In this document: piece after piece, positions 1 to 64,000 of the stretch
Numbering within the stretch: position 1 is the stretch's first letter
How the letters are laid out: every line of letters begins with the position of its first letter
NCBI GenBank assembly: GCA_019136685.1
Contig: JAGVTS010000064.1
Location: 3,087 to 67,086, forward strand
Length of the DNA: 64,000 bases
From: Bacillota bacterium
Lineage (GTDB): Bacteria; Bacillota; DTU025
Direction of reading: 5' to 3'
The notes under the pieces: generated by a model
What the model was told of the DNA's origin: nothing
The model's input: the letters and a program-made list of their open reading frames with translations, nothing else
Database searches by the model: none
Program-made: the position numbers and the translations under genes

Positions 1-1
1 C

Positions 2-610
2 GTGGGCCAGATCGAAGGGCATATGGTTTTGCCTCCGCAGAACAAGACGACCAAGTACGAGCATATCATGCCTCAGCTCGTAGCGATCGAGCAGAGCTCT
101 GAGATCGAGGGTCTACTGATCCTGCTGAACACTGTGGGCGGAGATGTTGAAGCCGGGCTGGCCATGTCAGAGCTTCTCGCCGGTATGACCAAGCCCTCGG
201 TCAGCATTGTGCTGGGGGGCGGCCACTCCATTGCTGTGCCGATAGCCGTGAGCTGCAGTTACTCGATTATCGCCAGTACGGCCACGATGACGATCCATCC
301 GCTCAGGCTCTCCGGCCAGTTGGTCATCGGCACACAGCAGACGTACGAGTATCTCGAGCGCATGCAGGAGCGCGTCATCAAATTCGTTGCCGAGCATTCT
401 AGATGCACACCAGAGAGCTTCCGAGAGCTGATGTTTCGCACCGGCGAACTCCTCCGCGATGTCGGGACGGTGTTGGTTGGCCAGGACGCTGTGGATGCCG
501 GCCTGATTGACTCGGTCGGAAGCCTGTCGGACGCTCTCGACAAGCTGAATGAGTTGATATCCATCAGACGCAAGATATCCGGTGGGAAGAAGCGAGGGAA
601 GGTGCACTGA
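2..610 (+). CDS. ClpP-family peptidase-like protein, TepA-like (N-terminus truncated by window edge)
   Basis: Translation has the ClpP/TepA fold signature (..[25 protein letters not shown]..). It sits just upstream of ftsK/spoIIIE, the position tepA (ymfB) holds in B. subtilis. Confidence 0.55.
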
Positions 611-837
611 TGCTCTACACAATCATGCCTCTCGAAGAGGTGTTTGCGGCTCCTCCGTGGGAAGCGGGCTACGCCGGTTCAGCGGCCGCGCCGCATCCTT
701 CGGTTCCGGCAGTCGTAGGTGGAGTGCAGGTGCTAGTTTCGCCCTCGTACGACGGCAGGAACCGCGTGGAGCGCATTATCTCCACCGACCCTGCAGACTA
801 CCTTAACCCGCGGCTGGCCCCCGGCACTTTGATATAG
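610..837 (+). CDS. small hypothetical protein (75 aa) coupled to the upstream gene by a TGATG overlap; occupies a YlzJ-like position between tepA and spoIIIE
   Basis: ATG overlaps the tepA-like stop. GC3 is moderately high. No motif recognised; the YlzJ assignment is positional only. Confidence 0.3.
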   Translation: MLYTIMPLEEVFAAPPWEAGYAGSAAAPHPSVPAVVGGVQVLVSPSYDGRNRVERIISTDPADYLNPRLAPGTLI

Positions 838-931
838 CCTACATCTTGCGTGTAATCGCCGACCTCTGGCGCGCTACATAACCCCTTGCCCGGCCACATA
901 CGGTTGTGTAACCACATGTTGCCGGGGCGAG

Positions 932-1936
932 GTGCGGCTGATGATTATGGCAATTCAGTTCGCCGGCGGACTATCGCTCTTTCTCCTTTCACTGGCGTGT
1001 ATGAGCGCAGCGCTGGGACGCATTATCGGGCCCAGAACGCGTGCGTCGCTTTCGGGAGCGTCTGTGCCCACGGCCTTCGTGACCGGGCTGGCGGCCACTG
1101 CCCTGGTTCAGAGCTCCACTTTGATCAGCGTTACGCTGGTAGGACTGGTGCACGCCGGCGCTATCGGCCTTGGGCCGGGATTCGCGGCTGTTCTGGGCGC
1201 CAATGTCGGAACCACGGTGACCGCGCAGATAGCCGGATTCCGCCCCGCCTGGCTCGGGTGGATAGCGGCTGCGACAGGCGCTGTGCTGATGGCGCTGGCG
1301 ATGCGGGAGCGAGGGGGCGGACGCGCAGCTTCCCGCGCTTTCGGGGGCGTGGCGTCATTTGGATTCGCCGGGATCGTTTACGGCCTGAGTGTCATGGCGG
1401 GGGCGTGCGCGAAGGCGTTCGACTCAGATGCCCTCAAACTGATACTGGCGATTGCGTCCCGCGACAGGGTACTTGCGGCGGCAGTGGGCGCGGCGGCGAC
1501 GGCCGCCGTGCAGAGCAGCGCTCTTGTGACAGCGCTGCTCGTGACGTTGACCCGTGAGGGGTTGATACAACTGCCCGGCGCGGTCGCACTGGTTGTAGGG
1601 AGCAACGTGGGTACATGCTTAGCGTCGCTCGCGGCCTCGCTGCCCACGGGCAGAGAGGCCAGAGCCCTGGCATGGGCCAATATCGTGTTCAACACGCTTG
1701 GGGCGGCGGCGGTCCTGCCATTTACGGAGCCTTTTTCTGAACTGCTGGTCCTTACGTCTGCCGACCCAGGTGTTCAGCTTGCCAACGCCCATGCCCTGTT
1801 CAACATCATTACGGCGGCCGCAGTCCTTCCGTTTTCGCGCCAGTTTGCATCCTTATTTGCCGGCCGCACTAGGGAGCGATCAAGCATTGACAACACTCCA
1901 AGCCATCGTGTTAGGGGTCATTCAAGGTCTTACTGA
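932..1936 (+). CDS. Na+/phosphate cotransporter family (NptA-like, PF02690) membrane protein
   Basis: Polytopic membrane protein with the duplicated QSS(T/A) motif (VQSSTLISVTLVG / VQSSALVTALLVT) typical of Na/Pi-cotransporter II-related proteins. Confidence 0.6.
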   Translation: MRLMIMAIQFAGGLSLFLLSLACMSAALGRIIGPRTRASLSGASVPTAFVTGLAATALVQSSTLISVTLVGLVHAGAIGLGPGFAAVLGANVGTTVTAQIAGFRPAWLGWIAAATGAVLMALAMRERGGGRAASRAFGGVASFGFAGIVYGLSVMAGACAKAFDSDALKLILAIASRDRVLAAAVGAAATAAVQSSALVTALLVTLTREGLIQLPGAVALVVGSNVGTCLASLAASLPTGREARALAWANIVFNTLGAAAVLPFTEPFSELLVLTSADPGVQLANAHALFNIITAAAVLPFSRQFASLFAGRTRERSSIDNTPSHRVRGHSRSY

Positions 1937-2708
1937 GTTTCTGCCGGTGTCGAGCTCGGGGCACTTGGCGCTGGCACAGATGATCATGGGAGTGCAGCCC
2001 TCGGTGACGTTCGCGCTCGGGGTGCACGCGGGAACGGCCCTGGCAGTTCTGGCGCTGTACGGCCGTGACGTCTGGCGCATAATCACCGGCTTCTTCAGGG
2101 GAATAGCCTACCGTGACGGTAGTGCGCGGTTGGCGCTGTGCCTTGTATTCACCAGTATTCCGGCGGCCATTGTGGGCTTTGCCGCCAGCGATGCGGTGGA
2201 GTCCGCCTTCGGCTCGCCAATGTTCGTGGCAATCGGCCTGCTGATATCGGGGGTCGTACTCTGGGTGACGGGCGGTCGCGCGACTCCTGGCCGCGCCTCA
2301 AGGCGACTCGTCACTGGGCGCACCATCACGTACGGCCAGGCCTTGGGGGTTGGCATATCCCAGGCGCTTGCGGTGTTTCCAGGTGTTTCGCGTTCGGGGA
2401 TGACCATCTCGGGGGCGCTCGGGCTCGGCTTCGACAGGGCGTTCGCCGCGACTTACTCATTCATCGCATCGCTTCCGGTGATCCTGGGCGCTGTGGCGCT
2501 CTGGCCGATTTCCAATCCGGACGCCCTCGCTTCTATCCACCTTCCATCGCTGGCGGCGGGAGCAGCCGCCTCCTTCGTGTCAGGAGTAGTCGCAATGCTC
2601 GCCCTCAGGAGCATTGTGCAACACGGCAAGCTCAGGCGGTTCTCATACTACCTCTGGGCATTGGGCCTCGCGGCTATCCTGTGGGAAACTAGAGGATTGT
2701 GGCTTTGA
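1887..2708 (+). CDS. uppP: undecaprenyl-diphosphatase UppP/BacA
   Basis: N-terminal LQAIVLGVIQGLTEFLPVSSSGHL matches the UppP signature. Start set at in-frame TTG 1887; the listed ORF start 1698 would give an unconserved extension overlapping the Na/Pi gene. Confidence 0.85.
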   Translation: MTTLQAIVLGVIQGLTEFLPVSSSGHLALAQMIMGVQPSVTFALGVHAGTALAVLALYGRDVWRIITGFFRGIAYRDGSARLALCLVFTSIPAAIVGFAASDAVESAFGSPMFVAIGLLISGVVLWVTGGRATPGRASRRLVTGRTITYGQALGVGISQALAVFPGVSRSGMTISGALGLGFDRAFAATYSFIASLPVILGAVALWPISNPDALASIHLPSLAAGAAASFVSGVVAMLALRSIVQHGKLRRFSYYLWALGLAAILWETRGLWL

Positions 2709-2741
2709 AAGTAGAATTGAGGTCCTAGGTGGTGAGCATGT

Positions 2742-5135
2742 GTGACAGCACGGCGAGCCCGTCGGCCGGCCCGGGCCGCCGGAGGGGCTAAGAGGCAGAA
2801 AACCAAGGCAAAACCGAGCCGCGAGGAACAAGCGCTCGAAGGGGATCTGGGCGTCGAAATCGGCGGCATATCTCTTCTGGCCGCCGCCGGGGTGGGGCTT
2901 GTGTCGCTCGTGCGGGGCCCGGCCGGGTATGTGGGCGGGGCGCTTGCGACCGCCCTGCTGAGCGCTTTGGGAAGAGGCGCCTATGTCGTCCCCTTGATTG
3001 CGGCGCTAACGGGGATACTGATGCTCTGGCGTCGCACCGGCTATGTGGTGATGGTGCGCCTGGTCGGGCTGGCTGTCGCATCTTCGGCAGCTGTGGTCGC
3101 CTTTGAGCTGGCCGCAGTTGACGGCGCTCCTCTTGCGTTGTCGTTTTCCGACTACTTGGCGAGCTCGGGCGTTCTGGGCGGGGGAGCTGTGGGCGCAGCT
3201 GGAGCCTGGGCATTCATGCGTCTGTTCGGTTACGCAGGAACCGTGGTAGTGCTGTGCGCCATGGGCGCTGCGGGCCTTGCCATGGCCACCAACGTGTCGG
3301 TGGCCAGCGCTGTGACGTGGGTTGCCCGGACGGTTTGGTCGGCCATATGTCTTGCTATCAGGATGATTAGGGCGGGGTTCGATGCGATCGTACTCAATCT
3401 GTTCGAAGAGCGTCCGCCACTACCGGACGTTCCCCATGAGGCGAGAGCAGTGGGCGCTGAGCCTGTCGACGTTTCGCCTCCGACCCCGGTTGGACCGCGT
3501 TCCGATCCAGCCATCGCGCCCGCTGCATCTTCTGTATCCGCTCCATCCGCCGCGGGTGGGGCAGCTAGGCGAGTCGCGGCCGCATCCTCGCCAGCGGCAG
3601 AGGCGCCCGGTCTGCCGCTGCAGCAGCTGAAGTTGATTGACGATGACACTGCCGCAATGCTCCCTCCGCTGTCGATCCTCAGAGCGCCAGTGCGCCGCAG
3701 GGCGGCGCGAAAGGATTCGGAGGATCCCAGTGCGCTGGGGCGAATGCTCGAAGAGACGCTTGCCAGCTTCGGTGTTGATGCTACGGTGGTCGGCGTCAGC
3801 CAGGGTCCCATGGTGACCCGGTTCGAGGTCCAGCCGGGCGTGGGGGTGAAAGTGTCGAAGATCGTCAACCTCGCTGACGATCTGGCCTTGGCTTTCGCCT
3901 CTGCGGGCGTGCGCATCGAGGCGCCGATACCCGGCAAGTCCGCTGTGGGAATCGAAGTGCCCAGCCGAGAGAAGTCCATGGTCTACTTGCGCGAGGTTCT
4001 CGATTCCGACGAGTTCCGCGGGGCCCAATCGCGCCTTACTATGGCGCTGGGCAAGGATATTGCCGGCGCCCCCATAGTGGCCGACCTGGCGGACATGCTC
4101 CACCTGCTGGTTGCCGGGGCTACAGGCTCCGGAAAGAGCGTATGTCTGAACTCGATAATCTGCAGCCTGCTCTTTAAGGCTACGCCTGAGGAAGTCAGGC
4201 TACTGATGATAGATCCCAAACGTGTGGAGCTTTCGGTATACGATGGGATTCCTCACCTCCTCGCCCCGGTGATCACCGATCCCAAGAAGGCCTCCGGCTA
4301 CCTCCGCTGGGTTGTCGAGGAGATGGAGAACAGGTACCGCCTTTTCCAGATAGCGGGAGCCAGGAACATCGCTCAGTACAACGACATGGTCAAGTCGGGC
4401 GATTTGGAGCAGTTCCTGCCGGACCAAGAGGCGGAGGCTGAAGCCGACGCCGAGGCCCCGCTGCCTCGGGCGCTGTCGTATGTCGTTGTGATCGTGGACG
4501 AGCTGGCCGACTTGATGATGGTGGCACAGCGCGAAGTGGAGGACGCCATAGCCAGGCTGGCCTTCATGGCCCGCGCTGCCGGCATTCACCTGCTGATAGC
4601 CACTCAGAGGCCGTCGGTGGATATACTGACCGGAATAATCAAGGCCAACATCCCGTCTAGGATCGCCTTTGCCGTGTCGAGCCAAGTGGATTCGCGCATC
4701 ATACTCGACACCGCGGGCGCCGAGCGCCTGCTGGGCAAGGGCGACATGCTTTTCCACCCGGTGGGGCTGCCTAAGCCCATCCGGGTCCAGGGCGCCTACA
4801 TCTCCGACGAGGAGGTGGCGGCGCTAGTGGACTTTGTGCGACGTCGAGGCGAACCGCTCTACGAAGCCGAGAGTGTGGAGTCCTCCGTGAAGACGGGAGA
4901 AGGGATAGCCGAGGACGACGAGCTGTTTGCGGAAGCGGCCACGCTGGTGGTTCAGACCGGCGAGGCGTCCATATCCAAGATACAACGGAGATTCAGGGTA
5001 GGCTACGCGCGAGCCGCACGGTTGATCGATACCATGGAAGTGCTGGGCATCATCGGCCCTTACGAGGGCAGCAAACCCCGAAAGGTGCTAATGGACGAGG
5101 CTGGACTTGAGGAAGTGCTCGGGCGTCGCGGATGA
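2742..5135 (+). CDS. ftsK: DNA translocase FtsK/SpoIIIE
   Basis: N-terminal 4-TM region, Ala/Pro-rich linker, motor domain with Walker A GATGSGKSVCLNS, Walker B VVIVDELADLM, and a C-terminal winged-helix gamma domain. Confidence 0.9.
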   Translation: MTARRARRPARAAGGAKRQKTKAKPSREEQALEGDLGVEIGGISLLAAAGVGLVSLVRGPAGYVGGALATALLSALGRGAYVVPLIAALTGILMLWRRTGYVVMVRLVGLAVASSAAVVAFELAAVDGAPLALSFSDYLASSGVLGGGAVGAAGAWAFMRLFGYAGTVVVLCAMGAAGLAMATNVSVASAVTWVARTVWSAICLAIRMIRAGFDAIVLNLFEERPPLPDVPHEARAVGAEPVDVSPPTPVGPRSDPAIAPAASSVSAPSAAGGAARRVAAASSPAAEAPGLPLQQLKLIDDDTAAMLPPLSILRAPVRRRAARKDSEDPSALGRMLEETLASFGVDATVVGVSQGPMVTRFEVQPGVGVKVSKIVNLADDLALAFASAGVRIEAPIPGKSAVGIEVPSREKSMVYLREVLDSDEFRGAQSRLTMALGKDIAGAPIVADLADMLHLLVAGATGSGKSVCLNSIICSLLFKATPEEVRLLMIDPKRVELSVYDGIPHLLAPVITDPKKASGYLRWVVEEMENRYRLFQIAGARNIAQYNDMVKSGDLEQFLPDQEAEAEADAEAPLPRALSYVVVIVDELADLMMVAQREVEDAIARLAFMARAAGIHLLIATQRPSVDILTGIIKANIPSRIAFAVSSQVDSRIILDTAGAERLLGKGDMLFHPVGLPKPIRVQGAYISDEEVAALVDFVRRRGEPLYEAESVESSVKTGEGIAEDDELFAEAATLVVQTGEASISKIQRRFRVGYARAARLIDTMEVLGIIGPYEGSKPRKVLMDEAGLEEVLGRRG

Positions 5136-5160
5136 CAAACACACGCGGGAGGTGCTAGCT

Positions 5161-5607
5161 TTGAAGGAGATCGGCGACCTTCTGAGGGAGGCGCGTGAGG
5201 CTTGCGGCATGACACTGCAGCAGGCCAGCGAAATCACCAAGGTCCGCACGAAGTACCTTGAGGCCATCGAAAACGGTGAGTTCGCCGCCATACCCGGGGA
5301 GGTGTACCTCAAGGGTTTCATACGCACTTACGCCGACTGCCTCGGCCTCGATGGCACGCAGGTGCTCGTGCAGTACAAGGAACTGCGGCATGCGCGCGAT
5401 TCGGCGGCGCTGCGTCAGCTTGAGCAGGAGCGGATCGGCAGGATGGAGCGTACCCGCGAGGAGAGGAAGCAGCGGCGTCTGCTCGCGTTGGGAAAGGGTA
5501 TCTTGGCAACGCTGATAGTGGCGGCTGTGGCGCTTGTGCTCTACTACACCGGCCGGTCCATGGGGCTCATCAAGTGGACGCCCTCGTGGCTCGAGTGGCT
5601 CCGGTAA
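5161..5607 (+). CDS. short RodZ-like protein (XRE-type HTH plus single C-terminal TM; no extracytoplasmic domain)
   Basis: HTH (MTLQQASEITKVRTKYLEAIE) followed by the RodZ-typical EVYLKGFIRTYADCLGLD, then a TM helix. TTG start 5161 preceded by GGGAGG. Confidence 0.55.
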   Translation: MKEIGDLLREAREACGMTLQQASEITKVRTKYLEAIENGEFAAIPGEVYLKGFIRTYADCLGLDGTQVLVQYKELRHARDSAALRQLEQERIGRMERTREERKQRRLLALGKGILATLIVAAVALVLYYTGRSMGLIKWTPSWLEWLR

Positions 5608-5625
5608 GCGAAAGAAGGTCGGCCT

Positions 5626-7785
5626 GTGCGCACTGTTCAGGACCTCATTGACGATCTGGGCCGACTTGCCGGGCCCCGATTCGACGAGACGGTATTCGAG
5701 CTGTTCCACCGGGGGCCCAGAGCGTTGGATCGGCTGTCGGCTTACTGGGAGTCGGGCGCGTCGGCGGAGACCCGAAACAGGATCCGCGCCTCCGTACAGA
5801 GCCAGTGGACGCGCATACAGGAAGTCCTGGTGGATATGGCGCCGCGCGCGTTCGGCTCGGCCGGGGCGCGTTTGGCAGTATCTATGGGACCCGTCGATTC
5901 ACTGGCGCGCCGGGCTCAGCGCTGCATAGAGCAGGGCAGGCTGGATACGGCGGCGGCTATCGCTTCAGCGCTGGCCGCGTCGGGTAGCGATGGTGTGGAC
6001 CAGGCCGTGCTGGAGGCACGCATCGCAATGGCGGTCGGTCGGCCCGAGCAGGCCATGTCTCGGCTGGGCGGGTATTGCCAGGCGACCCCGTTCGCATGGT
6101 CCAGCAGTGCGGCTGGGGAATGGTTCGCACGCGCGGCTCAGGACGCAGGTCGGTCAGTTGAGGCCTTTCTGTCCAGGCTGCATCTGGAGCCGGATATGGG
6201 CGCAGTGTCCGAGATCGTCATGTCGCTGGCGGACGCAGACGATGGCCCTGGGCTTGCGTCTTGCATCGCACAGGTGGCGCGCTCCGGGGAACAGGCGCTA
6301 TGGGCGCTGCTGGCCGAATCAGCCGCGGCAGCGCTTGATGATGCCCTGGGCGTCCACAGCGGCCTCGTGACTGACTTTTTCGGGATGGGCAGCGAAATCG
6401 AGAGCCTGATCGATACTATCGAGAGTGTGATCGCCGATATGGAACCGTCGATGCCTGCGCCGGCAGAGCGATCCATGGCCGCAGAGCTTGTGTCGCTGGC
6501 GTGTGATGCATGCGAGACGCTGATCTCCGCTGAGCGTGTGCATTCGGAAGTCAGAGGCCGGCCGGACGAGGAAGGAAGCGGTATCCTGGAGATCATGTCA
6601 TCCTTTTTGGGCGTCACTGACCCTCCGCCCAGATTCGACCATGATAGCGAGAACCGCGCATGGATGTGGGCCTGCAGTAAGCGTCCGCCGCAGGACGCTC
6701 TCTCCCGAGCTAGGCTGGCCGCGTTGATGCACGGGGCTTCGTGGAGAGTGTTCTGGAAGAACGGGGAGTTTGTCGTCGCGGTATCGTTATCATCGTCGCC
6801 GTCGCCGTCGCCCTCAACCTCGCCGCCTTCGGCGTCTGCATCTACCTTGGCTTCGGGCCTAGACGCCTCCGCGATAGAGCGAATGCTCAAGTCGCTGCCG
6901 CCGCAGGAGGCGGCGGAGTCGCTTATACATGCCATCCGGAGCGTGCAGGCTCATCACGCTCGAAACTTGCTGGACGGGGCGTGTCGGACGCTCCGAGAGA
7001 TGACCGGCGCGCTTGGTGCGGTGGGCGATATGGCATCTGACCCGTCTCTAGCGCTTGACGGGGCTCGGCGCGCAGTCGCCAAGATCAGGGCGGAGATGGA
7101 ACGCTGGCTGAGCCATATTGCAGAGGCCTCGGGTTCATCAGAGGATGGGGAGGCAGCGGGTGAGCCGCCTGTCGCGGTGACCGACGAGTGGAGCCTGCCT
7201 GACGAGCTTGACTGCAGTGCTGAGGCGTATCAGGCGCTTCGCACGGCTCACCTGCTCATCGCCGGGTTGGGCGCTGAGGACATGCTCCCGCCTGAGCAGG
7301 CGGAGCTGCCTGCTTTTCTGCTGCAGAAGGCCGTGCAACTCGAAGCCGAGCACAAGCTGGGAGACGCTCTGGCAGCGCACCGGCTGAGGTCGCAGGCGCT
7401 CGCGGCCACGCGCGACCGTGGCAAACGTCGCCGCGAGCTTGATCCGGGTTTTGTGCGTGATGCCGTGTCCCGGGCGCCACGGGGCATCAGCCCCGACAGA
7501 GTTCGGGGTGGGCTCGAGCGCTTGTTCGCTCGTGTTCTGGACGGCAGTTCCAGGCCGCTTACTGGAGACCTGTTCCTGGCTGGTCTGGCTCTGGCCTACC
7601 TGGATCCGATGGGCGACCCGGAGCGGTCGGCCGCTCTGGGATCGGCGCTTCTGGCCATGGGCGAGGCGGCAGCAACTGCGACGACAGGCGATACGCAGGG
7701 GAGTCGGGGCCTACGCAGGTTGGAGCAGGCCGGAATCGAGGCTCTTCGGGTAATGAGTCCATTCAGAGGCAGGGAAGGTCGGTGA
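5626..7785 (+). CDS. hypothetical Ala-rich, acidic, largely helical protein (719 aa) with internal SPSPSPSTSPP linker
   Basis: Long ORF with strong GC3 bias consistent with real coding. GTG start with AGAAGG SD. No motif recognised. Confidence 0.55.
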   Translation: MRTVQDLIDDLGRLAGPRFDETVFELFHRGPRALDRLSAYWESGASAETRNRIRASVQSQWTRIQEVLVDMAPRAFGSAGARLAVSMGPVDSLARRAQRCIEQGRLDTAAAIASALAASGSDGVDQAVLEARIAMAVGRPEQAMSRLGGYCQATPFAWSSSAAGEWFARAAQDAGRSVEAFLSRLHLEPDMGAVSEIVMSLADADDGPGLASCIAQVARSGEQALWALLAESAAAALDDALGVHSGLVTDFFGMGSEIESLIDTIESVIADMEPSMPAPAERSMAAELVSLACDACETLISAERVHSEVRGRPDEEGSGILEIMSSFLGVTDPPPRFDHDSENRAWMWACSKRPPQDALSRARLAALMHGASWRVFWKNGEFVVAVSLSSSPSPSPSTSPPSASASTLASGLDASAIERMLKSLPPQEAAESLIHAIRSVQAHHARNLLDGACRTLREMTGALGAVGDMASDPSLALDGARRAVAKIRAEMERWLSHIAEASGSSEDGEAAGEPPVAVTDEWSLPDELDCSAEAYQALRTAHLLIAGLGAEDMLPPEQAELPAFLLQKAVQLEAEHKLGDALAAHRLRSQALAATRDRGKRRRELDPGFVRDAVSRAPRGISPDRVRGGLERLFARVLDGSSRPLTGDLFLAGLALAYLDPMGDPERSAALGSALLAMGEAAATATTGDTQGSRGLRRLEQAGIEALRVMSPFRGREGR
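6793..6813 (+). repeat. short (TCGCCG)n-like microsatellite encoding the SPSPSP linker inside the 719-aa ORF
   Basis: tcgtcgccgtcgccgtcgccc read directly in the sequence. Confidence 0.5.
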
Positions 7786-7792
7786 ACCCTGA

Positions 7793-8692
7793 GTGGAATA
7801 CGGAATCGGGCGCGTATCCGGAATCGACATGGAGTTGCTGGTCGAGCTCTTCAACGATGCTTACAGCGATTACTATGTCGACATTCAAGTCAACCCGGAT
7901 CGACTACGCAGGCTCATAGAGAGGGAGGATATTCAGGTCGACAATTCCTTTGTCGCGTATGAGGAGCAGCGGCCCGTGGGCGTGGTCTTCCTGGGCGTGA
8001 GAGGCAGGCGCGGCTACATCTGCGGCATGGGGGTGCGCAGGAGCCGGCAGCGAAGGGGCATCGGGGAGCTGTTGATGCGGCGCGTGCTATCCGAAGCCAA
8101 ACGGTTGGGGCTCAACACGATCCAGCTGGAGGTGGTGGCTGCTAACCGCCGAGCGACAGCCCTCTACTCCAAACTGGGGTTTGTGCCCATGCGCGATCTG
8201 GGGCTGTGGGAGAGGAACACTCCTCCGCCCGCACCCGAGCCCGCGCCTGTGCGTGCTGACGTTGCCGTCGCCTCGCAGCCCGGAGCGCGGGTGGGCGCGG
8301 TGCGCATGCCGGGCGTGCTTCCCCTGGTCGATGCGTTCAATGAGATCCGGCCGTGCTGGCAGAATGAGGCGCAGTCGCTCGTGAAGATGAGCGACAGGCT
8401 CGTGGGCTACGTTTCCCATCTGGACAGCGCGGCTACAGCTTATGCCTTATTCGGCGAGTCGGCGGGCGGTTTGTACATAGCCGACTTCGCAGCCGCTTCC
8501 AGGCTAGGCAATGCCCAGAGGCAGAGCATGTGTGAGATTCTGCTGTCGACGGTGGACCGCGACGTGCCGCGCGCGTCCGCGAAGGCTTTCAACATCCCTC
8601 TCCAGGGCTACCAGGAAGCGGCTCTTCGCGCCCGCGGGTTCGAGCTTACCCTTACCCAGCAGGAGATGGTATTGTGCTTAAAGTGGCGATAA
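7793..8692 (+). CDS. GNAT family N-acetyltransferase with an extra C-terminal domain of unknown function
   Basis: Acetyl-CoA binding motif RRSRQRRGIGELLMRRVLSEAKRLGLNTIQLEV...LYSKLGF. Alternative ATG start at 7829. Confidence 0.7.
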   Translation: MEYGIGRVSGIDMELLVELFNDAYSDYYVDIQVNPDRLRRLIEREDIQVDNSFVAYEEQRPVGVVFLGVRGRRGYICGMGVRRSRQRRGIGELLMRRVLSEAKRLGLNTIQLEVVAANRRATALYSKLGFVPMRDLGLWERNTPPPAPEPAPVRADVAVASQPGARVGAVRMPGVLPLVDAFNEIRPCWQNEAQSLVKMSDRLVGYVSHLDSAATAYALFGESAGGLYIADFAAASRLGNAQRQSMCEILLSTVDRDVPRASAKAFNIPLQGYQEAALRARGFELTLTQQEMVLCLKWR

Positions 8693-8943
8693 CTACATTT
8701 GCTACGGTGTTCCTGGCCGAACTGGGCGACAAGACTCAACTTGCAACCATGCTGCTGGTGGCGCAGGGCAAGTCGCCTCTTGCGGTTTTCCTGGGATCAG
8801 CATCGGCACTGGTCGTGTCGTCGCTCGTCGGTGTGCTGGCAGGAGGCGTGGTCGCAAAGTATATTCCCGAGATATGGGTGAGGATAGCGGCAGGGTCAGG
8901 TTTTATCATTCTCGGCGTGCTTCTGCTGCTCGGCCGGTTCTGA
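8674..8943 (+). CDS. UPF0016 (GDT1/TMEM165/MneA family) single-domain half-transporter, 89 aa
   Basis: Signature E-x-G-D-K-T (FLAELGDKTQLATM) plus hydrophobic helices. GTG start overlaps the 3' end of the GNAT gene by 19 nt. Confidence 0.65.
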   Translation: MLKVAITTFATVFLAELGDKTQLATMLLVAQGKSPLAVFLGSASALVVSSLVGVLAGGVVAKYIPEIWVRIAAGSGFIILGVLLLLGRF

Positions 8944-8972
8944 CATACACAAACAGGAGGTGTGTCCGGCAG

Positions 8973-9761
8973 ATGAAGACTAGGATGCTCGTTTCCGCGT
9001 TGCTGGCGACGATTATGGCTATTCTGACTGCTCAGGGCGTGTGGGTCGTCCCCGTGTCGGCGTCCGGCCTGCCCAGCCTGGAGGAGAGGATCACCGCGGC
9101 CGATCTGCACTGGTCTCGGCGATCGCAGGCGGGCGTGACTGAGGTACTGCTGCAGAACTTGGAGGGCGCCGACAGGGACTACCCCGACCAGGGAGAAGTC
9201 TTGTGGAGGCTCGCCAGAGCATACTGGTGGAAGTCGACTCGCTTCCCAAAGGACGACAAGAAGACCAGGATCGAATGGCTGGACAAGGCCAAGGCCACAG
9301 GCGAGAGAGCGGCCAAGGCGGCGCCCGGAAACCCCGACGCCCATTACTGGTATGCAGCTGCGATGGCGGAGACTGGCGTCGCCAGGGGGATACTACAGAG
9401 CCTGTTCATGGTGAAGCCAACGAGGGAGGCGCTGGAACGCGGGCTGGAGGCAGACCCCAACCATGCCAGCTGCCATTACCTCATGGCAGAGCTATACCTG
9501 CAGCTTCCCGGGCCTCCGCTCTCCATAGGCAACAAGCAGAAGTCTGTGCAGGAGGCGCGGCTAGCAGTGAAGTACGGCCCCGACTCGTCATCGCACTGGC
9601 TCGTTCTGGGACGCGCGCTGATAGCCACAAAACAGTATGACGAGGCCCGTCAGGCGCTCAACACTTTGCTGGCAATGGCGCCTGACCCGGGTGATCCAGA
9701 CGGCACCCGGGCCGATCAGGACGAGGCCCGCGCTGAACTGCAGTCGATAGCCAACAAATGA
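8973..9761 (+). CDS. secreted TPR-like repeat protein
   Basis: ATG 8973 preceded by AGGAGG. Signal peptide MKTRMLVSALLATIMAILTAQG, then TPR-like Ala/Trp/Tyr-rich helical repeats. Confidence 0.5.
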   Translation: MKTRMLVSALLATIMAILTAQGVWVVPVSASGLPSLEERITAADLHWSRRSQAGVTEVLLQNLEGADRDYPDQGEVLWRLARAYWWKSTRFPKDDKKTRIEWLDKAKATGERAAKAAPGNPDAHYWYAAAMAETGVARGILQSLFMVKPTREALERGLEADPNHASCHYLMAELYLQLPGPPLSIGNKQKSVQEARLAVKYGPDSSSHWLVLGRALIATKQYDEARQALNTLLAMAPDPGDPDGTRADQDEARAELQSIANK

Positions 9762-11102
9762 GGTGGACTTGACACGAAGATAGCTTTCTGTTCGCTTGGG
9801 TGTTCCAAGAATCTGGTAGATACGGAGACAATGATGGGACTCCTGCGCTCGGCCGGCATGGAGCCGGCGTCCGACCGGGATTCGGCTGACGTGGTGTTCA
9901 TCAATACGTGCGCCTTCATTGCCGACTCGGCGCAGGAGTCGGTCGATACGATATTGGAGTTCGCCCGCGACCGGCGCGACGGCAGAATAGGCGCGCTAGT
10001 GGTGGCGGGATGCCTGGCGCAGCGCTATGGCTCTTCGCTCATGGAAGAGATCCCGGAGATAGATGCGCTCATTGGCACGGGGGACTGCGGCCGGTGCGTG
10101 GAGGCCGTGCAGGCTGCACTCAGGGGCGAGCGCCCTGTGTTCATCGGCGCCCCCGGTTTCCTGGCCCAAGAGGGAGGCCCGCGGGTAATAGCTACCCCGA
10201 AGCACCTTGCGTATCTCAAGATAGCGGAAGGCTGTGCCAACAGGTGCTCTTACTGCCTCATCCCATCTTTGCGAGGCCCCGCGAGGAGCAGGCCAGTGGA
10301 GGCAATCGTCCGCGAGGCTCGGTCTTTGGCGTCGTCGGGAGTGCGAGAGCTGGTGGTGATCGCGCAGGATACGACGGCATATGGGTGCGATTTATACGGT
10401 CGGCCATCGCTGGCCCGGCTCCTCCGCGAGCTGGCCGAGGCGGCGGCAGATGGGATCGAGTGGATCAGGGTGATGTACACTTATCCTTCTCTCATCGACG
10501 ATGAGTTGATCGATGTGTTCGCAGGCGAGGAGAGAATAGTGAAGTACCTGGACATCCCGATGCAGCACGGGTCGGACAGGGTGCTCAAGATGATGAGCAG
10601 GCGGTCATCGAGGGCACAAATGATACAAGTGTGTGGGCGGCTCCGGGAGCGAGTGCCGGGGCTAGTGTTGCGAACATCGCTTATCGTGGGGTTCCCGGGC
10701 GAGACCGATGAGGATTTCGAGGAGTTGCTGAGCTTCATCGACATCGTGCGGCCGGAGCGCGCAGGTGTGTTCGAGTTCTCCGCCGAGGAAGGGACACGCG
10801 CCTACGACATGCCCGGGCAGGTTCCCTCCGAGGTCGCGGCCGGCCGGCGGGGCATTGCAATGGAGGCGCTGGCACGCATATCCCGTGAGTTTGGCGAGTC
10901 GCGCGTGGGCAGCGTGACCAGGGTTCTGGTGGACGGGCCTTCGGATGAATCGGATCTCGTGGTCGAAGCTAGATCTTACGCCGAGGCGCCCGAGGTGGAC
11001 GGCAAAGTGTACATAGGCGATGCCACGCTGGCTGCCGGCGAGATGGTGGACGTCGCGATCACCGATGCCGGCCGGTACGACTTGGCGGCGGACAGGATTT
11101 AG
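9762..11102 (+). CDS. rimO: radical-SAM methylthiotransferase, RimO-like (ribosomal protein S12 methylthiotransferase)
   Basis: MTTase N-domain (KIAFCSLGCSKN...NTCAF...VVAGCLAQR), radical-SAM CANRCSYCLIP, C-terminal TRAM domain. 9762 is the first codon after an in-frame stop; no ATG/GTG/TTG precedes the conserved KIAFCSLGC segment (see findings). Confidence 0.8.
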   Translation, partial: GGLDTKIAFCSLGCSKNLVDTETMMGLLRSAGMEPASDRDSADVVFINTCAFIADSAQESVDTILEFARDRRDGRIGALVVAGCLAQRYGSSLMEEIPEIDALIGTGDCGRCVEAVQAALRGERPVFIGAPGFLAQEGGPRVIATPKHLAYLKIAEGCANRCSYCLIPSLRGPARSRPVEAIVREARSLASSGVRELVVIAQDTTAYGCDLYGRPSLARLLRELAEAAADGIEWIRVMYTYPSLIDDELIDVFAGEERIVKYLDIPMQHGSDRVLKMMSRRSSRAQMIQVCGRLRERVPGLVLRTSLIVGFPGETDEDFEELLSFIDIVRPERAGVFEFSAEEGTRAYDMPGQVPSEVAAGRRGIAMEALARISREFGESRVGSVTRVLVDGPSDESDLVVEARSYAEAPEVDGKVYIGDATLAAGEMVDVAITDAGRYDLAADRI

Positions 11103-11107
11103 CAAAA

Positions 11108-11175
11108 CCCGGGGCAGTGGAAGGGGCCCGACTGCGGCATGCAGCCCGGCCCCTGTTGATTTGCTTGATGGTTAA
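11108..11175. terminator. putative bidirectional intrinsic terminator between convergent rimO and gdh
   Basis: GC-rich imperfect hairpin (GGGGCC..CTGCggcatGCAG..GGCCCC) flanked by an A-run upstream and TGTTGATTTGCTT downstream. Confidence 0.45.
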
Positions 11176-11199
11176 CCGCTCAAGTTTGGGGCGTGCGAA

Positions 11200-12450
11200 T
11201 CACGGGAAGATTCCCCTCATCCTGATAGCCTCGGCAACCTTGCCGATGGAGAGGATGTATGCGCCTGTACGCATGGAGAGGTCGCGCTGCTTCGCGAAAT
11301 CCCATACGTCGGCGAAACTGCGAGTCATGATGCCGTCCAGCCGGGTGTTGACTTCTTCTTCGGTCCAGTAGAAGTTCTGCAGGTTCTGCACCCACTCGAA
11401 ATAGGAGCAAACGACGCCGCCGCCGTTGGCCAGGATGTCGGGCACTACGATGACGCCCTTATCCTCCAGGATCTTGTCGGCTTCGGCGGAAGTGGGGCCG
11501 TTGGCGGCCTCCACGATCAACTTGGCCTTGATTTTGTCGGCGTTCGCCTCGGTGATCTGCCCTTGCAGCGCCGCCGGTATTAGGAGATCTACGTCCAGCG
11601 TGAGCAATTGCTCGTTGGAGATTACGCTTACTCCGGGCGCCGCATATCCTTCGATGAATTTGTGCTCCGCTACATACTTGCTGATCTCAGGCACATTCAG
11701 GCCGGCCGGGTTGTAGATCCCGCCTGTGACATCGCTGACGCCCACTACCTTGCAGCCCAGCTCGTGGGCGAGCTCAGCGGAGACGGATCCCACGTTGCCG
11801 TATCCCTGGATTGCACAGGTGATCTCAGACGGCTTCTTCCCTAATCTAGCGAGCAGTTCCCGCACGGTGAAGATCACGCCTCTGCCTGTGGCCTCGCGGC
11901 GACCGAGCGAGCCTCCGATGGGGATGGGCTTCCCAGTTACCACGCCGGGGCTAAGTACGCCGGTGAACACAGAATACGTGTCGACAAACCAGCCCATTAT
12001 CTGTGCATTGGTGCCCATGTCAGGGGCGGGGATGTCCTTTTCCGGGCCTATCATTGGCAAGATGGCGTACACGTATCGTCGTGTCAGCCTCTTCAGCTCA
12101 TTCTGCGACAGCTTCATCGGGTCGACCCGAATGCCGCCCTTGCCGCCGCCATAGGGGATGCCTGCTACCGCACATTTCCAGGTCATCCAGGACGCAAGCG
12201 CCTTTACCTCGTCCATGCAGACGTCCATTGCATAACGGACCCCGCCCTTGGCCGGGCCTCGCACTGTGGAGTGGTGGCATCTGTAACCCATGAACACCTT
12301 TGTGCTGCCGTCATCCATCTCCACTGGAAGGGCTACTTCCAGCGTGCGTTCGGGCTCGGCAAGTATTTCGAAGATGCCCGGTTCCAGGTTGAGAATCCGA
12401 GAAGCTTCGCGGAGCCTGGCGAGTACCTGCTCATACTGGCTTCCTGCCAT
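11200..12450 (-). CDS. NAD(P)-specific glutamate dehydrogenase (Glu/Leu/Phe/Val dehydrogenase family)
   Basis: Catalytic GGGKGG motif (GIPYGGGKGGIRVDP) and Rossmann GYGNVGS. Start set at ATG 12450 (MAGSQYEQV) preceded by GGAGGT; the longer listed ORF to 12600 is an unsupported extension. Confidence 0.9.
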   Translation of the reverse strand: MAGSQYEQVLARLREASRILNLEPGIFEILAEPERTLEVALPVEMDDGSTKVFMGYRCHHSTVRGPAKGGVRYAMDVCMDEVKALASWMTWKCAVAGIPYGGGKGGIRVDPMKLSQNELKRLTRRYVYAILPMIGPEKDIPAPDMGTNAQIMGWFVDTYSVFTGVLSPGVVTGKPIPIGGSLGRREATGRGVIFTVRELLARLGKKPSEITCAIQGYGNVGSVSAELAHELGCKVVGVSDVTGGIYNPAGLNVPEISKYVAEHKFIEGYAAPGVSVISNEQLLTLDVDLLIPAALQGQITEANADKIKAKLIVEAANGPTSAEADKILEDKGVIVVPDILANGGGVVCSYFEWVQNLQNFYWTEEEVNTRLDGIMTRSFADVWDFAKQRDLSMRTGAYILSIGKVAEAIRMRGIFP

Positions 12451-12648
12451 TTCACTACCTCCAAACAGTGTAGTACGTCGACAACCACCACTTCGACACA
12501 TAGGAGCGTGCTCCTGCCGGGCAATATGAGATTCGTCGCCTCGAAAAGGCCCATGGTGAGAGAAATGTTGACGCATGCGCAGGAAGGAGTTCGCCAGCAA
12601 ACAGCGAAGTTGTATGCGTCCAACAACCTACATGGGGAGGATGGTTTT

Positions 12649-13659
12649 ATGAAGCGCACTCTATCATTGGCACTAGCAATCGGAATGCTGTTCGCGCTGG
12701 TAGTACCGGTGTTCTCGGCTTCGGTTCCCAAGGTCGGAATCGTCTTCGACATCGGCGGTCGCGGCGACCAGTCGTTCAACGATGCTGCCTATGAAGGACT
12801 GATGATGCTCAAGAAGGAGCTTGGTGCACAGACTACTTACATCGAGTCCAAGACTCCTTCCGACTACGAGCCTAACCTGGCGTCGCTTGCCAGAGAGGGC
12901 TATGATGTGGTCTGGGGCATCGGCTTCCTCATGGCTGACGCCATGAAGAAGGTCGCCCAGCAGTATCCCAACGTCAAGTTCGGGATAATCGACTCCGGGT
13001 ACTCCGACGAGGAATACAAGAGCATGAAGAATGTCCTGGGTGTGCTCTTCAAGGAGCATGAAGGATCGTTCCTCCAGGGCGTACTGACCGCCCTGACCAC
13101 CAAGGTCAACAAGGTCGGTTTTGTCGGCGGCATGGATTTCCCTGTTATCGAGCGGTTTGAGGCTGGTTTCAAGGCCGGCGTCTGGACGATCAACCCCAAG
13201 ATCGAGATTTTCGTCAACTACACAGGCGCTTTCGACGATCCGGCCAAGGGGAAGGCCGTTGCTTCGTCAATGTTCCGTCGCGGCGCTGATGTTGTATTCC
13301 ACGCTTCCGGGGCCTGTGGAATCGGAGTCATTGAGGCTGCTGATGAAGTGGGCAAGTGGGCCATCGGCGTCGACTCGGACCAGAATCACCTTTCTCCTAA
13401 GCACGTGCTGAACTCGATGATCAAACGCGTTGACCTTGGAGTTTTCAACGGAACGAAGATGCTCATCGAGCCGAAGTTCGTGGGCCATACAGTGACTCTC
13501 GGCATTGCTGAAGACGGCGTAGGGCTTGCGCCTGAGGCGTCGAACAACGCGTCCAAGGAGGCTACGGCAAAGGCACTCGAGTGGGCCGACAAGATACGCA
13601 AGGGCCAGTACGTTGTGCCGGAGTTCAGGGCTGACGCCGACAAGCTACAGTCCAAGTAG
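12649..13659 (+). CDS. BMP-family (PnrA/Med-like) ABC transporter substrate-binding lipoprotein
   Basis: Signal peptide MKRTLSLALAIGMLFALVVPVFSAS, then BMP-family motifs (KVGIVFDIGGRGDQSFND...). ATG 12649 preceded by GGGGAGG. Confidence 0.85.
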   Translation: MKRTLSLALAIGMLFALVVPVFSASVPKVGIVFDIGGRGDQSFNDAAYEGLMMLKKELGAQTTYIESKTPSDYEPNLASLAREGYDVVWGIGFLMADAMKKVAQQYPNVKFGIIDSGYSDEEYKSMKNVLGVLFKEHEGSFLQGVLTALTTKVNKVGFVGGMDFPVIERFEAGFKAGVWTINPKIEIFVNYTGAFDDPAKGKAVASSMFRRGADVVFHASGACGIGVIEAADEVGKWAIGVDSDQNHLSPKHVLNSMIKRVDLGVFNGTKMLIEPKFVGHTVTLGIAEDGVGLAPEASNNASKEATAKALEWADKIRKGQYVVPEFRADADKLQSK

Positions 13660-13685
13660 CATGAAGTAAGGGAATCTCCGCATTT

Positions 13686-13709
13686 GAGTTCAAGTTCGAG
13701 TTGGAGTTC
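13686..13709 (+). repeat. four tandem hexamers GAGTTC-AAGTTC-GAGTTG-GAGTTC in the SBP-ABC intercistronic region
   Basis: Read directly from the sequence, immediately 5' of the hairpin at 13704-13742. Confidence 0.6.
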
Positions 13710-13742
13710 GGGCGTCCGGGTGCAGGCTCGGCGCCCGAACTC
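13704..13742 (+). promoter_or_regulatory. intercistronic stem-loop (11-bp perfect stem GAGTTCGGGCG / CGCCCGAACTC, 17-nt loop) between SBP gene and ABC ATPase gene
   Basis: Perfect inverted repeat ending 4 nt before the GGAGGG SD of the ATPase gene. This is a typical position for a segmental mRNA-stability or attenuation hairpin in binding-protein operons. Confidence 0.6.
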
Positions 13743-13758
13743 GCATGGAGGGACAGAT

Positions 13759-15321
13759 ATGGCGCAGTCCCAGAGAGTCCCTGTGCTCGCCATGAAAGGG
13801 ATAACGAAGCAGTTTCCCGGAGTCTTGGCTAACGACAGGGTCGACTTCACTCTTGAGCAGGGCGAGATACACGCCCTCCTGGGCGAGAACGGAGCGGGCA
13901 AGTCGACGCTCATGAAGATATTGTACGGCCTTTACGGGGCCGATTCCGGCACGATCAGCGTCCGAGGGCAAGAGGCGCTGATCCGAGAACCCAACGATGC
14001 GCTGCGCCTGGGCATCGGAATGGTGCATCAGCATTTCATGTTGGTCCAGCAATTCACCGTGGCGGAGAACCTTGTGTTAGGCTCCGAACCCCGCAGAAGA
14101 GGGATATTCCTGGACATGAACGCCGCGGTCGCCAAGGTGAAGGAAGTCTCAGAACAGTATGGCCTTGCCATCGATCCCAACGCCAGGATTACCGACATCT
14201 CCGTGGGCATGCAGCAGCGTGTGGAGATACTGAAGGCCCTTCTCCGCGGCGCAGATATCCTTATTCTGGATGAACCTACTGCCGTGCTGACTCCGCAGGA
14301 GGTGTCCGAGCTTTTCGCGATAATGCGGAACCTTCAGGCTCGCGGCAAGTCTATCGTCTTCATCACTCACAAACTCAAAGAGGTGATGGCCATTTCTGAG
14401 CGAGTGACGGTGGTGAGACGAGGACGGGTTGTCGGGTCGCTCGACACGTCGAGCACGAGTGTCGACGAACTGGCAAGGCTGATGGTCGGCCGGGACGTTG
14501 AGCTCGTGGTTGAAAAAGGACCTGCTCACCCAGGTGAAGAGATCCTGGTTGTCGACGACCTTAACGTGCTCGATGCGAGGCGACTGCCGGCTGTGAGAGG
14601 GGTTTCGCTCTCGGTTAGAGGCGGTGAGATACTCGGAATCGCGGGAGTGGATGGCAACGGCCAGACGCAACTGGTGGAGGCCATTACGGGCATGAGACGC
14701 TGCGCGTCCGGCCGTGTGATGTTAGCCGGGAAAGACATAACAAACTCCGAGCCCCGCAGGCTGTTCGAGTCAGGCGTGGTACACATTCCCGCCGATAGGC
14801 AGCGGCACGGGCTGATCTTGGATTTCTCCATAGCTGAGAACATGGTGCTCCAGACGTACTACCGTCCTCCATTCAGCGTCAAAGGCAGGTTGAACTGGGA
14901 GGTTATCAGGAGCGAGGCCAGGCGGCTGATAGAGGAGTTCGATATCCGAACGCCCGGTGAGGATGTACCTGCAGGCTCGCTTTCCGGAGGCAACCAGCAG
15001 AAGGTCATTGTGGCCAGAGAACTGTCGCGCCAACCCGAGCTGGTGATTGCGGCCCAGCCTACTAGGGGCCTCGATGTCGGAGCCATTGAGTTCGTCCACG
15101 GCAGGCTCGTGGAGGCTCGAGACGCCGGAAAGGCTGTTCTCCTAGTTTCACTGGAGCTTGATGAGATACTCGCCCTTGCCGACAGGATAGCGGTGATGTA
15201 CGAGGGCGAGGTCGTGGGCGTGCTCAGCCGAGATGAGGCCACGGAGGAACTCCTGGGGCTGATGATGGCCGGAGCGGCGCGTGGATCTGACCCCGATGCA
15301 TCGGAGGTGGCGACCGGATGA
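13759..15321 (+). CDS. ABC transporter ATP-binding protein with two fused ABC domains (sugar/nucleoside-type)
   Basis: Two Walker A sites (GENGAGKST, GVDGNGQTQ), LSGG signature, Walker B ILILDEPT. ATG 13759 preceded by GGAGGG. Confidence 0.9.
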   Translation: MAQSQRVPVLAMKGITKQFPGVLANDRVDFTLEQGEIHALLGENGAGKSTLMKILYGLYGADSGTISVRGQEALIREPNDALRLGIGMVHQHFMLVQQFTVAENLVLGSEPRRRGIFLDMNAAVAKVKEVSEQYGLAIDPNARITDISVGMQQRVEILKALLRGADILILDEPTAVLTPQEVSELFAIMRNLQARGKSIVFITHKLKEVMAISERVTVVRRGRVVGSLDTSSTSVDELARLMVGRDVELVVEKGPAHPGEEILVVDDLNVLDARRLPAVRGVSLSVRGGEILGIAGVDGNGQTQLVEAITGMRRCASGRVMLAGKDITNSEPRRLFESGVVHIPADRQRHGLILDFSIAENMVLQTYYRPPFSVKGRLNWEVIRSEARRLIEEFDIRTPGEDVPAGSLSGGNQQKVIVARELSRQPELVIAAQPTRGLDVGAIEFVHGRLVEARDAGKAVLLVSLELDEILALADRIAVMYEGEVVGVLSRDEATEELLGLMMAGAARGSDPDASEVATG

Positions 15322-16415
15322 GTCGACCTAGGAATGGGGGCTTATGGCAGGAATTGCGCGTACCTGCTGCCGCTGTGATTATCGGTTTGATCATAGGGGC
15401 GGTATTCATGGCAATGACCGGCGCGAATCCTCTCACGGCTTACGGGGCTCTCTTGTCGGGATGCTTTGGGAAGCCGGTCAACATCTCGGAGACGCTGGTG
15501 TACATTAATCCGCTCATTTTCACTGGCCTTTCTATAGCCGTAGCGTACAGGGCGGGCCTGTTCAACATCGGAGCGGAGGGGCAGATGATTGTGGGGATGG
15601 TCGCTGCGGCGGTAGTTGGTTACGCCGGAACCGGGCTGCCTCGGGCGATCCATCTGCCGCTGACGATTCTTTCGGGCGCTCTTGCCGGAGCTATCTGGGC
15701 CGCGGTGCCCGGGTACCTGAAGGCGCGTTTAGGAGTGCATGAGGTAGTCAACAGCATCATGATGAACTACATCGCCCTCTACCTGTCGCACTACCTGGTG
15801 AACGGTCCAATCAAGGATCCTCAGGTGATTGCGCCTTACAGCCGGGAGATCGCTGATTCCGCCAAGCTCTTTCGCTTTTTCGGCGGCTTCCGCAGCGAGT
15901 TTCGAGTGAACACCGGCATACTGATTGCTGTCGCTGCAGCTTTACTGGTGTACTACGTTCTCTACAAGACTACCACAGGCTACGAAATCAGGGCAGTAGG
16001 GGCAAACGCGGACGCCGCACGTTACGCCGGCATCAACGTGCCCAAGGCTATGGCTGTGTCGATGCTTCTGGCAGGTTCTATGGCAGGGCTGGCAGGGGCG
16101 GTACAGGTATGTGGAATCCAGTACAAATTCCTTGACCTGTTCGCGTTCGAAGGATTCGGGCTAGACGGCATTGCCGTGGCGTTGGTGGGCAAGATCAACC
16201 CATTCGGAGTGGTCGGGGCGGCATCGCTCTTCGGGATACTCTCGCGCGGCGCTCAGATGATGCAAGGCATAGCCCACGTGCCCAAGCAGGTGGCTGGGAT
16301 AGTGCAGGCCGCCATTGTGTTCATGATCGCGGCTGAAGGGCTTGTCGAGGGATGGCTCAGCATACCGGGCCTAAGCCTCAAGAAGGCAGGCAAAGCGCAG
16401 AAGGAGGACGCCTGA
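15318..16415 (+). CDS. ABC transporter permease (BMP-system permease 1)
   Basis: Polytopic membrane protein. ATGA overlap with the ATPase stop. Confidence 0.85.
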
Positions 16416-17365
16416 TGTCTTTTGACTTGGAGACCATCAAGTTCATCACCATAGACCTCTTGGCGTCCACTGTGTTCCTTGCGGCGCCTCTGATACTCGC
16501 GGCAGTGGGCGGAGTATTCAGCGAAAGGTCCGGAGTAGTCAATATCGGTCTTGAGGGAATGATGCTCACCGGAGCATTTGTGGCTGTGCTGTTCTCGTAT
16601 CTCACTCGCAACGCCTGGGTGGGATTCTGGATGGGGGCTGTGGCGGGCGGCGCGATGGCCGGCCTCCATGCCCTGGTGTCGATTAAGTACAGAGCCAACC
16701 AAACGGTATCCGGCGTGGCCATCAATATTCTGGCTACTGCTCTCACGGGCTACCTGTTGCGTGCGATATTTGGCCGCGCAGGTCAAACCGAGCGAGTGAC
16801 TAAGCTGGTTAACTGGACCATACCCTTCCTGCGCAACGTGCCCGTTATCGGCGAGATCCTGGGGAGAAACACGCCCCCGGTTTACCTGGCCTTCGTAGCG
16901 GTTATCATTGGTCATATCATGCTATTCCGAACCCCACTGGGGCTTAGGATACGTGCGTGTGGCGAGCACCCTGAGGCAGCTGATACCGTAGGCGTCAATG
17001 TCACTGGTATCCGGTATCTGTGCGTGATCCTCTCCGGCTTTCTGGCCGGCATGGGGGGATCGACGCTATCCCTCGGTCAGCTGTCCATCTTCCGAGAGGG
17101 CATGAGTTCGGGGCGAGGTTTCATAGCCCTGGCCGCTGTGATATTCGGTAAGTGGACGCCTCTGGGCGCCATGTGGGCGGCGCTGCTCTTCGCCCTGGCT
17201 GACGCTGTCCAGCTCACCGCCCAGACGTGGGGATTCACGGCAATACCGCAAGAATTCCTGCTGATGTTTCCGTATGTGCTGACGATGGCTGCATTGGCAG
17301 GGGTCATAGGCCGGTCTACCCCGCCTGCCGCCAGCGGCAGGCCGTATGTGAGGCGGGGGGCGTAG
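16415..17365 (+). CDS. ABC transporter permease (BMP-system permease 2)
   Basis: Polytopic membrane protein. Start ATG 16415 ([10 protein letters not shown]) overlaps the previous stop (TGATG); AAGGAGGA SD. Confidence 0.85.
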
Positions 17366-17412
17366 ACGCGAGCGTACGCAGCAGCCATGCTCCAGAGCAC
17401 CGTTTCGTACAG

Positions 17413-17435
17413 GGCGGCCCCGCGCACGGGCCGCC
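17413..17435 (+). terminator. GC-rich hairpin (GGCGGCCC cgcgcac GGGCCGCC) downstream of the ABC operon; weak or absent U-tract
   Basis: Perfect 8-bp inverted repeat about 50 nt after the permease stop. Confidence 0.4.
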
Positions 17436-17481
17436 TGTTCCATGATAGACTGGAGCGGAGGAATTCTTGCGGTTTGGTGGA

Positions 17482-18561
17482 ATGATTAGCACCGTGGATA
17501 TCAAGAGCATGTCGCGTGAAGAATGCAGAAGCTTCTTTGAGTCTGTAGGGGAGCCTGGATACAGGGCCGACCAGGTCCTCGAATGGCTCTACGGTCAGCG
17601 AGTCTCATCGTATGAGGATATGACCAACCTGCCCAGGCTGCTTCGGGCTAAGCTCGCCGAGGTTGCCCCTCTCAGGTCGCCCGAAGTGCTTGCCCAGAGA
17701 GTTTCGCCGAGCGGCGACACCGTTAAGTACCTGATGGGCCTAACTGATGATAACGCCGTGGAGGCAGTGCTCATGAGGCATGACTACGGCTTGAGCCTCT
17801 GCGTGTCGTCACAGGTGGGATGCCCAATGGGCTGCGCATTCTGCGCGTCGGGCATCGGAGGCCTGGTAAGGGACCTGACGTGCGGCGAGATGATCGACCA
17901 GATGCTGGCCGCAAGCAGCGACGCCGCAGAACGTCTTGACGGAATGCGGGTCAGTTCGCTGGTGGTGATGGGCAGCGGCGAGCCGCTGCTCAATTACGAT
18001 AACGTCATCAAGTTCATTAGGCTCGTCAACTGGGATCGTGGCTTCGGCATAGGCTACCGACATATTGCGATCTCCACTTGCGGGATAGTCCCGGGCATCC
18101 TGCGCCTTGCCGGCGAGGGCATGCCGCTCACTCTGTCGGTGTCGCTGCATGCTCCGGATGATGTGACCCGATCGTCTATTATGAAGGTGAATGCGGCGTA
18201 TCCCATAAGTACTCTGGTGAAGGCGTGCGGCCAGTACGCCCAGATTACGGGCAGGCGCGTCACCTACGAGTACGCTCTCATAGCCGGGGTGAATGATTCG
18301 CCGGCTCACGCAGAGCGACTGGCGGGCGTGCTTCGCGGCACTTTGTGCCATGTGAATCTGATACCGCTCAACCCGGTGCCGGAAACCCCGTATGTTCGTC
18401 CTGCGTCTTGCGTGGTGGAGGCGTTCGCAAGCGCGCTTCAGTCGCGCGGCGTCGAGGCCACCATCAGGAGGGAGATGGGATGCGGCATCGATGCCGCGTG
18501 CGGGCAACTGAGGCGGAGGTGGGTGAGCCGGCGCGGTGCGGAGGAGGCCGACCCCGGATGA
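17482..18561 (+). CDS. rlmN: 23S rRNA (adenine2503-C2)-methyltransferase RlmN (radical SAM)
   Basis: Radical-SAM CxxxCxxC (VSSQVGCPMGCAFCASG) and N-terminal YRADQVLEWLY. ATG 17482 preceded by GGTGG. Confidence 0.85.
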   Translation: MISTVDIKSMSREECRSFFESVGEPGYRADQVLEWLYGQRVSSYEDMTNLPRLLRAKLAEVAPLRSPEVLAQRVSPSGDTVKYLMGLTDDNAVEAVLMRHDYGLSLCVSSQVGCPMGCAFCASGIGGLVRDLTCGEMIDQMLAASSDAAERLDGMRVSSLVVMGSGEPLLNYDNVIKFIRLVNWDRGFGIGYRHIAISTCGIVPGILRLAGEGMPLTLSVSLHAPDDVTRSSIMKVNAAYPISTLVKACGQYAQITGRRVTYEYALIAGVNDSPAHAERLAGVLRGTLCHVNLIPLNPVPETPYVRPASCVVEAFASALQSRGVEATIRREMGCGIDAACGQLRRRWVSRRGAEEADPG

Positions 18562-18707
18562 TCCGAGTAGCATTGGTCATGTTCAGGCTGGCCTGTCTGG
18601 CTGTGCTCTACTGGTTCTTGTATCGGGTGTGCGTGTGCCTGGTCTCCGATGCGCAGGCCTCGTCGACGGCCTGCCGCGAAGAAGAGGAAGAGGATACTGA
18701 CGGCTAG
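18558..18707 (+). CDS. small membrane ORF (49 aa): one TM helix plus acidic tail (EEEEEDTDG), ATGA-coupled to the rlmN stop
   Basis: ATG overlaps the rlmN stop (ggATGAtcc). Hydrophobic VALVMFRLACLAVLYWFLY. No homology recognised. Confidence 0.3.
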   Translation: MIRVALVMFRLACLAVLYWFLYRVCVCLVSDAQASSTACREEEEEDTDG

Positions 18708-18733
18708 AAGTGGTCGTGGATGGGGTGAGGGCC

Positions 18734-19480
18734 ATGATGTGTGTCTGCGCGACAGACGTAGGGCTGGTTCGGGAGCACAATGAAGATGCCTGCTTCGTCG
18801 GGGAGAACTGCTGTGCTGTGGCTGACGGCATGGGTGGGCACAGGGCCGGCGAAGTCGCCTCCCGCATGGCCATACATGCTGTGGAGCAGGAACTGTCGCG
18901 GAGCGGACCCGCCGGCTTCGACATTGTGCGCTGCATTAGGCAGGCTAACGCGGCCGTTCTGGACGCGTCTAGGCATGCCGACGCACTTGAAGGTATGGGC
19001 ACTACCCTCACTGTGGCAACTGTGAACCCCGGAGCGCTAAGGGTCGGGCACGTGGGCGACTCCAGAGCGTACTTGCTTACCGCAGACGGGATCAAGCAGC
19101 TGACGGATGACCATTCCGTTGTGGGCGAGATGCTTCGCTCGGGGCTGATTACCGCCGAGGAAGCTGCCGCTCACCCCAAGCGGCACGCCATTACCAGGGC
19201 TCTAGGTTTCTTCGATGATCTCGAAGTGGACGTGGGCGAGTGGCCGGTTCGCCCGGGGGATGTTGTGGTCCTGTGTACCGATGGGCTTCATGACCTGGTC
19301 AGCCCAGAGGAGATCCGGGCAGCGTTTGGGAGGTCGCGTGATCCGTCCGGCGCATGCCATGACCTGGTGTCGCTGGCTTGTTCGCGCGGCGGCCACGACA
19401 ACATCACCGTAGCTGCGTGCGTTGTCACAGAATCGGACATGCCTGCGCCCGCGGAAGGGCCGCGAGGCAGTGAGCCATGA
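18734..19480 (+). CDS. stp: PP2C-family Ser/Thr protein phosphatase (Stp/PrpC/PstP)
   Basis: PP2C motifs ...TDVGLVREHNED...AVADGMGGHRAGEVAS...DGLHD. Start could also be GTG 18710. Confidence 0.85.
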   Translation: MMCVCATDVGLVREHNEDACFVGENCCAVADGMGGHRAGEVASRMAIHAVEQELSRSGPAGFDIVRCIRQANAAVLDASRHADALEGMGTTLTVATVNPGALRVGHVGDSRAYLLTADGIKQLTDDHSVVGEMLRSGLITAEEAAAHPKRHAITRALGFFDDLEVDVGEWPVRPGDVVVLCTDGLHDLVSPEEIRAAFGRSRDPSGACHDLVSLACSRGGHDNITVAACVVTESDMPAPAEGPRGSEP

Positions 19481-20799
19481 TGACAGCCGGTCGGCCTTGC
19501 CGCCGCGATGCCGAGCGGTCTTTGGTGGGCACTGTCATGTTGCTTGCCGGGCTTTCCGGAGCTTCGCTTTCGCTCGCGAGATCCGGCAGCGTATTCGGAT
19601 TGGACACCGTGCTCTGTTTCGCCGCAGGCGTGGCTTTTGCCGCTGCTCATCTGTTACTCGCTGCGGCGCGATTCGACGGTGATCAGGTCATCTCAGCGTT
19701 AGTTGCGGCGGCCGCGGCTACCGGGTATGCCTCGGTCTTGAGGCTCCGGTCCGATCTCGCCCTCCGACAGCTGTCATTCATCTGGATCGGGGCCGGCGTG
19801 ATGGTTGCCGCGGCGCTCTGGCAGTGGAAGGGCAGGGCCTCGGGCTCGGGAATGGCGCTAGCGGTGGGGGCCGCGGCGTTGCTCCTGGCCACGCTGGTGC
19901 TGGGGCAGGAGCGCGGGGGGGCTAGGTCGTGGATATTCATAGGCGGCATGGGCTTTCAGCCCTCAGAGTTTGCAAAAATCGCGTGCGTGTTGGCTGGGGC
20001 AGATGCCCTATCGGCGCTGCCCGCATGTAGAGAGGCGCCGTCGCCGTCAGCAGCGCCCCATCGCGCCGGCCTGGGCCAGATGTGGGCACTAAGGCCGGTG
20101 AGAATGCTCTTTTTGATCTGGTCCGTAATTGTGGCCTTCACAGTGTTTCAGCGCGACGTGGGCACCGCCGCAATCATCTACATATCGTGCGTCGCCCTTG
20201 TCTATGTAGCGTCGGGCAACCGACTTGTTGTGATCGGCTCCGCGGCGCTGGGCGCGGCAGGTGTGGCGATGGCCTGCAAGTTCTTCCCACACGTAGGAGT
20301 GAGGTTCGCTGCGTGGTCGAATCCGTGGGCGGATGCTGCCGGTTCATCCTATCAGGTGGTCCAGGCATTCTACGCGCTAGGAAGCGGAGGCATGCTCGGC
20401 CGTGGCTATGGCTCCGGCTCACCGTGGCTGATTCCGGCGGCGCCCACCGACATGTTGTTCGCCGCGTCCGCTGAGGAGATTGGGCTTGCGGGATCGCTGG
20501 GGGTAATTGCTATATACTTCCTGTTAATCGGTCACGCCTACGCCTGCGCCATGCGAGGGAGATCGCCTCGCCAGCGGCTGGCCGCAGTGGGGGCCGCCAA
20601 CATCCTGGCGGTGCAGGCTTTTGTCATTATCGGAGGGAATCTGGGCGTTTTGCCGCTGACCGGGGTCACGTTGCCGTTTGCCAGCTACGGCGGTAGCTCG
20701 ATGATCGCAAGCCTCGCCCTGGCCGGCATCCTTTTGGGCGCCACGGCCCGCACAGACGCCGGCGGCGATTACGATAGCAGCGGCGGTGACGGCCCGTGA
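19477..20799 (+). CDS. rodA: SEDS-family peptidoglycan glycosyltransferase (RodA/FtsW family)
   Basis: SEDS motifs (FQPSEFAKI..., ...GVLPLTGVTLPFASYGGSSM). ATGA overlap with the stp stop. Confidence 0.8.
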   Translation: MMTAGRPCRRDAERSLVGTVMLLAGLSGASLSLARSGSVFGLDTVLCFAAGVAFAAAHLLLAAARFDGDQVISALVAAAAATGYASVLRLRSDLALRQLSFIWIGAGVMVAAALWQWKGRASGSGMALAVGAAALLLATLVLGQERGGARSWIFIGGMGFQPSEFAKIACVLAGADALSALPACREAPSPSAAPHRAGLGQMWALRPVRMLFLIWSVIVAFTVFQRDVGTAAIIYISCVALVYVASGNRLVVIGSAALGAAGVAMACKFFPHVGVRFAAWSNPWADAAGSSYQVVQAFYALGSGGMLGRGYGSGSPWLIPAAPTDMLFAASAEEIGLAGSLGVIAIYFLLIGHAYACAMRGRSPRQRLAAVGAANILAVQAFVIIGGNLGVLPLTGVTLPFASYGGSSMIASLALAGILLGATARTDAGGDYDSSGGDGP

Positions 20800-22178
20800 A
20801 CCACAGGATAAGCAGGTTGCTCGGAGCATGGATGGTCGGTTGCGCTGTGCTGGCTCTGGCCGCCACTTACTACCAGGCCGTCACGGCCGACAGGCTTGCG
20901 GCGAGCCCGGCTAACCCGCGTATTGCCAATGCGGAAAAAGGTATCTGGCGTGGGAGTATTGTGGATCGCAACGGAGAGGTTCTAGCGGAATCGCTCGAAC
21001 GCGGAGCTGACTCACGGGTCTACCGCGGGCCCGGCTCTCTGGCGCCGCTTGTAGGGTACGCCCATCCGACGCTTGGTAAGTCGGGCCTGGAATCCACGAT
21101 GGACCCATGGCTTACGGGAAGAGGTTGGTCGTACAGCCGAACCGGCTTGCTCTCAACCATCTCGCGCCAGCCAGAGCGGGGCTACTCGGTGCGGCTCACC
21201 ATAGACTCGCACACACAGCGCGCGTGCGAGGCAGCGCTTGCGGGGCGACGCGGGGCTGCAGTTGTTTTGGATGCCGCGAATGGCGAGGTGCTGGCCGCAG
21301 CCAGTTGCCCGTGGTTCCATCCGGCACTGCTGGAATCGGCATGGGATACTGTGATAGCGCGGGAGGACTCGCCGTTGATATGCAGGCCGCTCGCCGGTCT
21401 GTATCCGCCGGGCTCCACCATCAAGCCGGCGATAGCAGGGGCAGCCATCGACATGGGTTTGGCAAGCAGTGGAACAGTATATGATTGCCGAGGCTCGATC
21501 CGTGCAGGGGGCGCCATCATCAGCGACGCCGCCGGTGCTCACGGCAGTATCGACTTGGGCACAGCCATTGCGCTCTCGTGCAATACGGCCTTCGTCCATC
21601 TGGCGCTGGAGGCAGGGGCCCGTCTTCCGGAAGCCCTCGGCAAGTTCTACTTGTCCAGGTCGCTGCCGCTCGACGCGCCTATGGCCGCGGGAACGCTCTC
21701 GGGCGAGGCTAGCGACGAGGCCCTGGGCCAGCTGGCCATCGGCCAAGGCGATCTGGTGGTGACGCCGCTTCATGTGGCGATGATTGCGGCCGCGGTTGTC
21801 AATCACGGAGTGATGATGCGCCCTCGCCTCGTCGCGGAGATATACTCCGACAGCGGGGCGGTGGTGAAGCGCTCCAGCCCTGGTGTGTTGGGCGTGCCCA
21901 TGACGGCGGAAGCCGCCCGTATCGTAGCCGGCGGAATGCTGGAGGCAGTGGAATGGGGCACTGCCCGAGCGGCGAATCTTCCGGATTACGTGGTGGGCGG
22001 CAAGACGGGCACTGCCGAGAACCCGCACGGGGCGCCGCACGCATGGTTCGCAGGCTTCACCCAGCACGCGGGGAGGAAAGTGGCCTTGGCCATCATTATC
22101 GAGAACGGGGGCTCCGGCGGGCAGGTCGCAGCGCCCTTGGCCGGCAGCGTATTCAGAGCAGTCTTGAGCGGGAGGTGA
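20796..22178 (+). CDS. pbpA: class B penicillin-binding protein (transpeptidase, PBP2/PbpA-type)
   Basis: SxxK (GSTIKP), SxN (LSCNTAF), KTG (GGKTGTAE). GTGA overlap with the SEDS stop. Confidence 0.85.
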   Translation: MNHRISRLLGAWMVGCAVLALAATYYQAVTADRLAASPANPRIANAEKGIWRGSIVDRNGEVLAESLERGADSRVYRGPGSLAPLVGYAHPTLGKSGLESTMDPWLTGRGWSYSRTGLLSTISRQPERGYSVRLTIDSHTQRACEAALAGRRGAAVVLDAANGEVLAAASCPWFHPALLESAWDTVIAREDSPLICRPLAGLYPPGSTIKPAIAGAAIDMGLASSGTVYDCRGSIRAGGAIISDAAGAHGSIDLGTAIALSCNTAFVHLALEAGARLPEALGKFYLSRSLPLDAPMAAGTLSGEASDEALGQLAIGQGDLVVTPLHVAMIAAAVVNHGVMMRPRLVAEIYSDSGAVVKRSSPGVLGVPMTAEAARIVAGGMLEAVEWGTARAANLPDYVVGGKTGTAENPHGAPHAWFAGFTQHAGRKVALAIIIENGGSGGQVAAPLAGSVFRAVLSGR

Positions 22179-22182
22179 GGGA

Positions 22183-24150
22183 GTGACCGGCGAACTCCTG
22201 GGTGGCAGGTATTCTATTCTCGACACAATAGGCGAAGGCGGCATGGCTACAGTCTACCGTGCCACGGACGCATTCCTACAACGAACAGTCGCTATTAAGG
22301 TGCTCAGGCCGCAGTATGCATCGGACGCTGAGTTTCGTGAGAGATTCAGACGGGAGGCCCAGAGCGCCGCGGCTCTATCTCACCCCAACATCGTCAATGT
22401 GTACGATGTGGGCCGGGAAGGCGGATCCAACTACATCGTCATGGAATGTGTAGACGGTCGGACACTCAACGATATCATAGTGAGCGAGGGCAGGCTCAGT
22501 GCGGACCGGACCGCCGATTACGGCACGCAGATACTTGACGCACTAGATCACGCGCACGCCAACGGAGTCATCCACCGCGACATAAAGCCGCACAACATAC
22601 TGATAACGCGCGATGGGCGAGTGAAAGTGACTGACTTCGGCATAGCGCGGGCGGTGTCGGCGAGCGCTCTTACCGAGACGGGCAGAGTCATCGGAACGGT
22701 GAACTACACCTCTCCTGAGCAGGCACGCGGGGCTCCAGCTACTGCGGAGTCCGACATTTACTCACTGGGTGTAGTGATGTATGAGATGCTCACGGGCAAG
22801 CTGCCTTTCGCCGGCGACACGCCGGTGGCAGTCGCCCTCAAACACGTGCAGGAAGAACCGGCCCCGATTTCTCTCTTGAACCCGGCTGTTCCGCCCGAGT
22901 TCGAGCGCGTAGTCATGCGTGCGCTGGCTAAGAACCCTGAGGATCGATGGCGAACGGCCCGGTCCTTCAAACATGCGATTGCCCGCGCTCGCCAGGAAAT
23001 AGCCGACGGCGGGCAACGAGCGCCGCTTCCCGCTGTGGGCACGGAGCGTGAGGTCCCGCCGGCGAGGCAGCTCCACGACGAGCACAACATCACCAGGCCG
23101 TTCGAGAAGACGGGGGAGGCCTTCGAAGTGCAACGCGACGATCCTAAACGTTCCCGGCGGCAGCCCGCGCCCGAAGGCGCCCGATCACGGCGCCTCAGGA
23201 TCTGGGCTACCGTAGTGGTATTCATGTTGCTGATGGCGGGCGCGGTCTTTGGCGCGCTTCACGCGTTCAGAGAATGGATCCAGGTGGAGGAGGTTGCTGT
23301 GCCCGAGCTCGTTGGGCTGACTCTTCCAGAGGCTGAGGGGGTCGTAAGGCGTAACCGACTTGCTCTGGATGCATCGGTCAAGCGCTATGACGACAAAGTG
23401 GAGTACAACCGGATCATCTCGCAGGACCCTGCGCCAGGTGTGAAGCGCAAGGTGCATTCGGTGGTGCGTGCTGTAGTCAGCTTGGGTCCGGAGATGGTGA
23501 CGGTGCCCGACCTGTTCAACAAGACCGAGCGGGAGGCACGATTCGAGCTGGAGGGACTCAACATCGCTCTGGGCGAGAAGACCGACGGGTATCACGAGGA
23601 AGTGCAGCCCGGCAGGATAATCGAGCAGAAGCCGGAGGCGGGCATGTATGTTTCCAAGGGGTCACGGATTGACGTCGTCATCTCGGTGGGTCCTCCGCCT
23701 CCGCCGCCCGAGGTGCCTTTGGTTATCGGGATGACCCTGGAGAAAGCAACAGAGACGCTGAGCGCCCTGGGCCTTGCAGTGGGCGAGGTGAAGACGAGGT
23801 TCAGCATCCTCTACCAGGAAGGAACGGTTGTTGACCAGTCGCCCGCTCCCTATGTGCAGGCAGAGCCGGGCACGACTGTGGACTTGGTCGTGGCTGAACG
23901 GAATAGGGAAGGCGATGGATCCACGTCCTATCTGGGGTCGCGCCGATTCGCAGTCACCTACACCGTTCCGCCTGGCCCCTCCATGCAGGAGATAGTGATC
24001 AAAGTCATCGATACCTACGGCGAACGGACCAGCTATGGCCCCCGCTCGCACAGTCCTGGCGATAACATAGCCCATGTAGTGGAGGTATTTGGACCCGGGA
24101 AGATAGAGGTGTGGGTAGATGGACGTCCGGTGAGAGCCGACGATGTATGA
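22183..24150 (+). CDS. prkC: Ser/Thr protein kinase with C-terminal PASTA repeats (PrkC/PknB-type)
   Basis: Kinase subdomains (GGMATVYRA, AIK, HRDIKPHNIL, DFGIA), TM helix, three PASTA-like repeats and an extra C-terminal domain. Confidence 0.9.
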   Translation: MTGELLGGRYSILDTIGEGGMATVYRATDAFLQRTVAIKVLRPQYASDAEFRERFRREAQSAAALSHPNIVNVYDVGREGGSNYIVMECVDGRTLNDIIVSEGRLSADRTADYGTQILDALDHAHANGVIHRDIKPHNILITRDGRVKVTDFGIARAVSASALTETGRVIGTVNYTSPEQARGAPATAESDIYSLGVVMYEMLTGKLPFAGDTPVAVALKHVQEEPAPISLLNPAVPPEFERVVMRALAKNPEDRWRTARSFKHAIARARQEIADGGQRAPLPAVGTEREVPPARQLHDEHNITRPFEKTGEAFEVQRDDPKRSRRQPAPEGARSRRLRIWATVVVFMLLMAGAVFGALHAFREWIQVEEVAVPELVGLTLPEAEGVVRRNRLALDASVKRYDDKVEYNRIISQDPAPGVKRKVHSVVRAVVSLGPEMVTVPDLFNKTEREARFELEGLNIALGEKTDGYHEEVQPGRIIEQKPEAGMYVSKGSRIDVVISVGPPPPPPEVPLVIGMTLEKATETLSALGLAVGEVKTRFSILYQEGTVVDQSPAPYVQAEPGTTVDLVVAERNREGDGSTSYLGSRRFAVTYTVPPGPSMQEIVIKVIDTYGERTSYGPRSHSPGDNIAHVVEVFGPGKIEVWVDGRPVRADDV

Positions 24151-25168
24151 TACCGGCATTGTGGTGAGGCTGACCGGCGGCATCTGCTGGGTGCTCGCAG
24201 ACGCGGGCGGTGAGGCCGTACGCTGCGCTGCCCGCGGCAATGTCAGAAAACGCGCAGGCGGAGTGGCGGTGGGCGATCGCGTTCGCATATCCCGCGAGCC
24301 AGGCGGCGAAGACGGGGTGCTGGAAGAGGTGCTGCCCAGGCTGACGTATTTGATCCGCCCTCAAGTGGCCAATGTGGATCAGGCGATTGTGGTGATGTCC
24401 GTTGCCCGGCCCGAACCCAATCTGCATCTGCTCGACAGGCTGCTTGTGCTGGTGGAGCACTCACACTTGGACGCTGTGGTCTGCTTCACCAAAGCCGATC
24501 TGGCATGCCCGGGCGAAGGCGAACGCCTGGTCGATTCCTACTCCCGTGCAGGCTACAGGGCGATCCTAACGAGCGCCCGCGCGCGTCAGGGCATTCGCGA
24601 GTTATCCGCAGCGCTCGCAGGCAAGACGTCCGTATTTGCCGGGCCCTCGGGCGCCGGCAAGTCGGCGCTGCTCAACGCGGTTCAGCCAGGCCACAACCTG
24701 GCTGAAGGCGAGCTCTCCACGCGCATAGGTAGAGGGCGTCACACCACGAGAGAGGTCCGTCTCATCCCGTTGGACGTGGGAGGCACAGTCGCTGATACGC
24801 CGGGCTTTTCTGTCCTCGACATCGAGTCAATCAAACCTCGCGATCTCGCTACGGCTTTTCGCGAGATGCGCGAATACGTCGAGGGATGCAGGTTCGCTGG
24901 ATGTGTGCATGACGCTGAGCCGGAATGCGCTGTTAAGCAGGCGGTGGAGGAAGGCAAGATAGGGCAGGGTAGATACGAGCGATACTTGATGTTCCTGGAG
25001 TCTACAGCAAGCATGCCCAGAGAGAGAGGGTGTTGGCGTGGCTCAGCTCAAAGTGGCTCCGTCCATTTTGTCGGCGGATTTCGCGCGGCTTTCCGCGGAG
25101 ATCGGCAGAGTGTCGGCATCTGCCGACATGTTGCACGTGGACGTAATGGACGGAAGATTCGTTCCTAA
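24143..25168 (+). CDS. rsgA: ribosome small-subunit-dependent GTPase RsgA/CpgA
   Basis: Circularly permuted GTPase: G4 ...FTKADL, G1 GPSGAGKSALLNAV, DTPGF, C-terminal zinc finger CRFAGCVHDAEPEC. ATGA overlap with the prkC stop. The last ~43 codons overlap rpe out of frame. Confidence 0.85.
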   Translation: MYDTGIVVRLTGGICWVLADAGGEAVRCAARGNVRKRAGGVAVGDRVRISREPGGEDGVLEEVLPRLTYLIRPQVANVDQAIVVMSVARPEPNLHLLDRLLVLVEHSHLDAVVCFTKADLACPGEGERLVDSYSRAGYRAILTSARARQGIRELSAALAGKTSVFAGPSGAGKSALLNAVQPGHNLAEGELSTRIGRGRHTTREVRLIPLDVGGTVADTPGFSVLDIESIKPRDLATAFREMREYVEGCRFAGCVHDAEPECAVKQAVEEGKIGQGRYERYLMFLESTASMPRERGCWRGSAQSGSVHFVGGFRAAFRGDRQSVGICRHVARGRNGRKIRS

Positions 25169-25715
25169 CATCACGATAGGCCCTCCGGTGGTCAAGAGTA
25201 TCAGGCGGGCCACCCGGCTTCCGCTGGACGTGCACCTGATGATAGTCGAGCCGGAGAGGCACGTGCAAGCTTTCGTGGACGCCGGCGCCGACATCATATC
25301 GGTACATGCCGAAGCCACATTCCATCTCAACAGGCTGCTCGGCGAGATCCGATCGTCAGGATGCCGCGCTGCGGTGGCCATAAACCCCGCAACGGGCCTC
25401 GGCGCAGTAGAGCACGTGCTGCACATGGTGGACATGGTGCTAGTCATGACGGTAAACCCTGGGTTTGGCGGCCAGCGCATGATCGAGGAAGCGCTCGTCA
25501 AAGTGAGCGAACTTCGCGACATAGCCGAACGGCGAGGGCTTTCTTTGGATATCCAGGTGGATGGGGGGATCACTGAGGGTACTGTTGCCCAGGCAGCTCT
25601 GGCAGGCGCCAACGTGTTTGTCGCCGGCAGCTACGTGTTTGGCGCAGTGGATCCAGATGATGCCGTGGCTAGGCTAAAATTGGAAGCCGGGAAGGCACTG
25701 GCGCAGAAGTCGTAG
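25038..25715 (+). CDS. rpe: ribulose-phosphate 3-epimerase
   Basis: N-terminal MAQLKVAPSILSADFARL and MVNPGFGGQ motifs. GTG start preceded by GAGAGAGGG. Confidence 0.9.
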   Translation: MAQLKVAPSILSADFARLSAEIGRVSASADMLHVDVMDGRFVPNITIGPPVVKSIRRATRLPLDVHLMIVEPERHVQAFVDAGADIISVHAEATFHLNRLLGEIRSSGCRAAVAINPATGLGAVEHVLHMVDMVLVMTVNPGFGGQRMIEEALVKVSELRDIAERRGLSLDIQVDGGITEGTVAQAALAGANVFVAGSYVFGAVDPDDAVARLKLEAGKALAQKS

Positions 25716-25816
25716 CGTGCCATTCCTGCCGGGTCATTACAGAGGGGCCCGCGGGACCCGTGTGATATAATCATCCGTGCAGCTTGAGGGCTGTTTACCA
25801 GAGGGGAGGGTACGCC

Positions 25817-26419
25817 TTGAAGCTACCGGATGTGAATGTGAAACTAGTGGCGGCAAGCCTGGCTGTCGCCCTGGCTCTGCTTTTCGGAGGAAACGCGCTT
25901 GTTCGCATGACTAGAGTTTCGATTCCCGTGGAACGCGCGCTGCGACAGATGGCTGAGGTCAAGTCGTATTCGATTGAATCAACCCCATACGGCGCCGTGC
26001 TCAACGTCGAACTCGGCGATGTGTCGGAGCTTTCTGAAACAGTCATGAAGGTAACCATGGCCGCTGCGCATCTTGCCGGGCGAGACGGCGTATGGATACG
26101 CATTCTGGATTCCCGCGACGACACTCTACGGGACGTGTACCATCGTCTCCATTTCTCATTGCAGGAGGCCATAGCTACTGGTTCGTTCGAAGACCTAGAG
26201 CGCACGTCCGAGCAGTCGGCGCGCGAGGCGGGCATCTCGGGCGCCAGGATTGTGGTAGACTCAGAGTACGTATATGTGTCCATGTCACACGGCGCAAGCC
26301 GGCTGTACGAAGTGGTTCCCCGGCGGCCGTATGAAACCGGCGCCGTGACCGGCTCGACTTCGGTCGCGCGGTCCGATTCCCGCTCCTTTGGGGCCGCGGG
26401 AGGTGTGCGCATATGGTAA
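25817..26419 (+). CDS. hypothetical N-terminally membrane-anchored protein (about 200 aa)
   Basis: TTG 25817 preceded by GAGGGGAGGG. N-terminal TM (LVAASLAVALALLFGG). Stop overlaps the start of the downstream FtsH-like gene (ATGGTAA). No motif recognised. Confidence 0.45.
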   Translation: MKLPDVNVKLVAASLAVALALLFGGNALVRMTRVSIPVERALRQMAEVKSYSIESTPYGAVLNVELGDVSELSETVMKVTMAAAHLAGRDGVWIRILDSRDDTLRDVYHRLHFSLQEAIATGSFEDLERTSEQSAREAGISGARIVVDSEYVYVSMSHGASRLYEVVPRRPYETGAVTGSTSVARSDSRSFGAAGGVRIW

Positions 26420-27903
26420 GGGACATCGCAATCGGTGCATGGGCTGCGGCTCTGATCTTCTGTTTGATTGCCGGGTACGATCCGGCCCTGGTTGTGTTGG
26501 CCGGCGGGGTGGCTGCTCTTGCGCAATTGCTCCTGTCGGGGCGCATTGTCGGCCAGCGGTTTGAGTTCGCAGGACGAGCCTGCGCCGGGCAGAAAGCGCC
26601 CGCTCTGACCTTTGGAGACGTGGGAGGACAGGAGACTGCCAAGCGTGAGCTTGTAGAGGCCCTGGAGTTCATAAAGAACGAAGACACCGCGGTGCATCTG
26701 GGGATACGCCCGCTCCGCGGCATACTGCTGAGCGGACCGCCCGGCACGGGGAAGACTCTTCTCGCCAGAGCTGCCGCGAGTTACACGGATGCAGTGTTCG
26801 TATCCGCAGCCGGCAGCGATTTCGTGGAGATGTACGCGGGCATCGGAGCCAAGCGCGTGCGCGACCTGTTTGGCACGGCGCGCGCCACAGCAGTCGCTCA
26901 GCGCAAGAAGACGGCAGTCATATTTATAGACGAAATAGACGTGCTGGGCGGTGTGCGCGGCAAGCACTCCAGCCATCTGGAGTACGACCAGACCCTCAAC
27001 CAGCTGCTAGTAGAGATGGACGGGCTGGTGTCGGCATCTCGCGACGGGGTGAGAGTGCTGGTCATAGGCGCCACGAACCGCGCCGATCTGCTGGACCCGG
27101 CGCTGCTCAGGCCGGGCAGGTTCGACAGGGTAGTCAGTGTGGACCTGCCTGATCGTGAAGGACGCCGCCGCATACTGGAGATACACACCAAGCGGAAGCC
27201 ACTGGCGGATGATGTAGACCTCGGGCGCGTTGCAGCCGAAGCCTTCGGCTTCTCCGGCGCCTACTTGGAGAGCCTGACCAATGAAGCAGCGATCATGGCG
27301 CTGCGAGCCGGAAGGGCCCGCATAACCATGGACGACTTCTCCGAGGCGATGGAGAAGGTGATCATGGGCGAGAAGATCAACAGGCGCCCGGATGTAGACG
27401 AGCTGCTCAGAGTGGCAGTACACGAGGTCGGTCACGCAGTTGCGAGCGAACGGTTGAGGCCGGGCTCAGTGGCTGCGGTCACCGTATCGTCGCGCGGAAA
27501 GGCTCTGGGGTACGTGCGGCAGGCGCCGAAGTCCGACACATATCTGGAGACCCGTATGGAGCTGGAGAACAGGATGTCCACGTTGCTTGCGGGCGCTGTG
27601 TCGGAGGAACTGATCCTGGGCGAGCGTAGCACCGGGGCGGCGCAGGACATTGAACAGGCTGTGGAGACGGCGCGCAAGATCGTCAATTGCGGCCTGTCGG
27701 ACCTAGGGATAATCAGCGAAGAGGATATTCCGCGCGACAAATACCATGAGGCCATATGGCGCCTGGTGAGGGCGCAAGAAGACCGCACCCGGTCTTTGCT
27801 GGGTGAATACTCGGAGCTGATTCGGGAGATTGCCGGCGACCTCATGGATGCGGAGAGAATAGACGGAGACGCTTTCAGGGACCGGCTGGCCCGGACGGCG
27901 TGA
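26413..27903 (+). CDS. short FtsH-family AAA+ zinc metalloprotease paralog (N-terminal TM hairpin, no periplasmic domain)
   Basis: AAA Walker A GPPGTGKT, Walker B IFIDEID, second region of homology [21 protein letters not shown]41 zinc site HEVGHAV. Only ~50 aa precede the AAA module. Confidence 0.75.
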
Positions 27904-27942
27904 TGCGCGGGCCTGGCGGCGCACAGGGAGGCAAGCTACGAG

Positions 27943-29244
27943 ATGAAGGCGGAGATTCTTTCGGTCGGCACTGAACTACTGTTGGGGCAGATCGTCGACA
28001 CGAACGCTGCATACATCGCGCGCCGACTGGCGGAACTGGGCGTCACTTTGCACCGAAAGACCACTGTAGGCGACAACTTGGTCCGCGTATCGGCTGCCGT
28101 GCGGGAGGCGCTTGAGCGCGCGGACATCGTGATCGCCACCGGCGGCCTGGGGCCGACGGAAGACGACCTCACACGTGAGGCAGTGGCGGAAACGCTGTCG
28201 GTGGGGCTCGTGGAAAGCCCTGAGGTTCTTGCCGACCTGGCGAGGTACTTCGAGGCCCGCGGCGTCCGCATGACTGAGAATAACCGCAGGCAGGCGCGGA
28301 TGCCCGAACCGGGAGCAGGAGGGCTGATACCGAACCCGATGGGCACTGCTCCGGGCGTCCTGTTCGAGTCAGGCGACAAGCGTGTGATATGCATGCCGGG
28401 CGTGCCCCGGGAGATGGAACGGATGATGGACTCCTGGGTCGTGCCGTACCTTCGTAACCGGCAGCGCGGGCCCGGCGGCACTCAGGTGATAAAGTCGAAG
28501 GTTGTGCGGACTTCGGGGATTGGCGAGTCGACTTTGGAAGCGCTCATAGTCGACTTGGCGCACGGGCGCGATAATCCTACGGTAGCTACCTACGCCGGCG
28601 GAGGCGAGTGCCAGGTGAGGATCACTGCCCGGGCCGACTCTCTCGCCGAGGCGGACGCTCTCATACAATCCGTCCTTGCGCTTTTGCGCGCTCGCCTCGG
28701 GTCGCTGGTGTATGGATACGACGCCGACACATTGGAAGAAGCGGTGGGCCGCCTGCTCGCCGGCGCGGGGCTGACTCTTGCGTGCGCTGAGTCGTGCACC
28801 GGAGGGCTGATAGCCGCCATGCTCACCAATGTGCCCGGCAGTTCAGGGTACTTCGACCGTGGCGTCGTTACCTACAGCAACCGCGCCAAGGTCGAGCAAC
28901 TCGGGGTGGAAGAGAAAACCCTGGCCGCGCACGGGGCCGTGAGCCGTGATACTGCAGTCGAGATGGCTACCGGAGTGGCTCGGATTGCCGGTGTGGACAT
29001 CGGCCTTTCGGTGACTGGAGTAGCGGGCCCAGGGGGAGGCACGGATGCCAAGCCCGTCGGCATGGTCCATTTCGCCCTGGCAGACATGTGCCGGCCTTCG
29101 GTGATAACGGCTCGAATGAGGTTCGGAGGCGATCGTGGCGCGGTGCGGACCCGGGCGGCCAAGTTCGCGCTGGATCTCGTGAGGAGGCATCTCGCGGGGG
29201 ATTGCCGGGATCACCCGGCAGATCACCCCGCGACTGGGCAATAA
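27943..29244 (+). CDS. cinA: competence/damage-inducible protein CinA (NMN deamidase family)
   Basis: N-terminal MKAEILSVGTELLLGQIVDTNAAYIARRL and C-terminal CinA domain (SCTGGLIAAMLT). Confidence 0.9.
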   Translation: MKAEILSVGTELLLGQIVDTNAAYIARRLAELGVTLHRKTTVGDNLVRVSAAVREALERADIVIATGGLGPTEDDLTREAVAETLSVGLVESPEVLADLARYFEARGVRMTENNRRQARMPEPGAGGLIPNPMGTAPGVLFESGDKRVICMPGVPREMERMMDSWVVPYLRNRQRGPGGTQVIKSKVVRTSGIGESTLEALIVDLAHGRDNPTVATYAGGGECQVRITARADSLAEADALIQSVLALLRARLGSLVYGYDADTLEEAVGRLLAGAGLTLACAESCTGGLIAAMLTNVPGSSGYFDRGVVTYSNRAKVEQLGVEEKTLAAHGAVSRDTAVEMATGVARIAGVDIGLSVTGVAGPGGGTDAKPVGMVHFALADMCRPSVITARMRFGGDRGAVRTRAAKFALDLVRRHLAGDCRDHPADHPATGQ

Positions 29245-29259
29245 TAACCCGGATGGGCG

Positions 29260-29862
29260 GTGCCGCTTATGGAGGAATATCGATGCGAGTCTGGAATTCC
29301 AATTATCAGAACGTTCATCGCTCTACCGGTAGCAGGGTCGCCGGTGGAGGCGATATGCACGATGGTTGGCGACATGGAGAGGGCGGGAGTATGCGCCAAG
29401 TGGGTTAAGCCCCGAAACATGCACCTCACCCTGAAGTTTCTGGGCGATCTGCCCCGTGCGCGTATCCGGCAGCTCGCCGGTGCGGTGAGCCGTGCTGTGC
29501 AGGGCGAGCCGAAGTTCGATATCGCGCTTCGCGGCGCCGGCGCCTTCCCCAATCCCGCACGTCCCCGCGTGCTCTGGGTGGGGGTGCGCGAAGGCGCCGA
29601 CCGTTTAACGAGGCTTTCGCGTTCCATCGATGAGTCGACTGTAGCCTCGGGTTTCGCCCCAGCCGACAAGGCGTTTCGGCCTCACCTCACCATAGGAAGG
29701 GCCCGGGGGGAGTCGGGGGGCACGCGGGCAGCCGACATCATCTCGCGCAATTCTGATACCTTTTGGGGAACGGTCTCAGTGGACTGCATACACGTAGTAG
29801 CCAGTGTACTGCAGCCGTCAGGCCCTGTTTACACATCACTTGCCCGTATTCCGCTGGAGTGA
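29260..29862 (+). CDS. thpR: RNA 2',3'-cyclic phosphodiesterase ThpR/LigT (2H phosphoesterase)
   Basis: Two H-x-T/S-x motifs ([15 protein letters not shown]). GTG 29260 or ATG 29269 as start. Confidence 0.8.
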
Positions 29863-29887
29863 CCAGCATAGTAAGGAGCGATCGGTC

Positions 29888-30985
29888 TTGAACGAACGAC
29901 AGAAGGCGCTGGAAGTGGCGGTTACTCAGATCGAAAAGGCATTTGGCAAAGGCTCCATAATGCGCCTGGGTGAGTCGACGGGTACCACTGCAATCGGCGT
30001 GATCCCCACCGGTGCGATTGCGATCGACATAGCTCTGGGTGTGGGCGGGATACCCCGCGGTCGGGTGGCAGAGATATACGGCCCGGAATCGTCCGGCAAG
30101 ACCACTGTGGCGCTGCATATCATCGCAGAGGCGCAGAAGCTGGGCGGGGTTGCCGCCTTCATCGACGCCGAGCACGCCCTGGACGCAGCCTATGCCAAAC
30201 GCCTCGGGGTGGACATCGACAACCTGCTGGTGTCGCAGCCCGACACTGGAGAACAGGCGCTGGAGATAACTGAGGCCCTGGTCAGAAGCGGCGCAGTGGA
30301 TGTTGTCGTAGTTGACTCAGTGGCTGCGCTCGTACCCCGCTCGGAGATTGAGGGCGAGATGGGCGATTCCCACGTGGGCCTTCAGGCCAGGCTGATGTCG
30401 CAGGCCCTGCGGAAACTGACAGGCGCCATCTCCAAATCCAATACGAGCGTCGTGTTTATCAACCAGATTCGCGAGAAGGTTGGCGTCATGTTCGGCAATC
30501 CTGAAACGACTCCGGGCGGTCGGGCGCTCAAGTTCTATGCGTCCGTGCGGATGGAGGTGCGCCGGGTGGAGTCGCTCAAGCAAGGTTCTGAGCAGATAGG
30601 CAACCGCACCCGGGCTAAAGTGGTCAAGAACAAGGTGGCTCCGCCATTTAGGGACGCCGAGTTCGACATCATATACGGCGAGGGCATATCACGAGAAGGA
30701 TCCTTGCTGGATGTGGGCGATGTAACCGGAGTCATAACCAGGAGCGGAACTTGGTACTCATACGGTGATCTCAGGTTGGGCCAGGGCAAGGAGAATTCGC
30801 GCCAATTCCTCAAGGCCAACCCTGAACTGGCCGCGGAGATTGAAACCAAGATCAGGGAGTCGGTCGGGCTGGCGAGCCCCAATGCCCCGGCCGAAGGCGA
30901 CTCGTCGGCCGGTAAAGATGGAACCGGCCAGTCCGACTCAGAGGATGGCGCCGCCAAGGGGCGGGGCGGACGTGGCAAGCGATAG
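29888..30985 (+). CDS. recA: recombinase RecA
   Basis: [27 protein letters not shown], Walker [13 protein letters not shown] 29888 preceded by AAGGAG at 10 nt; the longer listed ORF start is unsupported. Confidence 0.95.
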
Positions 30986-31466
30986 ACGCCCACGCACGCT
31001 GGCGGGGGCGTTCTCGGCTGCATACAGGCTCCTGGCTGTGCAGGCTCGCACAGAGTCTGGGCTCCGGGAGGCCCTGCTCAGGAGAGGTTACAGCGTCGAG
31101 CATGTTGCCCAGGTCATGGCGGAGATGGTGCGCCTGGGCTACATAGACGATGTCGCGGCGGCATCTCGCTGGGCAGAGTACGCCGCCGCCGAACGTCGGT
31201 ACGGCGTGCGGGGTATCGCCGCGAAGCTCTCTGGGCGCGGAATCGACCCTCTGCTTGCGGCGCAGGCTGCGCAGGCGGCCTACGAGGCGGAGGGGGCAGA
31301 TGAATACCAGGTAGCGCGGGATCTGGCCGCCAGCCGCGTGTCTCTGGGTGAGCTGTCCGATGATGAGCTGAGCGGGCGAGCGGTAAGGCGCGTTGCAAGG
31401 TTCCTTGAGCGGAGGGGGTTTCGCGCCGACACGATATCGCGAGTGGTGAGGGACCTCACTCGCTGA
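30972..31466 (+). CDS. recX: RecA regulator RecX
   Basis: Helical-repeat protein with RecX-like motifs (REALLRRGY..., ...YIDD..., ...[12 protein letters not shown]...). GTG 30972 overlaps the recA end; ATG 30945 is an alternative start. Confidence 0.7.
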
Positions 31467-31486
31467 CAAGCTGGGCTGGATCAGCT

Positions 31487-31516
31487 TGACAGTGCTTGGG
31501 CCCTACATATAGAATC
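31487..31516 (+). promoter_or_regulatory. sigma-A-type promoter TTGACA-N18-TAGAAT upstream of rny
   Basis: Hexamers read directly. The -35 overlaps a 7-bp inverted repeat (CAAGCTG..CAGCTTG) that immediately follows the recX stop. Confidence 0.5.
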
Positions 31517-31677
31517 TAGTCTGGGGCTGGGGTTTCCGGCCCGGCGAACACCATGCCGCGTGTCCCGTTCAAGCCGAGTTGGCGCTCGGCTTTACTTGTA
31601 CTGCAACCGAGCTTGTTGATTACGTACACGATTGTTTGTGCCAAGGGAGGTGGATCAGCATTAGCCCATTCATACAG

Positions 31678-33201
31678 ATGCTTGTCTATGTGTTGATAGC
31701 CGGCGTCGGAGCCGGTGGAGGATATCTGGCTCGCAAGTGGCTGGCAGAAGCGAAGATAAAGTCCGCTGAAAACGAGGCGGAGCGCATAGTAGAGGAGGCC
31801 GGAAAGGACGCCGAGGCTTTGAAGCGCGAGGCGGTCGTGGAGGCCAAAGAAGAAGTCCACAGGATGCGCAGTGAGTTCGAAAGAGAATCCCGCGACAGGC
31901 GGGTTGAACTACAGCGTTCGGAAAGACGGCTGCTTCAGAGGGAAGAATCGCTTGACAGAAAGAGTGATCAACTCGAGAAAAAGGAAGGCGTCCTTGAGCG
32001 GCGTGAGCACGACATAGAAAAGGCACAGGCTGAGGCGGAGCAATTGTGTCAGAAGCAGAGGCAGGAACTCGAAAGGATCGGAGGGCTCACTTCCGAACAG
32101 GCTCGTCAGCAGTTGCTGACGGAAGCTGAGGCCGAAATCCAGCACGAGCTTGCGGTCATGATAAAGGAGTGCGAGGCGCAGGCGAAGGATGAATCCGACA
32201 AGCGGGCACGAGAGATCATAACCCAGGCGATACAGAGGTGCGCCGCCGATCACGTGGCTGAAGTCACTGTGTCGGTGGTGGCGCTTCCCAACGATGAGAT
32301 GAAAGGGCGCATCATTGGCCGAGAGGGTCGAAACATACGCGCCCTAGAGACCCTTACCGGAATTGACCTGATCATCGACGACACGCCTGAGGCGGTTATC
32401 CTGTCGGGATTCGACCCGGTCAGGCGCGAGGTAGCCCGCGTCGCCCTAGAGCGCCTGATCCAGGACGGCAGGATACATCCGGCGAGAATCGAAGAGATGG
32501 TTGAGCGCGCCCGCAAGGAAGTGGATGCCGTAGTTCGCGAAGAAGGCGAAAGGGCCACTTTTGAAGTAGGCGTGCACGGCATCCATCCGGAGCTGATCAA
32601 GCTTCTAGGCAGGCTCCGATTCCGCACGAGTTATGGTCAGAATGTGTTGCGTCACTCTATTGAAGTGGCCCAGCTGGCAGGCGCCATGGCTGCTGAGCTT
32701 GGCGCAGACGTAGGCCTTGCCAAGCGAGGAGGACTGCTGCACGACATAGGCAAGGCAGTCGACCACGAGGTGGAAGGGCCCCATGTGACCATCGGCGCCG
32801 ATATCGCCAAGAAGTATCGCGAGTCGCAGGCAGTGACAAACGCTGTCGCGTCCCATCATGGCGACGTTGATCCGAAGACCATCGAAGCCGTGCTGGTGCA
32901 GGCGGCAGATGCAGTATCGGCCGCACGTCCCGGGGCGCGCCGCGAAACCCTGGAGACCTATATCAAGCGTCTCGAAAAACTGGAAGAGATAGCCGATTCG
33001 TTCGATGGCGTCGACAAGGCCTACGCCATCCAGGCCGGTCGCGAGATCCGAATCATGGTCAAGCCCGACCGAATCGACGACGCAACGTCCATCAAATTGG
33101 CGCGCGACATTGTCAAGCGAATAGAGCAGGAGTTGGAATACCCGGGTCAGATAAAGGTGACTGTCATCCGCGAAACCAGAGCCGTAGACTACGCCAAATG
33201 A
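31678..33201 (+). CDS. rny: ribonuclease Y
   Basis: N-terminal TM, coiled coil, KH domain ([14 protein letters not shown]) and HD domain (HD...GK). ATG 31678 has no nearby SD. An ATT codon at 31660 lies 8 nt after GGGAGG and would give a TM helix matching B. subtilis in length (see findings). Confidence 0.9.
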
Positions 33202-33272
33202 CAGGGTGCCTAGGGTCCGTGCCGCGCGTAGAATGATCAGCAGGAATACAGGCCGATCATCGGGGGAAGAAG

Positions 33273-33812
33273 GTGGCTCAGGTGAGAGAGGCGCGCTACA
33301 GAGAAGGCGATGGTTCTTCGACTAGTGTCGGCTTGCTCGTGTCGATTCTAGTCCGATATCCCGAGATCTGTACCGTGTCGTACACGCCAGATTCGAGGGT
33401 TCTCGGGTTTTCGTTCATGGTGGCAAGGAGAGTGGATGCCGATGAGTTCGATGCCTTCAGGCGCCTGGCTCTTGCGAGCATCTCAGTCTACCTCGACCTA
33501 GTAAGGCTCGAAGACGCGCCAGTAGCCGAGATCAGCTCCTCCTACCTGGGAAGCGTAACGCAAGTTCAGCTGACGCGCGATGTTGCCACATTGACCGGCG
33601 ACGAGATATCCTTGCTCATCGGGCTGATTCTGGATGCCTTCGGAGACGACCTGGCCACTGACAGGTCTGAAGATCTGGGCGAGGAAGAGCTGATGGTGCA
33701 GGAGGAGTTCATTGCCAACCTGCTGGCGGATCTGAAGGAGACCACGCAGGAGAAGCGCCTCATAGGCTTCCGGGAAGAGGGCAGGGTAATGGTGTTTAAC
33801 AGGCCTGCCTGA
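33273..33812 (+). CDS. hypothetical acidic protein (179 aa) inserted between rny and ymdB
   Basis: GTG start preceded by GGGGGAAGAAG. Moderate GC3. No motif recognised. Confidence 0.45.
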   Translation: MAQVREARYREGDGSSTSVGLLVSILVRYPEICTVSYTPDSRVLGFSFMVARRVDADEFDAFRRLALASISVYLDLVRLEDAPVAEISSSYLGSVTQVQLTRDVATLTGDEISLLIGLILDAFGDDLATDRSEDLGEEELMVQEEFIANLLADLKETTQEKRLIGFREEGRVMVFNRPA

Positions 33813-33902
33813 TGGCATGGGCCTGATTTGCGAATATGATGGAGAAAGGTGGGCAGGCTAACAGTTAGGCCTGCCCACGTTTGCCCTCGAGGAGGAATAT
33901 GT

Positions 33903-34694
33903 TTGAAAGTCGCAATGTTCGGCGACGTGATCGGGAGGCCGGGACGGGCACGTGCGTTGTCGGTCATAGCCCAGCTCAGAGCTGACGAGGCAGTGGACTT
34001 CGTTGTAGTCAACGGCGAGAACGCTGCAGGAGGAATGGGCCTCACGCCTGAAGTGGCGCGGGAGATGCTTGATGGCGGGGTCGACGTGATAACCACTGGG
34101 AATCACGTGTGGAATAAACGAGAGATGGCTGACTACCTTGATAAGGCCGACCGTGTGTTGCGCCCGGCGAACTACCCGTCGGGAGTGCCGGGCAGAGGAT
34201 GGACAGTCGTATCCTGCGCAGGTCTGCGCCTGGCAGTGTTGAACCTGCAGGGTCGAGTGTTCATGCAGCCCATTGACTGCCCGTTCGCCCGGGGTAGGCA
34301 GGCGGTGGACGAAATCGGGTCTTCTGCAGATATCGTTGTCGTAGACTTTCACGCGGAAGCGACTTCAGAGAAACAGGCGCTTGGGCTTTACCTAGACGGC
34401 CGTGCAGCTGCGGTAGTAGGCACGCACACGCATGTTCAGACCGCCGATGAGAGAGTGCTTCCGGGAGGCACTGCTTTCGTTACTGATCTGGGCATGTGCG
34501 GGCCGGTCAACTCAGTCATAGGCATGGACGCAAACACGGTGATTCCACGGTTTGTCACGGCCTTGCCGTCGCGTTTCGCCGTTGCAAAGGGTCCGGTCGT
34601 TGTGTCGGGGGCCATTATCGAAGCGGATCATTCCACTGGAAGAGCGCGAGGGATAGATCGATTCATTGAGGTATTTCACGATTCCCCTCGGTGA
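33903..34694 (+). CDS. ymdB: YmdB-family metallophosphoesterase (2',3'-cyclic-nucleotide phosphodiesterase)
   Basis: MFGDVIGRPGR, GENAAGGMG, TGNHVWNK, HAE motifs. TTG 33903 is 7 nt after AGGAGG. Confidence 0.85.
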   Translation: MKVAMFGDVIGRPGRARALSVIAQLRADEAVDFVVVNGENAAGGMGLTPEVAREMLDGGVDVITTGNHVWNKREMADYLDKADRVLRPANYPSGVPGRGWTVVSCAGLRLAVLNLQGRVFMQPIDCPFARGRQAVDEIGSSADIVVVDFHAEATSEKQALGLYLDGRAAAVVGTHTHVQTADERVLPGGTAFVTDLGMCGPVNSVIGMDANTVIPRFVTALPSRFAVAKGPVVVSGAIIEADHSTGRARGIDRFIEVFHDSPR

Positions 34695-34788
34695 GTCATG
34701 TGCCAAACAGTAGAAGGAGTTGTCCAATAGAGGACTAATACACTACTCTAGAAACGTCAATACGATCAGCCGGCAGGAGGATAAGAGC

Positions 34789-35049
34789 ATGGAGGTCCTA
34801 AAGGTTTCTGCAAAGTCGAATCCAAACTCGGTAGCCGGAGCTTTGGCAGGGGTTATCCGCGAACGCGGCGGCGCTGAGGTGCAGGCCATAGGCGCCGGAG
34901 CCATCAACCAGGCGGTCAAGGCCGTGGCCATCGCACGGGGTTTCGTGGCGCCAAGTGGTCTCGACCTCGTATGCGTTCCGGCGTTTGTCGATGTTACCAT
35001 CGACGGCGAGGAACGCACCGCGATCAAGCTGATCGTGCAACCCCGGTAG
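34789..35049 (+). CDS. spoVS: stage V sporulation protein S
   Basis: 86 aa; MEVLKVSAKSNPNSVAGALAGVIRERG...AINQAVKAVAIARGF is a near-canonical SpoVS sequence. CAGGAGGA SD. Confidence 0.9.
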   Translation: MEVLKVSAKSNPNSVAGALAGVIRERGGAEVQAIGAGAINQAVKAVAIARGFVAPSGLDLVCVPAFVDVTIDGEERTAIKLIVQPR

Positions 35050-35081
35050 CCGTCATATTCCATCGGAAGTCATTTACCATG

Positions 35082-35103
35082 GTGCCGGGCGCAAGCCCGG
35101 CAC
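35082..35103 (+). terminator. GC hairpin GTGCCGGGC-gcaa-GCCCGGCAC after spoVS (no U-tract)
   Basis: Perfect 9-bp stem 33 nt after the spoVS stop. Confidence 0.4.
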
Positions 35104-35242
35104 TCGGCGTGAAGTGCCTGAAATGGCGCGTGCAGGTGCGGCGAACCGACTCTGGATACAGTTTCTTGGAGGTAAACCGGTCCTCAAGGGCGAATCCACA
35201 ACCCACCTTGGGAGGTGGAGTCGTAGCAGAGGAAGGGTTACT

Positions 35243-35776
35243 ATGTGCGACGGGGAGACTGTACTGCTCCGCCAGCTGACGGAGCACGATCTTGGTACGA
35301 TGGCGAGGTGGGATGCGGATCACGAGCTGACGGGCCTAATGGGGGAAACCGTCAGAACCGAGAGCGAATCGCGCGCCAGGTTTACCAAGCTGCTCAGCGA
35401 CAGGAACAGCTTGGCGATGGCCATTATCACGCAGGATGGCTTGCTCATAGGCGATATTGAGCTGACGGAGATAGCCTGGCGCAGCGGCGATGCAGAACTG
35501 GTGGTGCGAATAGGCGACCCGGAGTACCGTGGGAGAGGCATGGGTTCCTGCGCTGTCCGCGCCATGTTGGAGGCGGCATTCGAGCGGTTGAACCTTGCCC
35601 GCGTATACCTGAGAGTCTGCGCCGATAACCGCAGGGCTATCAGATGCTATCTCAAGTGCGGATTTCGCCGGGAAGGAGTGGTCCGGCGGAAGCTGGGCCC
35701 AAGCGGCGATGCACGCCGAGTGGTGTTGATGACCATTATGAGGTCGGACTTCGCCAGAATAGAGATCGCCTCCTAG
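35243..35776 (+). CDS. GNAT family N-acetyltransferase (RimL/RimJ-like)
   Basis: GNAT fold motifs (IGDIELTEIAWRSGDAELVVRIGDPEYRGRGMGS...YLKCGFRREG). ATG 35243 preceded by GAGGAAGGG. Confidence 0.7.
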   Translation: MCDGETVLLRQLTEHDLGTMARWDADHELTGLMGETVRTESESRARFTKLLSDRNSLAMAIITQDGLLIGDIELTEIAWRSGDAELVVRIGDPEYRGRGMGSCAVRAMLEAAFERLNLARVYLRVCADNRRAIRCYLKCGFRREGVVRRKLGPSGDARRVVLMTIMRSDFARIEIAS

Positions 35777-35834
35777 GCAGGCAGGCGGTGCGCGGCACTG
35801 ACTTCCGTCTGGGATTCTGTACGACACTCGATCC

Positions 35835-35861
35835 AAAGAGGGCTGGGGCCCTCTTTTTTTT
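35835..35861 (+). terminator. canonical rho-independent terminator (AAAGAGGGC-tggg-GCCCTCTTT plus T8)
   Basis: Perfect 9-bp stem followed by TTTTTTTT, 60 nt after the GNAT stop and upstream of the mraZ control region. Confidence 0.75.
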
Positions 35862-35946
35862 GTCCGGTTTCGTCAGAGTGGCAATGATGGCCAAATATTT
35901 GTGCAACGTTGCAGGAGAAAGCGTTCGGACCTCGAAATGATAGTGC

Positions 35947-35975
35947 GAGTGGAGCAAAGTGGAGCAAAGTGGTGG
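35947..35975 (+). promoter_or_regulatory. MraZ operator: three to four direct GTGG repeats at a 10-bp period (gAGTGGagcAAAGTGGagcAAAGTGGtgg) immediately upstream of mraZ
   Basis: Tandem 10-mer AAAGTGGAGC x2 plus a flanking AGTGG; fits the described MraZ-binding direct-repeat architecture (GTG[G/T] with 10-nt spacing). Confidence 0.6.
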
Positions 35976-35981
35976 ATCACG

Positions 35982-36410
35982 GTGTTCATAGGGGAGTTCA
36001 GACACTCTCTGGACAACAAAGGTCGGATCATAGTGCCCTCCAGATTCCGCGAGGAACTTGATGGCAGGTTCATCTTGACTCGCGGCCTTGATACGTGCCT
36101 GTTCGGGTTCACCGAATCCGAATGGAGCAATCAGGAAGAGAAGCTGACTACGCTCCCCATGACAATGGCTGATGGGCGCGCTTTCTCCAGGTTGTTTTTC
36201 TCCGGCGCCAGCGAGTGCGAACTCGACCGCCAGGGAAGAGCCCTGATCCCGCCTCATCTGCGGCAATATGCCCGGATAGAACGGGATATCGTAGTAATCG
36301 GAGTCTCATCCAGATTCGAGATATGGGCGCAGGAAGTGTGGGAAGAGTACCTGTCACAGGTATCGAGTTCCTACGAAACGATTGCAGAAAAACTCGTATC
36401 GCTGGGGTAA
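35982..36410 (+). CDS. mraZ: transcriptional regulator MraZ
   Basis: VFIGEFRHSLDNKGRIIVPSRFRE aligns to B. subtilis [24 protein letters not shown], with a duplicated SpoVT/AbrB-like domain. GTG start with GGTGG 6 nt upstream. Confidence 0.9.
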   Translation: MFIGEFRHSLDNKGRIIVPSRFREELDGRFILTRGLDTCLFGFTESEWSNQEEKLTTLPMTMADGRAFSRLFFSGASECELDRQGRALIPPHLRQYARIERDIVVIGVSSRFEIWAQEVWEEYLSQVSSSYETIAEKLVSLG

Positions 36411-36476
36411 TCACGGCGGCTTCCGAAGGCGGGCAGCCGCCCCGGCAGCGGGAGTTTTGTGAGCGGGAGTTGACTG

Positions 36477-37436
36477 ATGGACTACAGCCACCAACCGGTA
36501 ATGGTTCAGGAGGTCATGAGTTACCTGGCGCCGGCTCCCGGAGATGTGATCGTTGACTGCACACTGGGCGGCGCCGGCCATTCGAGGGTGATCGCCGCGG
36601 CGATTGGCCGGCAGGGTATGCTCATCGGCATTGATCGTGATCGGCAAGCGCTGCAAGCGGCCTCGGAGGCGCTCTCCGACGCACCCTGTCGGGTCAGCCT
36701 GGTGCATGGCGACTATGGCGACATAGAGTCTCTGCTCGGGAAGCTTGGGCATCCCGCACCGGACGGCGTGCTGTTTGATTTCGGAGTCAGTTCTCATCAG
36801 CTGGACGCGGTTGAACGCGGCTTCACCTACAGGGAGGACGCTCCGCTCGATATGCGGATGGACCAGGGCATTCAGTTGACTGCGGCCGACATAGTCAACA
36901 CGGCGTCGGTTCGAGACTTGGAGACGATCATCTCAGACTACGGCGAGGAAAGATGGGCGCGGCGGATTGCCCGCCATATCGCCCTTGAGCGACAGAATGC
37001 GCCAATACTGACTACCGGATGCCTTGTGCAGGCGGTGGCTTCGGCAATTCCGCCTGGAGCAGGAGGGCGCGATGGCCCGCACCCGGCCCGCAGAACGTTC
37101 CAGGCGCTCAGAATAGCCGTCAACGACGAGTTGGGCGCGGTTCGAAGGGGAACCGAAGGAGCCGTTCGAGTTGCCGCCTGTGGGGCGCGCATAGTGGCGC
37201 TGTCATACCATTCCCTGGAGGACAGGATTGTAAAGGAGCTTTTCCGAGCCAGAGAACGCCCGTGTTCATGCCCGCCGTCGTTTCCGACGTGCATATGCGG
37301 TCGGCGCAAGGCTCTCGAAGTGATCACACGTAAGCCGGTCCGTCCGTCGGAAAACGAAGTGCAAGTGAATCCCAGAGCACGAAGCGCCAAGCTCAGGGCT
37401 GCAATCAAAGTTCTAGGCCCGGGGGAGGATGAATAG
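36477..37436 (+). CDS. rsmH: 16S rRNA (cytosine1402-N4)-methyltransferase RsmH (MraW)
   Basis: HQPVMVQEVMSYLAP...DCTLGGAGHS...DFGVSSHQLD motifs. Confidence 0.9.
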   Translation: MDYSHQPVMVQEVMSYLAPAPGDVIVDCTLGGAGHSRVIAAAIGRQGMLIGIDRDRQALQAASEALSDAPCRVSLVHGDYGDIESLLGKLGHPAPDGVLFDFGVSSHQLDAVERGFTYREDAPLDMRMDQGIQLTAADIVNTASVRDLETIISDYGEERWARRIARHIALERQNAPILTTGCLVQAVASAIPPGAGGRDGPHPARRTFQALRIAVNDELGAVRRGTEGAVRVAACGARIVALSYHSLEDRIVKELFRARERPCSCPPSFPTCICGRRKALEVITRKPVRPSENEVQVNPRARSAKLRAAIKVLGPGEDE

Positions 37437-37957
37437 TGATGGAGTGCAGTTACGCTAAGATAGGTGAGCTGGGGCGCGATTCGGCCAGGCGCAGATCGTC
37501 GCGAACCGTGCGGCTTATGTCTGCGTGCGGGCTCGTTGCCGTGCTGGCCGTTGCCTTTTCGGTCGCCGTTCTTGCGGAGAGAGTAGCGATTGTGCGCGCA
37601 AGCGACAGACGCGATAGAGCCGGGGCGCGGGCAGAGTCGCTTAGGAATGAGTGGGAGCGGATGTCGCTAGAGCTCGCACGTATCACGTCTCTTGATAGAG
37701 TAGATAAGGTGGCCCGGGCTGAACTGGGAATGGTCGATCCGCCGCGTATGGGAGTGGTGCTCATCGATGCGCGGCCCGTGCTAGATACAGCCAACCGGGC
37801 AATCCCGCCCAGCGAGACTGCGGACGTATCACAACCGCCCACTGTGCTCGCGAACGTGGCTGCCATCGTCGAGCAGATGGCAGTGGCGGCAGTATCGAAC
37901 CTCATTGCCGCGTGGTTCGTTGTTCCCACGACCCAACTGCCGTCTGTGCTCGAATGA
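37436..37957 (+). CDS. ftsL: cell division protein FtsL
   Basis: Small bitopic protein (single TM, coiled coil) with the FtsL-typical ARAELGMVDPP segment, in the dcw position between rsmH and the PBP gene. Confidence 0.65.
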   Translation: MMECSYAKIGELGRDSARRRSSRTVRLMSACGLVAVLAVAFSVAVLAERVAIVRASDRRDRAGARAESLRNEWERMSLELARITSLDRVDKVARAELGMVDPPRMGVVLIDARPVLDTANRAIPPSETADVSQPPTVLANVAAIVEQMAVAAVSNLIAAWFVVPTTQLPSVLE

Positions 37958-37984
37958 ACCAAACAAGATGTGGGGGCTCCTTAG

Positions 37985-40114
37985 GTGTCGGTTCGACATG
38001 CGCCACGGTCAGGATTCTGGATTCCGCCGTCGGTCATCGCAAGAAAGAGGATCTACATACTCTTTCTTCTGCTGACTGGCGTTTTTGCTGCGCTCGTCCT
38101 GCGTCTTATCTGGCTGCAGATTGTGAGGGGCCCCGAGCTCCATGCTCGTGCGCTGGAGCAGAGAATGCGGCCTGTTCCAGTCGACCCACGGCGCGGCACG
38201 ATCTACGACCGGAAGATGCGGGAGCTGGCCGTAAGTGTTAGCGCCGATTCAGTGTATGCCATTCCGGCCGAAGTTCGCGACCCCGCGTCGGTTGCGCGCA
38301 TGCTCGCCCCGCTTCTGCAAATGGGAGATGACACGCTTCTTTCGAGGCTGACTGCGCGGCAGCAGACCGTGTGGCTCAAGCGCAAGGTTGAGCATGATGT
38401 GGCGGCGCGCATCAAGGAGCTCGCAGCTCCGGGGATAGGCGTTGCAGAGAGCGGCCAGCGTTTCTACCCCAGAGACACCTTGGCAGCGCAGGTGATCGGC
38501 ATTGCAGGAATCGACAATCAGGGTCTTGAAGGTCTCGAACAGCTGTACGATGCCGAGCTCAGAGGAGTACGCGGTCAGATAGTGGCTGAGCGTGACGCTA
38601 CCGGCAAGGAGATACCCGAAGGCGAGCACTCCTATGCCCCCGCCAAAGACGGAAAGAGCATCGTACTCACCATCGATGAAGTGATCCAGTACATATGCGA
38701 GCGCGAACTCGAACGGGCCATGGCCGACACGCAATCTGAGAAAGGCATCATTCTGGCCATGGATCCAGCCACAGGCGAGGTCCTGGCCATGGCCATGCGT
38801 CCGACGTTCAACCCCAATGACTACAACCGTTACCCTTCGAGCCTGCGCCGGAACACCGCCGTGTGCGACATGTTCGAGCCTGGCTCTACTTTCAAAGTGG
38901 TCACGTCCGCGGCCGCTCTGGAAGAGGGAGTGGTCACGCCCAACACCGGGTTCTACGACCCCGGCTATGTCAAAGTTGAAGACAGGACCATACGATGCTG
39001 GAAGGCCGGAGGTCACGGATCCCAGAGTTTTACCGAGGCTGTGGAGAATTCGTGCAACCCGGTCTTTGCTACCCTCGCCGTCAGGCTCGGGCCGGAGACC
39101 TTTGCCCGCTACGTGCGTGCGTTCGGCCTCGCCGACAAGACCGGCATCGACTTCCCGGGCGAGGCAACCGGCATGATGCACAGCACGTCCAAGATGGGAC
39201 CCGTGGAGCTGGCTACGAGCGGGTTCGGACAGGGAATCTCAGTCACTCCGCTGCAGCTTCTGAACGCTCTGTGCGCTGTGGCGAACGGCGGCACTCTTAT
39301 GCAGCCTATGCTGGTCCGCGAGGTGATTGACGAGTCCGGCGCGTCCGTTCGGAAGATCCTGCCGACCCGGATCAGGCAAGTCATATCGGAGCGAAGCGCC
39401 CGACAGCTCTCCACGATACTCCAGTCCGTGGTGGTTAACGGGTCCGGCGCGCGCGCGGCGGTTCCCGGATATGCAGTGGCGGGCAAGACAGGGACCGCGC
39501 AGAAGCCTGAGCGTGGAGGGTACGGCGACAAGCGGATCGCTTCGTTCATGGGATACGCTCCGGCGAACGATCCGCGCATCGCGGTGCTGGTCGTGCTGGA
39601 TGAACCCAAGACTGATGTTAAGTACGGGGGCGTGCTCGCTGCGCCTGCCTTCGCAGCAGTGATAGCGGACGTCATGCGCTACATGGAGATTCCTCCGACG
39701 TATGCCGCGAGCGTGCCGTCACAGGAGTCAGCCTCCGGGCTCGTGACTGTGCCGGACCTGCTCGGCCTGGCCGAGCCTGAGTCGAGGGCGTCACTTAAGG
39801 CCGCTGGGCTCGTGTGCAGGCTCCAGGGCGCAGGGGCCGTTGTGACCAACCAGGTGCCCAAGGCGGGTTCGCGCGTCGCTGCCGGGACGACGGTCGTCGT
39901 TTACTTTGGTCCTGAGGAACTGTATAATCTTGAGGGCGATTTTGTGGAAGTGCCGGACGTGACTGGGAAGACTCTTAAGGAGGCCGTAATCTTGCTGGGC
40001 GCCAAAGGCTTCACAGTGCAGCCTATGGGCCGCGGCATTGTGGCGCAGCAACAACCACTGGGCGGCGCCTCGGCAAGAAAGGGCTCGGCCGTAACTATAT
40101 TCCTCGAGGAATGA
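37985..40114 (+). CDS. class B PBP with two C-terminal PASTA domains (PBP2B/SpoVD/FtsI-type)
   Basis: SxxK (GSTFKV), SxN (NSCNPVF), KTG (AGKTGTAQ), and two PASTA repeats at the C-terminus. Confidence 0.85.
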   Translation: MSVRHAPRSGFWIPPSVIARKRIYILFLLLTGVFAALVLRLIWLQIVRGPELHARALEQRMRPVPVDPRRGTIYDRKMRELAVSVSADSVYAIPAEVRDPASVARMLAPLLQMGDDTLLSRLTARQQTVWLKRKVEHDVAARIKELAAPGIGVAESGQRFYPRDTLAAQVIGIAGIDNQGLEGLEQLYDAELRGVRGQIVAERDATGKEIPEGEHSYAPAKDGKSIVLTIDEVIQYICERELERAMADTQSEKGIILAMDPATGEVLAMAMRPTFNPNDYNRYPSSLRRNTAVCDMFEPGSTFKVVTSAAALEEGVVTPNTGFYDPGYVKVEDRTIRCWKAGGHGSQSFTEAVENSCNPVFATLAVRLGPETFARYVRAFGLADKTGIDFPGEATGMMHSTSKMGPVELATSGFGQGISVTPLQLLNALCAVANGGTLMQPMLVREVIDESGASVRKILPTRIRQVISERSARQLSTILQSVVVNGSGARAAVPGYAVAGKTGTAQKPERGGYGDKRIASFMGYAPANDPRIAVLVVLDEPKTDVKYGGVLAAPAFAAVIADVMRYMEIPPTYAASVPSQESASGLVTVPDLLGLAEPESRASLKAAGLVCRLQGAGAVVTNQVPKAGSRVAAGTTVVVYFGPEELYNLEGDFVEVPDVTGKTLKEAVILLGAKGFTVQPMGRGIVAQQQPLGGASARKGSAVTIFLEE

Positions 40115-41667
40115 ACAGTATGCCTGAAAAGCAACTTGATCAGCTGCTCGCATGCCTTGACGCGCCTGAAGTAGCGGGCGATGCGCACGTCCGGGTCACG
40201 AGCCTCACATATGACTCTCGCAACGTGGCCGGCCCCGGCGCCCTCTTCGCGGCGTTTGAGGGGGCCCGATTTGATGGGCACCGTTTCATCGGCGAGGCGG
40301 TCGGGCGCGGCGCATGCGCAGTGCTCGCCTTGCCCGGACGCGCCGTGGAGGCGCCTGAAGGAGTGACTGTGGTTCGCGTGCCCGACACCCGCCGCGCGCT
40401 GGGCGCCATTGCTCGGGAGTTCTACGACGACCCATCGGGGCGGATGGCGGTAACAGGAGTGACCGGTACCAAGGGCAAGACCACTACTACATATATGGTC
40501 GCCCATATCCTGGAGTCGGTGGGGATGCCGGCAGGACTCATCGGCACAATTGGATACAGAACAGGCCGGTCGATTCGCCCTGCTCCCAACACCACGCCCG
40601 AGGCCGCCGATTTGCAGGAGATCTTCTACGAGATGCGCCAGAGCGGGCTGGATCAGGCTGTGATGGAGGTATCGTCGCACGCCATCGCGCTTGGGCGTAC
40701 TGCTCTGATCGACTTCGACGTGGCGGTTTTCACCAACATCGGCCACGACCATCTCGACTTTCACCGGACTATCGACCAGTATGCTGAAGCCAAAGCCGAC
40801 CTCTTTCGCGGGCTGGGTCGGTTCGGTCCACGGCTCGGCAAGCCGTGGCCTAAGTCGGCGGTTATCAACACCGATGATCTATACTCAATGAAGATGATCA
40901 AGGCATCCCGGGCCGCCGGAGCTCATGTAGTGGCATTCTCGGCCAAGCCCGGGCCGTGGCGAGACGGCTGTGATGATCTGGCGACAGCCGATGATGTCCA
41001 TATGGGGCGGAGCAGCACATCTTTTATCCTGCAACATGCCGCGTCAGGCGTGCGCATCCCAGTCAGGACACGCCTTGCGGGGGCCTTCAACGTCTATAAC
41101 GCCCTCGCTGCTGTGGCCGCCTCGTATGAGTTGGGAGTGTCTGTGGAGCAGTCGGCGGCTGCGCTGGCCAGTTTTTCGGGAGTCCCGGGCAGGTTCCAAT
41201 CGGTCGACCGGGGCCAGGAGTTCGCGGTCATAGTCGACTATGCCCATTCTCCCGACTCTCTGGCGAATGTTCTGGCCACTGCACGGGAGATCACTCGCGG
41301 CCACGTGATCTGCGTATTTGGTTGCGGCGGCGATCGTGACCGCACGAAGCGCCCACTCATGGGCCGGATTGCGGCTGAGATGGCAGACTACTCCATTGTC
41401 ACCTCCGACAACCCACGCAGTGAAGACCCGGCTTCTATCGCGCGGGAGGTTTCGGCGGGGATGGGGGCGAACAATGGTCGATGGGCAGTGATCCTGGACC
41501 GAGCCGAGGCTATCCGCGAGGCGATCGGGCGTGCGCGCCCGGGCGACCTGGTGCTGATAGCAGGCAAGGGCCATGAGACGTATCAGGTTTTCGCCGATCG
41601 CACCATCGATTTCGATGACGTTCAAGTGGCGGAGGCTGCTTTGAGGGAGTTGGTCCCAGGTGCTTGA
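40111..41667 (+). CDS. murE: UDP-N-acetylmuramoyl-L-alanyl-D-glutamate--2,6-diaminopimelate ligase MurE
   Basis: Mur ligase P-loop GVTGTKGKTTTT; first Mur ligase after the PBP gene in dcw order. Confidence 0.85.
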   Translation: MNSMPEKQLDQLLACLDAPEVAGDAHVRVTSLTYDSRNVAGPGALFAAFEGARFDGHRFIGEAVGRGACAVLALPGRAVEAPEGVTVVRVPDTRRALGAIAREFYDDPSGRMAVTGVTGTKGKTTTTYMVAHILESVGMPAGLIGTIGYRTGRSIRPAPNTTPEAADLQEIFYEMRQSGLDQAVMEVSSHAIALGRTALIDFDVAVFTNIGHDHLDFHRTIDQYAEAKADLFRGLGRFGPRLGKPWPKSAVINTDDLYSMKMIKASRAAGAHVVAFSAKPGPWRDGCDDLATADDVHMGRSSTSFILQHAASGVRIPVRTRLAGAFNVYNALAAVAASYELGVSVEQSAAALASFSGVPGRFQSVDRGQEFAVIVDYAHSPDSLANVLATAREITRGHVICVFGCGGDRDRTKRPLMGRIAAEMADYSIVTSDNPRSEDPASIAREVSAGMGANNGRWAVILDRAEAIREAIGRARPGDLVLIAGKGHETYQVFADRTIDFDDVQVAEAALRELVPGA

Positions 41668-43084
41668 CTACACACTCGCAAAGGTAGCGCGCGCAGTCCA
41701 AGGCGAGCTGGCAGCAGGTTCGGCTTGCGCGCGAGTACTGTCGGCCGCCATTGACAGCAGGGCTCTAGGCTCCGGCGCGCTCTTCTTTGCACTGCCCGGC
41801 GAGCGCGTCGACGGCCACGGGTTCGTGGCTCAAGCTGCGGCGGCCGGAGCAAGCGGGGCTGTAGTATCGACAGCGTATCCTCTCGACTTCTACGGCGGCT
41901 TGCCGGAGGAGTTCGGACTCATCAGGGTGGATGACCCCGCGCGGGCCCTGGCTCGTCTGGCCGGCTGGCACAGACGTCTCATGAAGGCCAGCATAGTGGG
42001 GGTAACCGGCAGTGCCGGCAAGACCACGACTAAGGACATGATTGCTGCAGTCCTGCGAGAGGGCTTCTCGGTGCTCGCAACAGAGGGGAACATGAACAAC
42101 GAGATCGGGCTGCCGCTGACGCTGCTCCGGCTTGAGCCCGACCACGATGTGGCGGTGCTGGAGATGGCGATGCGCGCCCCGGGCGAGATCGCCGCCCTTG
42201 CGGAAACGGCGCGACCGGACGTAGGCGTCATCACCAACGTGGGTTTTGCCCACATAGGTCTGCTAGGCTCGCAAAGTAGCATCGCTGACGCCAAAGCCGA
42301 GCTGATTAGCGCGTTGCCGGCTCATGGATTCGCCGTGCTCAACGGGGAGGACCCGCGCGTTCGGGCGATGGAGCGATTTGCCCCCGGGCGTTCGCTGCTC
42401 TACGGGCTATCCCCCGAGTGCCTGATCCGAGCGGTGGACGTGGCTCTGTCGGAAGACGACACATCCTTCGCGGTGACCTTGGACGGGCAGGCTCTGCCTG
42501 ACGTAAGGTTCACCGTGTCTGTGCCCGGGCGCCACAACGTGATGAATGCCCTGGCGGCGCTGGCGGTAGGCTGGCGCCTGGGAATTGAGCCCGGGGCCAT
42601 GGCTCGCGGGCTCGCCTCATTCCGGCCGTCCGCCATGAGGATGCACTTTATGCAGGCGCCGGGCGGCTTCACAGTCATAGATGACACCTACAACGCCAAT
42701 CCGGCATCTGTGCGGTGCGCCATCGACGCAGCCTTGCAGCACGCAGGGCAGCGCCGCGTCATAGCGGTCCTCGGAGACATGCTGGAGCTGGGCGATGCCG
42801 GGGTGGCAGACCACGCGGAGCTGGGTGAGTACGCCGTCTCCGAAGGGGTGTCGGGGTTGGTCACTGTGGGGTCGCTGGCTGCGCTGGCCGCGCGAAGCGC
42901 GGTTCAAGCCGGCCTGGATCCGCGCCGGTGCCGTGAGTGCGATGACAACGCCTCCGCAGCGCGCGCAGCGACTGACATGGCGAACGAGGGCGATGTGATA
43001 CTGGTAAAAGGATCGAGGGGAATGCGCATGGAGCAGATAGTGTCGGCTCTTGCTAAGGCCCCGGATAGTAGCGGTGATAGGTAA
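41660..43084 (+). CDS. murF: UDP-N-acetylmuramoyl-tripeptide--D-alanyl-D-alanine ligase MurF
   Basis: Mur ligase P-loop GVTGSAGKTTTK; position after murE. Confidence 0.85.
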   Translation: MLDYTLAKVARAVQGELAAGSACARVLSAAIDSRALGSGALFFALPGERVDGHGFVAQAAAAGASGAVVSTAYPLDFYGGLPEEFGLIRVDDPARALARLAGWHRRLMKASIVGVTGSAGKTTTKDMIAAVLREGFSVLATEGNMNNEIGLPLTLLRLEPDHDVAVLEMAMRAPGEIAALAETARPDVGVITNVGFAHIGLLGSQSSIADAKAELISALPAHGFAVLNGEDPRVRAMERFAPGRSLLYGLSPECLIRAVDVALSEDDTSFAVTLDGQALPDVRFTVSVPGRHNVMNALAALAVGWRLGIEPGAMARGLASFRPSAMRMHFMQAPGGFTVIDDTYNANPASVRCAIDAALQHAGQRRVIAVLGDMLELGDAGVADHAELGEYAVSEGVSGLVTVGSLAALAARSAVQAGLDPRRCRECDDNASAARAATDMANEGDVILVKGSRGMRMEQIVSALAKAPDSSGDR

Positions 43085-44052
43085 TGTCTGCAGTTCTCAT
43101 ACGTTCGTTAGTAGCAACTGCCGTTGCGCTTATGGCGGCAGTAGTCACAGCGCCGCCCATCATACGTTCGCTTGCCCGTCTCAAGGTTGGGCAGATCGTC
43201 AGAAGCGACGGCCCTGCGTCGCACATGGCCAAAACGGGCACGCCCACCATGGGCGGGGTCATCATGCTCATCGGTACGCTGGCCGGAAGCCTGGCCGCAG
43301 CGGGATCGCACGTGCGCGACCTGGGCTGGGCTCTGTTCGTCAGCACCGGATGCGGTCTCATCGGGATGCTCGACGACTACATCTCGATCGTCGCCCATCG
43401 TTCGCTCGGACTCAGGGCGCGGCAGAAACTGCTGCTCCAGTTGGCGCTGGGTCTGGTGCTCGGGGCCTACGGCTACATTACGCCGGGGCTGGGATCGGCG
43501 ATAGCCATCCCGTTCACGAGAGGCGCTCAACTGGATCTTGGAGTATGGTACATACCCTTCGCGGCGCTGGTGCTGGTGTCGACGACCAATGCGGTGAACC
43601 TCACCGACGGTCTGGACGGCCTGGCAGGCGGCACAGTAGCTATTGCGTCCTTTGCCTACGTGGCCATCGCGTCCCGGCTGGGCCTGCCTTCAGTGGGCGT
43701 GTTCGCGGGCGCCTTGGGCGGGGCTTGCCTGGGCTTCGTGTGGTGGAACGCTCATCCGGCGGCAGTGATCATGGGCGATACCGGGTCGCTGGCGCTGGGC
43801 GCGGCATTGGCGTCCATGGCGGTGATGACCAAGACGGAGTTGCTCTTGATCGTGATCGGCGGCGTGTTTGTCGCCGAGACCCTCTCAGTGGCTATCCAGG
43901 TGATCTCATTCAAGCTCACGCGCAGGCGGGTCTTCCGGATGGCGCCGCTTCATCACCATTTCGAGCTCGTGGGCGTGGCAGAGCCCAAGATCGTGGTGAG
44001 GTTCTGGATTGTGGCGGCGTTCTTCGCCGCCCTGGGATGCGCCGGGCTCTAG
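43084..44052 (+). CDS. mraY: phospho-N-acetylmuramoyl-pentapeptide transferase MraY
   Basis: Polytopic membrane protein with MraY motifs (KTGTPTMGG, NAVNLTDGLDGLA, HHHFEL). Confidence 0.9.
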   Translation: MSAVLIRSLVATAVALMAAVVTAPPIIRSLARLKVGQIVRSDGPASHMAKTGTPTMGGVIMLIGTLAGSLAAAGSHVRDLGWALFVSTGCGLIGMLDDYISIVAHRSLGLRARQKLLLQLALGLVLGAYGYITPGLGSAIAIPFTRGAQLDLGVWYIPFAALVLVSTTNAVNLTDGLDGLAGGTVAIASFAYVAIASRLGLPSVGVFAGALGGACLGFVWWNAHPAAVIMGDTGSLALGAALASMAVMTKTELLLIVIGGVFVAETLSVAIQVISFKLTRRRVFRMAPLHHHFELVGVAEPKIVVRFWIVAAFFAALGCAGL

Positions 44053-44092
44053 GCAGTGAAAGGAGGTGCGCCGGGGCGCCGGCGCGTGCAGT

Positions 44093-45196
44093 ATGAGCGA
44101 GCACAAGGGCCTTCCTGACCTCATGATCTTCATCATCACACTCGCGCTGCTCAGCCTGGGCATAGTGATGGTGTTCAGCGCGAGTTCAGTGACAGCCTAC
44201 CACGAACAGGGCGACGCTTACTACTACCTGAAGCGCCAGTCGCTCTGGGCCGTGATCGGCCTTGTGGCTCTGGTGATCTGCATGAACATTGATTACCGCC
44301 TGTGGGCAAAACTTGCCGGTCCGTTGATTGTGGTATCCATAATCGCCCTCACGGTAGTGCTTGTGCCGGGTGTTGGGATCACTATCTCGGGTTCCCGGCG
44401 CTGGCTCGGCGTGGGCCCAGTGCGCGTGCAGCCATCCGAATTCGCCAAACTGTCGGTGGTCATCTTCCTTGCGGCATACCTGTCGGCATCGCCTGACCGG
44501 GTTAAGAGCGTTGTGCGCGGGATATTCGTTCCCCTGATTCTCGTGGGCATATGCGTGCTTCTAGTCCTCCGCGAGCCCGATCTGGGCACCTCCATAGGCA
44601 TGGCCGCAGTGGCGTGGCTGATGCTCCTGACAGCAGGCGGAAGTCCAGGCTGGCTCGGAGGCCTGGCGGCCATGACCGCCCCTGTGATCTACCTGTATGC
44701 CAGGCATGATCCGGTGCGCATGAGACGTCTCACCTCGTTTTTGGATCCGTGGGCCGACCCGCTGGACTCGGGTTTTCACATCATCCAGTCCCTATTGGCT
44801 CTGGGTTCGGGCGGGCTTGTCGGCACGGGACTTGGGCTGTCAAGGCAGAAGTTCTACTACCTGCCGGAACAGCACACGGACTTCATATTCGCGATAATCG
44901 GCGAGGAGCTAGGTTTTCTTGGCGCGGCCACAGTGGTCTTTCTGTACGCGCTCCTTGCGTGGCGGGGGTTTCGAGCCTCGCTGAACGCCCCGGACTCCTT
45001 TGGATCGCTCTTGGCCGCCGGCATCACCATAATGGTGGCTGTGCAGGCGGCGATGAACATAGCAGTAGTTACGGGCTCGATGCCCATAACCGGCATCACG
45101 CTGCCTTTGATAAGCTCAGGAGGCTCCTCTCTGGTGCCTATGCTTGCGGGCGTAGGCATACTGCTCAACATAACGCGCCACGCAGGGCAAAGATAG
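44093..45196 (+). CDS. ftsW: SEDS-family FtsW/SpoVE
   Basis: SEDS motifs (VQPSEFAKL, GITLPLISSGGSS). ATG 44093 (MSEHKG...). This is the dcw position of ftsW/spoVE. Confidence 0.85.
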   Translation: MSEHKGLPDLMIFIITLALLSLGIVMVFSASSVTAYHEQGDAYYYLKRQSLWAVIGLVALVICMNIDYRLWAKLAGPLIVVSIIALTVVLVPGVGITISGSRRWLGVGPVRVQPSEFAKLSVVIFLAAYLSASPDRVKSVVRGIFVPLILVGICVLLVLREPDLGTSIGMAAVAWLMLLTAGGSPGWLGGLAAMTAPVIYLYARHDPVRMRRLTSFLDPWADPLDSGFHIIQSLLALGSGGLVGTGLGLSRQKFYYLPEQHTDFIFAIIGEELGFLGAATVVFLYALLAWRGFRASLNAPDSFGSLLAAGITIMVAVQAAMNIAVVTGSMPITGITLPLISSGGSSLVPMLAGVGILLNITRHAGQR

Positions 45197-45203
45197 GTGG
45201 GAG

Positions 45204-46436
45204 TTGTATCAGTTGAAGGACGATGAAGCCGGCGGCGGAGCCGGCAGACGCAAGAGATTCTTGTTCGCCGGAGGCGGCACCGGTGGACACATATACCCCG
45301 CCCTCGCCATCGCCCGTGAGCTCTTAGCCCGTTTCCCCGGATCCGAGACGCTGTTCGTCGGAGGCATGAGGGGCCTGGAGAGCGAACTCATCCCCAGAGA
45401 GGGCTTCGCGTTCAGGGCCATCTGTGTGTCGGGTTTTCGGCGCAGGCTGTCATTGGATACACTGGCCACTGCAGCCAGAGCAGGATGGGGTGTGGCGCAG
45501 TCGTTGTCAATCGTGGCGCGATTTCGTCCGGACGCGGCCATAGGCACCGGGGGCTATGCGTCGGGGCCGGCCATGCTGGCCGCGTCGTGGCTCGGCGTGC
45601 CGGTGCTCATACATGAGCAGAACGTGGTGCCTGGCGCCACTAACAGGATGTTGTCGGGGCGGGCAGCTATCGTCGCCATCAGCTGGGAGGAGTCGCGCAG
45701 GTATCTCAAGCGCCCGGATAGCGCCGTGCTCACCGGCAACCCAGTGCGCCCGGAGGTGATCACCGCTACACGCGAGGAGGGGCTGGCGGCGTTCGGCCTT
45801 GACGGATCACGGCCGACCGTGTTGGCGTTTGGAGGGAGTCAGGGCTCAGCCAGCATCAACCGTGCGTTTATCGGCGCTCTGCCGACGCTTGTGGCCCGGG
45901 GCAATGCCCAGTTCGTACTGGCGACGGGCAAGGACAAGTTCAGTCAGTCGGTCGCCCTTGCCCGAGATGTCGGAGTGCCTGTAGCCATTTCCTCAGACGG
46001 AATAGCCAGGTCGGAGCGGGGAGATATTATCATCATGCCATACATTTACAATATGCCGCAGGCCCTGGCCTGCACTGACCTGGCACTTACCAGATCTGGG
46101 GCCATTACCCTTGCGGAACTAGCTGTTCGCGGAGTGCCTGCATTGCTGGCGCCGCATCCGAATGTTCCCGATAATGTGCAGGAGAAGAATGCGCGGGCGA
46201 TGGAGCGGCGGGGCGCGGCGCGAGTGATAGTCGACAGAGACCTGGAACCGGCTGCGCTGGTCAGCGCGGTCGGATCGCTCATAGCGGATCCCGGCGCTTT
46301 GCGTGCGATGGCCGACGCTTCGCGCTCGGCAGGCATGCCCGATGCGGGAGGACGGGCGGCGGACTGCGTGGAGCGGATCATGAGGGCAGGAGGCCGGAGA
46401 CGCAGGACATGCTCCCGAATGGGCCTTTTGGCATAG
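45204..46436 (+). CDS. murG: UDP-N-acetylglucosamine--lipid I N-acetylglucosaminyltransferase MurG
   Basis: FAGGGTGGHIYPALA N-terminal signature. Start codon uncertain (TTG 45204 or 45213). Has an ~40-aa C-terminal extension. Confidence 0.85.
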   Translation: MYQLKDDEAGGGAGRRKRFLFAGGGTGGHIYPALAIARELLARFPGSETLFVGGMRGLESELIPREGFAFRAICVSGFRRRLSLDTLATAARAGWGVAQSLSIVARFRPDAAIGTGGYASGPAMLAASWLGVPVLIHEQNVVPGATNRMLSGRAAIVAISWEESRRYLKRPDSAVLTGNPVRPEVITATREEGLAAFGLDGSRPTVLAFGGSQGSASINRAFIGALPTLVARGNAQFVLATGKDKFSQSVALARDVGVPVAISSDGIARSERGDIIIMPYIYNMPQALACTDLALTRSGAITLAELAVRGVPALLAPHPNVPDNVQEKNARAMERRGAARVIVDRDLEPAALVSAVGSLIADPGALRAMADASRSAGMPDAGGRAADCVERIMRAGGRRRRTCSRMGLLA

Positions 46437-46480
46437 AATAGCATCGTCGGGGCGCCCGGGCGACAAAAGAGGTGCAATCC

Positions 46481-47893
46481 ATGGAAGCAAACGAACGCAT
46501 ACACTTCATCGGAATCGGCGGAAGCGGAATGAGCCCCCTCGCGCACATCATGTCCGGTATGGGCTGGCGCGTGTCGGGTTCTGACATACGCTACTCTCCC
46601 CATCTAGCAGATCTTGCAGCCAGAGGAGCCCAGGTCTATCAGGGTCATGACCCTTCCGTGGTTCAGGGCGCCGCCAGGGTTGTGGTGTCGGCGGCCGTGC
46701 CCCAGGGCGACCCAGAGCTTGCTGCCGCCCGCCGGCTCGGAATACCCGTGACTACCCGAGCCGAGCTTTTGGGCGAGATCATGAGGCCCCGGCGCGGGAT
46801 AGCGGTGACCGGTACTCATGGCAAGACCACCACCAGTGCCATGATAGCGCTAGTCATGGAGGAGGCGGGACTCGATCCTACGGTGGCAGTGGGCGCAGGG
46901 CTGCCGTGGATTGCCACCGGCGGCAAGGCCGGCCGCGGCGAGTTCATGGTGGTAGAAGCAGACGAAGCCTACCGGTCCTTCCTGACACTGGATCCGGAGG
47001 TCGCCGTGGTCACCAACATCGACGACGACCACAGGGACCATTACGGCTCGTTCGAGGCCATAGTTGACGCATTCACACAGTTCTTGGAGAGGATAAAGCC
47101 TCTGGGCTTTGCCGTGCTGTGCGCCGATGACCCTAACGTGGCCCGTGCAGCATCGCGGCTCCAGCGGAGGGTGGTTCGGTACGCAGTGGCGGCCGAGGCC
47201 GATTATGTCGTGTCGGAACCGCGTTCGCTCGGATTCGGATCGCGCTTCGTGGCGTTGCATCGCGGAAGGCCCATGGGACAGGTTGAGCTTTCAGTGCCCG
47301 GGATGCATAACATGAGTAACGCCATAGCCGCGATCGCTCTGTGCGATCAGCTCGGCATCGACTTTGACGTGGTGCGGACGGGGTTGGCCCGCTTCTCGGG
47401 GGCCGACCGCAGATGCCAGGTGTTGGCACGTACGCCCGATGTGACGCTGGTAGACGACTACGCGCATCATCCTGCAGAGATACGCGCCACCTTGGCTGCG
47501 CTGCGGAAGGCGGCATGCGGGAGGTTGGTGGCTGTGTTCCAGCCCCAACGATTCTCCAGGACCAGGCTACTACATGATGAATTCGTCCGCTCGTTCAGCC
47601 TCGCAGATGTGATTGCAGTTACCGAGATTTACTACGAGGGCACCGGAGAATCGCCTATCCCCGGGGTCACCGGACGACATCTAGCCGAGAGCATTGAGGC
47701 GTATGAGGGCAGGCCAGTTGTGTATCTGCCCGACCGGGACGCTCTCGAGGGTTTCCTGAGAAGCGCTGTGATCCCCGGAGATACCATCGTCACGATGGGC
47801 GCGGGCGACATATACAGGACATCGCGACGTTTCGCCGAAGAGCTACTGCGCTCGGGAGCGCAACCCGGGCCATCGGAAGACGGGCGGTGGTAA
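46481..47893 (+). CDS. murC: UDP-N-acetylmuramate--L-alanine ligase MurC
   Basis: IHFIGIGGSGMSPLA and GTHGKTTT motifs. ATG 46481 preceded by AAAGAGGTG. Confidence 0.9.
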   Translation: MEANERIHFIGIGGSGMSPLAHIMSGMGWRVSGSDIRYSPHLADLAARGAQVYQGHDPSVVQGAARVVVSAAVPQGDPELAAARRLGIPVTTRAELLGEIMRPRRGIAVTGTHGKTTTSAMIALVMEEAGLDPTVAVGAGLPWIATGGKAGRGEFMVVEADEAYRSFLTLDPEVAVVTNIDDDHRDHYGSFEAIVDAFTQFLERIKPLGFAVLCADDPNVARAASRLQRRVVRYAVAAEADYVVSEPRSLGFGSRFVALHRGRPMGQVELSVPGMHNMSNAIAAIALCDQLGIDFDVVRTGLARFSGADRRCQVLARTPDVTLVDDYAHHPAEIRATLAALRKAACGRLVAVFQPQRFSRTRLLHDEFVRSFSLADVIAVTEIYYEGTGESPIPGVTGRHLAESIEAYEGRPVVYLPDRDALEGFLRSAVIPGDTIVTMGAGDIYRTSRRFAEELLRSGAQPGPSEDGRW

Positions 47894-47897
47894 CTCG

Positions 47898-48815
47898 ATG
47901 ACGAGCATGGTCACGGGCGAGCAAGCCAGACGACTTGAGATGGTGTACGGCGGAAAAGTCATGCTGAACGAGCCGATGAAGAGATACACGTCGTTTCACA
48001 TCGGCGGTCCGGCTGACGCACTGGTTGAACCGCACGACGTGGAAGCCCTGCAGAGGGTGTTGCAGTGGGCCTGGAACGAGGGGCTGCCCGTTTTCGTGCT
48101 CGGCAACGGAACCAACTTGCTCGTGGCGGACGAGGGAATCCGGGGAGTCGTGGTGAGGGTGGGCCCCGGCCTTGACGACATTTCGTTCGAGGGCGCATAT
48201 GTACGGGCGGGCGCCGGGGTGAACTTGCCCGTGCTGGCCAGGGAGTGTGCCGAGCGGGGGCTCGCAGGCCTTGAGTGGGCCGTGGGAATCCCCGGCTCGC
48301 TGGGCGGCGCCCTCACGATGAACGCAGGCGCGTACAGTCACACAGTCGGCGACGTGACCCGCGAGGTCAGGATGATCGGCCTAGATGGCACGTTCTCAGT
48401 CAAGACAGGCGAAGAGATGCAGTTTACGCAGAGGTCCAGCCGGCTTTCGCACGGCGACGTCATAGCATACCAGGCGCTCCTGGCCTTGCGCCACGCAGAC
48501 CCTGACGAGATACGTGCCCGCACAGCAGGGTACATGAAAGACAGGAAGATCAAGCAACCTCTCCACATGCCCAGCGCGGGATGTGTATTCCAGAACCCAT
48601 CAGGGCGGGGGGCCGGCAGGTACATAGATGCGGCCGGGCTCAAAGGGCTCCGAGTGGGCGGAGCCGAAGTATCGCAGGTCCATGCCAATTTCATCGTCAA
48701 CATAGGCGGCGCCAGTGCTCGCGATGTGCTTATCCTGATGGGCGTGATCAGGCGCACCGTGTACGAAAAGTTCGGGGTGGACTTAGTGCCCGAGGTACGT
48801 GTAGTAGGCGGCTAG
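47898..48815 (+). CDS. murB: UDP-N-acetylenolpyruvoylglucosamine reductase MurB
   Basis: FAD-binding domain pattern (..GGPADALVEP.., GNGTNLLV, ...GLEWAVGIPGSLGGA). Confidence 0.85.
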   Translation: MTSMVTGEQARRLEMVYGGKVMLNEPMKRYTSFHIGGPADALVEPHDVEALQRVLQWAWNEGLPVFVLGNGTNLLVADEGIRGVVVRVGPGLDDISFEGAYVRAGAGVNLPVLARECAERGLAGLEWAVGIPGSLGGALTMNAGAYSHTVGDVTREVRMIGLDGTFSVKTGEEMQFTQRSSRLSHGDVIAYQALLALRHADPDEIRARTAGYMKDRKIKQPLHMPSAGCVFQNPSGRGAGRYIDAAGLKGLRVGGAEVSQVHANFIVNIGGASARDVLILMGVIRRTVYEKFGVDLVPEVRVVGG

Positions 48816-48858
48816 GCTAGGTGTTGGCCTCGCTTAATAAGGCTTTGAGGTGGAATCC

Positions 48859-50142
48859 ATGGAGTGGCTGAGGATAGAAGGAGGCCGTGAGCTTCGAGGA
48901 AGGGTGTCGGTGCCCGGCGCCAAGAACTCATGCCTTAAGTTGATGGCCCTGTGCATAATGGCATCCTCTGAATGCACCATCACCAACGTGCCCTCCATCA
49001 CTGATGTCGACACCATGTGCGACCTGCTCCGGGCGGTGGGAGCCGGTATTGTGCGCCAGCGCGCTTCGGTTCTGTCTGTCGACCCGAGGCCGATTGCATG
49101 TACCCGTCTGCCGGAGCAGCTGGTCAGGTGCATGCGCGCCTCGGTACAGGTGTTAGGGCCGTTGCTTGCCAGATTCGGCGAGGTTCAGATGCCATATCCC
49201 GGCGGATGCCCCATAGGATCACGTCCGATAGATCTGCACCTTAAGGGGCTTGCCGCCATGGGCGCTCAGTTTTCGGAGGAGCACGGGCTGATCAGCGGGC
49301 GTGCCAATCGCCTAGTGGGTACGGAGATACATCTGGATTTTCCCAGTGTAGGCGCTACCGAGAACCTGATGGCTGCGGCGTGCCTGGCAACTGGAACCAC
49401 CGTGATACGCAACGCTGCCCGCGAGCCTGAGATCGTGGACCAGCAGAACTTCCTTACGCGACTCGGAGGGCAGATCCGAGGCGCCGGCACCGACACCATC
49501 AGGATCACTGGTGTGCCTGAGCTGGGAAGCACTACTTATCCGGTGATGCCCGACAGGATACAGGCGGGAACCTACATGATCGCCGCCGCAGCTACCCGCG
49601 GCGACATCACAGTCACCGACGTAGTGCCGGAGCACCTGGAGGCGGTCGGGTCTAAGCTGGCCGAGTCCGGAGCGGCCGTTATTGCCTCGGAAGATTCCGT
49701 AAGGGTGGTCATGGGCGACAGGCCGGCGCCCATATCAGTCAAGAGCATGCCATACCCGGGGTTCCCCACCGATCTGCAGGCGCCCATGGCCGCCCTGCTC
49801 ACGGTGGGTCGGGGCACAAGCGTGGTCACCGAGAACATCTTCAACAACAGGTTCCGCTACGTCGACGAACTGAGCCGCATGGGCGCCCAGATATCAGTGG
49901 ACGGCAGGACCGCCATAATCCGCGGGGTGAGTGAACTGACGGGCGCGCGGGTCGCTGCTCCGGATTTGCGCGCAGGGGCCGCTCTTGTAGTCGCGGGCCT
50001 TGCGGCCCGCGGCGAGACCATCATCGACGGCGTAGAGCACATCACACGAGGTTATGACGGCCTTTCCGAGCGATTGGCGTCCTGCGGAGCCCACATCAGC
50101 CATACTGTGGATGCTCCGGAGGCAGCATCCTTCGATTCGTGA
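48859..50142 (+). CDS. murA: UDP-N-acetylglucosamine 1-carboxyvinyltransferase MurA
   Basis: VPGAKNS, active-site Cys loop (PYPGGCPIGSRPIDLH). ATG 48859 preceded by GAGGTGG; GTG 48850 is an alternative. Confidence 0.9.
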   Translation: MEWLRIEGGRELRGRVSVPGAKNSCLKLMALCIMASSECTITNVPSITDVDTMCDLLRAVGAGIVRQRASVLSVDPRPIACTRLPEQLVRCMRASVQVLGPLLARFGEVQMPYPGGCPIGSRPIDLHLKGLAAMGAQFSEEHGLISGRANRLVGTEIHLDFPSVGATENLMAAACLATGTTVIRNAAREPEIVDQQNFLTRLGGQIRGAGTDTIRITGVPELGSTTYPVMPDRIQAGTYMIAAAATRGDITVTDVVPEHLEAVGSKLAESGAAVIASEDSVRVVMGDRPAPISVKSMPYPGFPTDLQAPMAALLTVGRGTSVVTENIFNNRFRYVDELSRMGAQISVDGRTAIIRGVSELTGARVAAPDLRAGAALVVAGLAARGETIIDGVEHITRGYDGLSERLASCGAHISHTVDAPEAASFDS

Positions 50143-50153
50143 AATCCCCTTCT

Positions 50154-50177
50154 GCCGTGGTATAATGGGGTCAGGCT
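50154..50177 (+). promoter_or_regulatory. extended -10 promoter GCCGTGGTATAATGGGGTCAGGC upstream of divIB-ftsA-ftsZ (copy 1 of a repeated 23/24-mer)
   Basis: TGGTATAAT matches TGnTATAAT. The same 15-mer plus GTCAGGC recurs at 58095-58118. Confidence 0.5.
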
Positions 50178-50203
50178 GGTCGCGCCGGGTGGAGGTGCAA
50201 GCT

Positions 50204-50953
50204 GTGCCTGACTATTCCCACATGTCTCAGTCGCCGGAGCGGCAGCGGGGGATACCATTTCCCGCCATTGCGCTGCTCTTTGTCGTTCTGTGCGTCGTCG
50301 CCTTCCTGCACTCTCCGTACTTTGAGATCAGGCAAGTGCGCGTCAGCGGCGCTGACTACCTGCTAGAGCACGAGATCCTGTTGATTGCGGATATCCCTGA
50401 GAAGTCCAACGTGTTTCTTGTCCCCACGAAAGAGATAGAGAGAAGACTCGTCGCTACGCCGCGGATACGTGAAGCGCGCGTAGATAGGATCATCCCCGAC
50501 ACGCTCCGGATCCATCTGGAGGAGCGCGCTACCGTGACTTACCTTCCGTACGGAGGCTACTTCATCGACATCGATGAGCACGGCTGCGCGGTCGCTGTGT
50601 CGGAGGCGATCACCGACCCCGACGTGCCTCTGCTGCTCGGGGTAATCCCTACGTACGTGGCCGTGGGCGAGCGCGTTAAGCCCGAGCGGTCGGTCGCCAT
50701 CGGGGCCGCGATCGGGGCAGCACTTGTACGGCAGAAGATACCCAACCTGTCGGAAGTGGACGTGACCTCGCTAGAAGACGTAGTTATCCGGACTTCAGAT
50801 GGAATCCGCGTGCTAGTGGGTTGCCTCGATGGCATCGAGGAGCGAGTAAGGCTTCTCGATTCGATCCTGGCCTCAGTGAGAGAACAGGGCACGCCGGTGG
50901 ATTATGTCGACGTCCGAGTGGAGGCCAAGCCCGTGATACGGGTGAAACGATAA
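50204..50953 (+). CDS. divIB: cell division protein DivIB/FtsQ (POTRA domain)
   Basis: Short cytoplasmic N-terminus, TM (IPFPAIALLFVVLCVVAFL), POTRA (YFEIRQVRVSGADYL...). GTG 50204 is 6 nt after GGAGGTG (ATG 50222 is an alternative). The listed ORF start 50054 overlaps murA and is rejected. Confidence 0.75.
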   Translation: MPDYSHMSQSPERQRGIPFPAIALLFVVLCVVAFLHSPYFEIRQVRVSGADYLLEHEILLIADIPEKSNVFLVPTKEIERRLVATPRIREARVDRIIPDTLRIHLEERATVTYLPYGGYFIDIDEHGCAVAVSEAITDPDVPLLLGVIPTYVAVGERVKPERSVAIGAAIGAALVRQKIPNLSEVDVTSLEDVVIRTSDGIRVLVGCLDGIEERVRLLDSILASVREQGTPVDYVDVRVEAKPVIRVKR

Positions 50954-51041
50954 ACCGCCGGACGCAAGAGGGAAACGAGCGGAGTTCTAGAATCATGCAA
51001 CGATATGGCGACCCGGTTCGGTGTGGGCGGAGGGAGCTAGT

Positions 51042-52256
51042 TTGGGCAAGAGAGACATCGTAGTTGGGCTCGACATCGGATCGAGCAAAGTATGTGCGGT
51101 CATATGCGAAAAACGCGATGATTCATCCCTGGATGTGGTGGGCATGGGAGTCAGCCCATCCGCGGGCCTCAGGCGCGGGGTGATTGTGGATATCGACTCT
51201 GCGGCGGCGGCCATATCCGATGCTGCCGCGCGGGCCGAGAACATGTCAGGTTGTGCTCTGGTTTCAGCGGTGGCCAGCGTGTCGGGGGCGCATGCAGTGA
51301 CAACATACAGCAAGGGGATGGTCGCTGTTAGCAGGCCCGATAGGGAGATAGGCCAGGACGACGTGGAAAGGGTGCTCGATGCTTCAAGAGTGGTGGCAAT
51401 TCCGCCCGACCGCGAAGTGATCCATGTGCTTCCACGAGAGTTCGTGATAGACGGGTGCCGAGGCATCCGTCGCCCGGTGGGAATGTCGGGTATCAGGCTT
51501 GAGGTGGAGACGTGCATAATCACCGGTTCGGCCACGTCGATTCAGAACGTGCGGCGCGCGGCGGCGCGCGTGGGCCTGGAAATAGATCAATTGGTGCTGC
51601 AACCCATCGCAGCGGCCGAAGCTGTGCTAACTGAGTCGGAGAAGGATCTGGGCGTGCTGATGATCGATATCGGCGGCGCCACCACCGACATCGCGTGCTA
51701 CCTCGACGGCACACTGCAGCACACTGCGGTGATACCCGTGGGCGGAAGCCACATCACAAACGATGTCGCGTTGGTGCTGCGTCTGCCTGTGGGTTACGCT
51801 GAGGAACTCAAGATCAAGTACGGCGCGGCCCGTGCGGATATGGTGAACCCGGACGAGATGTGCGGAAAGGACAACGGAATATCACGGCACAAACTATGCC
51901 AGATAATCGAAGCACGAGTGTATGAGATAATGGAAATGGTCAAGGCTGAGGCGGATGCGCGCGGCCTTGCCGGGCAACTCCCGGCCGGAATCGTGGTGAC
52001 CGGCGGCGCCGCTTTGATGCGCGGCACGGCCGAGGCGGCACAGGATGTGCTCAAACTGCCGTCACGCCTGGGCGTTCCCACGGGGGTATCGGGCATGGCC
52101 GATGTTGTGGCGAGCCCGGCATATGCCACGGCGCTGGGCCTGGTGAAGTATGCGTGGGGCAGTTCAGGCGCGGCGTCCGGGTCAGCCGGCAGGCGCCGAT
52201 CCAGCGGCTTTGCCGCGAACGTTCGTGAGTGGTTTCGGGAGATTTTCTCCTCGTGA
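51042..52256 (+). CDS. ftsA: cell division protein FtsA
   Basis: Actin-fold motifs (IVVGLDIGSSKVCAV, ...DIGGATTDIA..). TTG 51042 preceded by GGAGGGAG. Confidence 0.9.
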   Translation: MGKRDIVVGLDIGSSKVCAVICEKRDDSSLDVVGMGVSPSAGLRRGVIVDIDSAAAAISDAAARAENMSGCALVSAVASVSGAHAVTTYSKGMVAVSRPDREIGQDDVERVLDASRVVAIPPDREVIHVLPREFVIDGCRGIRRPVGMSGIRLEVETCIITGSATSIQNVRRAAARVGLEIDQLVLQPIAAAEAVLTESEKDLGVLMIDIGGATTDIACYLDGTLQHTAVIPVGGSHITNDVALVLRLPVGYAEELKIKYGAARADMVNPDEMCGKDNGISRHKLCQIIEARVYEIMEMVKAEADARGLAGQLPAGIVVTGGAALMRGTAEAAQDVLKLPSRLGVPTGVSGMADVVASPAYATALGLVKYAWGSSGAASGSAGRRRSSGFAANVREWFREIFSS

Positions 52257-52277
52257 GAGCTGCAAGGGGGATGCGAG

Positions 52278-53351
52278 GTGTTTGAACTAGAGATCGAGAT
52301 CGATCACTTGGCCAGCATCAAGGTAGTAGGTGTAGGCGGTGGCGGCAGCAACGCCATCAACAGGATGATCAGTGCGGGGCTTCGGGGCGTCGAGTTTATC
52401 GCTCTGAACACGGATGCCCAGGCTTTGCGCATGGCTGATGCTCCAAACAAGATACAGATCGGCGAGAAGCTCACTAAGGGGCTTGGCGCCGGCGCGAATC
52501 CCGAGATCGGCAAGAAGGCCGCCGAGGAAAGCCGCGAGCAGCTGGGGCAGTCGCTCAGCGGCGCCGACATGGTCTTCATTACCTGCGGCATGGGTGGAGG
52601 CACCGGTACCGGCGCCGCGCCCATCATAGCGGAGATCGCCAAAGAGCAGGGGGCTCTCACAGTGGGCGTGGTGACCAAGCCGTTCGCCTTCGAGGGCAGA
52701 CGCCGGATGGCCCAGGCCGACCAGGGAATTGCCGCGCTCAAAGACAAAGTTGACACGCTAATCGTTATTCCCAACGACCGTCTGCTGCAGGTAGTGGAGC
52801 GCAACACTTCGATCCTGGAAGCGTTCCGAGTGGCAGACGACGTGCTGCGCCAGGGCGTTCAGGGCATTTCCGACCTGATCATAGTGCCCGGCCTGATCAA
52901 CTTGGACTTCGCTGATGTCAGGACGATCATGACAGACGCGGGCTCCGCTCTCATGGGCATCGGCATAGCGTCGGGCGAAAACCGTGCGTCCGAGGCGGCC
53001 CGCACCGCTATATCCAGCCCGCTGTTGGAGGCCTCGATAGAAGGCGCCAAGGGCGTTCTGATGAACATCACAGGCTCATCCAACCTGGGGCTGTTCGAAG
53101 TGAACGAGGCGGCCGAGATAGTGTCGAGCTCCGCCGATCCCGATGCGCTCGTGATCTTCGGCGCCGTTATCGATGAATCCATGGGCGAAGATCTAAAAGT
53201 CACCGTAATTGCCACGGGATTCGAGACGGCTGTCCGCTCCCAGGCAGTGCCCGCGGGTTCCAGGCTTCCTCACGCCGACAGGGTTCAGATCAAGCCGCTG
53301 GCCGGCGGCGATGATCTTGATATCCCGCCTTTCCTCCGGCGCGCCAGGTAG
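52278..53351 (+). CDS. ftsZ: cell division protein FtsZ
   Basis: Tubulin signature [10 protein letters not shown] and [17 protein letters not shown]. Confidence 0.95.
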
Positions 53352-53393
53352 AAACGCTTCGAATACATAGCCTCCACATAGCAACAACATATA

Positions 53394-53440
53394 GCGGCGC
53401 ATCCATTCTTAAGCAGGCAGGGTGCGCCGCTTCTTCATCT
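53394..53440 (+). terminator. intrinsic terminator after ftsZ (GCGGCGCA ... TGCGCCGC plus TTCTTCATCT)
   Basis: Perfect 8-bp inverted repeat with a 21-nt loop followed by a T-rich tract, 43 nt after the ftsZ stop. Confidence 0.55.
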
Positions 53441-53537
53441 CGGAATCCATCGCGCCGTTCGTCGCCCTAACCCGACACCTTTCGGAGTGAGGGGGTGCTA
53501 CACTGAATACAATTGCGTAGTGGGGGGGGTGCCGCAG

Positions 53538-54437
53538 GTGATCCGCTTGTATGTCGACTCCCTGCTACTCCTGGCCGGCAGCACGTTCATCCTCGACCTG
53601 GTCACCTTGTGGGCTGTAAGGCAGATAGGCGGCGCGGGCGCGCCCAAAGCTAGATCCGGGCCCAGGCTGGCGGCTGGGGCCGGCTTGTCGACGGCAGTGT
53701 TCGTGGCCATGGCGAGCTTGGCACAGGCGGGGCTAGTCAGCCTGACGTCAGGCGTCTCGATTCTGGCCGCGGCGGCTGGAGCCGGCGCTTCGCTGATCCT
53801 GGCTTTCCCCGGGATGTCGGTGCGAGGCGCGGTTACGGCGTTTGTCTACCGCTCTCTCCTGACCGCGCTGGCCGGAGGCGCGGCGACTGCCGCATACTCC
53901 TTTACCGCGGGGAATCCGGCGGCCTCGTTCATCGCGGCCATCGCAACGGTGGGAGTGGTGGCCGAGGCCGGCTGGGGAGCAGTCCATCGCGGCATTCGCG
54001 ACGGGCTGTTCGTGGTTCCCGTCGACATCGATTTCGGCGCCGACCGTGTTTCGGTTCAGGCACTGATCGACACAGGCAATCGCCTGCGCGACCCGGCTTC
54101 CGGCAATCCCGTGATAATAGTGGAGTACGGCGCGATCGAGTCCGCACTGCCCTGGCAGGTCAGGGCAGCTTTAGCCAAGTCCGATGACGACTTCATGGCT
54201 CGGGCGCGGGCTGTCGCCGGTTCGACCTGGTCGTCGCGGTTCAGAGCCGTTCCGTACTCCTCCGTAGGCAGGGAGAAGGGGATGATGGTAGGCTTCAGGC
54301 CCGACCGAGTACGCGTGGCGGACGGCAGGAGAATGGTCACTACTTCGCGCGCTGTAGTATGCGTTCATACATCCGCACTATGCCCGGGAGGCAACTACCG
54401 GGCGCTGGTCAACCCGGATATCCTGACGGTCGCGTGA
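53538..54437 (+). CDS. spoIIGA: sigma-E processing aspartic peptidase SpoIIGA
   Basis: Five N-terminal TM helices and the catalytic [11 protein letters not shown] (D-T-G). GTG 53538 after a poly-G SD. TGcTACACT extended -10-like element at ~53496-53504. Confidence 0.85.
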
Positions 54438-54460
54438 GTCCACATGGGAGGCTTGCTCAG

Positions 54461-55189
54461 ATGGAGATGATTGAGAGAGCCCTCTGGATAGTACGATTGC
54501 TGCTCATCAAGCTCCTCGGCAGACTGGCTACGGCCGACGACTCAGTCTGTTACGTGGGGAGCCACGAGACGCTTCCGGCTCCGCTTACCCCGGACGAGGA
54601 GGCGTGCCTGATCGGCCGACTTATGGGTGGGGAGGAGGATGTCAGGGCAGAACTGGTGGAGCGCAATCTGAGGTTGGTCGTGTACATCGCCCGCAAGTTT
54701 GAAAGCACCGGAGTGGGCGTGGAGGACCTGGTGTCCATCGGTACCATAGGCCTAATAAAGGCCGTCAATACATTCGATCCGAGCAAGCGGATAAAGCTGG
54801 CCACTTATGCGTCCAGGTGTATTGAAAACGAGATACTGATGCACCTGCGCAAGACCAACAGAATCCGAAGCGAGGTATCATTCGACGAACCGCTCAACGT
54901 TGATTGGGACGGCAATGAACTTCTCCTTTCGGACGTGTACGGGACTGACGACGACCTGATATACCAGGCCATCGAGGAGGAAGTAGATCGTGCCCTGCTC
55001 AGCGAGGCTTTAGCCGCCTTGACCGGCAGGGAGAAGCGCATCATGGAGCTGAGATTCGGCTTCACAGGCGGGTCCGAAAAGACTCAGAAGGAGGTAGCCG
55101 ACCTGCTCGGGATATCGCAATCATACATATCCAGGCTGGAGAAGAGGATCCTGATCAAGCTGAGGCACCAGATAGTCAGGGCTGAGTGA
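54461..55189 (+). CDS. sigE: RNA polymerase sporulation sigma factor SigE (pro-sigma-E)
   Basis: Pro-sequence [22 protein letters not shown], then ...[57 protein letters not shown], near-identical to B. subtilis SigE. Confidence 0.9.
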
Positions 55190-55394
55190 GACGATCACTG
55201 CAGCAGTCGGCGGCACGTGCCCAAGTCGCGCCCGGTCGGGGGAAGATCCACCCGGCCGGGCGCTCCACTATCTTGACAGCCAATGTGTTTGCACTCAATT
55301 CGAATAAGTGCAACAGAATAAACGTCGAGCATCGGAGCAATACTCTTACTGGAATCCCGGCGACGCGAAGTCAAGATTGTGGGGTTGTTCCGAA

Positions 55395-56168
55395 ATGGCG
55401 CTGAACAAAGTTGAGATCTGCGGCGTCAATACCTCGAAGCTTCCGGTGCTCTCGAGCACGAAGATAAGGGAGCTTCTGGAGGCAGTGCGCGACGGCGATG
55501 AGGAAGCGCGTGACAGGTTGATATACAGCAACCTCCGGCTGGTGTTGTCGGTCATTCAGCGCTTCACCAACAGAGGCGAATACGTTGATGACTTATTCCA
55601 GGTGGGCTGTATCGGCCTGATCAAGGCCATCGACAACTTCGACCTGGGGCAGAACGTCAAGTTCTCCACATACGCAGTACCCATGATAATCGGCGAAATC
55701 AGAAGGTACCTGAGGGACAATAACCCGATCAGAGTGTCGCGATCCCTGCGCGACATCGCCTATCGGGCTCTGCAGGTCCGTGACAGGCTCGTCGCTGATA
55801 CCTCTCGAGAGCCAACGGTGACCGAGATCGCCGCCGCCTTGGGCCTCCCGCGCGAGGAGATAGTGTACGCCCTGGACGCCATACAGGAACCGATATCCCT
55901 CTTCGAGCCGATATACCACGACGCGGGCGATCCCATCTACGTAATGGACCAGGTGTCGGATGACAAGAACCTGGACGTCAACTGGCTTGAGGGCATTTCC
56001 ATCAAGGAGGCCATGCTGAGGTTGCCGGCGCGCGAGCGCCTGATACTCCGACTCCGATTCTTTGAGGGTAGGACTCAGATGGAGGTGGCCGACGAGATCG
56101 GGATTTCGCAGGCACAAGTATCTAGACTTGAGAAGGCCGCTCTGAAACAGATGAGGGCCTCGATGTAA
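55395..56168 (+). CDS. sigG: RNA polymerase sporulation sigma factor SigG
   Basis: MALNKVEICGVNTSKLPVL...LRLVLSVIQRFTNRGEYVDDLFQVGCIGLIKAIDNFDL...YAVPMIIGEIRRYLRDNNPIRVSRSLRDIAY..., near-identical to B. subtilis SigG. Confidence 0.9.
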   Translation: MALNKVEICGVNTSKLPVLSSTKIRELLEAVRDGDEEARDRLIYSNLRLVLSVIQRFTNRGEYVDDLFQVGCIGLIKAIDNFDLGQNVKFSTYAVPMIIGEIRRYLRDNNPIRVSRSLRDIAYRALQVRDRLVADTSREPTVTEIAAALGLPREEIVYALDAIQEPISLFEPIYHDAGDPIYVMDQVSDDKNLDVNWLEGISIKEAMLRLPARERLILRLRFFEGRTQMEVADEIGISQAQVSRLEKAALKQMRASM

Positions 56169-56182
56169 AGGAGGGTTACGCC

Positions 56183-56962
56183 ATCAAACACGAACTCGCT
56201 GTCAGGGTAATCACGTGCGCCGCAATACTCGCTCTGTCATTCGTATGCTTCATGGCCGCGACTGCTCGCCCTTCCGGAGCTAGGGCGCCTGAAGAGGCGA
56301 CGCCCGCCTACAACTCGGGGAACCTCATCAGGCTGCACGTCGTTGCGCCCGGCGACGATCCCCAGAGCCAGCGCCTGAAATTCGCCGTGCGCGACAGTGT
56401 GCTTGAGGAGACCGGCAGGCTCCTGCAATCGGCGGACGATGCGAATCAGGCAACCCGGATCCTTCGAGCAAACCTATGGCAGATAGAAGCGGCGGCCGAG
56501 GAAGCGGTGGCCAGGAGCGGCACTTCACATCGAGTGCAAGCCGCTCTGGGCACATTTTCTTTTCCGGGCGTCTCGTACGGAAACGCCTTGCTGCCGGCCG
56601 GAGACTACCTTGCTCTGAAAGTGGCGATTGGGCCCGCGTTGGGCGCCAACTGGTGGTGTGTGCTGTTCCCACCCCTGTGTCCGGTGGACCTGGAGAGGAC
56701 ACGCATCCTGGAGGTCGCTGCGACCGCGGGCGATTCCTCTGCCCCAGGTTGGCAGAGCAATGCCGGCGGGCGGCTTCTCACACTTGAACTGGCGATGCAT
56801 GCCGGACCTCTGGCCGGGGCCGTCGCCCGCAGAGAGGCCACGTTCTACCAGATCGCCACCGGTTCTCCGCGTCTGACTCTGGCCCAACTCACCTGGGAAA
56901 TTCCTGCCTGGGCCTGCCGTCTTCTGAAGTGGCCCCAGCTTCAGCAGGCACGCAGCCGGTAG
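56183..56962 (+). CDS. spoIIR: stage II sporulation protein R (SpoIIR), forespore signal activating SpoIIGA
   Basis: IRLHVVAPGDDPQSQRLKFAVRDSV and GANWWCVLFPPLC match SpoIIR hallmarks (B. subtilis IRLRILANSDSDQDQQLKRHIRDAV ... GANWWCVLFPPLC). First ATG is 56252, but the signal peptide (IKHELAVRVITCAAILALSFVCF) is encoded upstream with no canonical start. ATC 56183 lies 7 nt after AAGGAGGG. Confidence 0.8.
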   Translation: MKHELAVRVITCAAILALSFVCFMAATARPSGARAPEEATPAYNSGNLIRLHVVAPGDDPQSQRLKFAVRDSVLEETGRLLQSADDANQATRILRANLWQIEAAAEEAVARSGTSHRVQAALGTFSFPGVSYGNALLPAGDYLALKVAIGPALGANWWCVLFPPLCPVDLERTRILEVAATAGDSSAPGWQSNAGGRLLTLELAMHAGPLAGAVARREATFYQIATGSPRLTLAQLTWEIPAWACRLLKWPQLQQARSR

Positions 56963-57017
56963 AACCGCCTCCTGCCGAAGCCTCAGCGCTTCGATTGCAC
57001 TCATCTGTTGCCTCCTG

Positions 57018-57025
57018 CATACAAT
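57018..57025 (+). promoter_or_regulatory. sigma-E-like -10 element CATACAAT upstream of ylmC (tentative)
   Basis: Matches the sigma-E -10 consensus CATACA-T. A putative -35 (TCATCTG) sits at suboptimal spacing. Confidence 0.25.
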
Positions 57026-57060
57026 GTGAAGGTTCATCATCTCCTGCAGGAGGTGCCTCA

Positions 57061-57330
57061 ATGATTCTCCGAGCTTCCGAACTCCGTGTCAAAGAAGTCG
57101 TCAGCGTCAACGACGGCAAGCGGCTTGGCTACATATTCGACCTCGAGATCGACATGGATACGGGCAAGGTCATTAGCTTCGTGATTCCCGGAGGCGGCAG
57201 GATCCTGGGTTTTCTGGGGCGCGGAGGTGAACTCGTGATCGACTGGGAGAACATCAAGAAAGTCGGCAAGGACGTGGTTTTGGTAGACGACTCCGAGCTC
57301 GCCGGCGCCGGCGGGTACACACCGGGCTAG
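57061..57330 (+). CDS. ylmC: PRC-barrel sporulation protein YlmC/YmxH family
   Basis: MILRASELRVKEVVSVNDGKRLGYIFDLEIDMDTGKV aligns to B. subtilis YlmC MISISEFQVKEVVNVSNGKKLGSIGDIDINVTTGKI. ATG preceded by GGAGGTG. Confidence 0.85.
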   Translation: MILRASELRVKEVVSVNDGKRLGYIFDLEIDMDTGKVISFVIPGGGRILGFLGRGGELVIDWENIKKVGKDVVLVDDSELAGAGGYTPG

Positions 57331-57436
57331 GCACGGCACGCGCTTGGAAAGTGTCCGTATGCCGCAACCAATGGCTTCACTTGCCTTCGAGGGGGGACAA
57401 TATCCGAGACGCATAACACAATAGCGCCGATTAGCC

Positions 57437-57465
57437 TTGAAAGCCGGGGCGCATGATGCTATACT
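57437..57465 (+). promoter_or_regulatory. strong sigma-A-type promoter TTGAAA-N17-TGcTATACT driving the Hint-domain gene
   Basis: Near-consensus -35, 17-nt spacer, extended -10 (TGn), then GGAGGA SD 8 nt before ATG 57489. Confidence 0.6.
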
Positions 57466-57488
57466 GCGCCTGCTGGAGGAGATGCTTC

Positions 57489-57995
57489 ATGCAATGTTGC
57501 TTGCCGGAGAATACAGCATTACTCATCAAAGACTCCACAGGTGAGGTCAAGCGAGTTACGCTGGACTATTTCGATGCCATGCTTAACGACGAACCGGATG
57601 GTCCCGCCCTCGGCAGCCTGAAGGCGCTCGGCCGCGACGGCTGGGTGGAGTTGACATCGGTCAGTCGCAGGCGCCTATGGGAAGGCGAGGAGCTGTTGTG
57701 CGTCCGCACACGTTCAGGGCAGATCGCGTTGACCGGCGACCACAGGATCGCGGTCAAGCGTGGCATGGAGGATATCGTCGTGCCTGCCAGGGACCTTGGC
57801 ACAGGAGACGCCATGATGGTCTTTGAACAGCCGGCGCTGGGCAAGAGCGCTCGTCCTATCGGGGAAGAGCCGGTATTCAGGCCTTTCGGCGTGCTGTCGG
57901 TGATCAGAACCGTTGGCTACGATGGGCGTATGTATCAAGTTGAAACCGCCGACCACACGCTGGTGGCCAACGACTTCCTTACGCACACGGTGTAG
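57489..57995 (+). CDS. stand-alone Hint (intein-like / Hedgehog-intein) domain protein, 168 aa, essentially no exteins
   Basis: Begins MQ-C-CLPENTALLIKDSTGEVKRVTLDY (intein block A with Cys at the junction), has TGDHRIAV (block B T-x-x-H), ends MYQVETADHTLVANDFLTHTV (blocks F/G, with the terminal HN replaced by HT). Confidence 0.6.
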   Translation: MQCCLPENTALLIKDSTGEVKRVTLDYFDAMLNDEPDGPALGSLKALGRDGWVELTSVSRRRLWEGEELLCVRTRSGQIALTGDHRIAVKRGMEDIVVPARDLGTGDAMMVFEQPALGKSARPIGEEPVFRPFGVLSVIRTVGYDGRMYQVETADHTLVANDFLTHTV

Positions 57996-58094
57996 TCGAA
58001 GTTCGTACGGCTGCTTGCCGTCTGGTCTCTGCGTCATAGTCGCATACCTGACCTTCCGAAATGCGCCAACACCGCCAGGAGCGCCCGGAGGCCC

Positions 58095-58118
58095 GCCGTG
58101 GTATAATGGTGGTCAGGC
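58095..58118 (+). promoter_or_regulatory. extended -10 promoter GCCGTGGTATAATGGTGGTCAGGC upstream of the HlyD-like gene (copy 2 of the repeated motif)
   Basis: Same TGGTATAAT plus downstream GGTCAGGC as at 50154-50177, with a 1-nt insertion. Confidence 0.5.
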
Positions 58119-58171
58119 AATTGTGGCCGTCCGTGCCATGCGTCCAGGAAGAGCGAGAGGCAGAGACAGGG

Positions 58172-59443
58172 ATGTGGACTACTCCGAAGCGAAAACGCCC
58201 GAGGCTTGAGGAGCGTACTGCCGCCGAGCGTGCTCAGAAACGTTTTGCAAAGGCTGCGGCCGTGGTTGTGGTCGCAGTGCTTTCATATTCTCTCTTCGCC
58301 GCCGTTCGCCCCATGATTACGATGAGGTCATCCGGAACAGCCCATGCGTATTCGGGATGGGTCGAGGTATCGTTTCCAGGCGATGCGGTGATCGTTCGCG
58401 ACGAGCGAATTGTCGCCACCCCGATCAGCGGCGTAATCCACTTCGTCGTGGAAAACGGTGAACGGGTTGCAGCCGGCGCAGTTGTGGCTGAGGTGCGCGA
58501 CAGGGCGGCTTCCGAAGCCCCGCAGTCCGGTTCACTTAGGGCTGAGGAGGAGACCGACCGGTTTGTGCAGGAGTGCGCCATGCGCGAGCAGCGCGAGAAG
58601 GAGCGGCTTTCGGCGCTGAGAGTTCAGATTGCCATCAAGGAAACCGAGCTTCGGGCGTACATCGATCGCAAGGACGCCAAGAATGCTAACCGACTCCACG
58701 CGGAACTCGCCGAACTCCGTCAACGCGAAGATCAAGCAGTTGACGCCCTTGCCCGGATCCAGGAGGAGGCGCGAGCCGCAGCAGCAGCGGTGGCCGAAGC
58801 CAAGCGCCGATCCGATATCTCCTCCACTCGCGCGCTTGCCGTGCTGCGGGCCTTCGGCGCATCCCTTGTCAGCACCCACATCGATGGGCTGGAGGGCGTG
58901 TATAGCCCGGCCAACCCCGACCTCCTCGGGGTCTCGCCCGCCGACCACACACCTTATCCGCGCGCCTGCTCCGAGGGAGATTCAGTTGCCGCAGGCGCCG
59001 CGGTCTTTCGGGAAGTGCAGAACCTCCGCACCAACTTGCTGGTCTTCGCGGATGTGCCTGAAGATGCAGTGCCGGGGGCAGGGAGCAGGGTGCGCGTGCG
59101 CTTCCCCAGGCTTGCCCTAGAGGCCGTCCCTGCCACTGTGATAGGCAGCCGACGACGACCGGATATGTCGGCCAATACCTGGTCATTTCACATTGCCCTC
59201 GACCGGTACGCTACGACCCTGACGGACCTGCGCTCGGAGAAGGTCACACTGGTGACCGAGCGCGTATCAGGGATCTTGATTCCTCGCTCAGCCCTGGCGC
59301 GAAAAGACGATGAGTATGGCGTATGGCTGCTCAGGACCAACCGGTTCATCTGGCGCAGCGTGACCGTGCTCGGCATGAACGAGGAGGAGGCGGCAGTCGA
59401 GGGAATACGAGAGGGCGACCGGGTGCTTATCAGGCCGCGGTAG
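58172..59443 (+). CDS. HlyD-family / membrane-fusion-protein-like secretion protein (N-terminal TM, lipoyl-like hairpin, long coiled coil, beta-barrel)
   Basis: TM AAAVVVVAVLSYSLFAAV; lipoyl-like ISGVIHFVVENGERVAAGAVVAEV; ~100-aa coiled coil; C-terminal beta-rich region. ATG 58172 after GAGAGGCAGAGACAGGG. Occupies the slot where ylmD lies in B. subtilis. Confidence 0.5.
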   Translation: MWTTPKRKRPRLEERTAAERAQKRFAKAAAVVVVAVLSYSLFAAVRPMITMRSSGTAHAYSGWVEVSFPGDAVIVRDERIVATPISGVIHFVVENGERVAAGAVVAEVRDRAASEAPQSGSLRAEEETDRFVQECAMREQREKERLSALRVQIAIKETELRAYIDRKDAKNANRLHAELAELRQREDQAVDALARIQEEARAAAAAVAEAKRRSDISSTRALAVLRAFGASLVSTHIDGLEGVYSPANPDLLGVSPADHTPYPRACSEGDSVAAGAAVFREVQNLRTNLLVFADVPEDAVPGAGSRVRVRFPRLALEAVPATVIGSRRRPDMSANTWSFHIALDRYATTLTDLRSEKVTLVTERVSGILIPRSALARKDDEYGVWLLRTNRFIWRSVTVLGMNEEEAAVEGIREGDRVLIRPR

Positions 59444-59495
59444 AGGAATCCGCAGCATGGCGGAGAATATCTAGCTCTGTACGAGGTGGGAAGTC

Positions 59496-60188
59496 TTGCC
59501 GTCTATCTTCGATAATCTTCGTTGTGTGCTCGATAACATCGCCGCGTCCGCCGCGCGGGCGGGGCGTGACCCGTCCGAGGTCCGGCTGGTAGCTGTGACC
59601 AAGAACGTGGACGCGGCCAGGATATGCAGCCTAGTATCGGCCGGCGTCGGCCATCTTGGCGAGAACCGGGTGCAGGAGGCGGCTCAGAAGATCCCGCAGG
59701 TAGCCGGATCGCCTACCTGGCACTTAGTGGGGCACTTGCAGCGCAACAAGGCGCGGCACGCTGTGGAATTGTTCTCGGTGCTCCAGTCTCTCGACAGCCT
59801 GGAGCTTGCGGCTGAGCTCGACCGGAGGTGCGCGACCCGTGGGGTCTCCCTCGATGCGCTACTACAGGTGAACATATCCGGGGAGTCCACCAAGTATGGA
59901 GTGGCGCCTGATGCGGCAGCCGGCATGCTTCGGGAGATGCCCAGGTTCGAGCATCTGCGGGTTCTCGGCCTGATGACCATGGCCCCGTATTCGGAGGATG
60001 CCGAGGATGCCCGGGTCTGGTTTCGGGCTCTACGCCATTTGGCCGGTGAGCTTTCGACTCTCCGCCTGAGCAACGTGGCCATGGACGAGCTGTCCATGGG
60101 GATGTCCGGCGACTATCAGGTGGCTGTGGAAGAAGGCTCGACCATCGTGCGGGTGGGAACGGCAATTTTCGGCCCGCGTGTTCGCTGA
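59496..60188 (+). CDS. ylmE: YggS/YlmE family pyridoxal-phosphate homeostasis protein
   Basis: VRLVAVTKNV (PLP Lys), GHLQRNKA and ...MGMSGD... motifs. TTG start preceded by GAGGTGGGAAG. Confidence 0.85.
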   Translation: MPSIFDNLRCVLDNIAASAARAGRDPSEVRLVAVTKNVDAARICSLVSAGVGHLGENRVQEAAQKIPQVAGSPTWHLVGHLQRNKARHAVELFSVLQSLDSLELAAELDRRCATRGVSLDALLQVNISGESTKYGVAPDAAAGMLREMPRFEHLRVLGLMTMAPYSEDAEDARVWFRALRHLAGELSTLRLSNVAMDELSMGMSGDYQVAVEEGSTIVRVGTAIFGPRVR

Positions 60189-60220
60189 GCCGCCAGGCGT
60201 ACTCGACTGGAGGTGAGCTT

Positions 60221-61015
60221 ATGGACCTGGAGTCATTGGCGCGCGAATCGGCGCACAAGACCATTGAATCCAGCTCCCCTGTTTCCATGGGCTTCCTTGA
60301 GCCAAAGGAGCAGGAAACCGTAGTCCGAGCCCTGTCCGGCAACGCGGACGTTGTCGTGAAGCGCTACGGGGGATACCGGGGAGCGGTTCGTCGGAAGACT
60401 GTGGTGATGCCTGCCTACTACATCGACGAAGCCTACGATCCGCAAGTGTCGTTCTTTGTCGTGCGTAGCGCTGTTGTTACGGCCAACGGGGGCCGTGAAT
60501 CCGTGGTGGCCTCCCTGCGCGCAATGGGTATCCCCAGCGAGAGCATTGGCGACCTTTTCTGGACCGGCCAAGAATGGCAGGGGGTTATCGACGCGAATGT
60601 CTTTCGCAGCGACGACAAGGGTAGCGGTCGAGGTCGCGGCGGCCGCGCTTCAGGCGATCTGGCAGAGCTGGATCCGGCGGAGGTTTCCTATCCTGGCCAG
60701 GCCGCCAAGACCATACGGGCCACCGTGGCTTCCATGCGCCTTGATGCAGTGGCCGGGGCGGGCTTCCCTGCGTCACGTACCCGCCTAGCGCAGGAGATTC
60801 GGGTTGGTAGGGTTCGCGTCAACGGCGTCACTTGCGATTCGCCGGCAGCGCACGTATCCCAGGGAGATGTGATTGTCTGCCGCGGGCGCGGCAGGCTTGT
60901 CGTTGAAGAGGTGGCCGGCGCCACAAAGCGTGGGCGCATCTCTCTAGTTCTTACGCGCTACTCGGTGCAGATACCTGACCGCAGGGAGGAGAGTGGAGAT
61001 GCTTACGCCACTTGA
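60221..61015 (+). CDS. ylmH: YlmH-family RNA-binding protein (S4 domain)
   Basis: C-terminal S4 domain (RLDAVAGAGFPASRTRLAQEIRVGRVRVNGV). Position between ylmE and divIVA. Confidence 0.7.
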   Translation: MDLESLARESAHKTIESSSPVSMGFLEPKEQETVVRALSGNADVVVKRYGGYRGAVRRKTVVMPAYYIDEAYDPQVSFFVVRSAVVTANGGRESVVASLRAMGIPSESIGDLFWTGQEWQGVIDANVFRSDDKGSGRGRGGRASGDLAELDPAEVSYPGQAAKTIRATVASMRLDAVAGAGFPASRTRLAQEIRVGRVRVNGVTCDSPAAHVSQGDVIVCRGRGRLVVEEVAGATKRGRISLVLTRYSVQIPDRREESGDAYAT

Positions 61016-61496
61016 GGTGCATTCTAAACAGTTCACAGCCAGGTTCGGGCGATATAGCGCCGCCGAGGTGGACGACTTTCTGGACCTAGTGGGCCAGAGC
61101 TACGACCAGATCTACCGGGAGAACGCCGAGCTCAAGGAGAGGCTACGTTCGCTTTCCGAAAAGCCGCCGCAACATGATCCGGCCGACATCGGCGAGACGC
61201 TTAAGCAAACTCTATTAATGGCGCAGAACGCCGCGGAGGATGCCCGGCGAAGCGCTGAGGAGAAAGCCCGGCTGGTCGTGGAGAATGCTGAGCGTGAGGC
61301 TGCTGCCGTTCTTGATCGCGCCCAGGAGAAGGTGCGCAGTCAAGAACAGCGTCTGGAAGATCTCGTGGCCCAGCACGGCACACTCCGGGCCCGCATGAAG
61401 GCCATGCTCGAGGCGTATCTGGAGATGCTTGAAGATTCAGCAGTGAGCCTATCTGATATGCAGCTCGGTTCAGCCCGCGACGGCCGGAAGGAGTAA
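60993..61496 (+). CDS. divIVA: cell division/sporulation protein DivIVA
   Basis: MEMLTPLEVHSKQFTARFGRYSAAEVDDFLDLVGQSYDQIYRENAELKERL is a canonical DivIVA N-terminal domain, followed by coiled coil. Confidence 0.85.
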   Translation: MEMLTPLEVHSKQFTARFGRYSAAEVDDFLDLVGQSYDQIYRENAELKERLRSLSEKPPQHDPADIGETLKQTLLMAQNAAEDARRSAEEKARLVVENAEREAAAVLDRAQEKVRSQEQRLEDLVAQHGTLRARMKAMLEAYLEMLEDSAVSLSDMQLGSARDGRKE

Positions 61497-61618
61497 AACC
61501 CGCCGTGCCCGGGCAGTCTACACCATGCGAGGTGTAGCGCTTGCACAGGAAACCTCGGGCCAGATCCCATGAACATGCCCGTGTCCGCTCTGGGGCAGGC
61601 TTTTCGGGGAACTCTCTT

Positions 61619-61879
61619 GTGCCCAGGATCGTTGAACTGTCAAGAAGGCTCGAGGAGTCCAGTATCGCCGAGTACGTCGAGTTCATGCGGAACCCCCGTC
61701 GCGTCATCTGGTCGAATTTCCTGGGTGGGGCGGCGCGGGGGTTCGGCTTTGCTGTCGGGGCATCGGTACTCGCCGCTATCTTCCTGTATTTGCTGTCCGC
61801 TATCATCGCGCTTAATGTTCCGATAATCGGCAAGTTCGTCTCTGAGATTGTGAGGTTCGTCGAGGAACACCGGGGCTGA
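61619..61879 (+). CDS. small hypothetical membrane protein (about 86 aa)
   Basis: One or two TM helices (GFGFAVGASVLAAIFLYLLSAIIALNV). Start uncertain (GTG 61619). No motif recognised. Confidence 0.3.
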   Translation: MPRIVELSRRLEESSIAEYVEFMRNPRRVIWSNFLGGAARGFGFAVGASVLAAIFLYLLSAIIALNVPIIGKFVSEIVRFVEEHRG

Positions 61880-61908
61880 AGGTATGGGAAGAAGGCGGAG
61901 GCGGTGGG

Positions 61909-62475
61909 ATGGATCCCAGAACGCTGGGAATATACAGGAAGAAGCTCCTGAGGGCCAAGGAGCGCGCGGAATCCCGAATCACTCTACTGGAAGAGACATC
62001 CGGCTTCGACCGCCCTGAATCCGATTGGGCCGGCGAGTTATCGAGCTACGACAACCATACAGCTGACTCCAGCTCCGCGCTGGAGATGCGCTCTATCAAC
62101 CTGGGCCTGATAAACCACAGCGAGGACCGGCTTGCGCAGATCGATGCGGCCCTGACCCGGGTGGATCAGGGTGCTTACGGGAAGTGTGTCCAGTGCGGCC
62201 GGGATATACCTCCGGAGCGCCTCGACGCCATTCCATGGGCTGCGAGCTGTGCGAGCTGCGGCGTCAGGCAGCCGTCATCCGCGGGCGTGGGAGACGCCAG
62301 GCCCATCGAGGAAGAGGTGATACGGCCGCCCTTCGGGGGTGTAGATCCAGCCAGGGCTTACGATGACCCGGGGGTGCACGGCGAAGACATATGGGACGCC
62401 CTCGCGTCCTATGGTAATGCCAACAGCCCGCAGGACGACGAAGCCGGCCACTCCGGCGACGTGGATTCCCACTGA
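61909..62475 (+). CDS. DksA/TraR-family C4 zinc-finger protein (YlyA/YteA-like)
   Basis: C-x2-C-x17-C-x2-C (CVQCGRDIPPERLDAIPWAASCASC) after a coiled-coil region. Sits directly upstream of lspA, as ylyA does in B. subtilis. Confidence 0.7.
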   Translation: MDPRTLGIYRKKLLRAKERAESRITLLEETSGFDRPESDWAGELSSYDNHTADSSSALEMRSINLGLINHSEDRLAQIDAALTRVDQGAYGKCVQCGRDIPPERLDAIPWAASCASCGVRQPSSAGVGDARPIEEEVIRPPFGGVDPARAYDDPGVHGEDIWDALASYGNANSPQDDEAGHSGDVDSH

Positions 62476-62501
62476 GTGCTGGGATGCTGATGGGTGGAGC
62501 G

Positions 62502-62531
62502 TTTACGGGGTCATGCTGGTGTGCTACAATG
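62502..62531 (+). promoter_or_regulatory. candidate promoter TTTACG-N18-TGcTACAAT for lspA-lgt-rluD with very short leader
   Basis: Extended -10 TGcTACAAT ends 14 nt before the lspA GTG start. Confidence 0.4.
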
Positions 62532-62544
62532 AATCACGGACTTT

Positions 62545-63015
62545 GTGCTGACTATGGAGTGGAGGCTTGTGGCGCTGTTTCTGGTGTCGGCCTGGGTTAT
62601 GCTGCTGGATCAGGTTTCGAAATCCGTCGTTGCGCGGTTGGTTCCGATGTACGACACAGTCGCTTGCTTGGGCGGGCTTCTTCGCATAACTCATGTTCGG
62701 AATAGCGGCGCCGCATTTGGCGTCTTCCAGGGCCGGCAACCCCTGCTCATAGCGGCCGCGCTGGCGGCGGCGGGTATTGTGGTCGTGTCTTACCCCAGAG
62801 TATCCCCTTCGAACTGGCCGGCCCGGTTCGGTCTTGGCCTGGGGCTTGGAGGCGCGCTGGGCAACCTCATCGATAGGTTGCGCTTCGGGGGGGTTGTTGA
62901 TTTTCTGGAAGTCGGGCCATGGCCGGTGTTCAATTTGGCCGACACCGCCATTGTTGTGGGGGTCGCGCTGATTCTAGCTGGGATGATGCGCAGCCCAGGG
63001 CGGAAGGAGGAGTAA
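62545..63015 (+). CDS. lspA: lipoprotein signal peptidase II
   Basis: LspA motifs (LLDQVSK, NSGAAFG, FNLADTAIVVG). Confidence 0.85.
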   Translation: MLTMEWRLVALFLVSAWVMLLDQVSKSVVARLVPMYDTVACLGGLLRITHVRNSGAAFGVFQGRQPLLIAAALAAAGIVVVSYPRVSPSNWPARFGLGLGLGGALGNLIDRLRFGGVVDFLEVGPWPVFNLADTAIVVGVALILAGMMRSPGRKEE

Positions 63016-63018
63016 TTA

Positions 63019-63807
63019 GTGCATCCTGTCCTATTCAACTTGTGGAAATACCCTGTCTACTCGTGGGGGCTTTCGCTTGCCGTCGCCTTTGTCGTCGGAA
63101 CGGTGTATGCCGCTACGACCGGCAAGAAGAGGGGCGTGGATCCCGACAACGTGATTGACCTCGCGCTGTTCGCGTGTATTGCATCGATAATCGGGGCGAG
63201 GCTCCTCTACGTCTTGCTCAACATCGGAAGTTACATCAATTACCCTGTCAGCGTGTTCTATATGCGCGACGGGGGTCTTTCCTACTTCGGCGGGCTGGGC
63301 GCCGGCATCGGCATCGGCGTGCTATACTGCCGCAAGCAGAAAATCTCCATCGGCAAGATGGCGGACGTTGCCGCCCCTGCCGTAACCATCGGCTACGCCA
63401 TCGTGCGCATTGGCTGCTTACTCAACGGATGCTGCTACGGCCACCTGAGCGAAGCGCCGTGGGCCCTTGCCGCCGGCCCTGGCGACATGCTGCGCCATCC
63501 CACTCAGCTCTATGCGGCGATCTCCAGCGTCATAATATTCTTCCTACTGAAGGCCGCCGAGCCGAAGAAGAGGTTCGAGGGCCAGATACTCTGGCTGTAT
63601 GTAGGCCTCTACTCTGCGGCCCGGTTCATAGTTGAGTTCTGGCGGGTAGGCACGCGCGACTACTTCGCGCCCTTCACCGCCACTCAGATTGTCTGCGTGC
63701 TCCTGGCAGTGTTGGCCTTTGGAGTGATCCGGGTCAAGGCGGCCCGCACGGCAACGCCGATCGAGCCGGGCATGCCGGGCGCCAAGGGGCCTTCGGCGCG
63801 GGCGTAG
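63019..63807 (+). CDS. lgt: prolipoprotein diacylglyceryl transferase
   Basis: Lgt signature (YGLSLAVAF..., GARLLYVL, GGLSYFGGLGAG, NGCCYG). Confidence 0.9.
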   Translation: MHPVLFNLWKYPVYSWGLSLAVAFVVGTVYAATTGKKRGVDPDNVIDLALFACIASIIGARLLYVLLNIGSYINYPVSVFYMRDGGLSYFGGLGAGIGIGVLYCRKQKISIGKMADVAAPAVTIGYAIVRIGCLLNGCCYGHLSEAPWALAAGPGDMLRHPTQLYAAISSVIIFFLLKAAEPKKRFEGQILWLYVGLYSAARFIVEFWRVGTRDYFAPFTATQIVCVLLAVLAFGVIRVKAARTATPIEPGMPGAKGPSARA

Positions 63808-63809
63808 GC

Positions 63810-64000
63810 CATGGGAGCGAGCGTCTCGAGCCCTGCTAATGCCGATGCAGGCTTGAGGCTGGACGTGTATCTTGCGAAGGAGCAGGTTGCTCCTTCGCGT
63901 TCTTTTATCCAGAGACTCATAGAAGACGGAGCGGTTCGGGTGAACGGTAGAGTGGAGACCAAACCCTCTTATCGGGTGCGCGCAAGCGACATCATAGAAG
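63810..64000 (+). CDS. rluD: RluA-family pseudouridine synthase (RluD-like), 5' part only (runs off window end)
   Basis: N-terminal S4 domain (LRLDVYLAKEQVAPSRSFIQRLIEDGAVRVNGRVETKPSYRV). Position after lspA-lgt. Confidence 0.55.

Follow-up and report, generated by a model that had tools for sequence, protein, structure and literature searches.

A free-standing Hint-domain gene in the ylm division cluster of uncultured Bacillota, apparently descended from an NrdD intein

Inteins are generally regarded as selfish elements, and to our knowledge only a handful have clearly been taken into service by a host: HO in yeast and, at a greater distance, Hedgehog. HO keeps and uses its homing-endonuclease domain, together with a zinc-finger extension, for mating-type switching. 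The HO endonuclease of Saccharomyces cerevisiae is a domesticated intein of the VMA1 type, with a free-standing gene, an inactive splicing domain and an acquired host function (PMC5056185). The gene described here is likewise free-standing, apparently intein-derived and splicing-inactive, but whereas HO is eukaryotic and carries an endonuclease domain this protein is bacterial and has none, so that any action must come from the Hint fold itself. In the literature searched there was no case of a bacterial Hint domain standing alone and put to use by its host, and no description of a gene of this kind, in line with an earlier note on this DNA (made from the letters alone) whose author knew of no such gene. 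Arth_1007 of Arthrobacter sp. FB24 is a bacterial intein of 66 aa in total that has almost no exteins, lacks the block B His and cannot splice (PMC3196547). It is, however, a single class 3 phage-derived pseudogene without evidence of conservation, in contrast to the family reported below, which appears to be monophyletic, is under purifying selection and has conserved synteny, promoter and motif.

Other Hint domains act without splicing. BIL domains (types A and B) have a bacterial Hint fold, as does the protein studied here, usually lack the +1 nucleophile and carry out cleavage and not splicing. They sit in larger, non-conserved, hypervariable proteins, and the A-type members keep His-Asn (PMC7765530). 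Our protein differs in standing alone, with 168 aa at a conserved core-genome locus, and in being closest in sequence to true inteins of the anaerobic ribonucleotide reductase NrdD; it was not placed with the BIL type as all strong profile matches were NrdD inteins, a placement made by nearest relatives. Hedgehog/Hog C-terminal domains share the Hint fold and perform a Cys1-dependent N–S acyl shift without splicing. In Hog proteins the domain releases a signalling domain fused to its N-terminal side and also includes a sterol-recognition region (SRR; PMC7765530), whereas the present protein has no cargo domain, no SRR and nothing outside the Hint core. Nor does it resemble the pretoxin-HINT proteins of polymorphic toxin systems, since it has no C-terminal domain and its neighbours are ylmC and a HlyD-like gene. 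The closest sequence relatives are the NrdD mini-inteins (class 1), which have the same length, blocks A, B, F and G in register, the YFD and G(W/F)T features and the Hint fold. Unlike our protein they are embedded in a host enzyme of 600–700 aa, some of them with LAGLIDADG endonucleases. The stand-alone protein has instead no exteins, a derived L-W-E motif at a hairpin tip, its own promoter and a genomic slot unrelated to nrdD.

The gene lies in the window (the whole 64-kb stretch of DNA analysed; Table 1). Its product begins MQCCLPENTALLIKD... and ends ...MYQVETADHTLVANDFLTHTV directly before the stop codon, with three residues ahead of Cys4 and one residue and the stop beyond the last strand. 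The sequence features claimed for this ORF in the earlier note were all borne out on re-reading, including the TGDHRIAV stretch, which opens with T82 to H85. The protein is predicted to be acidic (pI 5.1) and is probably soluble and cytoplasmic, and the GC3 of the gene (0.72) matches that of the neighbouring genes. Members of the family are 168–185 aa long; longer annotated calls are due to over-extended starts.

Table 1. Features of the Hint gene and its neighbours (positions are those of the window).
Feature	Position	Strand	Basis or remark
SpoIIR	56252-56962		upstream neighbour of ylmC; YlmE, YlmH and DivIVA lie downstream of the HlyD_2-like gene
ylmC/ymxH-family PRC-barrel gene, upstream neighbour in most lineages	57061..57330	+	PF05239 4e-13, TIGR02888 2.5e-25
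−35 hexamer TTGAAA of the sigma-A-type promoter of the Hint gene	57437..57442	+	promoter scan, conservation
Extended −10, TG-c-TATACT	57457..57465	+	promoter scan, conservation
Leader GCGCCTGCTGGAGG..., with Shine-Dalgarno GGAGG at 57475-57479	57466..57488	+	conservation
CDS, 168-aa stand-alone Hint (mini-intein) protein	57489..57995, including stop codon	+	ORF, alignment, AF2 model
Cys4 codon (block A position 1 nucleophile, after Met-Gln-Cys only)	57498..57500	+	alignment with NrdD inteins
R61-R-L63-W64-E65-G-E67, family-specific motif at predicted β-hairpin tip ahead of block B	57669..57689	+	conservation, AF2 model
Block B, T82-G-D-H85 (Thr-x-x-His)	57732..57743	+	alignment with NrdD inteins
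Blocks F and G, Y149-Q150-VETADH-TLVANDFLT-H166-T167-V168	57933..57992	+	alignment
Extended −10 (TGGTATAAT) of the downstream HlyD-like gene	58099..58107	+	sequence reading; conserved in L004, L005 and L008, variant in L007
HlyD-like / 'putative membrane fusion protein' gene (BSH_RND_rel)	58172..59443	+	PF12700 4e-25; TIGR02828 below cutoff

The product is a bare, complete mini-intein or Hint domain. The earlier note had proposed a free-standing Hint domain without exteins, and on this the family profile, the AF2 model and the absence of exteins agree. The HMM match for which it called gave a divided result: the curated models stayed below threshold (Pfam Intein_splicing PF14890, 14.7 bits against a cutoff of 35.8; TIGR01445, 16.7 bits against 24.5), whereas the family profile matched bona fide NrdD inteins over residues 3–166 with E-values of 1e-16 to 1e-8 at about 25–29% identity. 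Other Hint-type Pfam models, including Hint (PF01079) and PT-HINT, gave no match at E<=1, and phmmer with the single protein found nothing among the PDB sequences, although the family profile matched the PDB intein 9hth (E 0.005). Current Pfam and NCBIfam models thus overlook the family. The AF2 model has a pLDDT of 92.9 and a pTM of 0.88; it should be noted that it was built with NrdD intein segments in the input and that with the 18 close homologues only the pLDDT was 50.7. In a Foldseek search of the PDB with this model the top 50 matches were all inteins, Hedgehog HhC or BIL domains (best E 4.6e-9, TM up to 0.75), as the intein-like structure suggested earlier would require; they include the Hedgehog-type entries 1at0 and 6tyy and the BIL structures of Clostridium thermocellum (2lwy) and Tetrahymena (BIL2, 6y75).

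Sixteen of 20 profile matches submitted to a Pfam test were NrdD. The matches in NrdD begin at residues ~165–185, at one fixed site (...LTET|C and HN|CCQIDL). In neighbour-joining (NJ) trees the split between stand-alone proteins and NrdD inteins was recovered in 182/200 bootstrap replicates, and in 187/200 when the motif and catalytic columns were left out. On this comparison of sequences, the stand-alone family appears to be monophyletic and to descend from a mini-intein at one fixed NrdD site. When NrdD was compared with the window by tblastn the intein part alone matched (57498-57818, E 4e-15) and the exteins gave no match anywhere in the 64 kb; since extein remnants were not found, the gene is not the leftover of a pseudogenised host gene, which agrees with the first reading. 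Neither the origin from an NrdD intein nor the invariant RxLWExE motif described below had been mentioned in the earlier note.

The residues needed for splicing were compared between 55 unique family sequences and 14 aligned NrdD inteins. All 14 of the inteins retain Cys1, TxxH, the Asp at position 4 of block F (F:4) and His-Asn|Cys. The family has none of the last three: Asp at F:4 was found in 0/55 members (Gln150 in the window), Asn at the aligned terminal position in 0/55 (the window has His166-Thr167) and Cys at +1 in 0/55 (Val168 and then the stop), although in 18 low-GC members, within a stretch of ambiguous alignment, an Asn follows one residue further on. All 55 members are stand-alone. 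In the window protein a single uninterrupted chain contains blocks A, B, F and G and no extein, unlike a split-intein half. Of the attributes of a canonical class 1 intein the window protein therefore has the block A Cys and the block B Thr-x-x-His and lacks insertion in a host protein with exteins, Asp at F:4, Asn at the end of block G and a nucleophile at +1. From the absence of these three residues the sequence predicts a protein unable to splice or to cleave at its C-terminus; for C-terminal cleavage this had been foreseen from the missing Asn of the single ORF, and the family counts support it throughout.

The N-terminal residues are a different matter. Cys4 aligns with Cys1 of the 14 NrdD inteins, and Cys is present at this position in 51/55 family members (Gly in P0022 and Tyr in P0003 being among the replacements), while the block B Thr (B:7) is kept in 54/55. 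The block B His (B:10) is kept in 34/55, including the window's own clade, and is otherwise Gln (16), Ala (4) or Thr (1). This residue is catalytically essential and the most conserved residue of inteins (Tori & Perler, PMC3196547). It has been lost in separate lineages (P0019, L042, P0022, P0023/P0091 and P0030), which argues that N-terminal self-cleavage is not the conserved function. The earlier note had seen a Cys1-driven N–S acyl shift, with N-terminal cleavage, as the property retained by the domain; replacement of the His in 21/55, the Gly or Tyr in place of Cys1 in two members and the loss of the block F Asp throughout speak against this as the point of the protein. In the window's clade, where Cys1 and the block B Thr and His persist, a slow N–S acyl shift with loss of Met-Gln-Cys is chemically possible, and such cleavage would be a vestige and not a conserved function. 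Retention of Cys1 in 51/55 is nevertheless far more than expected of a purely vestigial residue and may point to chemistry that depends on the Cys or to a role in the structure.

The most likely of the alternatives is an active autoprocessing enzyme, in which Cys4, Thr82 and His85 would form an N-terminal thioester and the function would be maturation of an N-terminal Cys or the transfer or acceptance of an acyl group. It is favoured by the conservation of Cys1 and of the B:7 Thr just described, by the block B His, which P0018, L040, L041 and the window's clade still have, and by the N-terminal extension, which is always very short (3–6 residues in most members). We nevertheless think it unlikely. 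At least five lineages with Gln, Ala or Thr in place of the His keep the gene, the slot and the RxLWExE motif, the changes at Cys1 and in block F weigh against it as they do above, a three-residue 'N-extein' (Met-Gln-Cys/Ser) yields no obvious product, and no partner domain (sterol-recognition region, toxin or signalling domain) is attached.

What the family does preserve is a different set of residues. Nine residues are invariant although the proteins are 22–99% identical, and W52, R61, L63, W64, E65, E67 and R91 are each found in 55/55. R61 to E67 lie at the tip of a β-hairpin in the AF2 model (strands 51–62 and 68–74). R61, E67 and R91 are also common among NrdD inteins, and only L63-W64-E65 is therefore truly derived; W64-E65 occurs in 0/14 of the aligned inteins. 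The best reading of the model and the conservation is that selection keeps a new invariant surface, predicted at this Trp-Glu hairpin tip (with W52 and R91), and not the catalytic set.

From these results it seems reasonably probable that the gene encodes a domesticated, non-splicing, NrdD-derived intein that has become a host gene of the ylm division cluster and acts mainly as a non-catalytic binding module. An NrdD mini-intein would have become a separate gene with three residues before the first Cys and one after the last strand, would have lost splicing together with its F:4 Asp, the Asn at its end and the nucleophile at +1, and would since have been transcribed from a sigma-A-type extended −10 promoter of its own and inherited at one slot of the division cluster. 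The rigid Hint horseshoe might then bind, or act as an adaptor for, some component of the ylm division module, a non-enzymatic mode being the most likely because it is the invariant R61-x-L-W-E-x-E67 surface that is preserved and not the catalytic set. The leading candidate for a partner is the downstream HlyD-like membrane protein, which carries a basic tail on its cytoplasmic side, a single TM helix and a barrel-sandwich domain and could be contacted through the tail. Both the binding role and the partner are suggested by patterns of conservation, and the pairing of the two genes may reflect shared ancestry of the cluster instead of an interaction. If this reading is true, the family looks like a rare case in which a bacterial intein has taken up a new role in the cell. 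It also provides a natural series in which N-terminal catalytic residues range from kept to lost around one new invariant motif at one slot, so that non-autoprocessing roles of the Hint fold become directly testable with recombinant proteins.

The carriers are uncultured Bacillota MAGs, present in samples of the anaerobic-digester type, of about ten lineages with a GC content of 32–63%, and in all of them the slot is fixed: the gene follows ylmC or ftsZ and precedes ylmD or the HlyD-like gene, in the order ftsZ-(spoIIGA-sigE-sigG-spoIIR-ylmC)-[X]-(ylmD)-HlyD-like-ylmE-ylmH-divIVA, where X is the Hint gene. Orthologues in the same setting had been called for at the outset, as had a place in a sporulation and division cluster, and in the window SpoIIR and YlmC upstream and HlyD_2-like, YlmE, YlmH and DivIVA downstream are indeed the neighbours. 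YlmC adjoins the gene in L001, L009, L013, L014, L017 and L040-L042, and the HlyD-like gene lies 3' of it, directly or after ylmD, in every locus that is long enough. Loci L011/L012 and L016 have the Hint gene without adjoining sporulation genes, from which it appears that the association is with the ftsZ-ylm division module and not with sporulation as such. An unrecognised conserved gene is thereby added to a segment of the cluster that is poorly understood, ylmC-ylmD-HlyD-like-ylmE-ylmH. The earlier wording, 'inserted after ylmC', with its implication of a recent event, does not fit a family that is ancient, monophyletic and fixed at one slot; when 'minus-Hint' sister lineages were sought through HlyD-like homologues down to 51% identity, every one examined carried the gene.

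A second alternative is that the protein acts in trans on NrdD or its intein, binding the exteins or the resident intein and so modulating splicing or the anaerobic dNTP supply in time with division. Its nearest relatives are specifically the inteins of one NrdD site, and inteins make contacts with their flanking exteins. The nrdD gene is absent, however, from the window and from all loci examined, in the genomes it is linked to ftsZ and the ylm genes and not to nucleotide metabolism, and the derived invariant motif is not common to NrdD inteins. We regard this as improbable.

Still less probable, and strongly disfavoured, is a decaying selfish remnant, an orphaned intein pseudogene that has simply not yet been deleted. 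The degraded splicing residues would suit such a remnant, and there is precedent in Arth_1007 (PMC3196547), an intein that is inactive and nearly devoid of exteins. Against it stand a dN/dS of 0.10–0.22, an intact frame of constant length (168–185 aa) in 55 unique sequences, the nine invariant residues, the fixed position in about ten lineages that differ widely in GC content, and the strongly conserved promoter and Shine-Dalgarno (SD) sequence. Synonymous sites are saturated (dS above 1.5), and this together with the GC range argues against recent horizontal spread of the whole segment. The comparisons indicate an old, functional gene inherited as an ordinary host gene under purifying selection. 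A phage or defence origin was also considered and ruled out, because a scan of viral contigs gave no relative of the Hint protein and neither PHROGs nor PADLOC a match to it; PADLOC returned two weak coiled-coil-type matches for the HlyD-like neighbour (DndD, E 0.003; AriAB, E 0.08).

On a broader view, which we put forward tentatively and as something less than probable, this would be the first exaptation of a bacterial intein: a single capture, as an independent gene, in an ancestor shared by several lineages of uncultured Bacillota, followed by loss of splicing and gain of a Trp-Glu binding site at the hairpin tip, and yielding a dedicated component of the FtsZ-proximal, sporulation-adjacent ylm module that perhaps works with the HlyD-like protein.

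A promoter scan found two sites against 0.4 expected from shuffled sequences, among them TTGAAA-N17-TGcTATACT, which with the GGAGG 9 nt ahead of the ATG supports the strong promoter and good SD proposed earlier; conservation across lineages is near base for base. TTGAAA is identical in the window and in L001, L004-L009, L013 and L020-L041 and is one base off in L042; the spacer and the DNA further upstream, by contrast, have diverged. The −10 is kept as TGCTATACT, TGTTATACT or TGGTATACT even where the proteins are only 38–54% identical. The consensus TTGAAA-N17-TGnTATACT fits a sigma-A extended −10 promoter, comparison with the promoters of sporulation sigma factors having been made by eye, and from the −10 element transcription is predicted to start near 57471-57473. 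The leader sequence is unique within the window and conserved across lineages, and when the −10 plus leader was used as a DNA probe of metagenomes it found 20 loci, and in 19 of these a family ORF followed directly, which marks the promoter as specific to this gene. That the ORF is an annotation artefact, the intein being part of a larger disrupted gene or an upstream start giving a real N-extein, is hardly credible: an in-frame ATG at 57453 would yield a 180-aa product but sits ahead of the −10 element, a GGAGG precedes the start at 57489 and this start is the same across all lineages, the flanks have stops in every frame and no similarity to NrdD, and both ylmC (intact, as first noted) and the HlyD-like gene are complete.

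A hairpin in the leader (CGCCU-N5-AGGCG, over the SD) was predicted in 6/7 lineages and not in the window's clade; with z-values of −0.6 to −1.0 against shuffled sequences and no covariation it was rejected, and Rfam at permissive thresholds found no RNA family in 55000-60000. The HlyD-like gene, whose start is probably at 58172 (MWTTPKRKRP) judging from conservation, has its own conserved extended −10, which suggests that the two genes are separately promoted. These apparently separate promoters, and the presence of ylmD between the two genes in half of the lineages, speak against the HlyD-like protein as the partner.

The Hint gene of the window, which stands alone as an intein-like ORF, encodes a protein of 168 amino acids (MQCCLPENTALLIKD...TGDHRIAV...MYQVETADHTLVANDFLTHTV-stop), and on re-reading the sequence we recovered the ORF, intein blocks, promoter and neighbours as all had been described in the earlier note (see table). 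An in-frame ATG at 57453 precedes the −10 element but is unconserved, and all relatives use the start equivalent to that of the 168-residue ORF. Curated models gave matches below their cutoffs, PF14890 (Intein_splicing) at E 0.027 (14.7 bits, cutoff 35.8) and TIGR01445 (intein N-terminal region) at E 0.011 (16.7 bits, cutoff 24.5) covering model positions 1–82 of 83, and phmmer against PDB sequences gave no match. By contrast, exhaustive searching of 1.84 billion representatives with a profile of 18 homologues gave 73 matches, the strong ones being small stand-alone proteins and larger proteins aligned over profile positions 3–166. Of 20 larger matches given a Pfam test, 16 were anaerobic ribonucleotide reductases (NrdD; ATP-cone and NRDD) with an Intein_splicing domain, LAGLIDADG endonucleases being present in some of the intein-bearing matches. 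The NrdD insertion point is constant (...HIHD(K/L)DFYxLTET, then the intein from C.... to VHN, then CCQIDLEKL...). AlphaFold2 with the combined alignment gave a model with pLDDT 92.9 and pTM 0.88 (an earlier model from close homologues only had pLDDT 50.7), and its best 50 PDB matches were all inteins, Hedgehog autoprocessing or BIL domains (E down to 4.6e-9, TM up to 0.75). Profile matches, constant NrdD site and predicted fold together establish a Hint domain. The claim of a stand-alone domesticated Hint domain is upheld, and we are very nearly certain of the gene's identity and of its evolutionary status as a derivative of an NrdD intein. Two or three inteins, each at its own site, occur in several NrdD precursors (profile matches P0045, P0053 and P0028), as read from several Intein_splicing stretches and an NRDD domain in two to three pieces (Pfam); in these communities NrdD is evidently a hot-spot for inteins.

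Features of the window around the Hint gene
Feature	Position	Strand	Basis or remark
FtsA, FtsZ, SpoIIGA, sigma-E, sigma-G			farther upstream of the Hint gene
SpoIIR	56252–56962		Pfam/NCBIfam
YlmC/YmxH PRC-barrel gene, complete	57061–57330		Pfam/NCBIfam
Tandem units abutting −35	57420–57436		
−35 TTGAAA	57437–57442	+	promoter scan
Extended −10 TG-c-TATACT	57457–57465	+	promoter scan; 17-nt spacer
Leader, ~20 nt	57466–57488		
Inferred transcription start	near 57472		
GGAGG	57475–57479	+	
Hint ORF	57489–57995	+	
Cys-Cys doublet (MQCC)	57495–57500		
Match to intein part of NrdD precursor	57498–57818		tblastn, E 4e-15
Start of mechanical HlyD-like ORF	58061		
Extended −10 TGGTATAAT of HlyD-like gene	58099–58107		conserved
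Probable HlyD-like start (ATG)	58172		
HlyD-like N-terminal architecture	58172–58300		
HlyD_2 / 'putative membrane fusion protein' gene, YlmE, YlmH, DivIVA			neighbours; Pfam/NCBIfam
ylmE-ylmH-divIVA	59496–61496		

In the alignment, Cys4 of the protein falls on Cys1 of the NrdD inteins, and the protein's C-terminus lies one residue past the aligned position of the intein terminal Asn. The earlier note had allowed that the region might be an intein fragment of a pseudogenised host gene; tblastn found no match to the NrdD N- and C-exteins in the whole window, the full precursor matched through its intein part alone, and stops occur in all frames on both flanks of the ORF, so that no broken host is present.

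Residue conservation was counted in 55 unique full-length family sequences and 14 aligned NrdD inteins, all 14 of the latter having every catalytic residue considered. In the family, block A Cys1 is kept in 51/55 (Gly in P0022, Tyr in P0003), block B Thr in 54/55 and block B His in 34/55 (Gln in 16, Ala in 4, Thr in one), while Asp at block F position 4, Asn at the aligned terminal position and the +1 Cys are found in none; in 18 low-GC members an Asn stands one residue past the canonical position, in a stretch that aligns ambiguously. The roles of the intein blocks are established (summarized in PMC7765530), and Tori & Perler describe block B His as essential for catalysis and as the residue that inteins conserve most (PMC3196547). 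Given these roles, the missing positions would exclude splicing and C-terminal cleavage for the whole family, and N-terminal thioester formation appears excluded or at least unlikely in a large part of it. N-terminal cleavage, of which the earlier note considered Cys1 capable, is therefore doubtful as the protein's purpose, as the His has been lost in separate lineages (P0019, locus L042, P0022, P0030 and P0023/P0091). Autoprocessing through N-terminal chemistry nevertheless stays alive because of the unusually good retention of Cys1, the main poor fit to a binding role, although with the His lost so widely we consider it improbable. As Cys1, Thr and His are kept in the window's clade, its members could undergo a slow N-S acyl shift and shed Met-Gln-Cys, chemistry that we would regard as vestigial. 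The Cys-Cys doublet is shared with P0001 and the distant L042 (4446–4451), the residue before Cys1 being Ser, His, Asn or Gly in other members, and a vicinal Cys at −1 recalls redox-trapped inteins. Low-GC C-termini (P0023, P0030, P0091/P0105; loci L014–L019) read ...AQN-V, ...VQN-A or ...VTN-RD, with the late Asn, and these proteins also lack block B His; of the old catalytic apparatus, one half thus seems to have been retained in this clade and the opposite half in the other.

Nine residues are invariant (55/55): W52, R61, L63, W64, E65, E67, R91, G134 and T153. Of these, R61, E67, R91 and T153 also occur often among NrdD inteins, but L63-W64-E65 is derived, being absent from all 14, and in the model it forms the turn joining strands 51–62 and 68–74, the tip of a long hairpin before block B. 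Exposure and clustering of the conserved residues are inferred from the model's secondary structure. As the reading with the best support we propose, with confidence that is evenly balanced, that what selection maintains is a binding surface rather than the former active site, the family being a domesticated Hint scaffold that would function without enzymatic activity, as adaptor or regulator, in the ftsZ–ylm module.

The family belongs to a known kind, the Hint superfamily, and originates from NrdD class 1 inteins, membership of which fails on four points (exteins, F:4 Asp, terminal Asn and +1 nucleophile). The closest conceptual precedent is yeast HO, which acts through its endonuclease domain, a domain absent from the Hint protein. 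HO is a domesticated intein with an inactive splicing domain (PMC5056185). BIL domains are embedded within hypervariable larger proteins (PMC7765530), unlike the protein here, and the nearest 'extein-less' bacterial precedent, Arthrobacter Arth_1007, is a lone pseudogene (PMC3196547), whereas this family is under purifying selection. In the literature searched we found no account of Hint or intein-like genes within the ylm/dcw cluster. YlmC/YmxH appears in a large survey of division genes in Firmicutes, which names no gene of the present kind (PMC8136486), and public annotation goes at most to 'Hint domain-containing protein', 'intein/homing endonuclease' or 'hypothetical protein'. What appears new is a bacterial derivative of an intein, stand-alone, splicing-dead and inherited vertically, that bears a new, invariant motif and lies in a core division locus, unexpected to specialists in inteins or Firmicutes division and amenable to recombinant-protein tests, the carriers all being uncultured.

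About 20 clusters at 90% identity were found among 5.8 billion proteins, and only five GTDB species representatives bear the gene, all carriers being uncultured Bacillota or Clostridia MAGs. Identity to the window protein is 71–99% within its clade, 54% for P0017, 49–51% for L040/L041, 46% for L042, 39% for P0018, 38% for P0019, 29% for P0022, 26% for P0030 and P0091/P0105 and 22% for P0023, and the GC of the loci ranges from 0.32 to 0.63; the family is rare yet old. In a neighbour-joining tree 14 stand-alone members and 14 NrdD inteins fall on either side of one branch (bootstrap 182/200, or 187/200 minus motif and catalytic columns), which indicates that a single capture event lies behind the family. 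The search for orthologues and their neighbourhood found the gene in the same slot in every locus, 3′ of ylmC or, in L011/L012 and L016, directly 3′ of ftsZ, followed by ylmD (Cu-oxidase_4) and/or the HlyD-like gene, then ylmE, (sepF), ylmH and divIVA. Even three lineages reached through the HlyD-like protein and regarded as possible Hint-less comparators each have a 168-aa member. Around this fixed slot the locus varies: sporulation genes are absent between ftsZ and the Hint gene in L011/L012 and in L016, where a 1020-aa pertactin-like ORF (2799–5861) stands in their stead, a 181-aa ORF (5185–5730, minus strand) separates ylmC from the Hint gene in L013, L040 has an additional 92-aa ORF (3936–4214) and an ABC-transporter, TetR and HTH insertion separates spoIIR from ylmC in L017–L019 (L017 3995–7214). 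Pairwise dN/dS is 0.10–0.22, with dS reaching saturation, and GC3 (0.72) equals that of adjoining genes, which marks the gene as resident and subject to purifying selection rather than recently inserted or decaying, and leaves a selfish remnant poorly supported. No relative was found in viral contigs, PHROGs or PADLOC. Also poorly supported are a trans factor directed at NrdD and an annotation artefact.

The promoter scan found two sites against 0.4 expected from shuffles. The block TTGAAA-N17-TG(c/t/g)TATACT-(t)(g/t)CGCCTGCTGGAGG, present once in the window, is near-identical in lineages whose proteins share only 38–54% identity, while the spacer and all upstream DNA have diverged; in L009 it overlaps the ylmC 3′ end. 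Such retention of the hexamers around a free spacer points to a real sigma-A-type extended −10 promoter, in agreement with expression during growth and with the loci without sporulation genes. A promoter/leader DNA probe matched 20 metagenome loci, 19 of them directly 5′ of a family ORF and the 20th lacking −35 and SD. Tandem units of 10–16 nt abut the −35 (also in L005, L006, L007, L034 and L036) and differ in copy number among close relatives (TAGCGCCGAT once in the window, twice in L034 and three times in L006; TGCGGATCGATTTACC twice in L005; CCGCTCGATTTGC three times in L036; GCATGTGCGCTGAT three times in L007); the region may act as an UP element or activator site at which slippage tunes promoter strength. 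The leader (also L001, L009, L013 and L040–L042) is more strongly conserved than the protein. A 5–6 bp hairpin (CGCCU-N5-AGGCG), partly over the SD, is possible in six of seven lineages, the window's clade being the exception, but its stability was no better than that of shuffles and no covariation was seen.

Of all neighbours, only the HlyD-like gene accompanies the Hint gene in each of the loci long enough to tell. As its −10 element falls within the mechanical ORF extension and the conserved N-terminus MWTTPKRKRP begins at the downstream ATG, the latter is probably the real start, with its own promoter. In its product a cytoplasmic tail, short and strongly basic (e.g. PKRKRPRLEERTAAERAQKRF), is followed by a single TM helix and then a conserved IVRDERVV.TP.SG motif, an architecture common to L001, L009, L013, L014, L016 and L017. 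Neither an ABC nor an RND transporter gene that could be its cognate adjoins it, so an efflux adaptor of the usual type seems unlikely. The Hint protein is acidic (pI 5.1) with no hydrophobic segment, so it is presumably cytoplasmic, and under the adaptor proposal it might dock on the basic tail, although we advance the HlyD-like protein as its specific partner only tentatively. The ylm segment of the window lacks sepF (ylmF), ylmG and ylmD, SepF and YlmD queries from related loci finding no tblastn match in the whole 64 kb; both ylmD and sepF are present in the low-GC relatives L014 and L017.
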